64,000 bases of DNA from Myxococcota bacterium (lineage in GTDB: Bacteria; Myxococcota_A; SURF-8), in NCBI GenBank assembly GCA_965140415.1, contig OZ223209.1, forward strand, positions 256,001 to 320,000. The letters are read 5' to 3'. Position 1 is the first letter of the stretch. The number at the start of each line of letters is the position of its first letter. The notes beneath the pieces are model-generated. The model made no database searches. It was not told where the DNA came from and saw only the letters and a program-made list of their open reading frames with translations. This document shows, piece by piece, positions 1 to 64,000 of the stretch. The translations under genes and the position numbers were made by a program.

Positions 1-261
1 ACGGATATCGGCATCGGTTTGTACTTCAAGTCCAAAAAGCACTGCCAGTTGGACGATTTCGGCCCCTTCGAACGCAAGTTCCGGGTGTTTTCCGGTCGTC
101 GCAACACCTATATCTGGACGCTGATTCCCTTTGTGCTGTTCGGGGCGCTCTACGCCGGATACTGGATGATCACGATTTACGCGCTAATCACCCTGGGCGT
201 GCGTTTCTGGCGCTGCACCTATCATATTCGCAACGATAGCGAGCGCGTCCTGCCGGAATAG
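1..261 (+). CDS. Partial (5'-truncated) membrane protein, possibly the C-terminus of a CDP-alcohol phosphatidyltransferase family protein
   Basis: Frame 1 is open from base 1 to TAG at 259-261. The motif FRVFSGRRNTYIW followed by two hydrophobic helices resembles the C-terminal end of CDP-alcohol phosphotransferases; the diagnostic catalytic motif would lie outside the window. Confidence 0.45.
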   Translation, partial: TDIGIGLYFKSKKHCQLDDFGPFERKFRVFSGRRNTYIWTLIPFVLFGALYAGYWMITIYALITLGVRFWRCTYHIRNDSERVLPE

Positions 262-399
262 GCGAACACGAAACTGTATAGGCCGGAGCCTCTTGTCCGG
301 CCACAACGGCTTCCGGCTGTATCGCCGAAGCCTGCAATACGTCCAAGACCTCTCCTCATCGCCGGTTTCCAAAGAAACCGGCAAGCACAGGAGTCGACT

Positions 400-3144
400 A
401 TGATTCAACGTTTCCTGATTCTGCTGGCCCGTTTCGTTCATCGTTTTCCGCTGCCGATTTTCTTCATCTCCCTGCTGCTCACGATTCTGGGTGTGTATTA
501 CGCTTCCTCGCTGAAGATCAAGACCAATATCGGCGACCTGCTCCCCGAGCACACCTTCTCGGTCACTCACCTGCGCGAAGTGATGGACGAGATCGGCGCG
601 GCGGGCTACCTGATGGTGATGGTCGAAGGCTCCGATACGGACCAGATGAAACGCTTCGGACATGCGCTCACCGATGAATTGCTGAAAGTCAAGCAGCAAC
701 GCAAGCAGGAAGGGAAAGAGATCTTCGTTCAGGCGGTCGATCTGCGTAACGACATTCAGTACTTCAAGGACCGCGCGCTCTATTTCCTGAGTCAAGACGA
801 ATTGATGGACATCTGGGAGCGCATCGACGACCGTGTCCGCAAGGAAAAGCTCAAGGCCAATCCGCTGTTTGTGAACCTGGACGACGAAGAGGATGAGAAA
901 GAGGATGACAGCGCCGAGGTATTCAGCCTGCGCAGCCTGCACCAGAAATACCGGACCGGTGACTTTAAAGAATACTTCATTGCCGACGACAACTCGGTGT
1001 TGGGCGTACTGGTGCGCCCCACCCAGCCTTCCTCCGATCTGGGCTTCAATAAGCGCCTGCTCGAACATGTCCGCGCCGTTGGCGACCGCGTGATCAAAAA
1101 CGGCGAATTCGGCGATACGAGCTTCGATCTGGGTGGCAGCTATCGCAATAAAAGCGTGGAAAAACAGAGCATCATCGACGATCTGGTGCGTTCGCTTTCC
1201 ACGACGATGATTCTGCTGGTGCTGGTATTGACGCTCTACTTCCGCCGGTTGCGTTCGGTGGTTGTAATCATGACGCCGCTGGTGATGGGGGTCGTTTGGG
1301 CACTGGCGGTGGCCGAGTTCAAATACGGTCACCTGAACATGATTACGGCCTTTATTTTCGCCGTGTTACTGGGACTGGGCATCGACTTCGGCATCCATTT
1401 CCTCAATCGTTACATGGAGTGCCGCCACAAGGGCATGAACACCCTGGATTCGCTGATCGAAGCGGAAGGCAACACGGGGCGCGCCATCTTTACCGGCGCC
1501 ATGACGACCTCGGCGGCGTTTTTCTCGCTGACACTGGCCGACTTCCGTGGCTTCTCGCAGTTCGGTTTTATTGCCGGAATGGGCTTGGTATTCTGCGTTA
1601 TCGCCTCTTTCCTGGTACACCCGGCGATGCTGCTGTTGTCGGAAAAAATGGTTCCCATCGTGAAAAAGGATGGACCGACTAAAGACATCAAACCGGTGTC
1701 GATGCTGCATCCGGGCTTGATCGTGCTGGTGACACTGCTGATTGTAGCCTACGGCGGCTGGGCGGTAGCACAGAGCTTCAAATGCCACTCCGATGCACCA
1801 TGGTACAGCGATACGGCCCGTTGCGGTCCCGATTCCAAAGACTGCTGCGAACCGCCCATCGACTTCGAATACAACTTCGCCAAGCTGCGCACGCGCAACA
1901 ATCCGGTGCTCAACATGAGCAAGAAATATGGAAAAGCCATGCCGCTGTCGTTGCAACCGGTCATGGTTGTTGCCGAAGATCTGGAAGATACCCGGCTGCT
2001 GCACGAGCGCGTGATGGAAATGCGCGATACCACCGAGCGTTCCACCTTGAAGGTCACACGCTCGCTTTACACGTTCCTGTCCGGCGATATGAACGCCAAG
2101 CAGAGCATCATTAAACAAATTCGAAAACTATTGAACAACGACAACCTGGAGCTGATCAAAGATCCGCAGACCAAAGCCGACGCGCAGGAACTGCTGCGCA
2201 TGACGTTATCCAAACCGATGACGTTGTTCGGTTTGCCGGAAAAAATCATCCGCACCTTCAGCATCGTGCGTCCGGGTAAAGAGGAGATCATCCCCTTCCT
2301 GAAGGATGTTATGAAAGACTGGCAGGGGCGCACGCTGGACGACCGTTTCGTACAGGAACTGAGCCGCCGCTGGAAAGATCTGAGCGAAGAAAAGCGCGAG
2401 CAAGTCAATGCCTGGGTGGCGGACGTGGAGATTCCGAAAGGCTCTCCGCTGGCGAATATCGACGATGTCACGTTGGCGCGTTTGATCCGCTGGACCCAGC
2501 ATCGGGTCGGCGTGTTGAACATGATCTATACCAACGTGGACACCTGGAACGGCATCGCCTGTATCCGGTTCAACCAGGAAGCTTCGGTCATCAAAGCCGG
2601 GGATCGTACCTATCATCCGGTTGGCGAGGCGTTTGTTTTCGCCGACACGATGTGGGCCATGGAAAAAGACGGCGTCAAGGCCATCAGCGCCAGCATTCTT
2701 GTGGTCTTCTTGTTGCTGCTATTCGACTTCCGCTCGTTGAAACACACCTTGCTGGTCATGGTGCCGCTATTCACCGGCATTCTGGGGATGTGCGCTTTCA
2801 TGGCGCTGACCGGCGTCAAAATTTCCTTCTTCAACATGGTGGTATTGCCAACCATTGTCGGAATCGGAGTGGACAACGGCGTTCACATCTACCACCGCTA
2901 TCTGGAAGAAGGCCCCGGCTCGATCCCGCGCGTTCTGGGCTCCTCCGGCTGGGCGGTGACACTGTCTTCAATCACCACCATGATCGGTTTCGCCGGAATG
3001 AACACCGCCAACCACGCCGGCTTGAACTCCATCGGCGAACTGGCGATCATCGGTATGACCGCTTGTTTGCTGGCTTCCACGCTAAGCTTCCCCGCGCTGC
3101 TCACTCTGCTGGACAAACGGCGCGAACGAAAGGAACGAAACTAG
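400..3144 (+). CDS. MMPL/RND family transporter (HpnN-like lipid exporter)
   Basis: 914 aa; RBS AGGAG upstream; two RND halves with GLGIDFGIHF and GIGVDNGVHI motifs and about 12 TM helices. Confidence 0.9.
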   Translation: MIQRFLILLARFVHRFPLPIFFISLLLTILGVYYASSLKIKTNIGDLLPEHTFSVTHLREVMDEIGAAGYLMVMVEGSDTDQMKRFGHALTDELLKVKQQRKQEGKEIFVQAVDLRNDIQYFKDRALYFLSQDELMDIWERIDDRVRKEKLKANPLFVNLDDEEDEKEDDSAEVFSLRSLHQKYRTGDFKEYFIADDNSVLGVLVRPTQPSSDLGFNKRLLEHVRAVGDRVIKNGEFGDTSFDLGGSYRNKSVEKQSIIDDLVRSLSTTMILLVLVLTLYFRRLRSVVVIMTPLVMGVVWALAVAEFKYGHLNMITAFIFAVLLGLGIDFGIHFLNRYMECRHKGMNTLDSLIEAEGNTGRAIFTGAMTTSAAFFSLTLADFRGFSQFGFIAGMGLVFCVIASFLVHPAMLLLSEKMVPIVKKDGPTKDIKPVSMLHPGLIVLVTLLIVAYGGWAVAQSFKCHSDAPWYSDTARCGPDSKDCCEPPIDFEYNFAKLRTRNNPVLNMSKKYGKAMPLSLQPVMVVAEDLEDTRLLHERVMEMRDTTERSTLKVTRSLYTFLSGDMNAKQSIIKQIRKLLNNDNLELIKDPQTKADAQELLRMTLSKPMTLFGLPEKIIRTFSIVRPGKEEIIPFLKDVMKDWQGRTLDDRFVQELSRRWKDLSEEKREQVNAWVADVEIPKGSPLANIDDVTLARLIRWTQHRVGVLNMIYTNVDTWNGIACIRFNQEASVIKAGDRTYHPVGEAFVFADTMWAMEKDGVKAISASILVVFLLLLFDFRSLKHTLLVMVPLFTGILGMCAFMALTGVKISFFNMVVLPTIVGIGVDNGVHIYHRYLEEGPGSIPRVLGSSGWAVTLSSITTMIGFAGMNTANHAGLNSIGELAIIGMTACLLASTLSFPALLTLLDKRRERKERN

Positions 3145-4125
3145 ATGACCGGACCCCGATTTTCGGATAAAGCCGCCAATGTGGCCGGCATTTTAAAGCA
3201 ATTTCTGCTGGATCGACCGCGCCTGCCCATCGGTTTGAAAGATCAGCTTTTCTTCAGCCCCTTTCTGGTGCAGATGGTTGTGACACGCCGCTGCAACCTG
3301 CATTGCGGCTACTGCAACGAATTCGATAACACAAGCGAACCGGTGCCCACCGAAACGCTGAAAGCCCAGATCGATAAAATCCACGAAATGGGCGCATTGG
3401 CCGTTGAATTCACCGGCGGCGAACCGTTATTGCATCCGGACATCGTCGAGGTGGTGCGCTATGCTACACAAAAGGGTTTCGCGGCGCGCATGATGATCTC
3501 GAACGCCTACCTGTTTACGGAAAAGAAACTGTTGGAACTGAACGAAGCCGGTTTGACGGATTTGCAGGTCAGTATCGACGGCGTTAAAACGAACGACATC
3601 ACCATCAAGGTGCTCGATCCATTGCGCGACAAACTGGAGATGATCGCCCGGCTGGGACGCTTTCGCGTACAGCTAAACGGTGCGGTGGGTGTGGCTCCGC
3701 CGGAAGAAACGCTGGAGATGATCGATTTCGCCAAGGCGCACGGCTTCCGTCCGCGCGTGCTGTTGGTGCATGACGGCGACGGCCAGGTGCGGCTGAGTCG
3801 CGAGCAACTGGCCACCTACGAAGAAGCCAAGGGGCGCATCGGAAAGCGCTTCAAGGAATCGCACGGCTACCGGGAAAAACTATTAGACGGCGGACCGGCC
3901 TTTTTCAAATGCCGCGCCGGGGCGCGGTATCTGTACGTCGATGAATTCGGCATGGTGCGCTGGTGCAGCCAGCAACGCGCCGCCTTCGAGAAACCGCTAT
4001 TGGACTATACGCTAGAGGATTTGAACGAGCAGTTCTACCGCGCCAAAGGCTGCGAGGATTACTGCTCGGTAGGTTGCGCCCGCACCAGCAGCGCCTACGA
4101 CGAGCATCGGGAATATGGGAAGTAG
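3145..4125 (+). CDS. Radical SAM protein with C-terminal Cys-rich (SPASM/Twitch-like) extension
   Basis: CNLHCGYC (CxxxCxxC), GGEPLL, C-terminal CRAG...WCSQ...CEDYCSVGC. The start abuts the MMPL stop codon. Confidence 0.9.
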   Translation: MTGPRFSDKAANVAGILKQFLLDRPRLPIGLKDQLFFSPFLVQMVVTRRCNLHCGYCNEFDNTSEPVPTETLKAQIDKIHEMGALAVEFTGGEPLLHPDIVEVVRYATQKGFAARMMISNAYLFTEKKLLELNEAGLTDLQVSIDGVKTNDITIKVLDPLRDKLEMIARLGRFRVQLNGAVGVAPPEETLEMIDFAKAHGFRPRVLLVHDGDGQVRLSREQLATYEEAKGRIGKRFKESHGYREKLLDGGPAFFKCRAGARYLYVDEFGMVRWCSQQRAAFEKPLLDYTLEDLNEQFYRAKGCEDYCSVGCARTSSAYDEHREYGK

Positions 4126-4308
4126 AGTCTGAACCTTCTATTTTTAGCCGCAGATCCTGTGAGTTTGTGCCATAACCTTACGCGACCGAAGATCGTGGAA
4201 GGCTATGTGTTTTCTTATAGTTACACAAGGCCTCCCGGAACTTCCATTCCGTGAGACCATGGCACATCCCGATTACTCGATAGGCAGAAATGGATGATGT
4301 CTGCTCTA
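4123..4308 (+). repeat. Dispersed TAG...CTCTA-bounded structured repeat (MITE-like), copy 1 of 3
   Basis: Core TTTGTGCCATA.CCTTACGCGA..GAAGATCGTGGAAGGCT.TGTGT...CACATCCCGA.TACTC...TGAT.TCTGCTCTA recurs at 28223-28385 (minus) and 62907-63077. Confidence 0.85.
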
Positions 4309-5535
4309 AATATAAAACCGGAAAAGCAAACTGGCGCTGTAGGGATAGCTGCCGAATTCGGAGCGCAGGCGTGGCAGAATGCGCCAGGGTCGTTGTACGC
4401 CCGGTTTTCTGCCAAGCGGAATACCCAGCGTGGCGATCATGTCGATGTTGTCATCCAGGCTGTAGGTGGCGGCTCCGGTAACGTAAAACGAGGGATCGGT
4501 TACGTTCATCAGCGCCACGGCCTGCAACACCAATAACGGCGTGGCTTCGCCACTGATGGACAGACCCAAAAAATGACGTCCCAGGTAGGGGTCGGCAAAG
4601 TCAGTCATCGTCGCCGCCTGCGTCAGGTAGTCGTCCGGACCTTCCGCTCCCTGGCCGCGATAGTAATATTCCAACGCCAGCTGCACCGTGTTTTCCCAGC
4701 GCTTGTCGAAGCCGACGGCAAAGCGTCCGTACCACTGATCGATATCGTCTTTGGGAAACGTGATATTGCCCTCGCCGCGCACGCCCAAGCCAAGCACTTC
4801 ACCGGTAAACGCGCCGCCGAAGACGTAGCGGCGATCAAGCTGGCCACCTAAAACGGAGAAATCGAAGCTGTCGATGTTCATCTGCCCGCGCAGAATCGCC
4901 GCACAGCGTTCCCAGGCCGGTTGGTCGTTTTCATCGTAGCCCATCGCTACGATGGCGGTAATCTGGGAGAGGTAGCTGGGCATGGCATCGATGCGAATGG
5001 CGTCCACGCCGGGGCGGAATTCGCGATCGGCGGCGGTGCTGGCGAAGGGATGGAAGAAATCGTTGGGGGTGAAAATATAGTTCGTGGCCAGCCCGATCGG
5101 CTGGCGTCCGATGGTGACATCCACCGGGCCGCCGTAGATTTTCAGTGACAGGCTGTCGACAAAAAACGGAAAATTGAAATCGTCGTCGCTGAACCAGTCG
5201 CTATCCAGATAGGTGGTGCGGTAGCTGCTGTCGTTGGCGGAGAAAAGGCTTTGACCGTTTGTATAGCGTGCCCCCTGATACAGGTTCACGTCCAGATTCA
5301 GCCGATCGACGAACAGGGCATTGACCAGCAGGCGCAGGCCGATAAAGGCATCCCCGGTGACCTCATCCGGGTAAAGCTGCTTGGGTCCGGGGTTGATCTG
5401 CACGCCACCGCCGCCATCGATGGCCAGCCGCGCATTCAAGGAAACCGTGTCCGTTTCCACATCCGCAAAGCCATAGGCCAAGGCCGCGTTCAGCCACAAG
5501 ATGACCGCTATCCAACCGGTACATACACGTTTCAT
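4306..5535 (-). CDS. Predicted outer-membrane beta-barrel protein
   Basis: 409 aa with a signal peptide, a TIGRQPIGLA...FTPND motif, alternating beta-strand pattern and aromatic C-terminus (LFRFYI). Last gene of the ABC operon. Confidence 0.7.
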   Translation of the reverse strand: MKRVCTGWIAVILWLNAALAYGFADVETDTVSLNARLAIDGGGGVQINPGPKQLYPDEVTGDAFIGLRLLVNALFVDRLNLDVNLYQGARYTNGQSLFSANDSSYRTTYLDSDWFSDDDFNFPFFVDSLSLKIYGGPVDVTIGRQPIGLATNYIFTPNDFFHPFASTAADREFRPGVDAIRIDAMPSYLSQITAIVAMGYDENDQPAWERCAAILRGQMNIDSFDFSVLGGQLDRRYVFGGAFTGEVLGLGVRGEGNITFPKDDIDQWYGRFAVGFDKRWENTVQLALEYYYRGQGAEGPDDYLTQAATMTDFADPYLGRHFLGLSISGEATPLLVLQAVALMNVTDPSFYVTGAATYSLDDNIDMIATLGIPLGRKPGVQRPWRILPRLRSEFGSYPYSASLLFRFYI

Positions 5536-6233
5536 GCGACGGCTTCTCTCGCTTCGTCATTGATGATCTTGCCATCCCGCAGCGTGATGATGCGATGAGC
5601 GCGGGACATGACGCGCGGATCGTGGGTGCTGAAAACGAAGGTCGTGCCGCGTTTTTCGTTAAGCCGCTGCATCAGATCCAGCAACGCTTCGGCGGTTTTA
5701 CTGTCTACATTGGCGGTCGGCTCATCCGCCAGCACCAGCGCAGGTTCGGCCACCACGGCGCGCGCGATGGCGACACGCTGCTGCTGCCCACCGGAAAGCT
5801 GATCGGGACGCCGGTCTAACTTGTCACCCAAGCCGACTTCTTCCAGAATGGCCGTGACTTTCCGCCGCCGTTCTTCTTCCGGTACGCCGCGCAGCAGCAA
5901 TACGAATTCCGCGTTTTCATAGGCGGTCAATACCGGGATCAGGTTATAAGCCTGAAAGATGAAACCGATCTTGTCCAGCCGCACCTTGGCCAGATTTCCA
6001 GCCGACACGGTGCCGTAATCCAATCCATCCACGATAATTCTACCGGAAGTGGGAGAATCGAGCGCGCCGATGAGATTCAAAGCCGTTGTCTTGCCCGAAC
6101 CAGACGGACCGCTTAATGCGGCGAATTCACCGGGCTGTATTTCAAGGCTGATGCCGTCTAAGGCCTGCACCTTCATCCCACCCTGGTAATAAGTACGAAC
6201 GACCTGGTCGAGTTGTACGATTGCTTGTGACAT
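5532..6233 (-). CDS. ABC transporter ATP-binding protein (LolD/MacB type)
   Basis: Walker A GPSGSGKT, signature LSGGQQQRVAIAR, Walker B LVLADEPT, H-loop STHD. Confidence 0.95.
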   Translation of the reverse strand: MSQAIVQLDQVVRTYYQGGMKVQALDGISLEIQPGEFAALSGPSGSGKTTALNLIGALDSPTSGRIIVDGLDYGTVSAGNLAKVRLDKIGFIFQAYNLIPVLTAYENAEFVLLLRGVPEEERRRKVTAILEEVGLGDKLDRRPDQLSGGQQQRVAIARAVVAEPALVLADEPTANVDSKTAEALLDLMQRLNEKRGTTFVFSTHDPRVMSRAHRIITLRDGKIINDEAREAVA

Positions 6234-6242
6234 GAAAACCTC

Positions 6243-7475
6243 CTACAGTCCTTTGATGACTTCCACCGGCTTGGTGCGGGTGGCCAGAAATGCCGGGTAA
6301 ATTCCCGAGAGCAGAATAAGCAGGAACACTCCGCCGACGATGGTTGCAACGTGGTCGACGTACAGAATCGATTTGTACACCGGGTCCAGCGCCACACCGC
6401 CGAAACTCTGTTCCTCTTTCATCCACTGGCTGGTGTCCAGTCCGGTGGTGCTGAGATACCAGTACATCAAAAACGATACCCCTAGCCCCACCACGATTCC
6501 GACGATGGCCAGCCACACCGTTTCGGTCATGATCAAACGCCACAGGCGGCCATGAGTCATACCTACCGCCAACATGATGCCGAATTCGCGGAAGCGCTCC
6601 AGTACGCTCATCATGATCGTGTTCAATATTCCTGCCGTTACCAGCAGGAAAATGAAGATCTGGAAAATATAGTTACTGCCGCGATCCATGGCGATGGCCC
6701 CGGCCACTTCCGGCATCGTCTGATGCCAGCTTACCGCTACGGCGCTGTGATCCGCCGCCAGCGGTGTGACTTCCTTTGCAATCTGAGCCGCTTCGCGCTG
6801 ATCGGTAATGTACAGGGCAATCTGGGTGGCGTCATTCGCATCGTATCCCAATAAACCGCGCATGAAATCGATCGGCAACAGAATCATGTAATTGTCGATT
6901 TCCAGAGTGCCGGTTTCGAAGATGCCCACGACACGCACCAGGCCGTTTACGACTTCGCCGCTTTTATCCGCCAGTGTCAACACCAGCTTGGATTTCAGCT
7001 TGACGCCCAGGCGCTTGGCCATACCCGAGCCGATCATCACCTTGCGCCCCGTGCGACCGGGCAGGCTTTCGCCTTCGATGATGTGCTCGAAGGGAAACAG
7101 GATCTTGCTTTCGATAGTCGGATCGACGGCGGCAAAGGCGGCACCGGTCGTTTCGGCGGCGCTGGCAACCATCACCTGCCCTGCGATGCGCACTGCAACG
7201 TGATCGATGTCTTCTCGCATCGTCAGATGCTCGGCCAGCCGGTAGCTGTCCGACACCACCAGATCCGTTCCCGGCTTGTCGCGATAACCGATCGGCTCCA
7301 CTGTTACATGGCCGTAGCCGCTGCGCGCGGCGCTGTCGATCATCTTGGCGTAACTGCCGTCAGCCAGGGTGGTGAAGGTAAAGGAAAGGAAAAAGGCGAA
7401 CACCACCGAGATCAATGTAATCAGGGTCCGGCGCTTGGCGCGCCACAAGTTTCTCCAGGCCAGTTTGAATATCAT
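6243..7475 (-). CDS. ABC transporter permease (FtsX/LolE/MacB family)
   Basis: LAWRNLWRAKRRT N-terminus, large periplasmic domain, SVLERFREFGIMLAVG motif. Confidence 0.92.
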   Translation of the reverse strand: MIFKLAWRNLWRAKRRTLITLISVVFAFFLSFTFTTLADGSYAKMIDSAARSGYGHVTVEPIGYRDKPGTDLVVSDSYRLAEHLTMREDIDHVAVRIAGQVMVASAAETTGAAFAAVDPTIESKILFPFEHIIEGESLPGRTGRKVMIGSGMAKRLGVKLKSKLVLTLADKSGEVVNGLVRVVGIFETGTLEIDNYMILLPIDFMRGLLGYDANDATQIALYITDQREAAQIAKEVTPLAADHSAVAVSWHQTMPEVAGAIAMDRGSNYIFQIFIFLLVTAGILNTIMMSVLERFREFGIMLAVGMTHGRLWRLIMTETVWLAIVGIVVGLGVSFLMYWYLSTTGLDTSQWMKEEQSFGGVALDPVYKSILYVDHVATIVGGVFLLILLSGIYPAFLATRTKPVEVIKGL

Positions 7476-7484
7476 GATTCCCCC

Positions 7485-8708
7485 CTACTGATGGTGCATG
7501 GCGTCGACTGGATTCAACCGTGCGGCTTTCATCGCCGGGTACACGGCAGCCAATAGCGCCAATACAATTAGAGAAATCAACGGGATCGCAATCACGCGAG
7601 CGGTGAGAGCCCCGCGCCAGACCGGGTCCATGGCAATACCGCTGATCGCCAGCCCCTCGCCATTACCCAGTGTCGCCAGATCCAACCCCGTGTTTTGCAG
7701 ATAGTGCAATCCAGGAATCCCGAAGGCTTCTCCCAGCACCACTGCCGCCAGCGTCATTAAAAGCGTTTCCATCAACACCAACATGAAAATCGACCACGGC
7801 CCCACGCCAAGCGCTTTCATCACACCGTATTCGCGGATACGCTCGAAGACCGCCATCAGCATGGCGTTTAAGATCACGATGCCAACCGCCACGTACACCA
7901 GAATCGTCATGGGAATCAACATGACTTCCCAGATGTCCAGCATTTCCGCCAGCGCCGGGCTGATCTGCTTCCAGGTCGCGACTTCCATATTCGGCACCAA
8001 CGTTTTTATTTGTGCCGCCGCCGCAGTCAGCTTTACGTCCTTGGGCAGGCTTACAATGATTTCGTGTGCGCCCTGCTCCATGACCATCAAGTCACGAAAG
8101 GTGGCCGCGTTCATATAAAAGCCGCCGCGATCCAGACCGTCGCCGACGCTCTTTAAAACGCCACGGACCTTGAACAAATCGTTTGCCAAGGATCCGTCCG
8201 CAGCCTGTGAAACAATAACGACCTGATCGTCCACCTTGGCATTTAGCGACTTGGCCAGTTTCTTCCCAAGCACCACACCGTTCGGATCGGCTGCATCCAG
8301 CCATTTCCCGGCCAGCAGGTGCTCCGGCAGTTCCAGCGTTTCATCCTCCAGCGTCGCATCCACGCCGCGCAGAATCGCTGCCGAAGAGGAATTGTCTTTT
8401 GCCGCCAGACCGGTAGCAAACAGACGATAACTGGCCCTGTAGCCTTTTTCTTTCAGTTGTGCGATCAGCTTTTCCGGCTCCGGCACCTGCTTGTACAACG
8501 ACGGTGACACGCGGTACTCGGGGTGGTGGATCTGAATGTCGCCCATCTCCATTTCGGTAATAATGCGCTTCATGTCCAGCAGCAGCCCCTCCATCAACCC
8601 GTCGTACATCGTCATGATGCCTAACGCCAGCGCCATTGCCGCTACGGTGATAAAGCTTCGCCGTTTGGCGCGCATGATGTTGCGCGCCGCCATTCGCCAG
8701 CTTTTCAT
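7485..8708 (-). CDS. ABC transporter permease (FtsX/LolE/MacB family)
   Basis: MAARNIMRAKRRS N-terminus, AVFERIREYGVMKALG motif, C-terminal YPAMKAARLNPVDA. Confidence 0.92.
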   Translation of the reverse strand: MKSWRMAARNIMRAKRRSFITVAAMALALGIMTMYDGLMEGLLLDMKRIITEMEMGDIQIHHPEYRVSPSLYKQVPEPEKLIAQLKEKGYRASYRLFATGLAAKDNSSSAAILRGVDATLEDETLELPEHLLAGKWLDAADPNGVVLGKKLAKSLNAKVDDQVVIVSQAADGSLANDLFKVRGVLKSVGDGLDRGGFYMNAATFRDLMVMEQGAHEIIVSLPKDVKLTAAAAQIKTLVPNMEVATWKQISPALAEMLDIWEVMLIPMTILVYVAVGIVILNAMLMAVFERIREYGVMKALGVGPWSIFMLVLMETLLMTLAAVVLGEAFGIPGLHYLQNTGLDLATLGNGEGLAISGIAMDPVWRGALTARVIAIPLISLIVLALLAAVYPAMKAARLNPVDAMHHQ

Positions 8709-8718
8709 ACCGACCTCC

Positions 8719-9519
8719 CTACTTGCGCCTCAATTGATTGAGCGAGAAGAATGATGCGTTGATCTTGATGTCGAAGGTGATTTCCTTGTAGATCAACTCG
8801 GTGTATTCTTCCGGTTTATCCTGTGGCGTCATTTTCATGTAATGTGGAACCAGCCGCCCGGAATCCGTACGAAAATCGGAAAACGTCATGGTGCGCGCGA
8901 TCTCTTCGTCTTCGTCGTAATACACCATGGTCAACGGCATGAAGTCCTTTTCCCGCACCATCACCACGACCTTACCCCACACCACGGGCGCATCGGGTTT
9001 GGGTTTGGCGATGATCTCGATCAGCTTCTGCCCGTTACGCTCGCCGACAAAGCCGAGCTTGGAGCTATAGTCGTCCGACCAGCGACTTTCACGCACGAGA
9101 TCGTCGTTGGTGAAGTGGCTGCCCATCCAGGAACCCATCATCATGGCCGCCGTCAGTTTGATGGTACGATCGGTCTTGGGCAGGTAGTTCCAGATGTCTT
9201 TATCCACCTTCAAGGTCGCCGTGTCGCGCTCCTTGATCGGTTTCAACACCTTCACCAGCGATTTCTCTTCGCCCAGCGACCACATCTTCATGGTCATCGA
9301 GCGTTGCCAGTGCTGCGTTTTCACGTTCATTTCAACCAGCGATTCACTGGATTTTCCGCGCAGCAGATCATCCACCTTGTTCATGATGCTATCGACATCA
9401 TAGGCCGGTTTCTCGGCTGGTGTGGCTTTTGCGGTCTCCGCCGCCTGCGCCGCGAAAACAGGAGTTACTAAAAAAGCCATTGCGATCAGAACCGAAAGGA
9501 TGGATTTGAATAATGCCAT
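8719..9519 (-). CDS. Outer membrane lipoprotein-sorting protein (LolA-like)
   Basis: Signal peptide; IWNYLP...SWMGSHFTNDDL and FFSLNQLR motifs typical of the LolA-like family found with these ABC operons. Confidence 0.85.
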   Translation of the reverse strand: MALFKSILSVLIAMAFLVTPVFAAQAAETAKATPAEKPAYDVDSIMNKVDDLLRGKSSESLVEMNVKTQHWQRSMTMKMWSLGEEKSLVKVLKPIKERDTATLKVDKDIWNYLPKTDRTIKLTAAMMMGSWMGSHFTNDDLVRESRWSDDYSSKLGFVGERNGQKLIEIIAKPKPDAPVVWGKVVVMVREKDFMPLTMVYYDEDEEIARTMTFSDFRTDSGRLVPHYMKMTPQDKPEEYTELIYKEITFDIKINASFFSLNQLRRK

Positions 9520-9530
9520 AATGGATCACC

Positions 9531-10172
9531 TCACTTTCGTTTGGGACGAGTCTGCGGTTTGCGACTTGGCGCTGCCGCTCGTTTTTGCGGATCGTTCATA
9601 ATGCCATAAAACAAGAAATTGTTCACCTCTGCGGTCATTTCTCCGGTACTGGAAAAAAGCGCTACGAAGGCTTCGTCTGCAACCAGTTCCTGCATTTTCA
9701 GGATCATCATATACACAAACTCCGGGTCCAGGCTGGCACGGATTTCCCCGGTATTCTGTCGATGAACGATGAACCTTTGAAACTCCGCCATTCCCTTTTG
9801 GGTCAGTTCATCCAATAGATCTTTCAACCCGAAATCGGGATCGTACATTTCCTGAACCAGTTCCGGGCACATCTGGTTCGCCAGCTTCTTTTTTTCCCGA
9901 ACAATGGTGGTAACGATTTCCTCGGCAGACCGATCCGAGTCGATGATGTTCGAGAAATGTTTTATGGACGCATTCATTGTATCCTGAATGATCCTGGCGG
10001 CAAGATCCAGTTTATTAGGAAAGATTCTGTAGAACGTGACTTTGCTGACTTTGGCCACCCGACAGATTTCCTCGATGCTCACTCGACGGATGCCGTGCCT
10101 GAACATCAGTTCACGTCCTGCTTCAATTAAGATCTCTTCCTTATTTCCTCTGGAACTTTGTTTTACCGCCAT
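9531..10172 (-). CDS. TetR/AcrR family transcriptional regulator
   Basis: N-terminal HTH: ILIEAGRELMFRHGIRRVSIEEICRVAKVSKVTFYRIFPNK. Confidence 0.92.
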   Translation of the reverse strand: MAVKQSSRGNKEEILIEAGRELMFRHGIRRVSIEEICRVAKVSKVTFYRIFPNKLDLAARIIQDTMNASIKHFSNIIDSDRSAEEIVTTIVREKKKLANQMCPELVQEMYDPDFGLKDLLDELTQKGMAEFQRFIVHRQNTGEIRASLDPEFVYMMILKMQELVADEAFVALFSSTGEMTAEVNNFLFYGIMNDPQKRAAAPSRKPQTRPKRK

Positions 10173-10191
10173 ATTACGAATTCCTTTGTAG

Positions 10192-10248
10192 TTTACGATA
10201 ATCGTTAATTAGTACGATTATCGTAAATAAGTACGATGAATGTAAACT
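10192..10248. promoter_or_regulatory. Putative TetR operator array (three 19-bp quasi-palindromic units)
   Basis: TTTACGATAATCGT-N8-ACGATTATCGTAAA perfect inverted repeat (10192-10227) plus a third unit AGTACGATGAATGTAAACT, 20 nt upstream of the tetR start. Confidence 0.7.
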
Positions 10249-10375
10249 TAGTTCCAATTCGTATCATTTGTCAAGAACTTTCGCTGAATATTGTTTTTCG
10301 TGTATAATATCGCCTGTTTTCTTTATCGTGACAGCGGTTTGACTGTCCGTCCATCAACGTGAGAATGGCGAGATA

Positions 10376-11401
10376 ATGCTTTTTCCCTTTACCAAACGCT
10401 TTTTCGAACTCGCGAAAATCCGGCGCGACTTCGTTCCAACGGTGATCAACGATCTGGCCTCCCGCGACTTCACCGGTCACGTCGTGCTGCTGGATGAACG
10501 ACAATCGCAGACCGTGACGTTGGAATCCGGCCAGCTACGATCTACGGCCATGTGGCGCAGTCCGGCAGGCTTCGAGCGTCGCTGTGCCTCGCGCGATCGG
10601 CACTTTCAGAGTTTCGAGGAAGATGTCAGTGTTGAAATTCTGGAAGCGGATGTCGGCATGGCGGCATTGTCGCATCAATTCTGCCGGGCACAACCGGTGT
10701 GGCGCGGTGTCGGAAAACGCTGGCTGGAAGAAGCAAAACGCGAATGCATGGAAACCGGCATGGCGGTACTGGGACGCTTGCAGGGACCGGTATGTGAACT
10801 GGCGCTGGTTCGAGAACGCCGCATTGAAGTTGCCTATCGTTTCGATGTCCACGAGGGAGTCTATCGCCAAGTTGGCGAGAATTTCTGGGAAGACGAATTA
10901 CAGGCAGATACGGCGCTGGAACTGGTACCGCTGGGGGCAACGCTGTATCCGCAACCGGAACTGGCCGCAAGCGATGCGCTGACGGCGACCGTGGAAAAAT
11001 ACACACTGGTACTCGACTGGATCTGCGAGCACCTGAGTTCTTCGTTGGGTTCAGGCGGCATGAGTTCGGTAAATGCCCTGGTGGAAGTGTTTAAAAAGAA
11101 ATATCCGCCCCTATATCGCGGCGTGTATATGAATCCCGAAACCGGCAAAGTGAATTGGGATCATTTAATGAACAATCGCGAACGGGTCAACCTGTCGTAT
11201 CGGTACGACATGTTCCTGCTGTATCTGGATGAACTGATCATGAAGTTTACCCAACTGCTTTACGAAAAAGTCGGTGTAGACGGGTTGAAAGCCTTCGGCA
11301 AGGAAGTCATGCGCATGCGCAAAATCACCCCGGATATGGACATCGAAGCTACACGCACGTTCTTCCGCAAACTGGATAAGCTGGTTCAAGCCGGAAAATA
11401 G
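10376..11401 (+). CDS. Hypothetical protein
   Basis: 341-aa ORF fills the gap with typical codon usage. The N-terminal DFTGHVVL...LESGQL is only weakly reminiscent of PATAN/DUF4388-like domains. Confidence 0.7.
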   Translation: MLFPFTKRFFELAKIRRDFVPTVINDLASRDFTGHVVLLDERQSQTVTLESGQLRSTAMWRSPAGFERRCASRDRHFQSFEEDVSVEILEADVGMAALSHQFCRAQPVWRGVGKRWLEEAKRECMETGMAVLGRLQGPVCELALVRERRIEVAYRFDVHEGVYRQVGENFWEDELQADTALELVPLGATLYPQPELAASDALTATVEKYTLVLDWICEHLSSSLGSGGMSSVNALVEVFKKKYPPLYRGVYMNPETGKVNWDHLMNNRERVNLSYRYDMFLLYLDELIMKFTQLLYEKVGVDGLKAFGKEVMRMRKITPDMDIEATRTFFRKLDKLVQAGK

Positions 11402-11527
11402 AAAAGACGAAAACGGATTTACCGCCGGAAATTACGATTGCAACCGGATGGTCATGGAACAAAAAAAGCTCCCGACAAACGGGTCGGCCTGCCGGAAGCG
11501 TGTTTCGTATTTTTACAACACTCGTTT

Positions 11528-14500
11528 CTAATCTTCCGGTGCGACGTATCGGAATGCACCATCTTCGCGCATGAGCGAAAACTGCATGGTACCCGGTGAC
11601 GCATTGATCTTGTAGGCATCACCGGTCAACATCCAGGTCGGTGTAGGGCTGTCGTTCAAATAGATCCGGAAAGTGAGGTTAGCCGAAACCGGATCGCAAT
11701 GCTCCACCGGAACGCAATGCTCACAGCTACCACAGCAGATACGCAAGGCATAACAGAAAGGCGGGCAGGTGCAACCGCACAAATCACAGTTGTCGTCGTA
11801 CCAGCGGCAATCGTTTTCCGTGTAACAGGTCTCCCAATGGCTGACGTACTCGGCCACGATGTTGTAGATACCATCATCCGGATTATCATGCCTGAAGGCT
11901 TCGGGTGTCAGTCCGTCGTCTGAACTATGCGTGAATTGTGGTGTTCCCCAATCCCCCCAATCGGGATTTTCATTTCCTTCGTGACAATCGCCCGAACTTT
12001 CCAGCGTGCCGGAAGGTCGCAGGTAGTGCAGATCGACATCACCGGAGCCGGTCCATACCAGCTCGACGCGGATGCTGTCGTTGGCGATGGCATGAACTTG
12101 AATCTCAGCCCGATCCGCGCTCACGCGCCCGTCGTTGTCTTCGACTTCCAACAGAACGTCGTAATAGCCGGGCGTATTGAAGGTGTGACTGGGTTGCGGA
12201 TCGTTGCTTAACGGGCTCAGTTCCCCGTCGGGATGTTCGCGCAGATACCAGCGGTACGCCACGATTTCGCCGTCCGGGTCGGTGGACTGCGTTCCGTCCA
12301 AACGTAACGGGATCTTGGCCTGGGCAGTCACGGAGGTCAACCCGGTACCCAGTTCTGTGGCAATGGCGATCGGATCACCCTGCACCGCAATTTCCAGACG
12401 AGAGTCGGAAGAAGGTAGACTCTGCGCGTTTTGTGTGTCGGTCACCTGCAAGCGCACGGTGTATTGCCCCGACTGCCTGAAGGTGATGGAAGTGGCGACC
12501 TGATTCAAGCCTGCCGCGCCCCAGACGTAGCCGGAAGTCTGGTCGATAGACCACTGGAAGCTTTCGACCGTATCGCCCGTATCCGGATCGGTACTGGCCG
12601 CACCGCTTAACTCCACAACCTGATCGATGGCCACCACGCGCTGGTGCGTTGCACCGTCGTTCGGATCCCCTGCGGGCGACTGAATCACCGCCTCCGGCGG
12701 ATGGTTGGGCGAATACACACCGGAAAGCAAAACGTTGAACTCGGGATAATCGTCACCCGGTTCTGCGCCCAATCTTGCGGCATCTTTATCGTTGTGACGC
12801 AAGACCAGTGCGCCGTTCTGTACGTCGCCCTGCGGATTGAAGCGCACGTCGATCTGCATGTACTCGCCACTGACGCCATAGAGCGTCCAGCCATCTTCGC
12901 CCGCCTCGGGAGTGACGTTCAGAATCTCGAAGTCATCGGTTCCCAGAATCTCGATACTTTCAATATTCAACTGGTACGGGCGCTGATTGACGACGATCAC
13001 CGAAATTTCATCTCCGGCGATCTGCGTGAAGTCCAGTTCGTCGGGGGTCACGATCAGTTCCAGTTCGATCGGTTCGGCGTTGAGACTGATCTCATAGGCA
13101 TGATGCCCTTCCGTTTCACAGGCTTCGCTGCTGCCCAAGGCGTTGACGCCATCGTTGCATAAGATGATTTTCCCATGGTTCACAACCTTCTCGGTCGGTC
13201 CCCACAGAATGTCGAAGCTCATGCTTTCACCGGGCTGAACCGTGATCGGGAAATCTTCTTCGTCCAGATCGATGCCCCAGACCGCTTCGTCTCCGGTTTC
13301 GGGCTGGATGCTGGAAATATGCAGCGGCGCACCGCCGACACTCGAGACCGTTACGCGGTTCTTCGCGACCCAGAGTTCGCGCTCGGTTTCGGTCATTTCG
13401 CCCATTGGCTTGGGCAGCTTCTGTACGCGGTCGTCGAAACCGTAATAATCCAGGTCCACGTCGATCAACGATGAAATCCCGCAGCCTTTCAGGTCCACCA
13501 TGTAGTAGATCACCGGCTCGGTACCCAGCGCAATGGTCAGACTTGCGGTTTCTTCCGCGATCTCCACATTCGGCGCATATTGCACGTCCAGTTGCAGCGA
13601 TTCCCCCTGGTGCAAAGTGACGGGGAATGCAGGCGGCGTGGGCAGGCTGAACACCTGAGATTGCTGAACGAAAGCCGTATCGATGATGATTTCACCTTCG
13701 CCCTGGTAGTCGATCGTGACCGGCAGCGACAAGGTGGAACCGACCTGCACACACTGATAATCCAGCAGACCGGGGGTAATGCTCAAAGCGGGAGGAATTC
13801 CCTGCCCGGTCAGGGTAAGAGTGCTGACCGATGCATCATAGCTATTGGAATAGATTTTATAAGTCGCTGCAACTTCTCCAATGGCCTGCGGTTCGAAGGC
13901 AAATGTCAGGGTCTGAGTCTGACCCGGTTCGATATCGAAGGGGAAGGAAATGTCCGGGCTCTCGACATAGCTGAATACCGGCGAACTGCCGGGACCGAAC
14001 TCGCCTTCCTGCACCGTCAAAGTCAAACCGCCGTTATTGCGCAACGTGGCCTGCATTTCACGCCGATCACCCACCGGGATGGAGGCAAAATCCAACACAC
14101 TGGTATTGAGACTCAATTCCGGCACGGTTCCGATCACATGCAACGCCACTTCCAAGGGATAGGCAATCGTCGGATCGTTGTGATATAGCAGCAAGGTGCC
14201 GTTTTCTTCTCCAGCCTGATTCGGTAATGCATCCAGCGGCAGTTGCAGGGTGCCGCCCGGCTCGATTGTGAACGGTGGAATCGAAGCGGCAGAACCCAAA
14301 AAGAAGGTGTTGCTTTCAGAAATGATCTGGACGTCGCTGACGATCACCGTTCCCGCGCCGTCGCCCTCTTCCAGATTGCGCAGACTCAAGTTGCTACTGG
14401 TGCGCTCGCCGACCGGAGCCAGACCGAATTCCATCATTGCAGGATCGACGGCAAACTGTACCCGTCCGTTATCTTCGGCGATCAGATACAGTGTTCGCAC

Positions 14501-15196
14501 CGGCTTAAGTACATCGTTGGACTCGATTTTCAAACGCGCCTGCGCCTCACCCTCTCCGGAGCGCGTAAACCGCAGACTCACATGAACCGAGGTGCCCATT
14601 GAAATCGTAAAGGGCGGATCGACCGGCGCGGTAAACACGAAAACGCCTGCATCGCTCTGTCCCACTTCGATGGTCATATCGATGATGCGCAGATCTTCTT
14701 CGCCGACACTGGCCAACTCAAGCTCACGCGTGGAAGACTCACCCTGTACCACGGAACCGAAATTCAGCGGATCGGGACTGACCTCCAACTTGGGACCATC
14801 CGGAATTTCAAGCTCGCCTTCCTCTTCCGGCTCCAATTCCGGAGCGACTTCTTCATCTAAATCGCCATCGACGGGACGTAATTCACAAACATGATCCCTG
14901 CACCAGTATCCGGGCGAGCACTGGTTGTCGTTGACACATTCGTAATCGGGATCTTCTTCTTGAATGATTTCGACCAGTTCCGGGTCTCCATCGGGCAAAG
15001 CATACTGACAGATATCACTGATACACACCAGCGTTCCGTTGCAGCTACCATCGGAAAAGCAGGGTTCACCGAATCCGCCGGCTTTTTCATCGCCATCTGG
15101 GCTTTCGATATTCGCACTGGAGGAACATCCCGTGGCTAGCATCAGAAGCAACATCAGGACAAAGCCAAAAAAGAGACCGATCCTTTGACTACTCAT
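11528..15196 (-). CDS. Large surface lipoprotein with choice-of-anchor D (ASPM/SPD-2/Hydin Ig-like) repeats, PKD domains and Cys-rich segments
   Basis: Lipobox LATGC; repeated (L)DFG.V..G Ig-like units; PKD motifs (DGTQSTDPDGEIVAYRW); C-terminal IRVELVW...DVDLH domain; RBS AAGGAG. Confidence 0.85.
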   Translation of the reverse strand: MSSQRIGLFFGFVLMLLLMLATGCSSSANIESPDGDEKAGGFGEPCFSDGSCNGTLVCISDICQYALPDGDPELVEIIQEEDPDYECVNDNQCSPGYWCRDHVCELRPVDGDLDEEVAPELEPEEEGELEIPDGPKLEVSPDPLNFGSVVQGESSTRELELASVGEEDLRIIDMTIEVGQSDAGVFVFTAPVDPPFTISMGTSVHVSLRFTRSGEGEAQARLKIESNDVLKPVRTLYLIAEDNGRVQFAVDPAMMEFGLAPVGERTSSNLSLRNLEEGDGAGTVIVSDVQIISESNTFFLGSAASIPPFTIEPGGTLQLPLDALPNQAGEENGTLLLYHNDPTIAYPLEVALHVIGTVPELSLNTSVLDFASIPVGDRREMQATLRNNGGLTLTVQEGEFGPGSSPVFSYVESPDISFPFDIEPGQTQTLTFAFEPQAIGEVAATYKIYSNSYDASVSTLTLTGQGIPPALSITPGLLDYQCVQVGSTLSLPVTIDYQGEGEIIIDTAFVQQSQVFSLPTPPAFPVTLHQGESLQLDVQYAPNVEIAEETASLTIALGTEPVIYYMVDLKGCGISSLIDVDLDYYGFDDRVQKLPKPMGEMTETERELWVAKNRVTVSSVGGAPLHISSIQPETGDEAVWGIDLDEEDFPITVQPGESMSFDILWGPTEKVVNHGKIILCNDGVNALGSSEACETEGHHAYEISLNAEPIELELIVTPDELDFTQIAGDEISVIVVNQRPYQLNIESIEILGTDDFEILNVTPEAGEDGWTLYGVSGEYMQIDVRFNPQGDVQNGALVLRHNDKDAARLGAEPGDDYPEFNVLLSGVYSPNHPPEAVIQSPAGDPNDGATHQRVVAIDQVVELSGAASTDPDTGDTVESFQWSIDQTSGYVWGAAGLNQVATSITFRQSGQYTVRLQVTDTQNAQSLPSSDSRLEIAVQGDPIAIATELGTGLTSVTAQAKIPLRLDGTQSTDPDGEIVAYRWYLREHPDGELSPLSNDPQPSHTFNTPGYYDVLLEVEDNDGRVSADRAEIQVHAIANDSIRVELVWTGSGDVDLHYLRPSGTLESSGDCHEGNENPDWGDWGTPQFTHSSDDGLTPEAFRHDNPDDGIYNIVAEYVSHWETCYTENDCRWYDDNCDLCGCTCPPFCYALRICCGSCEHCVPVEHCDPVSANLTFRIYLNDSPTPTWMLTGDAYKINASPGTMQFSLMREDGAFRYVAPED

Positions 15197-15420
15197 ATCC
15201 TACTCCTTATCCGACGTACGCACGTGATTTGCCATCGGGTTTCCATTGTGTTGTTTTAAACGGGTTATCGCCGCCGTGCGGCGAGCGTTTCCGATTGCTA
15301 CAGAACATTTATTGTAGGCTGTGCGGCTCACCCCCGTCAAGTAAAGACATCGCACTCCCATGTCATTTCACGTATCGGTTGCAATTCATTACCGAAATTG
15401 TGCGCCTTGCAACACCAATA

Positions 15421-15940
15421 GATTCCCCCGGGCAAGCCCGGGGTTCTTACCGTTACAGCTTCATGCGAAGCTGACCTGAATCCTGGCGTCCCTGGTGTTC
15501 CACATAGTTCTTAATCGTGTCTTCGTCGATGCCTACACTGCTGACAAAGTAACCCGGCGACCAGACAATGTTTTCTTTCCAACACACCTTTGATAACCAT
15601 TTGAAAGTCTTGCGCATATGGGACGACGATTGGCTCTTCAATCTGCTCATCACCTCGGCAATGCTGTATTTCGGAGGAATTACCATCACCATGTGCAAAT
15701 GATCCTGATCAAAGCCAATCGTCTCGATCATAACGCCGGGCATACTTCGCAGCAACTTCGGCAGAACGTTGCGCAAATAACCGCAGACGTCAGGCTTCAG
15801 GATCCGGCGGCGGTATTTGCAGGCCCACACAACATGGTATTGGAGGCAATAGACACTGTGCGCTGTTTTGATGCATTCCATATCTCCATTATACCACCGC
15901 CGGGCTCATTCATCCACGGGCAAGCCCGTGGTATTCTGTC
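15421..15940 (-). mobile_element. IS200/IS605-family element (tnpA only)
   Basis: tnpA is flanked by near-identical subterminal hairpins CCCCCGGGCAAGCCCGGGG (15425-15443) and CCACGGGCAAGCCCGTGG (15914-15931). No tnpB. Exact ends are approximate. Confidence 0.85.
15453..15881 (-). CDS. tnpA: IS200/IS605 family Y1 HUH transposase
   Basis: YHVVWACKYRR, HUH motif DHLHM, WSPGYFVSSVG, catalytic Tyr in IKNYVEHQ. Confidence 0.95.
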   Translation of the reverse strand: MECIKTAHSVYCLQYHVVWACKYRRRILKPDVCGYLRNVLPKLLRSMPGVMIETIGFDQDHLHMVMVIPPKYSIAEVMSRLKSQSSSHMRKTFKWLSKVCWKENIVWSPGYFVSSVGIDEDTIKNYVEHQGRQDSGQLRMKL

Positions 15941-16324
15941 AAGGACCGCACAAATACTCCAACAAGTAGGATGGTCAATTGCTTTACCCATCACTCTGAA
16001 ATATTTGTCCGACCCACCCAGTTCTATCCCTCTCTCAATCTGTAATGAATGTCAAAAACGTCGTTTTCGATCCGCGAGACACGCCACCAAAACCGGACCA
16101 CCCGTGCCGCAAACAGTCGCTAAACGACCGCAAGACGACCACAAGATGACCGCATTAGACACCTAAACGCGCAGTCGCTCATGCTGCCTGTTGCTGCGTT
16201 ATGCAGTGTTTAGCAGCATAATGTGACCTCATGTTGCACTAAGAAGTACTGTCGATCTACGGTCATATAGTGGTCGTTTAGCGGTCAAACAGGGGACACC
16301 TGCGGTTCTGGTCGAAATCCGCAT

Positions 16325-16364
16325 AAAAAAATGCCGGAAACAAGGCGAACCCTGCTTCCGGCAT
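16325..16364 (-). terminator. Rho-independent terminator of the first RRM gene
   Basis: Minus strand ATGCCGGAAGCAGGGTTCGCCTTGTTTCCGGCAT followed by a T run, about 11 nt after the stop. Confidence 0.85.
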
Positions 16365-16375
16365 CGATTACGCTG

Positions 16376-16654
16376 TTACCAACGTCCGCCGCCGCCGTTG
16401 TTACGACGCGGTTTGTCCTCGGCAATGTTGACCTTGAGTTCACGGCCATCAAGCTCTGTACCGTTCAGAGAAAGAGCTTTCTCGGCATCGCCTTCATCGG
16501 CGAAAGTCACAAAGCCGAAACCACGGCTGCGACCTGTTTCACGATCCGTAATTACCTTGGCTTCTTCGATCGTTCCGAAAGAGGAAAAAGCGTTCTCCAG
16601 CCCGGAACTATCCGTCGCCCAAGCTAAACCACCGACATAAAGTTTGTTCTGCAT
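16376..16654 (-). CDS. RNA-binding protein (single RRM domain, Gly-rich tail)
   Basis: RNP2 KLYVGGL, RNP1 RGFGFVTF. Start reassigned to MQNK with RBS AAAGGA. Confidence 0.95.
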   Translation of the reverse strand: MQNKLYVGGLAWATDSSGLENAFSSFGTIEEAKVITDRETGRSRGFGFVTFADEGDAEKALSLNGTELDGRELKVNIAEDKPRRNNGGGGRW

Positions 16655-17017
16655 TTTTATCTGTCCTTTCAACACAAGTAACTTGGTTCCGGGACCATTC
16701 CCGTAAAGGCTAAGAACAGAAAATTCGGTGGATGTTATCTTGAATGGTAATATCACTAAGACATCGAAGGGAACATAACCGTTATTCAATTTCGTAACCA
16801 AAAACCAAATGGCAATGTACACACATATAATTAAAAATACAAGATAATAATAAAATTATTATTTTATGCCAAAATTTGGCTGTTTCTTTAACGGAAAAAG
16901 AATGATTAATCCTTATAAAGTCCGGACACTTAGAGCGGTTGTCGACCATTTCTGGTGATGTCGTAACGCCTCTAACTTCCACCGGATAAAGCAGGGTGAG
17001 TTTATCTTCGACCGCAT

Positions 17018-17048
17018 AAAAAAAGAAATCCCCGCCAACTGGCGGGGA
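17018..17048 (-). terminator. Rho-independent terminator of the second RRM gene
   Basis: Minus strand TCCCCGCCA-GT-TGGCGGGGA followed by TTTCTTTTTTT. Confidence 0.8.
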
Positions 17049-17194
17049 GATACTCAATCGATTTCGATTTTCCGATACGATCCAAACGAATACACGAAGT
17101 TTTAACAAACCGAAAAAACCCGTATCACTTTTCCCGCCTACTAAAACAAAATTTCAGCGAGTTCCCCCCGAATCGTACCCGTTCGACCTATCGC

Positions 17195-17458
17195 TTAGTA
17201 GCGCGGTCGATCGTTGCGCGAACGAGCGAAATTGACGATCACGGAGCGCCCTTGCACTTCCTGGCCGTTCATTTCCAACGCACGCTCGGCGTCATCCGGA
17301 TTATCGAAGGTCACGAAACCAAAGCCGCGACTGCGACCCGTTTCACGGTCCGTAATCACTTTCGCTTCCGTAATCTGGCCGTAGTTAATAAACGCGTCCT
17401 CAAGACCTTTGCTGTCAACGGCCCAGGCCAACCCACCCACATAAAGCTTGTTGTTCAT
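17195..17458 (-). CDS. RNA-binding protein (single RRM domain), paralog
   Basis: MNNKLYVGGLAW...EAKVITDRETGRSRGFGFVTF; RBS AAAGGA. Confidence 0.95.
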   Translation of the reverse strand: MNNKLYVGGLAWAVDSKGLEDAFINYGQITEAKVITDRETGRSRGFGFVTFDNPDDAERALEMNGQEVQGRSVIVNFARSRNDRPRY

Positions 17459-17641
17459 ACTGAATCCTTTACCCAAACACATTCTACCAGACGCCGGGCC
17501 AATTACCCTAAAACCCGGCCCACAGAAATATTGAAGCATCATGTTCAAAAAAACACAAGCAAAAATTCCCCCTAACCCAAATGTAACAGGAGTTTGGATG
17601 GGCAAAGAATGGTGCGATTGCAGCCCGACTGCGTAGCCGCG

Positions 17642-18682
17642 CTACTCGACGAGCACGTGCGAAGCCTGGCTCGTGGCTTCGATCACACCGATTTCCAGCA
17701 GCTTCTCGCCTTCGCTTTCAGCCGCCTGGCGCAAGGCCGGAACCTGATCGGGCGCGGCGATGGCGATCATGCCGATACCCATATTGAAGGTGCGGTACAT
17801 TTCGTGCTCGTCGATACCCTGATGTTGCAGGAACTTGAAAATCGGCGGCACCTGGAAGCTGTCGCGTCGAATGATGGCACAGGTATTTTCCGGCAGCACA
17901 CGCGGGATATTGTCGAAAAAGCCACCGCCGGTGATATGCGCCAGCGCTTTGACCTGGCCGGTGCGTACCATCGATAAAACCGGCTTGACGTAAATGCGGG
18001 TGGGGCGCAGCAATTCGGCAGCCACGTTGCCGGTGCAACCCGGCAATTCGGTATCCAGCGCATAACCGAGTTGATCGAAAATGACTTTACGAACCAGCGA
18101 ATAGCCGTTGGAATGCAAACCGTTGGAAGCCAGCCCCAGTACGACGTCGCCCGGCTGCACGTTTTTGCCGTTGACGACATCGTCTTCATCCACGATACCG
18201 ACCGCAAACCCGGCTACGTCGTATTCGCCCGGCTGGTAAAAGCCCGGCATTTCAGCCGTTTCTCCGCCGATCAACGCGCAACCGGCAAGCTGACAGCCCT
18301 GGCCGATGCCTTTGACGACTTCGGCGGCCTGCTCGGCGGACAAGCGCCCGCAGGCGTAATAATCCAGGAAAAAGAGCGGCTCGGCGCCCTGCACTACGAG
18401 ATCGTTGACGGACATTGCAACCAGATCGATACCGATGGTATCGTGACGATTGGCCCACATCGCGACTTTCAGTTTGGTGCCCACACCGTCGGTGCCTGCA
18501 ACCAGAACCGGTTTTTTGTAGCGACTCAGATCCAGCCGGAACAAAGCTCCGAATCCACCGATATCGGTAGCCACTTCGGGACGGTGAGTGGCTTTGACAT
18601 GCGGGCGGATCAAGTCCACCAGCCGGTTGCCTTCGTCGATATCCACACCTGCATCGCGGTAAGTCGTTTTCGTGTCCGCCAT
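17642..18682 (-). CDS. purM: Phosphoribosylformylglycinamidine cyclo-ligase (AIR synthetase)
   Basis: TYRDAGVDI, GTDGVGTKL, GGETAEMPG, SNGLHSNGYSL, HITGGG, RTFNMGIG. Confidence 0.98.
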   Translation of the reverse strand: MADTKTTYRDAGVDIDEGNRLVDLIRPHVKATHRPEVATDIGGFGALFRLDLSRYKKPVLVAGTDGVGTKLKVAMWANRHDTIGIDLVAMSVNDLVVQGAEPLFFLDYYACGRLSAEQAAEVVKGIGQGCQLAGCALIGGETAEMPGFYQPGEYDVAGFAVGIVDEDDVVNGKNVQPGDVVLGLASNGLHSNGYSLVRKVIFDQLGYALDTELPGCTGNVAAELLRPTRIYVKPVLSMVRTGQVKALAHITGGGFFDNIPRVLPENTCAIIRRDSFQVPPIFKFLQHQGIDEHEMYRTFNMGIGMIAIAAPDQVPALRQAAESEGEKLLEIGVIEATSQASHVLVE

Positions 18683-18847
18683 CGTTTTCCTCCTTGCGAA
18701 TTCTGCGCCGCCAACCTAGCGGATTTTGCTCGTCTTGTCAACGCAGGGAAAGCGGGAAAATCGTATCGATACGACGCCCTGCTTGACAAGCGATTCGGCA
18801 TGACCGAAGATCGGGAAATCGAATTCGGTTGTAGTACGGAGAACATC

Positions 18848-19975
18848 ATGTCGATTCGCGTAAATACCTGCTTTCTCTTCATCACGATCGTTTCGGCCTT
18901 GCTGCTTTTCGGTTGTTCGAAAAAAAGCGAACCGGCCAGGACCGTCTCTGCCAAAACGGAAAACCAACCCGTGCAACGCTGCCAGGTTCTATTGGCCGAT
19001 CCTTCAGGAAATCTCCAGGCTTCGGAACATACCTGCCTATCCTTGAAGCATCCCGATAAGCTGCATGGTGATGCCGCTCTGTTCTTTCGCAACGACAGCA
19101 TTCCCCATATGAACCTGCTGCCCAATTCTTCGCGGCAGAAAGGGATTCTTACTTCGCAAAATCCGCAGGAACTCAAATTGATGGGCTTGTATGCCCGATT
19201 CGAAGAGGCGCGCGATTTCGCCAATCGATTGGGGTTACCGGAAAAGGCGCGGCGTGAAGCGAAGGTGGTATACCCGCTGCCTGCAAATCCCCAAAGACGT
19301 CCCTTGGCGCGTTTGCATTACGATTTCGAGCAAAAGGTGTTGTGGCTGGCTCAACTGACCGATTCGGATGCAGCGGAACCGGTACTCGCTCCCGGCATTG
19401 CCGTGCGCGCGTATCTGCTATTCAATCTGGCGACCTATTTTCCCAACCTGACCTGGAGGAATGAAGAGGAAGCGCTACAAACGCGCTGCGATCACGTCCG
19501 GCAGGCACTGGTTCTGGCGTTTGCGACTTATGGTGGAGCCGCCATCGCCGATAACCTGGGCTACATGGACGCCTTTCTGTCCCCACGCCACGGGTCGTTA
19601 CGAAAGATCAAACCGATCTCACAAGAGAATTACGCACTGACGGTCAGCGAATACAATACCGACTTCGATCCCGTTCCGATTGCAAACAATATCGCGCACT
19701 GCTTATGGCAAGGGCGTGAAACGATCGGCGTCGATTCGCACCGTATCGCCTACGACCGCATGATTTTCTCGCTCGTCAACGACCCGCGTTTTCCGGCCTG
19801 GTCGATCGGTCCCGACTTGATCGAACTGCTCAAATGGATCGGGCGCAAAGCCGCACCGACTTATCTTCCCGCGATTTGCGGCTGCATGGATAAGGCATTT
19901 ACCGGTGTAGTCGATGATGTGGTGGATTGCCAGGTGGCCTTGGGCCGCCCGGTTGAAGGCGATCCAGTAGAATAA
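18848..19975 (+). CDS. Hypothetical lipoprotein
   Basis: Start reassigned to MSIRVNTCFLF because the longer ORF overlaps purM antisense; lipobox LLFGC. Confidence 0.7.
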   Translation: MSIRVNTCFLFITIVSALLLFGCSKKSEPARTVSAKTENQPVQRCQVLLADPSGNLQASEHTCLSLKHPDKLHGDAALFFRNDSIPHMNLLPNSSRQKGILTSQNPQELKLMGLYARFEEARDFANRLGLPEKARREAKVVYPLPANPQRRPLARLHYDFEQKVLWLAQLTDSDAAEPVLAPGIAVRAYLLFNLATYFPNLTWRNEEEALQTRCDHVRQALVLAFATYGGAAIADNLGYMDAFLSPRHGSLRKIKPISQENYALTVSEYNTDFDPVPIANNIAHCLWQGRETIGVDSHRIAYDRMIFSLVNDPRFPAWSIGPDLIELLKWIGRKAAPTYLPAICGCMDKAFTGVVDDVVDCQVALGRPVEGDPVE

Positions 19976-20008
19976 TCATTTTTAGCGATATGTGTTTTCT
20001 TGATTTCC

Positions 20009-20074
20009 GTAGCGGTGGAGCGTAAGCCCACCGTTTTCAAGGCGTTTTTCGACGGGCTTACGCCTCGCCGCTAC
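20009..20074. repeat. GTAG-type REP doublet (inverted pair)
   Basis: GTAGCGGTGGAGCGTAAGCCCACCG and, on the minus strand, GTAGCGGCGAGGCGTAAGCCCGTCG, between convergent genes. Confidence 0.75.
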
Positions 20075-20170
20075 AAGAAGACATCGCTAATATTCAATAA
20101 GAACTCCTTTCCGTTGGAGCATGGCGGGAGCCATGATCCATCGGATGAAATCCCGATTCATCGCATGGTG

Positions 20171-22684
20171 CTAGTCGTCCAGTTCGTAGATAAGCTGGTA
20201 ATTGTTCTCCGCGCCGGAATAGCCGGTTACCTGTAAGTAATACGTGGCGCTATTGGGCGCGAGGAAAATAATGGCTTCGTTGTTGCTGGTGCTGGTACTG
20301 CGCGCCACGACATCGCCGTAGCCGTCGCGCAGGTACAGATCCAGATCGCCCTGGCTGTGCTGGAAAATCAAGCTGATCAATGCCGTGCGCCCCGCTTCGG
20401 GAGCCAGGGCGTACCAGTCTTCATTCCCCTTGCAGATATTCAAACCGGGGATGTCCACCGGCGGTTGCAGAATCGTCGAACTGTAAATGTCGTCGTTGGG
20501 TTCGAAATCATCTTCCGGGCAGATGTTAACATCCAAACTGTAGGCCGTTTCGATGGCGACCTGGGGCCGAATCCACAGCGCATAGGTGCCGTTCTGGGTG
20601 ATTTTTCGTGTCAGCTCGTAACCGTCTTCGGTCGCCGAAGCCCCGGTCATCGGAATCTGGTTGGAATCGAAGAGCATGACCTGGGCGGCAGGAACGGTCG
20701 TGGGGAAATGTACGCTGATGGTCAGAATGTCATTGGTGGCAAGGCTTAATGAGTACCAGTCTTCCTCGTTGCGGCAGAGTTGCAGCTCGTCGTATACGCC
20801 CTCTTCCGGCAATAGCGCCGCCTGTGCGAACTGGTTGTTGTCCTCGAACGCATCGTTGTTGCAGAGTTGTTCGTTCACGATCTGCACCTGCAAATCGTAG
20901 CTTAGCTCCAGTCGTCCCTTGGCGGCGTAGATCTGCGCGTAGACCGTGCGCGCGGCTTCGGCGTAATGAATCAGGCGTTCGTTATCGGAAAGCGAGTCGC
21001 CCACATCGAGCGGCTGCATGCCGCTGTCGTACAGCACCGCGTCGATGTCGCCGTTGGAATGCGTAAAGAGAACATCCAGTTGCAGCGACTGCCCCGCCTG
21101 TAGATCGAAGGCGTACCAATCGACATTGTAAGGACACAGCTTGAACTCATCCTGCGCCTGAATATCGCTTCCGTCGGCGGCATCCTGCATGCGGTCGTTG
21201 GCTTCGAAGCGGTCGTCGGAGCAGGCCTGACTCGATTCCACCGTCACTTCCAGCGAATACTGGTTTTCGTCGTCACTGGGAGAAAACACGCGAATGTAAT
21301 AGGTTCCCGCTTCCGTGGCCCAAAACTGGATCTGCTCGTTATCCGTGGTGCTGTAGCTGGTCAGATACACCGAGCCGGTGGATTTATACAGGTATAGATC
21401 CAAATTGCCCTGCAAATGCACGAAACTCAGATCCAGCGTTACGAAATCCTGCTGTTCCAGGCTGATGACGTAATAGTCGTCGTTTTCCGGGCAGACGGTC
21501 AAATCGTCGTAGCGCACGGCGCTGATGACCTGGGCGCTTTCCAGACTGTCGTTGGGTTCCAGGCGATCATCATCGCAGGTGGGAATTTCGATCAGATCCT
21601 TATCCGGGTCCACTTCCTCCAACTCGATCTGGTCCTGTTCCATGATGTCGCCATCGACCAGCACGTCGATCTGCACGGATAGGTGATAATCCACGCTGCC
21701 GCCACCGGCGGCATAAACGAACAAATAATATTCGCCATGACCGGAAAACTCGACCTGTTCGTAGTCGTGGGAACTGCTGGAACTGATCACCTCGTAGTCG
21801 TCCTGATCGTTGAGAAGGAAGAGGTTCAAGTTGGCCTGATCGTTATCGAATTCAATACGCGCCGTCAAGGAGCCGCCTGCCGGCAGGCTTACGGCGAACC
21901 AGTCCAGATCCGAGGGGCAGATCGACAGATCCAGTTCGTCGTCGGCATACACCATCCGGGATTCTCCCCGGCTTTCATTGGGTTCGTAGGTATCGTTCAG
22001 ACAGGCCGGATCGTCCGCTTCCCAGTCCAGGTCGCCGTCGATTACATGCTCTTCGATTTCAAAGAAATCCCCGTCGCTTTCATCCAATTCGAGATCGTCA
22101 TCGCTTTCAAAGGTTTCCGGTTCCAGATCGCCATCGGAAGCGGGAATGCAACGCGCATGACCGTTCCGGTCGATATCTTCACAACCGAGTTCGCAGTTTT
22201 GCTGCACCTGGCAATTGCAACCGTTGTCGGGCAGGCAGGCCGGAGGCGCAGGCGGGCGCGGCTCACAAAATAATAACGTACTGCCGCCGCAACGTGTACC
22301 GGATTGTCCCGGTTCGCCGTTCTGGAAACAGACGGCTGCGGGTGGTGTATCGCAATCCATATCCAGATCGCCGTCAACCGGATTTTCCGGTTCCGGGTCG
22401 CTGTCGGGTTCCAGATCGCCATCGATCAAATCCAAATCGGCGTCTTCTTCGCTTTGTTCGGTCACATCGCCATCGGGTGTTTCCGCCGCATCCGGTTCGG
22501 CATCGAGATCGCCGTCAACCACATCGATTTCCGTATCGCCATCAACCGGTTGTGGAGTTTCGGTGCGGTCCCCATCGGGGGAGGTGTCGCCGTCCGTTTC
22601 GTCGCTGCCGCCGGAGCAGCCGGAAAATGACAAGAGAAACAAGGAGATGATTATCACAACCTGAAACGCTCGAACGTGCTTCAT
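20171..22684 (-). CDS. Lipoprotein with DGD-rich linker and multiple pre-peptidase C-terminal (PPC) domains
   Basis: Start MKHVRAF; lipobox SFSGC; five repeats of C.DD.(F/Y)E.N...L.(I/V/L)C....DWY...F....GDLDLYL. Confidence 0.85.
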   Translation of the reverse strand: MKHVRAFQVVIIISLFLLSFSGCSGGSDETDGDTSPDGDRTETPQPVDGDTEIDVVDGDLDAEPDAAETPDGDVTEQSEEDADLDLIDGDLEPDSDPEPENPVDGDLDMDCDTPPAAVCFQNGEPGQSGTRCGGSTLLFCEPRPPAPPACLPDNGCNCQVQQNCELGCEDIDRNGHARCIPASDGDLEPETFESDDDLELDESDGDFFEIEEHVIDGDLDWEADDPACLNDTYEPNESRGESRMVYADDELDLSICPSDLDWFAVSLPAGGSLTARIEFDNDQANLNLFLLNDQDDYEVISSSSSHDYEQVEFSGHGEYYLFVYAAGGGSVDYHLSVQIDVLVDGDIMEQDQIELEEVDPDKDLIEIPTCDDDRLEPNDSLESAQVISAVRYDDLTVCPENDDYYVISLEQQDFVTLDLSFVHLQGNLDLYLYKSTGSVYLTSYSTTDNEQIQFWATEAGTYYIRVFSPSDDENQYSLEVTVESSQACSDDRFEANDRMQDAADGSDIQAQDEFKLCPYNVDWYAFDLQAGQSLQLDVLFTHSNGDIDAVLYDSGMQPLDVGDSLSDNERLIHYAEAARTVYAQIYAAKGRLELSYDLQVQIVNEQLCNNDAFEDNNQFAQAALLPEEGVYDELQLCRNEEDWYSLSLATNDILTISVHFPTTVPAAQVMLFDSNQIPMTGASATEDGYELTRKITQNGTYALWIRPQVAIETAYSLDVNICPEDDFEPNDDIYSSTILQPPVDIPGLNICKGNEDWYALAPEAGRTALISLIFQHSQGDLDLYLRDGYGDVVARSTSTSNNEAIIFLAPNSATYYLQVTGYSGAENNYQLIYELDD

Positions 22685-22896
22685 AATACCTGCCCTAATG
22701 CTGCTGCCACCGATCGTCCTGTGCAAATCACAACCAATCTGGTGGCCAAAGTAGATCTTGTAATTATACCGCAAGTCGCTTCGCAACGTGAAGGTAAAAG
22801 AGGGGGGTCAGGGTGTTTCAATTCTGGATCGAGTAGGATGGGCATTTGCCATGTCCATCACATGGGAAAGAATATGCAGATGGGACGTGTGGCATG

Positions 22897-23009
22897 GGCC
22901 AAGCGGAGAGAAACGGAGCTTGCCCATGTGGCTCTTGATGACCACGGGCAAGCCTGCGGCTTAGCCCGCGCCACCCTGAAATCAGACAAGTTTGTAATGT
23001 TTTGTGATG
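22897..23009 (+). repeat. 113-bp palindromic dispersed repeat, copy A
   Basis: Matches the reverse complement of 44116-44228 with about 11 mismatches by eye; contains two hairpin units. Confidence 0.9.
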
Positions 23010-23319
23010 TAATTCGGATATGGATAAACTCCAACTCCGCGGCCAAGATCCGCACACACGACATGACAGCATCTGCCAATCTCCCCCATTCGCTTGAAAA
23101 TGCAATCGAATTTGCCTTCTTTCAATCATTCTGCTAGGATCGGTTCACTTCACGTGATGTGCCTGGATTCGCTACCGCGACGCCGCACGGCGCGACCATC
23201 CGAGCCCCCCAATAACGGGCCTGGTTGTCTTTCCGTTCGAGTCTAAAAACATCACAAATTCCGGATTGGATGTACGTGTTCAAGCGATTCGTGCTTGAAG
23301 TCTGATGGAGTGCTAGAAG

Positions 23320-25674
23320 ATGAAACAGCATCGCAGCAGGAAACAAATCGCCGACTTCGCGGAATTTCTTCTCCGCTGGCGAATTCCGATCATTCTGTTG
23401 ATTGTAATTATCGCCGGTGCCAGTGCGTACTATTTCAACAAGATACCGCGCGACCCGTCGGTCGAGGCGATGGTGCTTGAAGACGATCCGGATTTGCAGG
23501 CCTACAACAAATTCAAGGAAATCTTCGGCAACGATGAGTTTGTTTTATTGGCAACGAAGGTGCGCAACATTTTCGCCGAATCCGTGATGCGCGATGTGGA
23601 GGCGCTGCGGGAAAAAATCGAAACGGTTGAATACATCAAGGATGTCACGACCTACACCAATATCCGCACCGTGCATGGACAAGACGACTCCATCGTTGTC
23701 GAGGAGATGATCCCCGCGTTTCCGAAAAACGCCGAAGAATCCAAGGCCTTGCGTGAAAGAGCCTTACTGGAAACGGATTATATCGGCAACCTGTATTCAC
23801 AAGACGGCACCACACTTGCGATTCTGGCACGACTGGTACCTTTAAAAGGCGAGGAAGATTCCACCGAGACACGCTCGGCCATCACCTCCGGCATTCGCAA
23901 ACTCTGCCAGACGGAGCCCTTTAATCGCTACGACTGGAAAGTCGGAGGAACGCCGGTACTGAAAACCGATCTGGCCGAGACGCAACGCAAGGAAAGCACC
24001 AAGTTCCAGTTGATCATCTTCGCCATGCTTTCGGTGTTGTTGTTCGTGATTTTCCGCACCCTGGGAGGGGTGTTCGTGACGCTGGGAGCGGTGCAGGCGG
24101 GCGTCTTCATGCTGATGGCGGGTCATTATTTCTCCGGCATTCCGCTGACCATGGTTTCCACGATCCTGACACCATTGATGCTGATTTACGGCGTGTCCAG
24201 TTCGGTACATATTCAAACCCATTACGCCCTGCGCACCGCCGGAAATCTTACCAAACGGCAGGCTTTAATAGGTGCCGTGGCCGCCACGCTGATTCCCTGT
24301 TTCTTCAATTCCACCACCACTGCGGTGGGATTCGGCTCCAATCTCGTTTCGGCCATCAAACCGATTCGAGAATTCGGTATGTTCGCCAGTAGCGGCATCA
24401 TCTTGAGCCTGATTCTCTCTTTCCTGCTGGTTCCGACGCTGCTCTCTTTTCTTCCGGCACCCGGTAAAGCCACCCACAAGGCCCACGAATCCGGCCTGCG
24501 TGTATATGCCCTGGAATTCATTATCAAGCTCACCCAGCGTTACCGCTGGCTCATGATCGGTTCAGCATTGGTATTGCTTGCAATCAGCATTTACGGCATG
24601 AGCCTGATTCGCGTGGAAACCAAGTTGCTGGACTATTTCCGGCCCGAGTCGCCCATTCGTTCCTCCTACACATTCATCGATGAAAACCTTTCGGGGATCT
24701 CCTCGATGGAAATCATGATCGACACTAAAACACGCGGCGGTATGAAAGATCCCGAAGTAATCGCCAAGGTCGATGAACTGACTACCTACCTGCAACAGGA
24801 AGAAAAAGACACCACCAGCGTATTGAGCCTGGGCAATTTCTACAAGCGCATCAACATGGCCCTGCACGGCGACGATCCGGCCTGGCGCAAGGTGCCCACC
24901 ACGCGGCAGGAAGCCGCACAGTTTCTGCTGCTTTACAGCATGAGCGCCCCGGAAGGGGATCTGTTCGATTTCGTCTCGTCCGACTATCGCTACGGGCGCA
25001 TTTCCACACGCATTCGAACGCTCAGTTCGGCGCAACTGCAAGTGTTGGTGGAACGCATCAAAACCAAGACCCACGAGATTTTCGCCCCGATCGAACACAA
25101 AGGGGTGGCGGTCAATGTGACCGGTTCGGTCGTGCTGTACGCCAACATGAACAGTTCGCTGGTGATGGGTCAGTTTAAATCCTTTTCGCTTTCGCTGCTG
25201 TTGATTTCCATCATGATGATTCTGGTTGCGGGTGAAATCGGATTGGGGATCGTATCACTGTTACCGAATCTCATGCCGATTGCGTTGACGATGGGATTTA
25301 TGGGCTTCGCCGGCTATGCGCTGGATTCGACAACCGCCATGGTTGCCCCGATTGCCTTGGGAATGGCGGTGGACAGTACGATTCACTTTATGGTCCGTTT
25401 CCGCACCGAATATCTGGAGTCCGGCGACTATGAACTTGCCGCAGCACAGACGGTACGCATCATCGGGCGTGCCATGATCGGCACTTCGATTCCGTTGGCC
25501 TTCGGGTTCCTGGTGCTGGTCACATCCGAATTCATGCCGGTGATGGTCTTCGGGCTGCTGTCCGGCATCGTTGTCTTCTTGGCCATGATCTTCGATCTGA
25601 TCCTGACACCGATCTGCATGGCACTGTATAAGCCATCCTACCGCAAGCGGGGGCTGATCGACCTGTTCGAATAG
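23320..25674 (+). CDS. MMPL/RND family transporter
   Basis: 784 aa, two-fold RND topology; FGNDE, TTAVGFGS, NVTGS, ALGMAVDSTIHF motifs. Confidence 0.9.
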   Translation: MKQHRSRKQIADFAEFLLRWRIPIILLIVIIAGASAYYFNKIPRDPSVEAMVLEDDPDLQAYNKFKEIFGNDEFVLLATKVRNIFAESVMRDVEALREKIETVEYIKDVTTYTNIRTVHGQDDSIVVEEMIPAFPKNAEESKALRERALLETDYIGNLYSQDGTTLAILARLVPLKGEEDSTETRSAITSGIRKLCQTEPFNRYDWKVGGTPVLKTDLAETQRKESTKFQLIIFAMLSVLLFVIFRTLGGVFVTLGAVQAGVFMLMAGHYFSGIPLTMVSTILTPLMLIYGVSSSVHIQTHYALRTAGNLTKRQALIGAVAATLIPCFFNSTTTAVGFGSNLVSAIKPIREFGMFASSGIILSLILSFLLVPTLLSFLPAPGKATHKAHESGLRVYALEFIIKLTQRYRWLMIGSALVLLAISIYGMSLIRVETKLLDYFRPESPIRSSYTFIDENLSGISSMEIMIDTKTRGGMKDPEVIAKVDELTTYLQQEEKDTTSVLSLGNFYKRINMALHGDDPAWRKVPTTRQEAAQFLLLYSMSAPEGDLFDFVSSDYRYGRISTRIRTLSSAQLQVLVERIKTKTHEIFAPIEHKGVAVNVTGSVVLYANMNSSLVMGQFKSFSLSLLLISIMMILVAGEIGLGIVSLLPNLMPIALTMGFMGFAGYALDSTTAMVAPIALGMAVDSTIHFMVRFRTEYLESGDYELAAAQTVRIIGRAMIGTSIPLAFGFLVLVTSEFMPVMVFGLLSGIVVFLAMIFDLILTPICMALYKPSYRKRGLIDLFE

Positions 25675-25811
25675 CGAAGATTCTGCGATTGCCGCCTGTG
25701 AAAAGTTGGCGTTGCGTTGCTTTTCTGCTATGACTGAATGGTGGTTGTGGTTTTCTTGATTGCTTAGCAGGCAAAGGGAACACATCGGTACTTTTCACTA
25801 GGAACGGCTCC

Positions 25812-27548
25812 ATGGCAAGCAAGGCCTTAATTCTGATTATCGACGACGAGCGCCCTATCCGCGTGACGTTTCAGCTCTTTCTGGAAAACGAAGGATACGA
25901 GGTCGTTACCGCCGCCGACTACGAACAGGCCAATCTGGTGCTTGGCGAAGTGACTCCCGATGCCATTATTACGGATATCGTTCTGGGTAATAAAAGCGGA
26001 GTGGATTTGCTGCGCGATGTCAAACTGGCGGGTATCGAATCCCCGGTGGTGCTGATTACCGGCGAACCCAACCTGCATACCGCCATCGACGGACTGAGAC
26101 TGGGAGCTTTCGATTACCTGACCAAACCGGTCGATAAACAGAAACTGGTCGAAGTCACCTTCCGGGCGCTGCGCTATCAGCAATTGCTCAAGGAGCGCAA
26201 GCAGCTTTCCGAAGAGCGCGAATCCATGCGCAAGCGTATGCAGGCGGTTTTCGACAGTGTCGGAGAAGGTTTGCTGCTGCTGGATGAAGAACTGCGCGTG
26301 CGTGAAATCAATCGCGCCGGTCTTAAATTGTTGCGCATTTCCCGCGAAGAAACCCTGGGGCGTAGGCTGAGCGTTCTGTTCCCCAGAATTTACGAACAGA
26401 TACAGACCGATATTCCAACGGTGCTGCAACGACGTCACGCCTTTGTCGAAGCCACGGTCACCGATCCCTGCCAGCGGGGAGGGGAAGACGTCGTGTACGT
26501 GCGTTTGTCGCCGACTCAGCAAGACGGCGCACATGGCGATAAAGCGGTGGTGGTGATTCGCGATATCACCAGGCTGCGTCACCTGGAACAGCATGTGGTC
26601 GAACGGACGCAGTTCCATCATCTTATTGGTCGCAGCAAACCGATGCAGGAAGTGTATCAACTGCTCGAAGCCTTGAAAGACACCGACACCACGGTTCTGA
26701 TTCAAGGTGAAAGCGGCACGGGAAAGGAACTGGTGGCCGCCGCGCTGCACTATCAGGGTCCGCGCTCTACCGGACCGTTTATTCCTGTCAACTGTACCGC
26801 CTTGAACGAGCAATTGTTGGAGAGCGAGCTTTTCGGTCACGTCAAGGGCGCCTTCACCGGGGCGATTGCCAGTAAAATGGGGCGCTTCGAAGCGGCTGAA
26901 AACGGTACGATTTTCCTGGATGAAATCGGCGATATTTCACCGAAACTGCAAACCAAGCTTTTACGAGCCTTGCAGGAACGCACCATCGAGCGAGTCGGTG
27001 AGAATCGCCCTCGAAAGGTGAACGTGCGGGTAATCGCCGCAACCAACTCGGATATGGACGCCAAGGTTCGCGACGGTCTGTTCCGGGAAGATCTCTTTTA
27101 CCGGCTCAATGTCGTGCGCATCATGATGCCGGCATTACGCGAGAAAAAAGAAGACATTCCGTTACTGATCGAAAACTTCCGCCAAAAACAGCTTGCCCGC
27201 ATGAAAAAACCCATCGAAGGCTTTACCGATGAAGCCATGCAGAGCATGATTCTGCATCAATGGCCGGGCAACGTGCGCGAATTGGAAAATGCAGTCGAGC
27301 ACGCGTTTATCATGAGCAACGGTCCCCTGATCGACATCATGCATCTGCCGAAATCCGTAATCAACCGACCCGCCGGAAAAACCTCCGGGATCTCCACGTT
27401 GCGGGATTTGTCCGAGCAGGAAGAGTTACGCCAGGCGCTGATTTCGGCTGGTGGCAATCGTGCCAAAGCGGCGCGCCTGCTGGGCATCAACCGTACCACA
27501 TTGTATCGGCGCATGCAGCGCTGGGGAATGTCCGACAGCTCGCAATAG
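25812..27548 (+). CDS. Sigma-54-dependent response regulator (REC-PAS-AAA+-Fis HTH)
   Basis: Receiver (IIDDE, ITDIV, TKP), PAS, GESGTGKE, GAFTGA, FLDEIGD, WPGNVRELEN, NRAKAARLLGINRTTLYRRM. Confidence 0.96.
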   Translation: MASKALILIIDDERPIRVTFQLFLENEGYEVVTAADYEQANLVLGEVTPDAIITDIVLGNKSGVDLLRDVKLAGIESPVVLITGEPNLHTAIDGLRLGAFDYLTKPVDKQKLVEVTFRALRYQQLLKERKQLSEERESMRKRMQAVFDSVGEGLLLLDEELRVREINRAGLKLLRISREETLGRRLSVLFPRIYEQIQTDIPTVLQRRHAFVEATVTDPCQRGGEDVVYVRLSPTQQDGAHGDKAVVVIRDITRLRHLEQHVVERTQFHHLIGRSKPMQEVYQLLEALKDTDTTVLIQGESGTGKELVAAALHYQGPRSTGPFIPVNCTALNEQLLESELFGHVKGAFTGAIASKMGRFEAAENGTIFLDEIGDISPKLQTKLLRALQERTIERVGENRPRKVNVRVIAATNSDMDAKVRDGLFREDLFYRLNVVRIMMPALREKKEDIPLLIENFRQKQLARMKKPIEGFTDEAMQSMILHQWPGNVRELENAVEHAFIMSNGPLIDIMHLPKSVINRPAGKTSGISTLRDLSEQEELRQALISAGGNRAKAARLLGINRTTLYRRMQRWGMSDSSQ

Positions 27549-27550
27549 CC

Positions 27551-27621
27551 GCAACACTTCTGTTGCACTGCAACAAGATTTGCGCACCACTACTGTTGCG
27601 CCAAATTTTTACTCCGCAACA
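27551..27621. promoter_or_regulatory. Putative upstream activator sequences for the adjacent sigma-54 activator
   Basis: Perfect palindrome TGTTGCA-C-TGCAACA (27561-27575) plus further GCAACA/TGTTGC half-sites at 27551, 27594 and 27616. Confidence 0.6.
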
Positions 27622-27690
27622 CTTTTCAACACTTGCTTCCTAACTAGCCGGTATAACAAAGGAATTAAAAACGTCATTTTCTGTTCATTG

Positions 27691-27707
27691 TTGGCATGAA
27701 CATTGCA
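27691..27707 (+). promoter_or_regulatory. Sigma-54 (-24/-12) promoter
   Basis: TTGGCATGAACATTGCA: GG at 27693-4 and GC at 27705-6 with exact N10 spacing, about 120 nt downstream of the UAS-like palindrome. Confidence 0.8.
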
Positions 27708-27716
27708 GAAAGTAAG

Positions 27717-28205
27717 TGCCGTTCCGATTGGCAATCTCTCTATCTTTTTGTAATATGCTCACGATTTATTTTCGGGCCGTTTCTTACTGTGGGCTTTTAC
27801 AGAGAAATTGGTAAGCGGGCAAGTTGAGATGTTTTCTGCTCTTTGCACCAGAATAATCGAGAAAAACACTCACGCACTGCTTAAAAATAGATAAGACTTT
27901 ACGGTGTGTGTGTCACATAGCTTGAAATCCCGGAGGGACGCACGCCTCTGGATCAGTCGCCCTGGGCCCTCGACCCGTTTCCAATCCAATCCGATTCCCG
28001 AATTCCCAGGGAGGCGACCCTTCCATTATTTTTTTCTGTGCGAATCTTCATTTTTCTCCCCCCTTGTAGGAGCCTCTTCCGCGCCACACCGGAAGAGGTT
28101 TCCCTTTTTATGCCCCCATTTTCTCTGTAAGACGAGTCGGTAAGAAAAATATTCACAATAATGTGAGTGATTCACAAAAAAAGTGGCTTGCTCTTTGGGA
28201 TGGCG
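27717..28205 (+). ncRNA. Candidate large structured non-coding RNA (about 490 nt), family not recognised
   Basis: Starts at the expected sigma-54 TSS; nested 5'/3' long-range helices and five internal hairpins with + strand G-U wobbles; no credible ORF. Confidence 0.6.
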
Positions 28206-28222
28206 GTCGTTAAACGGGTTAT

Positions 28223-28385
28223 TAGAGGAGATATCATTCGTTTCTGCCCATCGAGTACTCGGGATGTGGCATGGTCAGACCGTGTGTAACCTATTGAAGA
28301 CACACAGCCTTCCACGATCTTCGATCGCGTAAGGCTATGGCACAAACTCATAAAATCAACGGCTAAAATTGATTAAGAGTTACTA
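28223..28385 (-). repeat. Dispersed TAG...CTCTA-bounded structured repeat, copy 2 of 3 (internal 21-nt deletion)
   Basis: The reverse complement aligns with 4123-4308 but lacks the CGGAA..TTCCG hairpin. Confidence 0.85.
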
Positions 28386-28430
28386 TAGACCGCGCCACCC
28401 CGAAATCAGTTAGCTTTGTAAAAATCGAGC

Positions 28431-28844
28431 TTAGCTCAACCCTTGACCGGTAGTGGTGGGAATGAATTTGCCGTATTTCACGCCACGCACGCTCACCAAG
28501 GCTTCGCCGAGTTTCTGAATGTCGCGGGTTTTTCCCTTTAAAATCAGAATTTCCAGGCAGTTGTCGTGATCGACATGTACGTGTAAGGTGCTGACGATAT
28601 TGGCGAAATGATCGTGCTGGACATCGGCCAGGCGCTGGCTTAAATCCAAGGTGTGGTGATCGTAGACCATCATCACTACGCCCATGCTGCGACTGGCCGC
28701 CGATTGCCACTGTTTCTGCACCAGTTTTTCACGGATCAAATCGCGTACCGCTTCGGAACGGTTGGTGTAACCCCGTTCGGAGATCAATTCATCGAACTGC
28801 TCTAAAAGATCATCTTCCAAAGAAATTCCGATTCGTTGTAACAC
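28431..28844 (-). CDS. nikR: Nickel-responsive transcriptional regulator NikR
   Basis: Ribbon-helix-helix RIGISL...GYTNRSEAVRDLIR; Ni ligands in QHDH...STLHVHVDHDNCLE; GTG start. Confidence 0.95.
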   Translation of the reverse strand: MLQRIGISLEDDLLEQFDELISERGYTNRSEAVRDLIREKLVQKQWQSAASRSMGVVMMVYDHHTLDLSQRLADVQHDHFANIVSTLHVHVDHDNCLEILILKGKTRDIQKLGEALVSVRGVKYGKFIPTTTGQGLS

Positions 28845-28866
28845 GTCGTTTCCTTTCTAGGGAAAG

Positions 28867-29967
28867 CTAAGTGGACGATCCGCCGTTAACGACTTTCTCA
28901 ACCTCTTCATCGAAACGCTGGATGACCTTGTCCACCGTGTAATTGTCGTAATAATCCAGCCGCTCGCGGTTGCGCAAGGTGTCCAGATTCAGCGAAGCCT
29001 GCCGCAGCATGTCCACCAGTTCGGTGTTATTGCGATACAGGTGTTGTTTGTGTTTGTCTTTCGGAATGAATTCCGGGTACACCAGCCGATCGGGCAGGAT
29101 CGGGAAACAACCTGCCAGCACCGCTTCGGCTACGGAAATCCCAAAGTATTCCTGCCGTGCACAACTTACGATGACATCGCAACTGCGCACCCAGGCATTA
29201 TATTCGGAGCGATCCTGGACGTAGCCGTAACGAGCGACCCGATCTCCCAGCTTCTCCCGCGAACGATCGAAGATCGGAGGGCGCGACCGGAAACCTTCTC
29301 CCAGTACGACCACTTCAAAATCCACATCGCTGGCTGCCAGCAATTCCAATGCCTCGAAAAACACTTCCGGGGCTTTGTCGTATTCCCAACGATGATTCCA
29401 GAGAATGCGCAGGGCATTCCCTTTGGGAACGACCGGCTCCGCTTCCGGCAGAGGGCGGATCGGTATCGGCATCACGCTGCTTTTTTCTTCGATTTCACCG
29501 GAAACGTGAGTCGGCACGAAATCCGGGAACTGGGAAAGAAACGGATCGATGGCATCCAGGAAAGTGCGTCGATGAAAATCGGAGTTGAACCAGACGGCGT
29601 CACTGACGGCGGCGCTGTTGATATTGATCATGCCGAAGTGCACGTCGGGCTGATCGTGCTCGGAAAGCGGATACACGATTTGGTTTTCGTGAAAATAGGT
29701 GACTTTAGGTAATTGCGCGGCGCGATGACCGGCTAGTGCAACAAACGCGGCGACGTCGATGGCGTTACTGAACAACAGCAGGTCCAGCTTTTCATTGTCT
29801 TTTTTAAACTTGTCGGCAAATAAAAACGGCGCACCGGAAAGCCGCCATTTCCAAAAACGGGGCGGCATCGTTTCGGCGAGAATTTCATGCCGGGAGTTTT
29901 TCTGTAGCGTTTTCACAAAGGATTTATGTGATCCGCCATAATAAGGTTCAAGTGCAAGTATCCGCAA
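28867..29967 (-). CDS. GT-B glycosyltransferase with DUF3524 / QTMAN(GTDC1)-like N-terminal domain
   Basis: LEPYYGGSH, PRFWKWR, YFHENQ, WFNSDFH, WNHRWEYDK, QEYFGISVAEA, RLVYPE. Confidence 0.85.
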   Translation of the reverse strand: MRILALEPYYGGSHKSFVKTLQKNSRHEILAETMPPRFWKWRLSGAPFLFADKFKKDNEKLDLLLFSNAIDVAAFVALAGHRAAQLPKVTYFHENQIVYPLSEHDQPDVHFGMININSAAVSDAVWFNSDFHRRTFLDAIDPFLSQFPDFVPTHVSGEIEEKSSVMPIPIRPLPEAEPVVPKGNALRILWNHRWEYDKAPEVFFEALELLAASDVDFEVVVLGEGFRSRPPIFDRSREKLGDRVARYGYVQDRSEYNAWVRSCDVIVSCARQEYFGISVAEAVLAGCFPILPDRLVYPEFIPKDKHKQHLYRNNTELVDMLRQASLNLDTLRNRERLDYYDNYTVDKVIQRFDEEVEKVVNGGSST

Positions 29968-30021
29968 TTCATTCCCCTTGCGCCAGTCGTGGTAGATGAC
30001 TCTCTGCCGCTATGTGCCCAA

Positions 30022-30228
30022 TCAACTCGCTTTGTCTTTGTGAACGAACAATCTCACCGCACCAGCCGCGACGGGAGCCAGTATCGCGACTGCCATGGAA
30101 CCCCAAACCAGTAACGTCATGCTGATACCCAGCGAACTGGAATTCGGGTTATATCCCAGGCGCAGCGCTCTTACCGCGCGTGGTTTTCTATTCGTGGTGC
30201 TGTTACGGTCCTTTAGAAGTCGCATCAT
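30022..30228 (-). CDS. Small membrane protein with a GYNPNSSS motif
   Basis: 68 aa from MMRLLKD: basic N-terminus, RALRLGYNPNSSSLG, one TM helix, basic tail. Co-oriented within the gene run. Confidence 0.6.
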   Translation of the reverse strand: MMRLLKDRNSTTNRKPRAVRALRLGYNPNSSSLGISMTLLVWGSMAVAILAPVAAGAVRLFVHKDKAS

Positions 30229-30319
30229 TGGTTGCTTTCCGTTCTCTTGTCGAATCAGTATCAATATATAGCCTAAGCCGAATGGCTTGTAAAGGGTCCG
30301 TTGGTTCAAGTTTTGTAAA

Positions 30320-30979
30320 TCATTGCGAATCGGGGGGTGATTTGCGAAGGGCAAGCCGCAATGCATACAGTAAAAACAGCAGTAAAACAAAGGCTGTTAC
30401 GCCATAGGCAATCATGACGTACTGTGTTGCCACCCGAAAAAGCAAAACTTCCGATTCGGGTAGCGACGGAATGGGAGAATCGTCGGAACCGGAGAAGGAA
30501 GGTTTTTGTTCTTGCTGATTCGGATCGCGAGGCCGACCGCAAGTCACCCAAGGGGACTGCTCCCAGTTTTTGTCGATCTCATGCAGCAGTTGCCACAAGG
30601 GCGCTGGAATTTCGCTGCTTAAAGTGGGAGGACTGGCGCTGTAGGCGAAGATTTGCCAGTCGTTTTTCTGGTTTCCGCTCGGGCGATGCGCACGCAAGAG
30701 CAATTGTCGTTCTCCGGAAAGAATGGTGAGCGATAAGCTATGGGCCTGCACGTTGAGGTCAAAGACTTTGAATTCGGTGGTTTTTGTTTGTTGAATTGTC
30801 TGGAATCGTTGCAGAAATTCTTTTTGCACATCGGGAGGAAGACAGTAGCTATTTTCTTCGATCGTTTCAGCCTGAAGCAAACCGGTCATCATTGCAAACC
30901 AACAGGTCACAAGCATCCCCACGCGCCAGGAAAACTGGCGGATACGTTGCGAGGTTTTCTTTGTATCGGCTCCCAACAT
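30320..30979 (-). CDS. Hypothetical exported protein with C-terminal membrane anchor
   Basis: Signal-like N-terminus and C-terminal TM helix; RBS CAGGA; co-oriented with its neighbours. Confidence 0.6.
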   Translation of the reverse strand: MLGADTKKTSQRIRQFSWRVGMLVTCWFAMMTGLLQAETIEENSYCLPPDVQKEFLQRFQTIQQTKTTEFKVFDLNVQAHSLSLTILSGERQLLLRAHRPSGNQKNDWQIFAYSASPPTLSSEIPAPLWQLLHEIDKNWEQSPWVTCGRPRDPNQQEQKPSFSGSDDSPIPSLPESEVLLFRVATQYVMIAYGVTAFVLLLFLLYALRLALRKSPPDSQ

Positions 30980-30990
30980 TCGCGTTCCTG

Positions 30991-32805
30991 CTACTTCAAT
31001 AACGTCGGCAGCGCTTCTTTATCCTGCCGCCAGCTAAGCAATTCTACCGGTCCCATACTCGATACATACTTGCTTTTTACGCGCAGCTCGACAATGCCTT
31101 CTTTTCCGTTCTGTCCGGCTTCGAGATACCAGCTACGTCCCGAATCGAAAGGTCCGCCTTGCAGACCTGATAAGCTTTGCAGTTGAATTTCGCGTTCTTT
31201 CCCAAACGGGCAGATGAATAGCTCATCGTCCGTCAAGATCTTTATCCGTAAGCGCAGACTCTGCCATTCCGTTTTTTCCGGTCTGCATGGACCACTCGTG
31301 TTTAACCTGGGATAGCCGTCCCGTTTTCCATTCCACTTTACCGATACATCCTGCCAACTCGTTTCATTGTCAAATTCACAGAACTGTTGCCTTCCGGTCA
31401 CAACAAAATCGGAAGTGGCGGGGGCTACGATCAAACGGTTCTCGTCGGATAAGCGTGTAACTTTCCAATCCGACGGGGTTTTCAACTTATCCCAATCTTG
31501 AGACGGCTTCATTTCCGTGAAAACGAGCAAAGGCTTTTTAACTTCTGCTGTAACGGATTCCGGTTTCGTTTTCGCAGGTAAAAACAGTTGCAAGCCGCCC
31601 AATAATCCGCGCCATTGCGGCGAACGGATTCGCTGGAACACTTCGGCATAGTCGTCAATTCCCATTTCCGTTAAATCTTCTGCGACTGTTTTGACTTGGG
31701 TAAAGGTGATCGGACGAGGAATGGCAGCCTGTTGATGCTGAAAATAAAGAAAAGCCAATGCAAAAACGGCTGCTAATGCATATTCAATCCAACCTCTGTA
31801 TTTGAAAGCAGGAATTTTCCTTTGCAGCAAATCGTATAGTGCAACCGGAAGCAGGGCAAGAATTGGAAAAACCGGTGACAGATAACGGGTTTCCGCAGGC
31901 TGGTGAAACAGCATGAATCCACCGAAAACACTCGCCAGATAACCGCCGCCAACAACTAATATTATCCACTGAACCTGCTTCCGCTGATTCTTGAAACGCC
32001 GTGATTTCACAACCATTGCAACCAATGCGATCAGGGCAAACATCCAGACGGCAAAAAGCCAGGGTTGCAGCGAAGCGACTCCGGATTTTAAACCGATGTC
32101 CCCCATTAACAGGAGTGCCAAAATCGCATCTTTGGAAAACAGTGGAAACAGCAAGAGAAACAACAACGCGCTTAAAATTGCCGTAACGATTTTTCTATCC
32201 GGTGGGAACTGGTAAAACACCAAAATCAAGAAGGGAATCAGCAACATTGAGACAAGATGAGTTTGCACAAGCAGAGATAGCATCGCGGCACTCGCAAACC
32301 AGAAACCTTGTTGCCGAGTGAGTGTAGCCAATGCCAGTGACAGGAAAAATCCGCTTGAAAGCAGTGGTACCAAAGATGGATTCCAAAGCGTGGCCGCTTC
32401 ATTTGGATTACTGAAAAACAGAATAAATGCAGCCAGTCCCGTCCACAATACAGCCCAACGTCCCCATAGCAGGGAAGCCAGCCCTCCAACCAACACACAG
32501 GCAAACACTTTGCTGATGCTGGTGAGGGTGAATATTCCGAATACCGAAAGTCCAAGCGATTGCCAGAAAGCCAGATGCAACAGGTAAAAGCCGCCCTGGA
32601 AACCGGCAAAAGAGGTGGGCGGGCCAATGAGATGGCATCCTTCAGCACCGATGCATTCGCTCGCCATAAACAGATCCCGTACCGTATCCGAATGCGCCAT
32701 CGGTCCGTCATGCAAACGCCACCAGGACGCAATCGCCAGTAGAATCAACAGCACAAGCCATTGAACGAGCGAAGTCACATCGATTTTGTTGGGAGATTGA
32801 CGCAT
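30991..32805 (-). CDS. Polytopic membrane protein, probable GT-C (ArnT/PMT-like) glycosyltransferase
   Basis: First-loop DTVRD...LIGPPTS...GGFYL, LWNPSLVP, LLVQTH, RYLSPVFP; about 11 TMs plus a C-terminal periplasmic domain. Confidence 0.65.
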   Translation of the reverse strand: MRQSPNKIDVTSLVQWLVLLILLAIASWWRLHDGPMAHSDTVRDLFMASECIGAEGCHLIGPPTSFAGFQGGFYLLHLAFWQSLGLSVFGIFTLTSISKVFACVLVGGLASLLWGRWAVLWTGLAAFILFFSNPNEAATLWNPSLVPLLSSGFFLSLALATLTRQQGFWFASAAMLSLLVQTHLVSMLLIPFLILVFYQFPPDRKIVTAILSALLFLLLFPLFSKDAILALLLMGDIGLKSGVASLQPWLFAVWMFALIALVAMVVKSRRFKNQRKQVQWIILVVGGGYLASVFGGFMLFHQPAETRYLSPVFPILALLPVALYDLLQRKIPAFKYRGWIEYALAAVFALAFLYFQHQQAAIPRPITFTQVKTVAEDLTEMGIDDYAEVFQRIRSPQWRGLLGGLQLFLPAKTKPESVTAEVKKPLLVFTEMKPSQDWDKLKTPSDWKVTRLSDENRLIVAPATSDFVVTGRQQFCEFDNETSWQDVSVKWNGKRDGYPRLNTSGPCRPEKTEWQSLRLRIKILTDDELFICPFGKEREIQLQSLSGLQGGPFDSGRSWYLEAGQNGKEGIVELRVKSKYVSSMGPVELLSWRQDKEALPTLLK

Positions 32806-32898
32806 CTTTCAAACCCGTACTTGGGGTCATGCTCTATCGTGTAGGACAGCTGTTTTGCAACAGTTCTTGATCTACCAATAATATGTATTCCGTCCATT

Positions 32899-32926
32899 AA
32901 AAAAGCGGGGCGTTGCGGCCCCGCTT
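32899..32926 (-). terminator. Rho-independent terminator
   Basis: Minus strand AAGCGGGGC-CGCAAC-GCCCCGCTT followed by a T run. Confidence 0.8.
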
Positions 32927-32944
32927 GAATCATCGGAAAAAGGC

Positions 32945-33748
32945 TTAGCGGTTATTCGGCATCGGCCCGGCATCATGTACGTAGTAGTCAACCTTACCCG
33001 ACCAGGTGTCGGGGATTTCGCTGGAAAGCGTCTGCTGGAAATCTTTTTTGGACTTGGGAGCCAGCGCGCTCATTTCCTGGCGCGGCGACACGTACACCGG
33101 AACCACGATGACGTTGTAGACCTTGTTGCCTTTGCCATCGAAGAAATCGACCATGACCATCACCATTTCGACGGCTTCGTCGCCGACGTTTTCCACTTCG
33201 CCGTGGAAGACAAGCATCGGACCTTCGTCGGTGATCTTGTTTTCTACGCTGAAATTGTTCAGCTTGATCATCTTGCCCCATTTGTCCACGCGGGCTTTGC
33301 GCTCGGCCTGCTTGGCTTCTTCTTCCATGCCCTTGGACACGATCTCCGGCTCGTGGATGTACCAGTTGCCGTTCTGGTATACGAAGTTCAACTTGATCAG
33401 CGCCGATTCCATCGTGTTGTAAGTCGCCCAACTCGACTTGGGCTTGAACTTGGTTTCCACCACGGCATCCAGCTTATGCTTTTCGATCCTGGTGACGTAC
33501 ACCGAGTCGACTTTCGGCAGCACATGCGTAGTAGCGTCTTCGATGTAGGTTTTCTGCGGATAATATTTCCGCGTTTCCTCGGAGAACATCGCATAGGCCT
33601 TGTCCCAGTCCTTGACCTTGACGGTTTGCAGGTACTGGTAGGTCAACGCCTCCAGGGGATCCTTGGTCTTAGGTTTGGAGCCTTCGCTGCACGCAAAAAG
33701 CCCGACCACGAAAAACACGAGGGTCAGAAATAGGATCGATCGCTTCAT
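32945..33748 (-). CDS. Lipoprotein (NTF2-like N-domain, FxLYD-like C-domain)
   Basis: Start MKRSIL with RBS AAGGAG; lipobox LFAC; DWDKAYAMFS; GEVENVG...VDFFDGKG. Confidence 0.75.
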   Translation of the reverse strand: MKRSILFLTLVFFVVGLFACSEGSKPKTKDPLEALTYQYLQTVKVKDWDKAYAMFSEETRKYYPQKTYIEDATTHVLPKVDSVYVTRIEKHKLDAVVETKFKPKSSWATYNTMESALIKLNFVYQNGNWYIHEPEIVSKGMEEEAKQAERKARVDKWGKMIKLNNFSVENKITDEGPMLVFHGEVENVGDEAVEMVMVMVDFFDGKGNKVYNVIVVPVYVSPRQEMSALAPKSKKDFQQTLSSEIPDTWSGKVDYYVHDAGPMPNNR

Positions 33749-33796
33749 GGAATTCCGCTCCTTTACGGTAGCCAATAGGTTCGCAGAGAGTCGGAC

Positions 33797-34090
33797 TTAG
33801 GCCAGATACTTGTCCAGTCCCTTTTTCAGTCCATCCTCGACCTGCTTTTTAAACGGTGCAAGCATCAGTTTCATATCGACGAAAATCGAGACGTACTTGT
33901 CTTCGACGATCGTTTCACCGGAAAATCCCGATCCGGTCAGTTCAACACGTTTACGGTCCGGGCTCCATTTGAAGTCGAAATTGACCATTTTCATTTTATC
34001 GTCGCGCAATAAAACGAGATACTTTTCTACACGATCTTCCAAATCGGAACGGTCCAGGCTATGCTCGCGCTCAATTTTGATCTTCGGCAT
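33797..34090 (-). CDS. Polyhydroxyalkanoic acid system (PHA_gran_rgn-like) family protein
   Basis: MPKIKIEREHSL...W...GSGFSG...LMLAPFKKQVE pattern. Confidence 0.75.
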   Translation of the reverse strand: MPKIKIEREHSLDRSDLEDRVEKYLVLLRDDKMKMVNFDFKWSPDRKRVELTGSGFSGETIVEDKYVSIFVDMKLMLAPFKKQVEDGLKKGLDKYLA

Positions 34091-34206
34091 GATCCATCTC
34101 CACTTCAAAATTCAACAAATTGGAACCAAAGCGTCCCTAATCTAGCGAATCGGTTGCGCCTTGTCAAGCTCGTGATCCCATGAAAAAAACCAGCCGTAAA
34201 GGCGGG

Positions 34207-35133
34207 TTAGCTTCCCATATGCTCGGCGGGGGTCGATTGTTTGTCGGCGCTCGTTTTAAAGCGATCGTGAAACCAGACCCATTGCTCGGGATGTCGCCGA
34301 ATCACGGCTTCCAGCGAGGTCGTCACTTGTTGCCCAAGCAGTTGACACTGCTGCTGTAGATCCGCTTGTGCATCGGGTTGCAACAGGGTGTCCAATACAA
34401 CTTTATGCTGCTTTCCTTCACGCTGTAGCGCACCCACCACAATCGGCGCGTGTTGCCTGACAGCCAGAGCCAAAGCGCCGCTGGGAACTTGCACCGGTTG
34501 CCCGAAAAAGCCGGCCTGCACGCTGCGTCCCCGCGTGTGCTGATCCAGCAGGACGAGCAATATTCCTCCATTATCGAGCACTTGACGAACGTTCGCCATC
34601 AAGTCGGGATCGTCCCGGTCGATCTGTAACAAGCCGTAACCGGCCCGAAACTGCTTGACGAAACGGTCCAGTAACGCATCGTAGCTTTTTCGCACCACTC
34701 CGTGCAGCGGCAGCCCGGCGCGGCATAATGCCGCCGCCAGTAGTTCCCAGTTTCCAATATGCCCGGTAATAAACAGCAACCCGCGTCCGTCGGCCAGTCG
34801 CTCGCGCAACATCTTTAGAACGGCGTCATCCAAATCCACGGAATCCAACTGCTTTTCCGGCTTTCGCAGCAATTCCAGCGCCTCGAACAAGGAACGAGCG
34901 AGGTGGCGCGTCATGCTTCTGACAAGCGCTTTGCGTTGTCTCAAAGACCAATCGGGATAAGCAAGTTGCAGATTTTCCAGCGCCAGGCGACGTTCCTTGC
35001 CCGCAGCGAAGTAAACCAGCGGGGCCAATCCTGCAATCCACAACGCTTTAAACGGCCACAGCAAGCGCGTGTAAGCCCATATCCCCAACAGGCAAACCAG
35101 CCGAATCAGTGCGTTTTTAAGTCGCTGCCACAC
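34207..35133 (-). CDS. Lipid A biosynthesis (LpxL/HtrB-like) acyltransferase
   Basis: NLQLAYPD, TGHIGNWEL, LLDQ, FFG, HPEQWVWFHDRFK. Confidence 0.88.
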   Translation of the reverse strand: MWQRLKNALIRLVCLLGIWAYTRLLWPFKALWIAGLAPLVYFAAGKERRLALENLQLAYPDWSLRQRKALVRSMTRHLARSLFEALELLRKPEKQLDSVDLDDAVLKMLRERLADGRGLLFITGHIGNWELLAAALCRAGLPLHGVVRKSYDALLDRFVKQFRAGYGLLQIDRDDPDLMANVRQVLDNGGILLVLLDQHTRGRSVQAGFFGQPVQVPSGALALAVRQHAPIVVGALQREGKQHKVVLDTLLQPDAQADLQQQCQLLGQQVTTSLEAVIRRHPEQWVWFHDRFKTSADKQSTPAEHMGS

Positions 35134-35140
35134 GAGCCGG

Positions 35141-36250
35141 TCAGATCGTAAACGCCAGGCTCAACGAAAACATGCGGTCGGTTTTATCCACCAAACCCTG
35201 GTTATAGGACAAGTCGAACAAAACTTTCTGGCTGTGATAGCCGATGCCTGCTCCCACATAGTGGTTTTCTTTGATTTGGTCGTATTCGTAACCTGCACGC
35301 AGCGGCACCATTTTCATGATGATGTACTCGATTCCCGCGCGGCAGTCGATTTTGGTACCGTCTTCATAATCGAAACCGAGCACAGTGCTTTTTTGTACCG
35401 GACTGGGGTTTTCGTAGTCGGGAGTAACCACCACATCGCTGTCGTCATCTGATTCTTTGAGCGGACTGGTTTTTTCCTGGTAGACATCGAAAATCACGAG
35501 TTGATCGTAAGTAATGTAGAACTCATCTGTAATCGTATACGCCAGACCGATACCCAATTTCAACGGCCAGAGATTGTAGGCTGCGTGAACCAGATTATAA
35601 CCGACCAATCCGCCTTGCAGGCCGAAATCGGTGCGGAACATGATGCCAACATCCACCGTGGCGGCATTGACGTTATGACGGTCGGGGCGGTCGACGTAGG
35701 CATACTTGACCGTAGTGCCCATCATGAAATACTGGTTGATGGCTCCAGCAATGGAAGAGCGTACGATATGCCGATGAACGGTGGCGTCTTTATACGGACT
35801 GGTCAGGTTTCCCACCGCTTGGATATCCAGGATATCTTCATAGAAATTGGCGTATTCGCGCCGCTCGTCGGCGGAGATCAATTGCAGTTTATCCGGCCAT
35901 AAAGCTTTGGAATCGTAACCGCTATAGGTATAGCCGACTTCCATGCACAGGGCGCTTGTAATCGAATCGAGCAATGCGGCGCTGGCGGCCCAGGATTTTC
36001 CGGTGGGTTCAAACGCGGTATCGATGCCGATAAGGTATTGCTGTCGTTGTGCGATACCTGCCGGGTTGTACAGATAGGCCGGGATACCCTCGGCGATGGC
36101 AAGAAAAGCCCGTCCCATTCCCAAAGGGCGCGCCATGTCGATTTCCGCACGGGTGGAGCTTAATTCTTCTTCCCAGTTTTCATACGCTCCGGCATTGCCG
36201 GGAAGAAGCAACAGGCTGCACAAAACGAGAAGATAAACGAAACGGGTCAT
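35141..36250 (-). CDS. Outer-membrane beta-barrel protein (FadL/PorV-like N-terminal motif)
   Basis: Signal peptide; ARPLGMGRAFLAIA...YNPAGIA; PLRAGY; C-terminal beta-signal FSLSLAFTI. Confidence 0.75.
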   Translation of the reverse strand: MTRFVYLLVLCSLLLLPGNAGAYENWEEELSSTRAEIDMARPLGMGRAFLAIAEGIPAYLYNPAGIAQRQQYLIGIDTAFEPTGKSWAASAALLDSITSALCMEVGYTYSGYDSKALWPDKLQLISADERREYANFYEDILDIQAVGNLTSPYKDATVHRHIVRSSIAGAINQYFMMGTTVKYAYVDRPDRHNVNAATVDVGIMFRTDFGLQGGLVGYNLVHAAYNLWPLKLGIGLAYTITDEFYITYDQLVIFDVYQEKTSPLKESDDDSDVVVTPDYENPSPVQKSTVLGFDYEDGTKIDCRAGIEYIIMKMVPLRAGYEYDQIKENHYVGAGIGYHSQKVLFDLSYNQGLVDKTDRMFSLSLAFTI

Positions 36251-36639
36251 ACCAGGTTCCTTTACTTACAAAAAGGTTGCACTGGCGGGTAGTAAAAGCC
36301 CTGAAAACAGGTAGGTATCAGAGCCTGATTGTTCAGTAATCGCCAGACGCGCAATTCTAGCATATTTTACATTAAATGTAAAAGGTGCATGCTAACAAAG
36401 TGTGCAACCACGTCGACACCACTTTATTACTTTAACCGCTTCTTCTCGATCCGTATTCCGAAAATGGAAATTCGTGAATAATCCGGTGAAAGTTTCGTCT
36501 ATATTTGCAAGTCGGAAACAGGCGACGATTTGGCGTAATCGGTTGATTGTCAACCGATTTCCGTGCTACGATCGGATCGCATTTATTGGAAGCACAGACA
36601 TACGGAGAAAAGCACCATAGCGGTGATTGGAGGGGTACT

Positions 36640-39180
36640 ATGGAACGAACGAGAAGGCATCTGGCAATCTGGTCCATCATTTTGTTGTCACTGGTGTGGC
36701 TGAGCGGTTGCAGTTCGGATACCGATGCATCCGATATCGCCGATGAGCTTTCCGACCGTTTGACCGATGCATTGGATTTCGAAGATGGCGTGGTGGAAGA
36801 CGGCGAACCGCCGGAGGGTGAATCCGGCGAGGAAATCCCCCAGATCGACGACATCGACGGAACGGACCTGCGGCTTGGTGCGGCTTTCGCATTCAGTCTG
36901 CAAAGCGGCTTTGCAGCTATGGAAGACGTCAGCCGGGCGATCGTGTGGGTCAAGGGTGCTTCAAAGTACATCGTGGTGCAGGGTGGTCTTTCACAAGGCA
37001 TCTTCGAGTTGTTTGGACGCTTGACGGCGGATGCCGAACTGCGCGGAAAACCATTTGAACTGCACTTTGCATTGCAGACAGAAAACGGCATTACCGGTCA
37101 GTATCAAACGTACGAAATCACCGTATTGGACGAAGATCCCCAACAAGCTTCCGTGGGCAGCGATATCGAAGCGCTGGTGATCGAGAACGAAGATGAATTC
37201 GAGAGTGGCCGTCCCAATGGAAAGGGCGGCTCCGAAATGCCGCAGATCGCCGAAGTTGCCGGTCCCGAATCGCTGTGGGCGGGAGCTTCTTTCGAACTGA
37301 GCTTGAGTTCCGATTTCGAAGGAGACGTCCGTTCCGTGATCGTCAGTACACCGGGAAATGTTGCCTACAAACGGATTCCTGCATCGCTGACAGAAGGCGT
37401 CGTTCATTTGAAAGGCCAGCTAAGCGACAAATTGGAAATTGGGGATCAATGGACGTTTCTGTTGGCGCTGGAAGGCGATTCCGGTGCGGGATTATATCGC
37501 AGTTGGTCATTGGTCGTGGTCGAACCGCCCGCTGTTTCGGATGGCGATCAGGAAATTGACGGTGATGTGGTTATTGATGGCGACAAAGTAGTTGATGGCG
37601 ATGTGGAAACAGACGGAGACGTGATCATCGATGGCGACGTGGAAGCAGACGGAGACGTGGTCATTGATGGCGATACCGATGCAGACGGGGATTTCGTTGT
37701 CGATGGCGATGATGAAATCGATGGAGATCAGGTCATCGACGGCGATGTGGAAACGGATGGCGATATCGTCACGGATGGGGACTTGGATGAAGAAAAAGCG
37801 GAAGAAGACCCCGATGAAGAAGAGGAATCCGACACGGTAACCACACCTCCGATTCCGATCTGGGCCAACGGATATGGCAGCAGCGGCTCAAACGATTTGA
37901 GCAAAGCCGTAGCCATCGCGCCCGATGGCTCCACCTATTTCCTCGGTGATTTCGACTCCACCCTGCAAATCGATGGAACCCAGTACACCAGCGCCGGATT
38001 GCAGGATCTGATTCTGATCAAACTCAAACCGAACGGTGACCCGGATTGGGTGAAACAGTTCGGTTCCACCGGTACGGAAAACGGTGTGGATCTAACGGTT
38101 GATTCCATGGGCAATCTGATTCTAACCGGAACCTTTACCAGTGGATTCAGTTTTACAGCCGATACGACAGGCTACGTTCAAAGCAATGGTGGCCTGGATA
38201 TCTACCTGGCCAAATTCGAAGCCGATGGAACTTTCACATGGGCAAAATCCTTCGGCGGCACGGATTTCGACGGCATTCAGGATGTAGCCACTGATAGTGC
38301 GGACAATATTTACATTACCGGCCAATACAAGGGAACAATCAATTTCGGAACGACAGTGAACAGTGAAATGACTTCCCATGGCGGGAATGACATTTACCTC
38401 GCCAAGTTCAATTCCTCCGGCGATCTACAATGGTCGAAAGGCTACGGAAACAGTGGTTCTTACCAGGATGGAATGGCGCTTGCGCTGGATGGCACGGAAT
38501 CGGTGATTCTCGGCGGTTATTTTAGCGGTGACATGGATGTGGGCGGAAACACCTTACCCGAAGAAGGCTTGTACGATATCTTCGTAGCCAAATACGCTAC
38601 CGACACCGGTCGCCACATCTGGTCGCATGTGTACGGCGACGCAGATGACGAGATGCTCAACGGTGTGGCAGTAGGTCAGAACGGGCAGGTGATTGTAACC
38701 GGTTATTTCAATGGGACGATTACCTTCGACGACACACTCACGTCCACAGGGGGGGCGGATCTTTTCTATGCCGTTCTGGATTCGGACGGCAGCGCGTTGT
38801 CTTCAAGACAATACGGCGATGGCAGCAACCAGTTCGGCGGACCGGTGCATACGGATTCCCAAAACCGAATCATCTGGGCTGGTGGTTTTTCGGGAACTTT
38901 GGATTTTGGTTTGGATTCGCCCATGGTCAGTCCCGGAGGCAGCGACATTTTCCTGGTTCTTTTCGAAGCGGATGGAAGCATTGCATGGGGAAAGGCTTTC
39001 GGCAACACCAGTACAAACACACTCTCTTCCTTGGCTTTAGGAGGCGAACAGCGAATCGCCATCGGGGGGATTTATCAGGGATGGATTGAATTCGTGCCGG
39101 GACAGGGACTTCCCATTTATGGAAATCGCGATATGTTTGCGGCCACCTTCCGGTATCCGCCGACAGCCAACACCCCCTGA
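36640..39180 (+). CDS. Surface lipoprotein with duplicated N-domain, DGD repeat linker and SBBP-type beta-propeller
   Basis: RBS GGAGG; lipobox LSGC; repeats of VA.DS.GN.Y.TG.F.G...DI(Y/F).AKF...G...W...G. Confidence 0.85.
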   Translation: MERTRRHLAIWSIILLSLVWLSGCSSDTDASDIADELSDRLTDALDFEDGVVEDGEPPEGESGEEIPQIDDIDGTDLRLGAAFAFSLQSGFAAMEDVSRAIVWVKGASKYIVVQGGLSQGIFELFGRLTADAELRGKPFELHFALQTENGITGQYQTYEITVLDEDPQQASVGSDIEALVIENEDEFESGRPNGKGGSEMPQIAEVAGPESLWAGASFELSLSSDFEGDVRSVIVSTPGNVAYKRIPASLTEGVVHLKGQLSDKLEIGDQWTFLLALEGDSGAGLYRSWSLVVVEPPAVSDGDQEIDGDVVIDGDKVVDGDVETDGDVIIDGDVEADGDVVIDGDTDADGDFVVDGDDEIDGDQVIDGDVETDGDIVTDGDLDEEKAEEDPDEEEESDTVTTPPIPIWANGYGSSGSNDLSKAVAIAPDGSTYFLGDFDSTLQIDGTQYTSAGLQDLILIKLKPNGDPDWVKQFGSTGTENGVDLTVDSMGNLILTGTFTSGFSFTADTTGYVQSNGGLDIYLAKFEADGTFTWAKSFGGTDFDGIQDVATDSADNIYITGQYKGTINFGTTVNSEMTSHGGNDIYLAKFNSSGDLQWSKGYGNSGSYQDGMALALDGTESVILGGYFSGDMDVGGNTLPEEGLYDIFVAKYATDTGRHIWSHVYGDADDEMLNGVAVGQNGQVIVTGYFNGTITFDDTLTSTGGADLFYAVLDSDGSALSSRQYGDGSNQFGGPVHTDSQNRIIWAGGFSGTLDFGLDSPMVSPGGSDIFLVLFEADGSIAWGKAFGNTSTNTLSSLALGGEQRIAIGGIYQGWIEFVPGQGLPIYGNRDMFAATFRYPPTANTP
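37540..37782 (+). repeat. Intragenic 18-bp tandem repeat (14 x xxxDGD)
   Basis: SDGD-QEIDGD-VVIDGD-KVVDGD-VETDGD-...-IVTDGD with exact 6-aa period. Confidence 0.9.
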
Positions 39181-39232
39181 TTCTTTACTGGGTATCGAGC
39201 GAATTTGGCGATACCTATCGCGATGTCATTTT

Positions 39233-39299
39233 ATAACGACGAGACGTGAGTCCGGCTAAAAACGTCAACAATAACGCTGGGCTTACGCACCACTGCCAC
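39233..39299. repeat. Degenerate GTAG-type REP doublet
   Basis: ATAACGACGAGACGTGAGTCCGGCT and minus-strand GTGGCAGTGGTGCGTAAGCCCAGCG align to the 20009-20074 doublet with near-identical span. Confidence 0.55.
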
Positions 39300-39445
39300 A
39301 GAATTCAGAAAACATCTATCGCCAAAACCGATTACGAAAGGTTGTCTCGCGATACTTGAAATCATCAATTAATACTTTACAGCCAAGTCCAGATCGAACA
39401 TACTCACGAACTGACTGGGAGTAGACCTGTTTCGGAGGATAAGCG

Positions 39446-42238
39446 ATGAAAGAGAAACGCTGGTTGGTAAAGGTTGTGTTGTTGTGTCTGGCTCTGATGC
39501 TATTCGGCTGCGGTTCCGGTTCCGATGCGGACCCCGCAGACGGTGATAGCGATACGGATGCGGCGACCGGCAGCTGTCTGCCCTTCTGCATGCGCGTGGT
39601 GGCTTGTGCGCCGGAAGTCGGCATCACGACCGCAAAATGCACCGCAGCCTGTGAAGATCCGGAATACTGGTTCTCCACCGTGGGCGGCACGGCCAGCTAT
39701 TGCTGTGTCGAAAAGAGCGATTGCGACAGCTTCGTCGCCTGCCTGTTGGGCACGGATGGCTACCTCTGCGGGCAGACCGGCCCCTCCGGCGACTGCACCA
39801 ACGGCGAGATGAGCTGCCAGGGTGACAGCACCATCGAATGCGAAAACGGCTCCTGGGCCGATCCCATTCCCTGCGGCGAAGGCAAAACCTGCAAAGATGG
39901 CGACTGCGTCGACAAAACCGTAACCAACGATTGCGAAGCGGACGTCGAAACCCGTTGCAAGGACGAAAACACCCTGCAAACCTGTAATGCCACCGGCGAC
40001 GGTTGGGTGGATTCCGCCTGCGGCGACGATCTGTTCTGTTCCAACGGCCAGTGCGTCTCCCAGTTGTGCGAGCCGGAAACGGAAAAAAGCTGCGACGATC
40101 AGGGGCGCGTGGTGACCTGCAACGCCGCCGGCGATGGCTGGGAAGATCCCACCGAATGCTTGCAGGGTCAACGCTGCTTCGAAGGCCGCTGCATCAACGA
40201 GGGCGAATGGGTCTGTGAACCGCTTACGGAAACCCGCTGCACCGACGACGATCCGCCACGCCTGCAAACCTGCAACGCCGACGGCAGCGACTGGTCCACT
40301 CCGTTGAACTGCCCGGCGGGCACCGAGTGCATCGTCGATCATTGCGCCGAAGCGGCCTGCGAGCCGGGTGAGGATTTCCGCTGCGCCGAGGATGGCCGCA
40401 TTCAGTGGTGCAACACTTCCGGCAACGGTTACCTGCCGCCGGAAGACTGCCCCAGCGGCCTGACCTGCGTTACCAATTCCGAAGACGGCTGCGGCGTTTC
40501 TACCAGTGTCTGTACGCCCAATGAATATTACTGCGAGGATCTGCACAACATCAAGCAATGCAACGCCACCGGCGACGGCTACCTGACGGGCCTGACTCCC
40601 TGCGATCCGAACTCGGTCGAAGGCAAGGAATGCCACAACGGCGAATGCATGGATCTGTGCGACATGGCCGAAGCCACCGATTCCTACATCGGCTGCGAAT
40701 ACTGGCCCATCGCCCTGCCCAATTCAGTGGACGACGACTTCAAAGAAGGTCAGGAATCCGAATTCGCGGTTGTCGTGGCCAATACCAACGAGGATTATAC
40801 GGCGACCATCACCATTGAAAAAGGCATTTTCAACAAGGTCGTAACGATCCAGCCCGGCCAGCAAAAGACCATCCGCCTGCCCTACGATGACCGCGTGAAC
40901 AGCTACAAGGCCAATTCCGCGTTTCGTTTGAGTTCCACCGTACCAGTTACGGTTTACCAGTTCAATCCGCTCACCGCCGTGATCGGCTCCACCTACGCCA
41001 ATACCAATGATGCTTCGCTGTTGTTACCGACTCACGTACTCGGCGAAGAGTATATGGTTATGAACTATCGCACCTGGTATCGCTCCGCCGACAACATCAC
41101 GTTTTCTGCCAGTAATTCTTTCTACACCATCGTCGGCACCGAAACCGGTACAACCGTTACGATCAAGCCTTCCGGTGAGACGGCTTCCGGCAGCGGCGTG
41201 CAGGCCATGTCACCGGGACAGGAATACACGTACACCTTGAATCGCGGTGAAGTATTGCAAGTGATCAGCAGTTCGGACAGCAGCCTGATCGATCAGAGTA
41301 CCTGCGTGACGGAATCGAGTCCCTATACCACGATTAAGCAATACTGCCTGGGGCAGGAACTGACCGGAACGGAAATTCATACCAGCGCACCGGTGGCGGT
41401 TTACGCCGGTAACGAGTGCGAATTCGTGCCACATTATCGCTGGGCCTGTGACCATCTGGAACAGCAGATGTTCCCGACCGAATCCTGGACCACCCAGTAT
41501 ATCGCCGCCAAAATGCACACGCCGCTAAATACCGGCAGCACCGAGCAACCTAACCTGTATAAGATCGTCGCCTTGCAGGATGAAACGGTCATCACTACCG
41601 TACCGGAAGTCAATAACCAGTCCAGCCCCTTCCACAATCAGGCCTGTACCGGTCCTTTGGATCGCGGCGAGAGCTGCATCATCGAAACGCGCGACGATTT
41701 CATCCTGATGACCAACGCCGAGCATCCGGTGATGATCGGCCAGTTTTTAGTTGGACAGGATTTCTGGGGTATCAATTTAGTACCCTGTTACGCCGGTTGC
41801 GGTAGTGGTGAAATCTGTTACGATGCCGGTGGCTATTGCGTGCCTTCCTGCCAGGGTGGGTTACAATGCCCCGAAGGTAAGATCTGTCTGAACAACATGT
41901 ACTGTATGGGCTACGGCGATCCGGCCTTCGTGCTGATTCCGCCGGTGGAACAATATCGCAAAGAATACGTATTCCTGGTACCCAGCACCTACGCCATCGA
42001 TTATCTGACGCTGTTGACGACAAATCCTTCGGTGGAAATCACGCTGGACGGTTCGCCCTTGCAGACCAGCTTCACGCAGATCGGCAGCCGCAACGCCTAT
42101 CGCATGGAGATGAGCATCTCCGATGGTGCGCACACCTTAAGCGCAAGCAGCAAGGTGGGCTTGATGGTTTACGGCTACGACGCATATGTCTCTTACGCCT
42201 ATCCGGGCGGACTGGATCTGTCGCTGGTGATCTACTAG
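39446..42238 (+). CDS. Cys-rich lipoprotein with IgGFc-binding protein N-terminal domain
   Basis: Lipobox LFGC; repeated C..CNA.G.GW units; SYIGCEYW, VYQFNPL, NDASLLLP, CDHLEQQMFP, GDPAF...QYR, VSYAYPGG. Confidence 0.88.
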   Translation: MKEKRWLVKVVLLCLALMLFGCGSGSDADPADGDSDTDAATGSCLPFCMRVVACAPEVGITTAKCTAACEDPEYWFSTVGGTASYCCVEKSDCDSFVACLLGTDGYLCGQTGPSGDCTNGEMSCQGDSTIECENGSWADPIPCGEGKTCKDGDCVDKTVTNDCEADVETRCKDENTLQTCNATGDGWVDSACGDDLFCSNGQCVSQLCEPETEKSCDDQGRVVTCNAAGDGWEDPTECLQGQRCFEGRCINEGEWVCEPLTETRCTDDDPPRLQTCNADGSDWSTPLNCPAGTECIVDHCAEAACEPGEDFRCAEDGRIQWCNTSGNGYLPPEDCPSGLTCVTNSEDGCGVSTSVCTPNEYYCEDLHNIKQCNATGDGYLTGLTPCDPNSVEGKECHNGECMDLCDMAEATDSYIGCEYWPIALPNSVDDDFKEGQESEFAVVVANTNEDYTATITIEKGIFNKVVTIQPGQQKTIRLPYDDRVNSYKANSAFRLSSTVPVTVYQFNPLTAVIGSTYANTNDASLLLPTHVLGEEYMVMNYRTWYRSADNITFSASNSFYTIVGTETGTTVTIKPSGETASGSGVQAMSPGQEYTYTLNRGEVLQVISSSDSSLIDQSTCVTESSPYTTIKQYCLGQELTGTEIHTSAPVAVYAGNECEFVPHYRWACDHLEQQMFPTESWTTQYIAAKMHTPLNTGSTEQPNLYKIVALQDETVITTVPEVNNQSSPFHNQACTGPLDRGESCIIETRDDFILMTNAEHPVMIGQFLVGQDFWGINLVPCYAGCGSGEICYDAGGYCVPSCQGGLQCPEGKICLNNMYCMGYGDPAFVLIPPVEQYRKEYVFLVPSTYAIDYLTLLTTNPSVEITLDGSPLQTSFTQIGSRNAYRMEMSISDGAHTLSASSKVGLMVYGYDAYVSYAYPGGLDLSLVIY

Positions 42239-42265
42239 CCGACGATACCTCATCGTAAACGTAAC

Positions 42266-42298
42266 GAAGGGAGCCGCAACCGGCTCCCTTCTGCTTTT
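42266..42298 (+). terminator. Rho-independent terminator
   Basis: GAAGGGAGCCG-CAAC-CGGCTCCCTTC followed by TGCTTTT, between convergent genes. Confidence 0.75.
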
Positions 42299-42337
42299 AT
42301 GGCATTCGGCGAATGGATTCGAAGCAACCGGTCGCAG

Positions 42338-43996
42338 TCAGTGATGATTTGACCGTTTCAGGCTTTCCAGATAGGCTCTGATTTCTTCATCCGGTCGATC
42401 CGCTTCACCGGGCTCTTGCAGCAGATCTTCCAGCACCGAGACGGCCTGATTCGTTTCACCCTGCGCCGCCAGGGCCTGGGCAAGGTGGAAACGGAACATG
42501 CCATGAGGCTGAATCTCATAAGCCTTCCGGAACAGGATCTGGGCCGCCGCAGGATTTCCCTGCTTGAGTTGAATCCGACCGCAGACACTATTCGCGTTCG
42601 CCAGAAATTCACGATCGGTTTTCGTCCATGCGCGTTCCGATCGCAATGCGCTATCGATTCTGGGTAACATTTTTACGCACTGCTTCTCGGCGGCCTCGAT
42701 CAACCGGTGTTCCGACAACCACGTGGCCAATGTGACATCGACGCGCAAAGTGGCCCTATCGCTCATCGAGTCGGCAGCAAAGAGCGTGCCGTCGCCCTGC
42801 CAGTCCAGCGATCGCAGATGAACTTTTGCGCCCCAGATGAGTGAAAGCAGGATCACAGCGGCAAAAGCGAGCCTGGCGATCCGCCGATTAGCTTGTACCT
42901 GTTGCAAACCCCAAGCCAGCAACAGCATGACGCCGACCAGCGGGAGATGAAGAAAACGGGGAGCGAAAATGCAATAGGCCAGTATGACCATGTTGGAAGC
43001 CAGGCTCAAGGTGGCCGGATACCAGAGCATCATCCACAGATGGCCCGGTTTCTTTTTCCAGACCTTCCATGTAGCAAGTGCGTATGCAAGCAACAACAGC
43101 AGCGCAGCGCCTCCCTGCCAGGCAGGGGGGATTCCGGTTACCGGATAGGTGAAGTCCGCTCGAGCACCGGCGAACCCGCTGAGATGCATCAGATAATTCA
43201 ATTGAAGTCCGAGAGCGGCCCACCAGGCTTCAAGTCTCGGAAGTTCATGCAGTTGATTGTCCACCAGAGGCACCTGGCTGCCTTCGAAAGCACCGAAGAG
43301 CAGCCTCTGATAAAGCAGGTAGGCCAAGGCGACTGCAATCAGTGACAGCGTGCAGGCTGCTTGAGAGGCAATGCGCCCGCCCTTTCGTTGGTCGGGAAAC
43401 CAGATGAGGGCAAGGGCCGGAACGATCAACGTGATTCCGTTTTCCTTGGCCAGGATGGCGCAGAGATACAATAGGGCAGCCGCCAGTGCCACACGCTTGC
43501 TTGCTTGCGGAAATTTCAACAAGACAATAACAAGCAGCAGAGCGAAAATCGTACATAGAATTTCCGCTCGTCCGACGACGGGATTCACGTTTTCCGCCAG
43601 TACGGGATGCAATAGAAAAAGCAGGCTACAGGCAAAGGCCGGGATTCGATCGAAAAAGCGCCGCGCCAGCAGGAAAAGCAAAAAGGCCGAAAGAGCGTGC
43701 AGCAGAATATTGTTCAGTCTGAAGACGAAGGGATTGAAATCGAAAATCTGCTTCTCGAGCATGAAACTGGCCGTGGTCAGCGGCCTGAAAGTCCGGGCAT
43801 AGGTGAACCAGTTGCTACTCAGCAGGTCCGACCATTGAAGCTCCGCAACCGTTGGGTTGTTAAGCAGCGCTTCATGGTCATCGAATACGAAATTCCCGGA
43901 TAAGGATGGAAAATAAGCCGCCATGGCACAAACGAGCAGGACAAACAGAATGAAAATGTTTGTACGAGCAACTTGATCACCGGAATAACTGTCCAA
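42338..43996 (-). CDS. TMTC-like (GT-C) membrane glycosyltransferase with C-terminal TPR
   Basis: FVFDD...NP, FRPLT, NILLH, LFLLHP..AENV..VVGRAEIL, LAKENGI, APRFLHLP, then TPR helices. Probable TTG start at 43996 behind AAGGGGA. Confidence 0.8.
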   Translation of the reverse strand: MDSYSGDQVARTNIFILFVLLVCAMAAYFPSLSGNFVFDDHEALLNNPTVAELQWSDLLSSNWFTYARTFRPLTTASFMLEKQIFDFNPFVFRLNNILLHALSAFLLFLLARRFFDRIPAFACSLLFLLHPVLAENVNPVVGRAEILCTIFALLLVIVLLKFPQASKRVALAAALLYLCAILAKENGITLIVPALALIWFPDQRKGGRIASQAACTLSLIAVALAYLLYQRLLFGAFEGSQVPLVDNQLHELPRLEAWWAALGLQLNYLMHLSGFAGARADFTYPVTGIPPAWQGGAALLLLLAYALATWKVWKKKPGHLWMMLWYPATLSLASNMVILAYCIFAPRFLHLPLVGVMLLLAWGLQQVQANRRIARLAFAAVILLSLIWGAKVHLRSLDWQGDGTLFAADSMSDRATLRVDVTLATWLSEHRLIEAAEKQCVKMLPRIDSALRSERAWTKTDREFLANANSVCGRIQLKQGNPAAAQILFRKAYEIQPHGMFRFHLAQALAAQGETNQAVSVLEDLLQEPGEADRPDEEIRAYLESLKRSNHH

Positions 43997-44115
43997 TACA
44001 AAGTCCCCTTCCCTCGGGTTGCTTGTTTCTCGCTGGCCGCTTTTCGATGAGTTATTATAACGTAGAAGCGCAGATGGAATCCAAGTATTATTCACACGCT
44101 TCACCGGCTGGGCAG

Positions 44116-44228
44116 CATCACAAGAAGTTGCAAACCTGTATGATTTCTGGGTGGCGCGGGCTAAGCCGCAGACTTGCCCGTGGTCATCAAGAGCCACATG
44201 GGCATGCTCCGTTTCACTTCGCTTGGCC
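44116..44228 (-). repeat. 113-bp palindromic dispersed repeat, copy B
   Basis: Reverse complement of 22897-23009, about 90% identical by eye. Confidence 0.9.
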
Positions 44229-44361
44229 AATGATTCCCGTTTTCAAAGCCAATCGCAATATCTTGTGATGCACCCTAACCACTTGAAGAAATATGGAAAC
44301 TCTTGACAATCGGGGGCTTGCGGGTAATCGTGTCCTTTCCGTCTTAGGGAAAGGATTCAAG

Positions 44362-45339
44362 ATGTTCCGTTGTCTGTTGTTCTACCGTTTCTTCCTGCTT
44401 TGTCTTTCCATAACACTACTGCTGTTGGGCTGCCACTCGGATGACTCTCCTTCATATGAAGGCGATGATTCCGAATGGGATGAATCTTCCGATGGTGACC
44501 TGGATCTGGAAGCGGAACCGGATATCGAACCGGAAGCAGAGAGCGCACCAACTCCCCGGCGCTGCAATGGGTTTACCGAATTGTGCGAGCGCCGCTATAA
44601 CGAAGTCGCCTACGCCACCAGCCACAATGCAATGAGCAACGAACAAGATGGCTGGGTGGCTGCCAATCAATACCTGCCGATTCCGCGTCAATTGCAAGAT
44701 GGTGTTCGTGGCTTCATGCTGGATGTCTATCTTTATGAAAACGAATTGCACCTTTGCCACGGCGACTGCCTGTTCGGAAAGATTCTGCTGCGTGATGCGC
44801 TGCAACTGTTCAAGGATTTCATGGACGAGAACCCGAACGAGATCTGTACCTTGATACTGGAAAGCTATGCAGACAGCGACGCTATCTTTGCCATGTTTGA
44901 GCAAGTTGGGTTGTCCTCCATGCTGTTTCGGAAATCGGAGGAAAATGACTGGCCGAGTTTAAATGAGATGATCGATGCGGAAACCCGCTTGGTCGTTTTT
45001 ACAGACGATCAGACGTCAACGGTGCCGGACTTTCATTATGTCTGGGATTATTGCTGGGACACACCATGGCAGGTGATGGAGCAGGAAGATTTCACGTGTC
45101 GAATTCTACGCGGCGACCGGCAAAACGAGTTGTTCATCCTGAATCACATCCTTTACGGCGCTTTCGATTTACCCGATGCGACTAAAGCCGAACAAGCCAA
45201 TAGCAATCCGTTTTTCCTCTCACGCGCACAGCAGTGCCAGCAAGAAAGCGGCCAGCTACCCAACTTCATCACGGTCGATTTTTATTCGCTCGGTAATCTG
45301 TTCGATGTCGTTGACGCATTGAATGGCGTGCAACACTAA
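44362..45339 (+). CDS. PI-PLC X-domain-like phosphodiesterase lipoprotein
   Basis: Lipobox LLGC; CNG..ELC.RRY..V.YATSHNA, QLQDGVRGFMLD, LCHG, LFILNH, PNFITVDFY. Confidence 0.85.
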   Translation: MFRCLLFYRFFLLCLSITLLLLGCHSDDSPSYEGDDSEWDESSDGDLDLEAEPDIEPEAESAPTPRRCNGFTELCERRYNEVAYATSHNAMSNEQDGWVAANQYLPIPRQLQDGVRGFMLDVYLYENELHLCHGDCLFGKILLRDALQLFKDFMDENPNEICTLILESYADSDAIFAMFEQVGLSSMLFRKSEENDWPSLNEMIDAETRLVVFTDDQTSTVPDFHYVWDYCWDTPWQVMEQEDFTCRILRGDRQNELFILNHILYGAFDLPDATKAEQANSNPFFLSRAQQCQQESGQLPNFITVDFYSLGNLFDVVDALNGVQH

Positions 45340-45367
45340 GGGACGTTTGTATTCGTCAATCGATCCT

Positions 45368-46912
45368 TCAGCGTCCGGATAAAAACTCATTGACGCGGTT
45401 GCAGGCGTCCAGACCCATGCTCTTAATGGCGGCGGGCGATTCGGGATCGGCAGCCAATACCGCTTCCAGATCGACCAGCGGATAGTCGGTTCCCAGCCAT
45501 TCGTTGATTGCCTCCAGGTAGAGATTGGCGACTACGGCATAGCCGGTATTGGTAAAGTGGGTGCCGTCCAGTCCGACCAGACCACCGAACTTTTGTACGC
45601 CAAGCTGCTCCGTGCCGACCGTCAATCCGTTTTCGGCAATTTCTTCCGCCCAGCCAAAAAGGTCGACAACATGAATATTATCATAGGGTTCCACTAGTTC
45701 CAGCAAGGCAGCGTTGGCCTGTGCACCCAGTTCGTCCACAGAGGCGATATCGGCGCTGATTTCGGCGGGCGTCATGCCCGCTTCCAGCGAACGCGCCCCC
45801 TGATCGATGGCGCTTGGCAGTACGCTCGGGCGCGGCAGCGTTCCCAGAAACACATCCGCTCCACTATCGGCCAGCACCTGCAACACATCCGCCAGATTCG
45901 TGCGCAGTTCATCGATGGGTGTGGACAGCGAGAAGTCGATCTGATTGCCGCCACCCAACCCCCAGATGACATCGTTGCCAAAGAGATCGGTCGTCAATAT
46001 CAGGCTGGGCGACTGATCCAGCACGTGATCGAGTTGCGCACCCTGCACGGGATCCAGAATTTCCGCATGGGGATCGAATACCATGTGGCTTAGCAGTACA
46101 CCGCCGGTATTGCCTTGATCGGGACCGTGCAGCATTTCACCGACAATGGTGTTGCCTACCGCCAGATTCGCCGGTTCCAGTTCGGGGCTAAGCAGCCCGT
46201 TATGGAAGGAAAAATCTCCAGTGTCGGGATCGGTGAATTTCGGCAGGACGCTGCTCAACGCTCCGACAATATGATCCGCCGTGGCGGGCACGCGGCACTC
46301 GGGCGCAGGACCGATCTGCTCAGAACTGATACGCGGAAAGAGGCCGGGTTTCAATAATGGCAGCGGCATATAGGCTCCAAGCTGACGCGCCACCTGCGCT
46401 GCCGGACTCATCAAGGAACCCTGGTAACTGGGAACGCCGCACTGCACACCCTGCGTCAGGCTGGCACCAAAGGCCACCACGCGCGCAAGTTCCGGCTCGG
46501 TTGGCGTATCATAGGTAAAGCAGGTACCTAGCGGAACAGTATCTCCTCCTCTGGAAAGTTCAATCTCGACTGCGCCTCCCTGCGGGTGGCCTTGCACCAT
46601 AATCGTCAGATCGCCGGATTCGGTGACTTCAAGATCGATCGCCGGAATGCCACCGACCGTTAACGCGTCGATATCCTGTGCTTCGATATCCGTCTGGGAA
46701 AGTTGTAATGTGATCGGCACGTAACCGAACGCACTTGCACTGGAAGGTTCAACCCCACAAAGGCAATCCGTGACAGTCGAATCGCCGTCCAGTTCCAGAT
46801 CGCTGTCGCCATCTGCGCCGGAATCCGTATCGGAGTTACAACCGACAAATAACAGAGTCAGACAGAAAATAAACAACGCCGCAGAGCCGCGCCATCCGTT
46901 AGCGATTCGCAT
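45368..46912 (-). CDS. SGNH/GDSL-like hydrolase lipoprotein
   Basis: Lipobox FVGC; block I AFGASLTQG, block III GND, block V DGTHFTNTGY. Confidence 0.75.
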   Translation of the reverse strand: MRIANGWRGSAALFIFCLTLLFVGCNSDTDSGADGDSDLELDGDSTVTDCLCGVEPSSASAFGYVPITLQLSQTDIEAQDIDALTVGGIPAIDLEVTESGDLTIMVQGHPQGGAVEIELSRGGDTVPLGTCFTYDTPTEPELARVVAFGASLTQGVQCGVPSYQGSLMSPAAQVARQLGAYMPLPLLKPGLFPRISSEQIGPAPECRVPATADHIVGALSSVLPKFTDPDTGDFSFHNGLLSPELEPANLAVGNTIVGEMLHGPDQGNTGGVLLSHMVFDPHAEILDPVQGAQLDHVLDQSPSLILTTDLFGNDVIWGLGGGNQIDFSLSTPIDELRTNLADVLQVLADSGADVFLGTLPRPSVLPSAIDQGARSLEAGMTPAEISADIASVDELGAQANAALLELVEPYDNIHVVDLFGWAEEIAENGLTVGTEQLGVQKFGGLVGLDGTHFTNTGYAVVANLYLEAINEWLGTDYPLVDLEAVLAADPESPAAIKSMGLDACNRVNEFLSGR

Positions 46913-47025
46913 TATCCATCTCCCTGATTCGAGTTTTACAAGGCATTACGCTGTTTCATGATGCGCTATCGTAGCACGAACGCGGGAAAAATCCAGCGCA
47001 ACCGGTACAAAAAGCAGGGCAGGTT

Positions 47026-48351
47026 CTATGCCGTGGGTTGTGAATCAAAGGGTCCGGAGTTTGTTTTGGGCCAACTCGTGAGGATGCTCGCTCCGCCCTC
47101 GGGGGCGTCTTCGATCCAGATCTTCCCGCCGTGTCGCTGTACGATACGCGATACGATGGCCAGTCCCAGGCCGACGCCGCCCTGCTGGCGCGAACGGCTG
47201 GCCTCAATGCGCGAGAACGGCTCCAATACGCTCTGACGCAAATCGGCGGGAATGCCGGGGCCGTCGTCCCGAATGGAGACAACAACGTGCTCTCCTTCGT
47301 CTTTTACTTCGATCGTGACATGCTTTTCGGCATAGCGTACTGCGTTGCGCAGCAGGTTTTCAATGGCGCGTTCGAAATGGGTGGGAACCGCCGAAATCGT
47401 GTATGATTCCGATTTATCGGGCAATTGCAACGTGATGTTCTTTCCGGGTGGGCAGTGATTTCCTTCAATCTCAGCCAGGACTTCCAAAGAAAAGCACAGA
47501 TCCATTTCCACCGGTTTCAATACGGCGGCATCCGCTTCCACCCAGTCGATCAGCTCCTGTCCCAGTTCGTCCAGCTCGCATAGCTCATCGTCCAGTTGAT
47601 TCAGCCGTTGCCGTTGCGCATCGTCCATCACGAGATTTCGCAGCAGTTCGATGTGAAAGCGCATGCGCGCCAACGGCGTCCCGATTTCATGTGACACCGC
47701 CTGCAACAATTCCTGGCGTTGCTCGAAAAGATCCTTGAGCCGTTTGGCCATGGTGTTCATGCTCTTGGCTAAAAGGCTCAACTCATCCTTTCCGTACGCT
47801 TCAACGCGCGTGTCCAGATTGCCTCTGCTGATATCCTGCACTCCCTTGGTCAGTGCACGTACTCGTCGCCTGAGTGGAACTCCGATCAGGATTCCGACAA
47901 TGACCATACCAAGAAAGAGAAAAGTCAACCAGACGATGGCAATGTGATAGGGGAACGCCGGTGAACGAAAAGGTCCGATGAGCAGGTAATGAGTTCCGCC
48001 GTGCAGCGGCAGATACGCGCGCCCTTTCTCGGGCGGGAAACCGCTTTCGAAATTGAAATCGTCGGGATCAAGCGGTTTTTGCAACTGGGTGGAGGCCTGT
48101 TCGACGGTCAGAATTTCCAGCGGCATATTGAAATGCGGTTGCATTTCTTCCAATAGCGCGGACCATTGCTCGGGGGGCGTCTGTTCCAGTTGAGCCTGTA
48201 CCCAGTAGCCGCCGTATCCAAGAATCAGATTCATAAATTTTTCTGGGAATTCGTCCTCAAGCTGGCTGACAATGATGACCATGACGATGATGGTCGTGGC
48301 CAGGGCAATCACAAGACCGAGAAAGATTTTTTGAAAGAGGTTGGGAATCAT
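47026..48351 (-). CDS. Sensor histidine kinase (HAMP-HisKA-HATPase, RstB/CpxA-like)
   Basis: Two TMs, HAMP, H-box VSHEIGTPLAR, N-box NLLRNAVRY, DDGPGI, GVGLGLAI. Confidence 0.93.
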   Translation of the reverse strand: MIPNLFQKIFLGLVIALATTIIVMVIIVSQLEDEFPEKFMNLILGYGGYWVQAQLEQTPPEQWSALLEEMQPHFNMPLEILTVEQASTQLQKPLDPDDFNFESGFPPEKGRAYLPLHGGTHYLLIGPFRSPAFPYHIAIVWLTFLFLGMVIVGILIGVPLRRRVRALTKGVQDISRGNLDTRVEAYGKDELSLLAKSMNTMAKRLKDLFEQRQELLQAVSHEIGTPLARMRFHIELLRNLVMDDAQRQRLNQLDDELCELDELGQELIDWVEADAAVLKPVEMDLCFSLEVLAEIEGNHCPPGKNITLQLPDKSESYTISAVPTHFERAIENLLRNAVRYAEKHVTIEVKDEGEHVVVSIRDDGPGIPADLRQSVLEPFSRIEASRSRQQGGVGLGLAIVSRIVQRHGGKIWIEDAPEGGASILTSWPKTNSGPFDSQPTA

Positions 48352-49055
48352 CGACGCACCAGCAGATATCCGCTACCGCGAATCGATTTGATGTTTCTGG
48401 GATCGTAGCCGACCGCCTGTAGCTTGCGCCGAATCCGAGAAATATGAATGTCGATGCCGCGATCCAGGCCGTCGTAGGCGGCCCCCATAATATCGTTGTA
48501 AAGTTCGTCCCGGGTCACCACTTCCCCCGCCTGACGAGCCAGCAGCCAGAGAATGTCGAACTCGATACCGGTCAAGTCCACCAGATGTTCATTGATGCGC
48601 AATTCGCGCGATTGCCGGTCGATCACGAAACCGCTGATTTCGATCCGTTTGGGATTTGGCATTTTCTGCGAGCCCTGGTCGTCACATGGGTGCACACGGC
48701 GCAGAAGGCTGCGCAGGCGCGCCAACAATAAACGCGGTTCGACCGGTTTGGTGACGTAATCATCCGCGCCGGATTCCAGCCCGACGACTTGATCGATTTC
48801 GGTTTTATTGGCGGTTAAAATCAGGATGCCGCCCTGGTACTCGCGCCGCACCCGCCGACAGACCTCAAATCCGTCGATACCCGGCAATTTCAGATCCAAT
48901 ACTACCAGATCTGGGTTTTTACTGAAAATATGTTCCACCGCCCTTTCTCCGTGACTCTCCACAGACACGTTGAAATGACTGGCGCTTAGATATTCTTCCA
49001 GTAATGCGGCCAGTTTGGCGTCGTCTTCGACAATTAAAATGCTGCTGGAATTCAC
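48348..49055 (-). CDS. OmpR-family response regulator (RstA-like)
   Basis: ILIVEDD, LDLKLPG, GADDYVTKP, winged helix DRGIDIHISRIRRKL...IRGSGY. GTG start at 49055 has RBS AAGGA; the alternative start is 49091. Confidence 0.93.
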   Translation of the reverse strand: MNSSSILIVEDDAKLAALLEEYLSASHFNVSVESHGERAVEHIFSKNPDLVVLDLKLPGIDGFEVCRRVRREYQGGILILTANKTEIDQVVGLESGADDYVTKPVEPRLLLARLRSLLRRVHPCDDQGSQKMPNPKRIEISGFVIDRQSRELRINEHLVDLTGIEFDILWLLARQAGEVVTRDELYNDIMGAAYDGLDRGIDIHISRIRRKLQAVGYDPRNIKSIRGSGYLLVRR

Positions 49056-49200
49056 GAGTTGGTCCTTGCTGTTAATGGAATCATTCCACATAACCCCAAT
49101 TCATTTATCCTAACAAAGGCAACGTGAAAGATCCATGGCAGAAATGCTGAGAAACGTTACGTGGCACAATGATATTCCTAACAAAGACATACAAAATCCC

Positions 49201-49239
49201 TTTACACAATCTTAACATTATCTTAACATTACGCTAACA
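49201..49239 (+). promoter_or_regulatory. Pho-box-like / OmpR-family binding array
   Basis: TTTACA-N5-TTAACA-N5-TTAACA-N5-CTAACA with exact 11-bp period, upstream of a phosphatase gene. Confidence 0.6.
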
Positions 49240-49332
49240 AAACGGGTTGGAGCACCCGTGGATGAGGGATGTCCATTCCTGAGTTGTACACCCTTCAAGA
49301 ATAAAATCATGTTGGAAATCAAGAGGTTGCAT

Positions 49333-50634
49333 ATGAAACGTTCACAGGCGCTGTTGGCTTTGGTTGTAATGGTCTGGCTGTCACTGTTCTTGTTTGCCTG
49401 CAATGAGGATGATTCAACGCCGGATGGCGATACGGATTTCACGGAAGATGCGGAAGCGATCGATGGCGATCTGGAAGCGGAACAGGAAGAGATTCAGCCC
49501 AATCCCAATGATGAATTGGCCAAACTGACGATACACCCTTACATTCAGCGCGTGTCGGAACGCGAAATCACCATCGCCTGGGAAACGGATTTAGAAGCCT
49601 CCAGTCGGGTGGAAATCACACCGCCGGAGGGCGACCCCTTCGAAGTACGTGGGGAAACCTTTAAAATCGAAATCCGCGACGATCTCGACCTGGTGCGCAT
49701 GGATGCTCCCGAAGGCTTCCAGCACGTTGTTGTCGTCAAAGAGCTGGAACCATCTACCAATTACGATTACCGCGTGGTCTCTTTGGAGGAAGCTTCCGAA
49801 AGCTACAACGTTCATACCGCGCCTGCACCGGGCGAACCGCTGCGTTTCGTCGCCTACGGTGATAACCGCACCAACCCCGACATTCACGCAGAAGTTGCCG
49901 ACGCCATTGCCGCGCAAACTCCCGATCTGGTGCTGAATACCGGGGATCTCGTCGAGACCGGCTTTGCGCTGGACGAGTGGCTGGAATTCTTCGAGGCGGC
50001 TACATATGCCTCCTCCGCGCCGACACTTCCCGCCGTTGGCAATCATGAAGCGTTTGGTGGCTTCTCCCTGTTCGCCGGGTATTTCTCCAGTTTCTTCGAG
50101 AACATGAACATGGACGTCCCCCTGGCGACGACCTACCGCTACGGTGGTTTGTGGATTCTGGTGCTCAACTCCCAGTTGAACATCGAAGATGGCACCGATC
50201 TGCGCAAATTCGCGGAAGAAAAACTGAAGGAAGCCGATAACGATCCGGGAATTGAGTTTCGTTTCGTGATGCACCATATTCCGCCGTATACCTGGTCCAA
50301 TCACAGTTCCGAGGATTTCGTTTCTCTGGAAGGTCGGGAACAGTTGCACGCACTGTATAAAAAGCACAAGGTCATGGCGGTACTGAACGGTCACAACCAC
50401 TGCTACGAGCATTTCGAACGCGAAGGCATCCATTATCTGGTGCTGGGTGGTGGCGGCGCGCCGTTGTACTCGGCGGATAGCAATGCTATCGAAGAGGAGC
50501 GCCCCTTCCGCGTGATGGGCAAGAAGGCCAACCATTACGCCCTGTTCGAAAGCCGACAAGATGGCTTCCAGGTCAGCATCAAAGAAATTCCCGGTGATCT
50601 GGAAATCGAGAACTTCCTGATTCACAAACCGTAA
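49333..50634 (+). CDS. Purple acid phosphatase-like metallophosphoesterase lipoprotein (FN3 + Metallophos)
   Basis: Lipobox LFAC; YGDNR, TGDLV, GNHE, MHH.PPY, GHNHCYE; RBS GAGG. Confidence 0.9.
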   Translation: MKRSQALLALVVMVWLSLFLFACNEDDSTPDGDTDFTEDAEAIDGDLEAEQEEIQPNPNDELAKLTIHPYIQRVSEREITIAWETDLEASSRVEITPPEGDPFEVRGETFKIEIRDDLDLVRMDAPEGFQHVVVVKELEPSTNYDYRVVSLEEASESYNVHTAPAPGEPLRFVAYGDNRTNPDIHAEVADAIAAQTPDLVLNTGDLVETGFALDEWLEFFEAATYASSAPTLPAVGNHEAFGGFSLFAGYFSSFFENMNMDVPLATTYRYGGLWILVLNSQLNIEDGTDLRKFAEEKLKEADNDPGIEFRFVMHHIPPYTWSNHSSEDFVSLEGREQLHALYKKHKVMAVLNGHNHCYEHFEREGIHYLVLGGGGAPLYSADSNAIEEERPFRVMGKKANHYALFESRQDGFQVSIKEIPGDLEIENFLIHKP

Positions 50635-50656
50635 AAGCAGAGGTCTTTTGGGTATT

Positions 50657-50688
50657 GTAGCGGCGCGGGAGGTTTTCCTCTCGCGCCG
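50657..50688 (+). repeat. GTAG-led hairpin (REP-like; possibly acts as a terminator)
   Basis: GTAG-CGGCGCGGGAGG-TTTT-CCTCTCGCGCCG, 22 nt after the phosphatase stop. Confidence 0.55.
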
Positions 50689-50854
50689 TTTGTGGTTATG
50701 GGATTAAGTAACCTGAGTAAGATGGGCAACTGTTTTGCCTGGATCATACGGGATTACAATCCCGCTCGTAACGTTTCGGAATCAGGATACAATCCGGATG
50801 CATCGTAGGGTAATTGCGCTTCAGGACAGGCTTTCTCCCCGACATCAATTGGCT

Positions 50855-52099
50855 CTAAAATTCCCGGGAGGATTTGTAGCGTCCGAACAACGCTTTCAAA
50901 TCGATGGTCTTATAGGGACCATCGGTGGCGGGTCGGGATTCCATGGAAAGATACAGCTTTTTCGTGACCGGCTCGAAAATCATGGCCTGCAAGGTCAACC
51001 GATCCAGATGGACTCCGGCCAGTACCGCCTGCATGTCTTCGAGTGTCAATAAACTCGTGCTGGTGGATTTTGCGCTCTGGCGCAGGTGCAGAAAGCGCTC
51101 GTCTTCCTTGCGGTTCTTCCAGCTTTTACTTACGAAATAATTCGTGGCGTACAACGCATCCTGCACCGGATAGCGAAAGCGGGTGAAGTTGGGAGAAACT
51201 TCGCCGATGGTCGCCCGCCCGCGCCGATCCACCATCGTCAGGTTGATCGAACTGGCAGGACCGTTATTGCCCAAGATCTGCAAGGCGGCGTCCAGGGTTT
51301 CCGCTTCTTCCAGTATGCGTCGCACGAGCAACGTCACGGGATAGCCGCCGGGGATCTGATTGCCGGTGTAGGAAATATTCATCGTGACCGCCAGCCCGGC
51401 GGCATTCATACCACTGACGACACCCACCATTCCCGGCCAGCCGATGGCCACGAATGGAACTTTCCCGCTCTTGCGCACGTGCAGCAGCAGGTCATAGCGC
51501 CCAGCCAACCCATATGCAGGAAAATCGAGCGTGCGGCCAAGCAATGGAACGGTTTGTTGAGTTCGCCCGGCACCCACGAAAAAGGTAGAGCAGAGCGCGG
51601 AAGGATCGAGATCCAGAAAGCTGTTGGCCAGCAGTATGTCGTCGTAGGACACCTCGGCGGCGTCCGCCAGGGCGTGCATTTCGGCCAGTACATCGTGTGG
51701 CAATGACGCCTCGAAGGTTTTCGCCGTTTCCCGCGCATGTTGCAGGCGCGCTTCGTCCAATTCGAAATAGCGTGGCAGGTAGGCATTCACCAGAATGCGC
51801 ACCTGCTCGCCCAATAATCGCCCATGCGCTTCTCCCAAAGCACCGGCATCGCCCCAGAAGGTTGCAATAGGCAGACCCTGCAAACGTTCCAACTTGCCGC
51901 CGGGCGCTTCGGCGTTTTCTTCGTAGCCGCGCGGGATGGGATCTAACACCACATACGGCGAATACGGAAGCAGAGTCACGAACTGTGTAAGCAGTACAGC
52001 TATGACCGCGTGCAGAACAAGCAGTGCCAAAACGATACGCCAGCGGCGCAGCAGATAGCGATAAAGTGCTTTCATGAGACTCCGTGGGGTTTCATTCAA
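50855..52099 (-). CDS. C45 family autoproteolytic acyltransferase/hydrolase (Ntn-hydrolase)
   Basis: GEAHGRLL, nucleophile motif LCSTF, GRTLDF, WPGMVGVVSGMNAAGL, ATNYF. Confidence 0.85.
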   Translation of the reverse strand: MNETPRSLMKALYRYLLRRWRIVLALLVLHAVIAVLLTQFVTLLPYSPYVVLDPIPRGYEENAEAPGGKLERLQGLPIATFWGDAGALGEAHGRLLGEQVRILVNAYLPRYFELDEARLQHARETAKTFEASLPHDVLAEMHALADAAEVSYDDILLANSFLDLDPSALCSTFFVGAGRTQQTVPLLGRTLDFPAYGLAGRYDLLLHVRKSGKVPFVAIGWPGMVGVVSGMNAAGLAVTMNISYTGNQIPGGYPVTLLVRRILEEAETLDAALQILGNNGPASSINLTMVDRRGRATIGEVSPNFTRFRYPVQDALYATNYFVSKSWKNRKEDERFLHLRQSAKSTSTSLLTLEDMQAVLAGVHLDRLTLQAMIFEPVTKKLYLSMESRPATDGPYKTIDLKALFGRYKSSREF

Positions 52100-52944
52100 C
52101 CTTCATACAACAAAACGTTATCGATCAGCCGAACCGGACCGAAATGTGCGGCGACCGCCATCACTGCGGGTCGATCCAACTGCACAAGCGCGTTCAGATC
52201 GTCTGTGGAAACAATTTGGACGTAGTCGATCTTTCCCGAACCAGCCTGTTGAATCTTTTCGCTTACTTCCGCGATCAGTTTTTCGACATCCCGCTCCCCG
52301 GCCTGCACTGCGTCTTTGGCCGCGAACAACGCCTGTGAAATCACCACGGCGCGGCGGCGATCGTCTTCGGACAAGCGCGCGTTGCGGGAACTCATGGCCA
52401 GACCGTCGGCCTCACGCACGGTGGGAAAACCGATCACTTCGATATCGAAGTCCAGATCGCGCACCATGCGGCGGATGATCGCCAACTGCTGGAAATCCTT
52501 GGCTCCGAAAACGGTGTGAGTGGGTTGCACGACATTGAACAGTTTCGTGACCACCGTGGCGACACCGCGAAAATGTCCGGGGCGCGTCGTTCCGCAGAGT
52601 TCGCGCTCCAAATCTTTCAATTGAACGTAGCTCGCGTATCCCGGCGGGTACATTTCTTCTGCGGAGGGGTAATAGACCACCTCGCAGCCTTCATCGCGGC
52701 ACTTTTGCAGATCGCCTTCTTCGTCGCGCGGGTATTTCTCCAGATCGCTGGGATCGTTGAACTGCGCCGGATTGACGAAAATCGAAACCACCAGCTTTTC
52801 CGCGTGGCGGTTGGATTCACGCATCAACTCCAAATGGCCTTCGTGCAAGTAGCCCATAGTGGGAACGAATCCGATAGTATGGCCCGCCATTCGCTGCTGG
52901 GTGGACCAGTCGCGCATCTGCTTAACGTGTCGAATGATCTGCAT
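52096..52944 (-). CDS. panC: Pantoate--beta-alanine ligase
   Basis: FVPTMGYLHEGH, SIFVNPAQF, RPGHFRGVATVV, FGAKDFQQ, GLAMSSRN, RLIDN. Confidence 0.98.
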   Translation of the reverse strand: MQIIRHVKQMRDWSTQQRMAGHTIGFVPTMGYLHEGHLELMRESNRHAEKLVVSIFVNPAQFNDPSDLEKYPRDEEGDLQKCRDEGCEVVYYPSAEEMYPPGYASYVQLKDLERELCGTTRPGHFRGVATVVTKLFNVVQPTHTVFGAKDFQQLAIIRRMVRDLDFDIEVIGFPTVREADGLAMSSRNARLSEDDRRRAVVISQALFAAKDAVQAGERDVEKLIAEVSEKIQQAGSGKIDYVQIVSTDDLNALVQLDRPAVMAVAAHFGPVRLIDNVLLYEG

Positions 52945-53004
52945 GGTCGTTTCCTGTTATCGGTAAAGGGCCGCCCGTCGCGTTACCAAAGACGGCGGCA
53001 GGGA

Positions 53005-53679
53005 TCAATCGTTTTTACGGGGTCGTAACGGAAGATTGGTTTGCGGGCTGAAGTGATGCACTCCGCCCTTGATCGACTGGATTTTCTCGTATAATTCCAC
53101 AAAGTCTTCCGCCTGCTCCACGAAATCGATCTGTTCGGTGTTCACCATCAACAGCGGCGTTTCGCGATAGCTGAAGAAATAGTTGTTGTAGGCATTGACC
53201 ACCCCCTCCAGGTAATGAGGGGTCATCGACGATTCATACTTCTTGCCGCGCTTGTTGACCCGTTCGATCAGACGTTCCACCGAGGCGTACAGGTACACCA
53301 CCAGATCCGGTTGAACCGGCGCTTCCTCGTTGACGACATGCTCGTAAAGCCGGTTGTACAGTTTCAACTCGGCGGCAGAGAGCGTCAATTCCGCGAACAA
53401 GCGATCCTTTTCGAACAGGTAATCGGAGACGGTGTTTTCGTGGAACAGATCGGGTTGAAAGAGTTCCTGCTGCTGTTTCCAGCGAGAAAGCAGAAAGAAA
53501 ACCTGGGTTTGGAACGCACGCTGTTTGATGTTACCGTAATAATCGTGCAGGAACGGATTTTCCTCCACGTTTTCCATCACCATGCGCGCATCGAGCTTGG
53601 CCGCCAGCATTTCCGCCAACGTACTCTTACCCACCCCGATGGGGCCTTCGACCACAATGTATTTCGGCTTGTTCGCCAC
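53005..53679 (-). CDS. Deoxynucleoside kinase
   Basis: EGPIGVGKSTL, ENPFL..YY, AFQTQVFFLLSR, SDYLFEKDRLFA, PDLVVYL. Confidence 0.93.
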   Translation of the reverse strand: MANKPKYIVVEGPIGVGKSTLAEMLAAKLDARMVMENVEENPFLHDYYGNIKQRAFQTQVFFLLSRWKQQQELFQPDLFHENTVSDYLFEKDRLFAELTLSAAELKLYNRLYEHVVNEEAPVQPDLVVYLYASVERLIERVNKRGKKYESSMTPHYLEGVVNAYNNYFFSYRETPLLMVNTEQIDFVEQAEDFVELYEKIQSIKGGVHHFSPQTNLPLRPRKND

Positions 53680-53779
53680 CGTTTACCCCGTATCAAAAAC
53701 GTTGACAGTAGTATACCCAAACCGCCCGGCTTGTAAATGAACTTTCGGCAGCCTTTTTTACCGCTGGACGAGGCGGAAA

Positions 53780-55309
53780 TCAGGCCGGCTCGGCGTCTTT
53801 ATCCTGCGGATCGTCCGGCGAATCTTCGTCGTGATCGGAAAGCACTTCAACACCTTCTCCGCCCTGAATCACCTTTTTCAGCAGCAAGATCAAAATCGGC
53901 GACGAAATCGTCATCAAGCCGATAATGTACCACATTATCTCGCCCTGACAGACGTGATGCGCCACCTCTCCATCGCACATCCAGCGCACGACTTCCCCGG
54001 TGCATTCTCCATTGACCATCTCGCCCAGGCAGTGGTTTTCAAGCACCGTTCCCTTGCAATCCGGCGTTTGCGGGCAGTAGCCGTTCAGCATATAACCACT
54101 GACGCCACCGACCATCAACTTGGCAATAAACATCGGTGCCGCGGAAAGCGCCATGTAGGAACCTTCTCTTCCCTTTGGCGCGATCATGGCCGTGTATTCA
54201 TACAGGCGCGGTGACCAGAACGCCTCGCCGATACTGAGCAGCACCACAAAACCGATGGCGGCCCAATACGGAGTGATCGAATCCAGAATGGGAATGGAAC
54301 CGATACACAGGAAAAAGACCGACAGGCCCGAGACAATGGTGCCCCAGACAATCATTTTGAAGGCCGGAACCTTTGCCGTAAGGGCGGTGACAATCGGGAC
54401 GATAAAGATAATAAGGAATGGATTGATGCCGATAATGGTTCCCCAGGGCGCATCGAAACCGAAGGTGCGTTCCATGTATTTGGGGAAGGTGGCGTCCATA
54501 TGACGGAAGATGAAGCGAACGCCGATCAATAACACGATGAACAGCAGAAAACGCCAGAAACGCGACGTGCTGGCGATTTCCCACATGATTTGCCAGGGCG
54601 TACCGGTTTTCGGCTTGAATTTCTGAGCCGCACCTTCCTGAGACACATCGATTTCACGAATGAAGAAGACGGAGACAATCAACATCAATAACGTGGCGAT
54701 AGTGCCTGAAAGCAGCAGCAGGCGATAAGGCGTCAGATGCACCATGCTCCACATACCGAAGAAGTTGGTGTCGATACCTTCGCGGAAACCTTCGCGGAAG
54801 CCATCTACCGCCGGAGCCGCCACCAGCGCGGCCACGTTCATCATGACGTAAAACAGCGAAAATCCGAAGGAACGGTTGCTGTCGTTGGTATAACGCCGGA
54901 TACCGGTCATCATAACGGGAATGCCAAGCGCAGTTCCCAATGGCAGCGCGGAATACAACATCGCCGACATCACGTAAGTGTTTGTAGTGACAGTCAAAAT
55001 GAATCGACTCGCCAGCAGGATCACCGAACCCAGGATCATCGATTTGCGCACGCCGAGATTGTCGATAACGAAACCGATCAACAGACCGTACACGGAAATC
55101 AGCATGCCGAACAGGCCATAGGCCCAGCCCGCTTCTACATCGGTAAAGCCGAATTCCTTGGACAGGTACATCACCAGCACGTAGGACATCGAAAAGTAGG
55201 CGTAGCTCTCCAGAAACTTCAGACCGTAAACGATCCACAGCTCGCGCGGCGCGCCCTTGAGTACGGCAAAACGTTGAAAGAAGGGTACTTTTTCTTCAGC
55301 AGCGGCCAT
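53780..55309 (-). CDS. MFS transporter, POT/PTR peptide-transporter-like
   Basis: KFLESYAYFS, GFSLFYVMMNV, INPFLII, SIGEAFWSPRLYEY...APKGREGSYM; 12 TMs. Confidence 0.85.
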   Translation of the reverse strand: MAAAEEKVPFFQRFAVLKGAPRELWIVYGLKFLESYAYFSMSYVLVMYLSKEFGFTDVEAGWAYGLFGMLISVYGLLIGFVIDNLGVRKSMILGSVILLASRFILTVTTNTYVMSAMLYSALPLGTALGIPVMMTGIRRYTNDSNRSFGFSLFYVMMNVAALVAAPAVDGFREGFREGIDTNFFGMWSMVHLTPYRLLLLSGTIATLLMLIVSVFFIREIDVSQEGAAQKFKPKTGTPWQIMWEIASTSRFWRFLLFIVLLIGVRFIFRHMDATFPKYMERTFGFDAPWGTIIGINPFLIIFIVPIVTALTAKVPAFKMIVWGTIVSGLSVFFLCIGSIPILDSITPYWAAIGFVVLLSIGEAFWSPRLYEYTAMIAPKGREGSYMALSAAPMFIAKLMVGGVSGYMLNGYCPQTPDCKGTVLENHCLGEMVNGECTGEVVRWMCDGEVAHHVCQGEIMWYIIGLMTISSPILILLLKKVIQGGEGVEVLSDHDEDSPDDPQDKDAEPA

Positions 55310-55438
55310 GATCGTCACCTGTTGGGTTGGGGGTTGTCCTCCACTCGACTCTGCAAAAAATTCACTTTAGAATCCCATAGAAATGTGTCTGTAGTCATAT
55401 CTCGGAACCGGGTTTGGGGTCAAGCGTTTTCGGGGGAA

Positions 55439-55463
55439 TGGCGGGTTGACGCCTCGCCGCTAC
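55439..55463 (-). repeat. Single GTAG-type REP
   Basis: Minus strand GTAGCGGCGAGGCGTCAACCCGCCA, nearly identical to the 20050-20074 unit. Confidence 0.7.
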
Positions 55464-55508
55464 AGACAACATCAATGGTAATGATTGAGAACTTACGAGA
55501 AATTTCTC

Positions 55509-56075
55509 TTAACTGTTAGAGGATAACAGCTTTTCACGCACCTGGGCGCGGCTACGCTTCAATCGGGATTTGACAGCGTCCTCGCTCAAATTGAAATGCT
55601 CGGCGAGTTGCCGGATGGATTCGTCCATGCCTTCATGACGAAACAGCAGTTCCCGGTTCACGCCCTCCAGCTTGTCGAGAGCTTCGTGTAAGCGCTCTCC
55701 CTGCTCACCCAGGATCAAGGATTCTTCCTGGTTCTGATCGCCGTTGTCTAAAAGAGATTCCTCCATGGAATAGTGCAGATTGGGATCGTTTATCTTGCCG
55801 CGCCGAACGCGCGCGCAGGAAGAGATCACGATTTTTTTCAGCCAGGCTTCCAAAGGCGCCTCACCCCGGTAGCCTCCAAGCGAGGTCATCATGGTCAACA
55901 TCGTTTCCTGCAACGAATCCTGAGCCAGTTCATTATCTCGGCAGCGAGCCAGGGCAAAGTTGGAAAGTTGCCGGTGAAAACAGTGGGCTACCTGTTCGAT
56001 CAATGATTGGTCCGGCTCCGTTTCCCGCAATAACGTTGCGAAATCCGGACATTTATTATCTCGATTCGAACTCAT
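55509..56075 (-). CDS. ECF RNA polymerase sigma factor
   Basis: Region 2 AQDSLQET...YRGEAPLEAWLKKI; region 4 LAEHFNLSEDAVKSRLKRSR. Start reassigned to MSSNRD (RBS AAGGA). Confidence 0.88.
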   Translation of the reverse strand: MSSNRDNKCPDFATLLRETEPDQSLIEQVAHCFHRQLSNFALARCRDNELAQDSLQETMLTMMTSLGGYRGEAPLEAWLKKIVISSCARVRRGKINDPNLHYSMEESLLDNGDQNQEESLILGEQGERLHEALDKLEGVNRELLFRHEGMDESIRQLAEHFNLSEDAVKSRLKRSRAQVREKLLSSNS

Positions 56076-56321
56076 TCGACTTTCCTTTGAAAACGACTTC
56101 GCACCCTGCATAGCACGAAGCTCGACAGGAGGCAAGAGACAGCATCGCTGAAAACCGGTAAGACGAGCTTTTGTCAAATTCTTCTCAAAGGCCTGTGAAA
56201 CTCCAAGTCACTTTTTTACATTTTCTGCGACACCAATTCGATCCGAACTGGCTCCTGTTAAGGCGGAAGCAAAGTCACACAGTCCGCAGCACAATTAGCA
56301 AATTATCCGGGAGACAACGGA

Positions 56322-57722
56322 ATGACGCGAGTTGATGAAATGAAATTGTTTGTAATGATGTTGATAATTCTAGGAATTTCAGGAATTCCGCAGCTGTCCC
56401 GCGCAGAAGAAATGACTTTGGAAACCTGTTTTGAACGAGCGTTGGAGCATAATGAGAATTTAAAAGCGGCGCGTCTGGAGATTCAAGCTCGCGAACACGA
56501 CAGCAAAAGCGTTCGCAGCCATTTTCTTCCCGTTTTACGAGCGGAAGCCAACGCCCTGTTCTGGGATTCGGGCAATCGCTACAGTTTCGATGTAAGTGGT
56601 TTTCAACAGCTTTTCGATGGTTTTGCCGGACAGCTCGGTTTTTCACCGGCTCCGCAAGTCCCGCCCATGGAAGTTCAAGTCCGCGAGGATATTACCATCG
56701 ATACGACCGTGATGCTGATCCAGCCCCTGACCCAGTTGGTTCAACTTGCCTATGGATTTAAAGCCACCGAACAAATGGCCCAGGCTGCCCGCGCGGAAGG
56801 TCTGACCGAACGTCATCACCTGGAGCTGGAAGTCGTCAAGTCCTTCTTCGCGAATTTGAGCGCCAAGGAAATGCTGCTTTCCGTGGAACAGGCACAAAAA
56901 CAGGTGGAAGCCTATATCGAACAGACTCAGAACTATTTGGAAAGCGGCCTGGTGGAAAAGGACGCCATGCTGAAGATTCAAGTGCAGGCAGCGGAATTGA
57001 AGCAGGCCCGCCTGCAAGCCGAAAAGGGCGTGCGCCTTACGACGGCGATGCTGAACATGTTGATGGGCCGCCCGCTAGACGCCGACTTGTCACTGTATTG
57101 CGCCAGATGCAAAAACCCGTCCCTGCAATTAGAAGAAACCCTGGATAGCCAGCAGAGAGCCGCCGTGGAAAATCGTCCGGAGCTGATGAACGCTCGTTAT
57201 CAGGCCACGGCAGCCCAGCATGCACGCTCGGTCGCCATTGGAGAAATGTTGCCTGAAATCAATCTGGTAGCCGCCTACAAGAACAATTATGGCATGGGCG
57301 ATCTGATGCAGGAAAACGAGTTTTTCGGCGGGGTCATGCTGACTTGGAATGTCTGGGATTGGGGCGCAGGCTACCACAAAGTGAAAGCTGCTGAGTTGCG
57401 GCGCGATCGCGCTCAAGCCAAGATTCGCGCCGCCGAGGACGGTATCCGGCTGGAAGTGGAACAGAAACGGCTGGATCTGAAAAATGCCAACGCGTTGTAT
57501 GAAGTGGCCATGAGCAAGCTGCTGCTTGCCGAGGAAAACCTGCGTCTTGAGACCAATCGTTATGCCGCCCAGCAAACCACCACGACGGATCTGCTTTCCG
57601 CTCAAACTGCCGAACTTCGCGCCAGAAACGATGTCACCGTGGCTGCGATGACCATCGAGGTGGCGCGTCGGGATTTAATGAAAACGCAAGGCATGGATTT
57701 GTTTGAAGACGAAACGAAATAG
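56322..57722 (+). CDS. TolC family outer membrane efflux protein
   Basis: Signal peptide; LETCFERALEHNENL, AVENRPEL, LTWNVWDWG, two-fold OEP repeat. Confidence 0.9.
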   Translation: MTRVDEMKLFVMMLIILGISGIPQLSRAEEMTLETCFERALEHNENLKAARLEIQAREHDSKSVRSHFLPVLRAEANALFWDSGNRYSFDVSGFQQLFDGFAGQLGFSPAPQVPPMEVQVREDITIDTTVMLIQPLTQLVQLAYGFKATEQMAQAARAEGLTERHHLELEVVKSFFANLSAKEMLLSVEQAQKQVEAYIEQTQNYLESGLVEKDAMLKIQVQAAELKQARLQAEKGVRLTTAMLNMLMGRPLDADLSLYCARCKNPSLQLEETLDSQQRAAVENRPELMNARYQATAAQHARSVAIGEMLPEINLVAAYKNNYGMGDLMQENEFFGGVMLTWNVWDWGAGYHKVKAAELRRDRAQAKIRAAEDGIRLEVEQKRLDLKNANALYEVAMSKLLLAEENLRLETNRYAAQQTTTTDLLSAQTAELRARNDVTVAAMTIEVARRDLMKTQGMDLFEDETK

Positions 57723-57809
57723 TACGCATTGCAAAACGAAGATACCGAATCGATTCCCGGTTCGGACAAGGATTGAGGATTACGCAATTTCGACCGGAGG
57801 AAATGAAAC

Positions 57810-58898
57810 ATGAGGCAAGGTATTGTATGGACATTGGCGCTGGTGCTTATAAGCGGGGTTTCGCTTGGGGCCTGCTCGGAGCATCAAAGCATCTCTTTGG
57901 AGAAACCGCTTCCGACTGCCGTGGTCTCGGTAACGGAAGTTGAACCGAGTGCCGACGCAGCGTTTTTCCATGCCGTCGGTCGGGTTAAAAACGTGCGTGA
58001 ATCCACCATCTCCGCGAAAGTAATGGGAAAAGTGACCCAGATCCGCGTGAAGGCCGGTGACAAGGTCAAGGCCGGAGAGGTACTGGCGCGCATCGACGAT
58101 CGCGACTCGCGAGGGCGGGTCGAGCAGGCGCGAGGCGCATTGGCTCAGGCAAAAGCCGCAAAGAAAATCGCCAGACAGATGCTCGACCGCATCGAAAAGT
58201 TGAAAGAACAGGATTCGACCAGCCAGGCGAAATACGACAAAGCCCAGTTCGACTATCAGTCCGCAGTCGGTGCGGTATCCCAGGCGCAGGGCGCCTTGCA
58301 AACGGCGGAAAGCTATTTGCGGGAAACCGTGATCAAAGCTCCGTTTTCCGGTGCAATTGTGGACACCATGATCGAAGTCGGCGAGATGGCTTCGCCCGGT
58401 TATCCCATTCTGCGCATGGAAGGCGCGCCGGATCTGGAATTCGAAGCCACCGTCAACGGCCAGGATATCGAGTCGCTCTCGGTGGGACAGAAAGTGGTGG
58501 TCGATCTGGATGTCGCCAGGGACGAAAAGAAGGAAATTGCAGGCGAAATCCGTGAAATCGTGCCGAGCCAGGACCAGATCACGCACTCGTCACTGGTGCG
58601 CATCCACTTGAATACAAAAGAGAAATTGCGTAGCGGCATGTTCGGACGCGCCCAGTTCCAACGGAGCGTGGGTAGTTGCCTGGGCTTGTTGATTCCGGAA
58701 AACAGGGTGCTGCGTAATGGCCAGCTTTCGGCGGTGTTCGTACTGGATGACAATCACATTCGCCTGCGGCTGATCAAGGAAGGCCGCAAACAGGCTGACC
58801 GGGTGGAAGTGCTCGCCGGATTGAAAGCGGGCGACCGACTGGTGGCAAGCGAACTAGATGATCTGATCGACGGTCAACCGGCGACAACGGTGCAGTAA
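57810..58898 (+). CDS. RND efflux periplasmic adaptor subunit
   Basis: Lipobox LGAC; lipoyl motifs ISAKVMGKV...GDKVKAGEVLARID and IKAPFSGAI; LRSGMFGRA. Confidence 0.93.
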   Translation: MRQGIVWTLALVLISGVSLGACSEHQSISLEKPLPTAVVSVTEVEPSADAAFFHAVGRVKNVRESTISAKVMGKVTQIRVKAGDKVKAGEVLARIDDRDSRGRVEQARGALAQAKAAKKIARQMLDRIEKLKEQDSTSQAKYDKAQFDYQSAVGAVSQAQGALQTAESYLRETVIKAPFSGAIVDTMIEVGEMASPGYPILRMEGAPDLEFEATVNGQDIESLSVGQKVVVDLDVARDEKKEIAGEIREIVPSQDQITHSSLVRIHLNTKEKLRSGMFGRAQFQRSVGSCLGLLIPENRVLRNGQLSAVFVLDDNHIRLRLIKEGRKQADRVEVLAGLKAGDRLVASELDDLIDGQPATTVQ

Positions 58899-58918
58899 AC
58901 GTGGAAGGTGGAAAATCA

Positions 58919-61900
58919 ATGGCGGATACCAACGAACAAAACGAGCGCAACCGCAGACGCTTCGAGCGCAAGGAAGTCGGAACTGCAGGAAAGATTGCGG
59001 CGGCGTTTCAGGATAGCAAGCTAACCCCGATTCTCATTTTCGCATCGCTCTTTCTGGGATTCTTTGCAACCCTGATTACTCCCAGAGAGGAAGAGCCCCA
59101 GATTGTCGTTCCGATGGTGGATATTTTCACCATGGCTCCGGGGCTGGCATCCGAAGAGATCGAACAACTGGTCAGTACACCGATGGAAAAACTGCTTTGG
59201 GAGATTCCCGGTGTAGACGATGTTTACTCTACCAGCCGTCCGAACATGTCCATGGTCATCGTACGCTTTCACGTCGGTGAAGACGAAGAGGACAGCCTGG
59301 TCAAGATCTACAACAAAATCCAGGGAAACATGGATCGCATTCCCATCGGCGTGCAGCAGCCGCTGATCAAACTGCGCGGTATCGACGATGTGCCCGTAAT
59401 GGCCGTTACGTTGCACTCGCGAGAATACGACGGATACTTCCTGCGTCAGGTCGCAGGCGAGGTCGCCACGGAATTGAAAAAGGCCGAGGATGTCAGCGAA
59501 GTTACGATCATCGGCGGGGAACCGCGACAGATCAAAGTCGAGCTGGACCCGGAGCGATTGTCGGGTTACATGCTGAGTCCCTTGCAGGTGTATCAGGCCA
59601 TTCATCGCGACAACCAGAATCTGTCGGCAGGCGCATTCGATCGCGGCGGAGTGAACTTCCTTGTTGAGGTAGGCGACTTCTTCCGTAATGCCGAGGAAGT
59701 CGGCAATACGGTAGTAGCCGTGTACAACAACCGCCCGGTGTACCTGTCGGATGTCGCCGAGATCACGGATGGTCCGGCTGAAGTTTCCAACTACGTGCTG
59801 CACCTGGATGGCGCAGCCAAGGGCGAAAAGGCGGATCGCGTGACGAGCGGGGGTGGCTGGCCCATGCAGGAAGAGCAGGCGGTGACCATCAGTATCGCCA
59901 AACGCACGGGTGCAAATGCCACGTGGTTGACGAAACATTTGCAGAAACGCTTGAAGGATTTCGAAGGGTCGTTGATCGTAAGCGGGATCGATTATGAAAT
60001 CACACGTGATTACGGTAAAACGGCGGAGGAAAAAAGCAATGAGTTGATCTTCCACATGGCGCTGGCGACTGTTTCGGTGGTGATTCTGATGTGGATTTTC
60101 CTGGGATTCAAGGAGGCGCTGGTCGTACTTGTAGCCGTGCCGGTCACTTTGGCGTTAACCCTGTTCATCAGTTACTTCTTCGGCTATACATTGAACCGGG
60201 TCACGCTGTTCGCCTTGATTTTCGCCATCGGGATTCTGGTAGACGATGCCATTGTGGTAGTGGAGAACATCCATCGCCACTTCCGAATGGGCTGGGGCGA
60301 TTTGAAGACAATTACCCCCTTCGCCACCGATGAAGTCGGCAATCCCACTATCCTGGCCACCTTCACCGTCATCTTTGCGTTAATGCCCATGGCCTTCGTC
60401 TCCGGCATGATGGGTCCCTACATGAGCCCGATTCCGATCAACGCCAGCGCGGCCATGATTTTCAGTTTGCTGGTGGCTTTTATCGTAACCCCCTGGATGA
60501 CCAAACGCCTGCTGGCGATCAGCGAGCGCAGAGCCAACCGAAAACATGCCAAGCCTTCTCACCCGGGTGAACCCGGCGACGAGCACGATTCTCCGGTGCT
60601 AGTGGGTCGCGTATATCGCGCCATCGTAAGCCCCATGGTGGATCATGCCGGTATTCGCGCGGTTGCACTGGTTACCGTGGTTGCACTGCTGCTCGGCTCC
60701 ATGGCGCTTGTGTATGTTCGCGCAGTGAAAGTGAAAATGCTGCCGCATGACAACAAGTCCGAATTCCAGGTCATCATCGACACCGATGAAGGTACGACGC
60801 TGGAAGAAACGGCTGCCGTCACCCGCGAAATCGCACAGTATATCGCCAAAGATCCGGTGGTCAGCGACGCACAGATCTACGTGGGCACCGCTTCGCCGAT
60901 GAATTTCAACGGCCTGGTGCGTCATTACTTCCTGCGGGAAGGCGCAAACGTAGCGGATATCCAGGTCAACCTGGTAGACAAGCACGCCCGCAGCGAAAAG
61001 AGTCATGATATCGCCAAACGGCTACGCCCCGGAATCACGCGCATCGGCAACCGCTATGGAGCCGCCACCTTAGTGGCCGAAGTGCCTCCGGGTCCGCCGG
61101 TGCTCTCCACCATGGTCGCTGAAATCTACGGTCCGAATCTGGAAGGGCAACGGGAACTGGCGGGAGAAGTGAAAACCCTGTTCGAAAAAAGCGATGCCAT
61201 CGTGGATGTGGACTGGTACATCGAAGCTCCACAACCCGAATTCACCTTGACGGTGGATAAGGCCAAGGCGGCGCTTTCCAATGTGACCACCGAGCAGATC
61301 ACCAATACCGTCGGACTGGCGCTATACGGCAAAGCGGCGGGTCTGCTTTATACGCAGCGCGACCGGGAGCCGGTGCCGATTCACGTGCAGGTAAACCGCG
61401 ACCAGCGCAGCAGTATCGACGATCTGTCCGAAATCAAGGTGCATGGGCGCGACGGTCGCCTGGTGGCCGTGAAGGAGTTGGCAAGTCAGGATCTGCATCA
61501 GCAGTCACCTTTCATCTACCACAAAAACCTGCGGCGCGTGGTGTATGTGACCGGCGAAGTAGCCGGAGAAGAGGAAAGCCCGGTTTATGCCATTTTGGAC
61601 AACATGCCGAAAATCGATGCGCTTACAGGCCCGGACGGGCACCCGATCACCCAGGAAATGAGTGAACTGCCGGACAACGAGGCACGCTATTCGCTGAAAT
61701 GGGACGGTGAATGGCAGATCACTTACGAAGTCTTCCGCGATATGGGCATCGCTTTTGCCGTGGTACTGATTCTGATGTACGCCCTGGTCGTGGCCTGGTT
61801 CAAAAGCTTCATTACTCCGATCATCATCATGATTCCGATTCCGCTGACCTTGATCGGCATTCTGCCCGGTCATTGGCTGACAGGCACCTACTTCACCGCT

Positions 61901-62224
61901 ACAAGCATGATCGGCTTCATCGCCTTAGCTGGAATTATCGTTCGAAACTCGATTCTTATGGTCGACTTCATCGAACAGGAACTGGAGGCGGGATCGAAAT
62001 TGAAAGATGCCGTTTTAGAAGCCGGTTCGATCCGTTTCCGCCCGATCTTTTTAACTGCCGCTGCATTGGTGGTGGGAGGTGCGGTCATCCTGCTCGATCC
62101 GATCTTCAGTGGTCTGGCAGTAAGTCTGATCTTCGGTGTCGTCATTGCAACGGCACTCACGTTGGTCGTCATTCCGATCCTTTATTACATGGTTCATCAA
62201 TACATGAACAAAAAGGCCGTATAA
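58919..62224 (+). CDS. RND efflux permease subunit (AcrB/CusA superfamily)
   Basis: TPREEEPQI, GILVDDAIVVVENI, PPGPPV, GIIVRNSILMVDF, RFRPIFLT. Confidence 0.95.
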   Translation: MADTNEQNERNRRRFERKEVGTAGKIAAAFQDSKLTPILIFASLFLGFFATLITPREEEPQIVVPMVDIFTMAPGLASEEIEQLVSTPMEKLLWEIPGVDDVYSTSRPNMSMVIVRFHVGEDEEDSLVKIYNKIQGNMDRIPIGVQQPLIKLRGIDDVPVMAVTLHSREYDGYFLRQVAGEVATELKKAEDVSEVTIIGGEPRQIKVELDPERLSGYMLSPLQVYQAIHRDNQNLSAGAFDRGGVNFLVEVGDFFRNAEEVGNTVVAVYNNRPVYLSDVAEITDGPAEVSNYVLHLDGAAKGEKADRVTSGGGWPMQEEQAVTISIAKRTGANATWLTKHLQKRLKDFEGSLIVSGIDYEITRDYGKTAEEKSNELIFHMALATVSVVILMWIFLGFKEALVVLVAVPVTLALTLFISYFFGYTLNRVTLFALIFAIGILVDDAIVVVENIHRHFRMGWGDLKTITPFATDEVGNPTILATFTVIFALMPMAFVSGMMGPYMSPIPINASAAMIFSLLVAFIVTPWMTKRLLAISERRANRKHAKPSHPGEPGDEHDSPVLVGRVYRAIVSPMVDHAGIRAVALVTVVALLLGSMALVYVRAVKVKMLPHDNKSEFQVIIDTDEGTTLEETAAVTREIAQYIAKDPVVSDAQIYVGTASPMNFNGLVRHYFLREGANVADIQVNLVDKHARSEKSHDIAKRLRPGITRIGNRYGAATLVAEVPPGPPVLSTMVAEIYGPNLEGQRELAGEVKTLFEKSDAIVDVDWYIEAPQPEFTLTVDKAKAALSNVTTEQITNTVGLALYGKAAGLLYTQRDREPVPIHVQVNRDQRSSIDDLSEIKVHGRDGRLVAVKELASQDLHQQSPFIYHKNLRRVVYVTGEVAGEEESPVYAILDNMPKIDALTGPDGHPITQEMSELPDNEARYSLKWDGEWQITYEVFRDMGIAFAVVLILMYALVVAWFKSFITPIIIMIPIPLTLIGILPGHWLTGTYFTATSMIGFIALAGIIVRNSILMVDFIEQELEAGSKLKDAVLEAGSIRFRPIFLTAAALVVGGAVILLDPIFSGLAVSLIFGVVIATALTLVVIPILYYMVHQYMNKKAV

Positions 62225-62253
62225 GCGATGCAACCGACAAGAGAGGGTAAGTC

Positions 62254-62568
62254 ATGAACATGAATATGAAAATGCTGATCATCATTGTGGATGTTCGCTT
62301 CCGAGACGACGTGGAGACGATCCTGGAGAAACATGAAGTGAACGGTTTCAGCGAAATTCCCATGGTGCTGGGCGAAGGTTTGAGTGGCAAGCGCTTGAAT
62401 TCCCGCCTGCATCCGGATACGAACTCGATCATCTTCAGCATCGTCGAAGAATCCAAAGTGTCCTCGATCAGGCAGGATCTTCAATCTCAATGCACGGAAA
62501 ACCGGGAAGACGGCGTTTGCGCCAGCCGGGTGCATCTGGCGGTGGTGAATGTCGAAGAGTTCGTTTAA
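62254..62568 (+). CDS. P-II-like transporter-associated small protein
   Basis: MKMLIII...GFSEIPMVLGEGLSGKR P-II-like pattern; directly follows the RND permease. Confidence 0.7.
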   Translation: MNMNMKMLIIIVDVRFRDDVETILEKHEVNGFSEIPMVLGEGLSGKRLNSRLHPDTNSIIFSIVEESKVSSIRQDLQSQCTENREDGVCASRVHLAVVNVEEFV

Positions 62569-62702
62569 ATCCACTATTGGTTGATTGTATAGGCAAACGG
62601 GTGCCCGGGTCTTCGATTCGGCACGAATCGATGGCCCGGTATCCTCTACCTTGCAAAAGAAAGGCCGAGCCACCCTTGGCTGTGACTCAAGCACAGGAGG
62701 CA

Positions 62703-62909
62703 ATGATGATTGTCAGCGATTATATCGCCTTGATAGCGGGAACATTCATTTTGATCAGTGTAGCGCTGGGTATCTGGGTTACACCCTGGGCTTTCGCCTT
62801 TACTGCCTTTGTCGGGGTGAACCTGGCTCAGTCGGCGTTCAGCAAAACCTGCCCGATGATTGCACTACTACGAAAACTGGGAGTTCCCAGCGAGAGAAGC
62901 GAGACTTAG
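62703..62909 (+). CDS. DUF2892 (YgaP-like) membrane protein
   Basis: IAGTFILISVALG...FTAFVGVNLAQSAFSKTCPM; RBS AGGAGG. Confidence 0.88.
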   Translation: MMIVSDYIALIAGTFILISVALGIWVTPWAFAFTAFVGVNLAQSAFSKTCPMIALLRKLGVPSERSET

Positions 62910-63077
62910 ACCAGGTATTATTCACTGGTTCTATGAATTTGTGCCATAGTCTTACACGATCCGAGATCGTGGAAGGCTGTGTGTTTTCTTATAGTTACAC
63001 ACGGCTTCCCGGAATCTCCATTCCGTTAGAACAGGCCACATCCCGATTACTCCCTATAATGAATGATATCTGCTCTA
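62907..63077 (+). repeat. Dispersed TAG...CTCTA-bounded structured repeat, copy 3 of 3
   Basis: Aligns with 4123-4308 from TTTGTGCCATA to TCTGCTCTA; the left part is shorter and more divergent. Confidence 0.85.
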
Positions 63078-63998
63078 GTTCTTGTTTGAAGCTTCCCGAT
63101 CGAGCAGAAAACGGATTCCATGGGTCAGACGTCCCAGGTTGATGGGTTTATGAACCCATTGGGCGTGGGCAAATCTCTTTGCTTTCAGGCTTTTTTCCAT
63201 CTTGGGATCACCTACCACAAATACAAACGCTTGATCGGCTTTGATTTTTCGGATGTCTTCGGCGATGCTGGCCGGATCGAGCATGCTGTGCAGATCCGTA
63301 TCGAAAATCACCAGATGGATTTCATCCTGCAATTGCTCGAACAAGGTGATGCCGTCTGCCGTGGTATTGGCGGGAATCACGCGGTATCCAAGGCGCGTCA
63401 AACTGCTTTGCAGCAAACTGCGTACCACTTCTTCCTCGCTGATCACCAGTACGCTTTCTTCGCCCCGCAACGGTTTCTCGCGTTCTTCCTCGTGTTTTTC
63501 CATCGCGGGGGTATGTCGAGGCAGCATGATACTGACCGTGGTGCCTCCATCGGAACCCATATCCACGAAAACCCGTCCGCCGTGACTGCGAGCAATGACA
63601 TCCACCATGGAGAAGCCGAGACTGAAGGGATCTTTGTTCGGGTTATTACTGAATTCGTAATCGAGCAATGACTTCAAACTCTCTTCATCGATTGCTCGCC
63701 CCGTATCGGAGAGACAAATCAATACATGCTTACCGGCGGCCAGACCGCGCTGCGACCATTCATCGCCTTCGCGTACCACTTCCGCACGGGTCGATAATGT
63801 CACTTTGCCTTCGGTCATGGTGTCATTGACGTTGATGCACAGATTCAGCATCATCTGCTGAATTTGCGCCGGATCTCCCTTGATTTGCAGGCTGTGCGAA
63901 CTGATGCGCTGCAATAAGCGGATCGAGGTCTTCATCGTGACGAGCATGATCTTGTAGACGTATCGCACCACGGAATTGATATCGAAGATTTCGGTGAC
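63075..63998 (-). CDS. Partial hybrid histidine kinase-like protein (degenerate HATPase + receiver)
   Basis: The frame stays open to the window edge; GDPAQIQQMMLNLCIN N-box, SDTG, HGGRV, C-terminal receiver with LVIFD and HKP. Confidence 0.8.
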   Translation of the reverse strand, partial: VTEIFDINSVVRYVYKIMLVTMKTSIRLLQRISSHSLQIKGDPAQIQQMMLNLCINVNDTMTEGKVTLSTRAEVVREGDEWSQRGLAAGKHVLICLSDTGRAIDEESLKSLLDYEFSNNPNKDPFSLGFSMVDVIARSHGGRVFVDMGSDGGTTVSIMLPRHTPAMEKHEEEREKPLRGEESVLVISEEEVVRSLLQSSLTRLGYRVIPANTTADGITLFEQLQDEIHLVIFDTDLHSMLDPASIAEDIRKIKADQAFVFVVGDPKMEKSLKAKRFAHAQWVHKPINLGRLTHGIRFLLDREASNKN

Positions 63999-64000
63999 TT

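Follow-up and report, generated by a model that had tools for sequence, protein, structure and literature searches.

A candidate large sigma-54-dependent non-coding RNA encoded directly behind its putative activator gene in a Myxococcota bacterium, with a counterpart in a sister genus

Directly behind the gene of a sigma-54-type response regulator, a Myxococcota genome carries a region in which a sigma-54-dependent non-coding RNA is probably made. The region lies in the window, by which we mean the whole 64-kb stretch of DNA analysed here, part of a single-contig genome of 5.98 Mb (G000). The full model, which we favour with somewhat less assurance, is that of an activator-dependent RNA of ~390 nt with a functional 3' domain, to which a ~489-nt read-through form is added in this species.

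The putative activator gene (25812-27548, + strand) encodes a response regulator of 578 aa in which Pfam recognizes REC, PAS, sigma-54-interaction AAA+ and Fis-type HTH domains (Response_reg, E = 1.2e-23; PAS_4, 5e-13; Sigma54_activat, 5.6e-70; HTH_8, 1.3e-13). An MMPL transporter gene lies upstream of it, and a domain scan of its neighbours revealed no histidine kinase gene among those scanned. The genome has an rpoN gene, seen as one match to Sigma54_DBD (223.6 bits) within a 514-aa open frame. As had been claimed on a first reading of the letters, the RNA gene lies directly behind the activator gene, and this arrangement recurs in L008, a locus of genome G001, which represents one sister genus. 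On the other side, nikR (28431-28844, minus strand) is convergent with the RNA gene, and between the promoter and nikR there are short ORFs only.

The predicted upstream activator sites (27551-27621) consist of two palindromes, GCAACACTTCTGTTGC (27551-27566) and GCACCACTACTGTTGC (27584-27599), which are 33 bp apart and are accompanied by extra half-sites at 27570-27575 and 27616-27621. The first palindrome begins three bases past the stop codon of the activator gene, and the two lie 93-141 bp upstream of the promoter. Their identification in the sequence-only reading is upheld by the coordinates, by their rarity in the genome, and by the recurrence of the same half-sites in L008. In fact, GCAACA-N4-TGTTGC with at most one mismatch occurs 22 times in the 5.98-Mb genome, and two adjacent copies are found only here. 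Elsewhere in the genome, outside the window, lies a paralogue (G000:C1:2851611-2853006) that corresponds to the PAS-AAA+-HTH portion of the activator at 42% identity and contains a single TGA in frame; 88 nt upstream of it lies GCAACAGTACTGTTGT, which resembles the upstream sites of the activator.

The sigma-54 (-24/-12) promoter, TGGCATGAACATTGCA (27692-27707, + strand), agrees with the consensus at 11 of the 12 specified positions. It is the only exact TGGCAY-N5-TTGCW match in the 64 kb, whereas shuffled versions of the window gave a mean of 0.15 matches (at least one in 13 of 100 shuffles); the whole genome has 32 matches on both strands. Being near-consensus and having a counterpart in L008, the promoter stands as it was first proposed. 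From the usual sigma-54 spacing, transcription is predicted to start near 27717-27720. The features of a sigma-54/activator-dependent sRNA gene, i.e., GG and GC elements at the -24/-12 spacing, sites ~80-150 bp upstream, a putative cognate activator and rpoN, are all present. Two other places in the window, 63427 (-) and 42791 (-), carry TGGTACGCAGTTTGCT and CGGCACGCTCTTTGCT, respectively, each with 11 of the 12 sigma-54 consensus positions, and a TGTTGC...GCAACA pair is located at 42900, near the latter site.

The view that no credible ORF follows the promoter is supported by the comparison of the two sequences and by the lack of a homologue. Over 94 aligned columns, substitutions are spread evenly over the three codon positions (12/31, 13/32 and 12/31), with no codon periodicity. 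The only sizeable + strand ORF, of 79 aa (27904-28143), starts with GTG, crosses the terminator and ends behind it; it has neither an ATG nor an obvious ribosome-binding site, and no homologue was found among database proteins of 43-139 aa. One could nevertheless suppose that the promoter drives a small protein gene, either this ORF or a shorter one in the 5' part, as in both species one and the same frame runs through the core without a stop (56 aa from TTG in L008) and the translations are alike over 14 residues (STRFQSNPIPEFPG vs STHFKPSPIPEKPG). However, the other two frames look equally alike, so this likeness reflects conservation of nucleotides, and in L008 a stop interrupts the minus-strand frame that corresponds to an ORF of the window, as read from both sequences. 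Given also the even substitution pattern and the make-up of the ORF, we regard a small protein gene as highly improbable, and proceed on the basis that the product is a non-coding RNA.

The whole module, comprising palindromes, promoter, core and terminator, recurs in L008. There, palindromes with the same half-sites begin 2 nt past the activator stop codon (5727 and 5741), and the promoter, TGGCACACATATTGCT (5875-5890), occupies the same relative position as in the window. The distance from the predicted start to the core is 225 nt in L008 and 250 nt in the window. A 28-nt stretch of L008 is identical to window 27968-27995 at 22 positions and has the conserved TGTGCG next to it, after which comes a strong hairpin with a T-rich tail. 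No convincing alignment was obtained between the first ~230 nt of the two RNAs. The L008 RNA from start to terminator is well folded (z = -3.06), and in its minimum free energy (MFE) structure the 5' end is paired with sequence immediately preceding the terminator. The conserved unit is a 3' domain of ~150 nt rather than a large closed fold. Further downstream in L008 there is a 366-aa ORF on the minus strand, equal in length to the window's glycosyltransferase.

The conserved core domain (27939-28042, + strand) encloses the hairpin 27956-28018, the large loop of which bears the motif CCTCGACCCnnTTCnAAnCCAnTCCGAT (27968-27995). At its base, CGCAC (27939-27943) can pair with GUGCG (28038-28042), both of which are invariant in the two species. 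Between the window and L008, one pair of the core stem is changed on both sides and one on one side, with none broken. The core is followed by a terminator-like hairpin (28069-28110, + strand) of 13 pairs and then TTTCCCTTTTTAT. Of its 10 pairs that align with L008, 3 carry changes in both bases, 2 in one base and 5 in neither, and none is broken; the hairpin energies are -20.0 kcal/mol in the window and -28.4 kcal/mol in L008. The region around 28110 is the likely 3' end of the conserved ~390-nt form; counted from the predicted start, the terminator is reached after ~393 nt. In the consensus of the 3' domain, 8 of the 28 predicted pairs are changed on both sides and none is broken, a covariation that is anecdotal because only two homologues are known. 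When the 3' domains of both species were folded separately, they adopted the same nested layout, with CGCAC-GUGCG around the loop-bearing hairpin. On its own, the 3' domain has no extra stability over shuffles in either species (z = -0.05 and 0.12). The signal in this domain is one of conservation and compensation, not of thermodynamic stability. The conserved domain is 65% pyrimidine.

The 3' half of the terminator could also be paired by an upstream segment (-19.5 kcal/mol in the window and -23.3 kcal/mol in L008). Since pairing of this strength arises in 46 of 300 and 96 of 300 shuffles, respectively, regulation of read-through by such an antiterminator was dropped from consideration.

How widely the RNA occurs was addressed in several ways. 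The activator is found in three of the six genomes of the family, namely G000, G001 (66% identity) and G004 (63%), and a scan for activator relatives yielded two orthologues that are full-length, both from Myxococcota assemblies. The covariance model R1, built on the 3' domain, scored 170 and 184 bits on the two loci and had matches in 2 of 61 relatives; it did not find the RNA in the other 59. With filters off, the model gave nothing better than E = 1.4 at 10 other activator loci. A motif search allowing up to two mismatches returned 3 of the 401 genomes of the phylum (G000, G001 and G122), 2 of them true matches; the match in G122 lies within GC-rich coding sequence and was judged to be due to chance. 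BLAST with the region found G000 only, among 41 genomes. In metagenomes, an exact-pattern scan gave no match, and the activator protein as query led to 47 loci, none of them a close orthologue, the best having 57% identity.

The expectation that the RNA would be conserved behind orthologous activators holds only in part: the module is present in L008, but G004 lacks the RNA and the long stem described below is not conserved. In G004, the palindromes and the RNA are both absent behind the 63%-identical activator (L007, 5729-5905). A weaker sigma-54-like sequence, TGGCGAGTGATTTGCA (10 of 12 positions), is located there at 5869 on the opposite strand, pointing back towards the gene. Calditrichia and other loci with activators of 45-57% identity were set aside, as their sigma-54 promoters are otherwise arranged, before protein genes and without this RNA. 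Three Calditrichia assemblies have a sigma-54 promoter-like site just past a shorter activator gene (L014 5450-5857, L011 5515 and L012 5468); in L014, the one locus for which ORFs were listed, the site precedes a 118-aa ORF, which is a protein-coding arrangement.

In addition to the conserved 3' domain, the RNA region of the window has a long terminal stem. The sequence-only reading had taken the product to be a closed RNA of ~490 nt. The terminal stem on which it relied is real, but it spans the conserved terminator-like hairpin and is absent from L008, where pairing of the 5' region with the region behind the terminator is unexceptional (z = -0.4). The 5' arm (27717-27825, + strand) extends from the predicted start, and L008 does not share its sequence. 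The 3' arm (28107-28205, + strand) is specific to this species and sits behind the terminator, because the hairpin 28069-28102 and its T tract scan as an intrinsic terminator.

The nested long-range pairings that had been noticed are contained in the MFE structure of 27717-28205. On the + strand, this segment folds at -157.6 kcal/mol (z = -4.04), with none of 100 shuffles as good; on the minus strand the energy is -148.6 kcal/mol (z = -2.15), a value equalled or bettered by 3 of 100 shuffles. Folding against shuffled controls on both strands, which had been suggested as a check, thus came out in favour of the structure, and more so for the + strand. The two arms alone form a duplex of -77.2 kcal/mol compared with -36.3 +/- 5.0 in 200 shuffles (z = -8.2), which is 20 kcal/mol better than the minus-strand equivalent (-57.1 kcal/mol). 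A dimer fold of the arms has 72 inter-arm pairs, of which 38 are A-U, 25 G-C and 9 G-U. An alignment of the 5' arm to the reverse-complemented 3' arm, scored by match and mismatch only and without credit for G-U, had 68 matching positions; its score was 53.5, as against 18.4 +/- 4.5 (maximum 36) for 500 shuffles.

Of the mismatches in this alignment, 11 would be G-U pairs on the + strand, compared with 1 of the A-C type. The + strand G-U excess that had been pointed out is therefore real, with P = 0.003 if both types are taken as equally likely (50:50), 0.03 when the null is adjusted for the base composition of the arms, and 0.054 if a 2:1 mutational bias is allowed. GC skew around the RNA region ranges from about zero to slightly below it and gives no evident sign of a G/T bias on the + strand. 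Neither the arms nor the region has a second copy in the genome, and for this reason a mobile-element or mobile-repeat origin of the arms was rejected. The duplex z-score, the G-U bias, the near-zero skew, the single copy and the start at the predicted +1, taken together, lead us to accept selection on a + strand RNA as the most likely cause of the long stem and its G-U bias.

A different explanation of the stem is that only the ~390-nt RNA is functional and that the long inverted repeat is a relic at the DNA level, e.g., of an inverted duplication. That the one known homologue lacks the stem, that the 3' arm of the stem lies behind the terminator, and that the genome is rich in palindromic repeats are all consistent with such an origin. 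However, each arm is present only once in the genome, the repeat begins where transcription is predicted to start, the strand has no evident G/T bias, and the strand-specific G-U excess and the 20 kcal/mol difference between strands would be unexpected for neutral DNA. We consider a DNA relic rather unlikely, and selection at the RNA level remains our preferred explanation of the stem.

The stem may also be read as the closing element of the main product. According to this interpretation, one RNA of ~489 nt (27717-28205) is made, the hairpin 28069-28102 is an internal arm, and RNase III releases the core. Besides the + strand folding, the duplex and the 11:1 ratio of G-U to A-C described above, this interpretation draws on the stem starting at the predicted +1, on the presence of an RNase III gene in the genome, and on the unremarkable fold that is left when the 3' arm is removed: the energy of the RNA ending at the terminator (27718-28112) is within the range of its shuffled controls (z = -1.52; 8 of 100 equally stable). 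On the other hand, the hairpin and the T tract are kept in L008 with compensatory changes while nothing downstream there pairs with the 5' region, and the window has no terminator-like site after 28205 on the + strand. A main product of ~489 nt is conceivable, but we would not expect it, and we prefer the model in which the ~390-nt form is the common product and the longer one arises by read-through.

Inside the stem, four of the five hairpins that had been proposed are present in the MFE structure (at about 27868-27912, 27927-27953, 27956-28018 and 28069-28102). The fifth, 27826-27871, is not; this segment forms no local hairpin and pairs long-range with 28029-28042. The RNA region is identical to the window in contigs X1-X3, while X4 has no coverage there, so no strain variation is seen at the RNA region among the first three.

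The long stem ends 16 nt before an unrelated element, a copy of ~160 nt of a dispersed palindromic intergenic repeat (28222-28380), which bounds the RNA gene on the right and lies outside it. This repeat has 71 HSPs in the genome including itself, with a per-base cover of 44-69, and the contig depth summed over it is very high; along 80 nt it shares 86% identity with an element at 62923-63052.

The mechanism that we propose on these grounds is as follows. Once switched on, the orphan REC-PAS-AAA+ regulator would bind the two palindromes and open the sigma-54 polymerase complex at TGGCAT-N5-TTGCA, steps that are assigned to it because NtrC-type activators work in this way. Transcription would start near 27718, and the product common to both genera would end at the terminator near 28110, giving ~390 nt. 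Judging from its conservation, the working part is presumably the 3' domain, in which a stem of ~10 bp is predicted to hold open a pyrimidine-rich loop of ~38 nt, with the terminator hairpin next to it. The loop may serve as a single-stranded recognition surface and, most likely, would pair in trans with G-rich segments of mRNAs. Such pairing would have to proceed without Hfq, no gene for which was found at 93.7% genome completeness. In a target scan, the duplex energies of the loop with 11132 putative translation starts that have a ribosome-binding motif were broadly distributed, and no candidate stood out.

Transcripts that read through the terminator would gain 95 nt, which could zip onto the first 105 nt from the predicted +1 to form the imperfect 72-pair duplex and an RNA of ~489 nt. 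The closing duplex could stabilize the RNA, mask its 5' part, or offer a site for RNase III; processing by the latter is possible, as its gene is present. As a tentative suggestion, the gene may thus have two built-in isoforms, a terminated, open form of ~390 nt with a free 5' region and a read-through, locked form of ~489 nt. It is equally tentative that, with two such isoforms, the G-U-rich 72-pair duplex spanning the terminator would act as a self-masking or RNase III-gated switch. We found no description of a two-isoform switch of this kind among sigma-54-dependent sRNAs in the literature searched.

Instead of pairing with mRNAs, the RNA might act as a protein sponge like CrcZ or CsrB, with its loop or repeated motifs titrating an RNA-binding protein. 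CrcZ is ~407 nt long and titrates Hfq/Crc via A-rich motifs, and known CsrA sponges have dense arrays of GGA, far denser than those in the window RNA. With 390-490 nt, the RNA is near CrcZ in size, a CsrA gene is present in the genome, and the loop has, by eye, loosely repeated RAUCC-like units. Likewise, the CrcZ promoter is located just downstream of cbrB (PMC5113210). However, repeated k-mers clearly enriched in both species were not found, so that shared repeated motifs are unconvincing, and Hfq, the partner of CrcZ, was not found. GGA, the hallmark of CsrB/RsmZ, occurs 6 and 7 times in the two species vs 3.7 and 4.4 expected, which falls short of such RNAs. A sponge is therefore improbable in our estimation, and pairing of the loop with mRNAs is the function that we prefer.

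Another thought is that the transcript acts in cis, either as a read-through antisense to nikR or, in L008, as the leader of a co-directional Rrf2-type gene. The convergence of nikR on the RNA gene would suit the former. For the latter, the Rrf2-like ORF of L008 follows on the same strand and is preceded by the palindrome GCAACACATATAGCTGTTGC (6403-6422), which has the same half-sites and lies just before the ribosome-binding site of that gene; the palindrome may be a second target of the activator or the Rrf2-type regulator's own operator. However, the neighbours differ between the two species in identity and orientation while the RNA core is conserved, and in the window the terminator and the repeat element lie in between. 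An action in cis is thus very improbable, and we retain an RNA that works in trans.

From a biological point of view, the activator, which has both a receiver and a PAS sensor domain, seems to control just one target in its vicinity, namely an RNA. If this is indeed its sole nearby target, the output of the signalling pathway runs through the RNA. The conserved pyrimidine-rich loop offers a defined place to mutate, and the long stem across the terminator, if used, would be an unusual way of obtaining two forms of one regulator. As the family is known from two genomes only, its practical value is modest.

With regard to known RNAs, none of the 4227 Rfam families matched anywhere in the window at gathering thresholds. 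At E <= 10, the 951-base region 27500-28450 gave five rows at chance level, none of them Pxr; L008 gave none at E <= 1, and the Pxr model RF01812 found nothing in the genome at E <= 1. The lack of an Rfam match, which had been named in advance as a sign of novelty, therefore holds with Pxr included, and places the RNA outside the described families. No description of it was found in the literature searched, the lists of predicted RNAs in supplementary files being outside that search.

To our knowledge, apart from Pxr almost no regulatory RNAs of Myxococcota are known. In the PxrR (Nla19)-Pxr system, which occurs in Myxococcus xanthus and other Cystobacterineae, the sRNA gene lies immediately downstream of the gene of an NtrC-like sigma-54 response regulator, and it has its own sigma-54 promoter, an upstream enhancer-binding region, and long and short forms of the RNA (PMC5568312, PMC5684412). 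The locus reported here is similar in that it belongs to the same phylum and that the gene of a sigma-54 response regulator is followed by a candidate RNA gene which has a sigma-54 promoter to itself. However, in contrast to Pxr, which has 108 nt and three stem-loops, the window RNA is about 390-489 nt long, i.e., three to four times longer, and unlike PxrR, its activator has a PAS domain and no adjacent kinase gene among the neighbours scanned.

Response regulators encoded next to sRNA genes with sigma-54 promoters are also found in other phyla, e.g., LuxO-Qrr in Vibrio and GlrR-GlmY in Enterobacteria; Qrr RNAs are short and Hfq-dependent, and GlmY is a short decoy RNA. Unlike these, which are known RNAs, the window RNA has no match in Rfam, a library that presumably also includes a model of CrcZ. 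In the sigma-54 regulome of Desulfovibrio vulgaris Hildenborough, a reconstruction has dedicated activators controlling four non-coding RNAs among 36 regulons (PMC4641369). The type of control proposed here is the same; the likeness is drawn from their description, the window RNA having no Rfam match.

As to size and arrangement, the CbrB-CrcZ system of Pseudomonas is a close parallel, as its sRNA gene is located directly downstream of cbrB and its promoter is dependent on RpoN and CbrB (PMC5113210). In both cases, a large RNA gene, here a candidate, lies directly downstream of the gene of its known or putative sigma-54 activator. However, the window RNA differs from CrcZ in that Hfq was not found, its conserved domain is pyrimidine-rich, it has no Rfam match, and it comes from another phylum. 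We class it as a new family of a known kind, a member of neither Pxr nor CrcZ.
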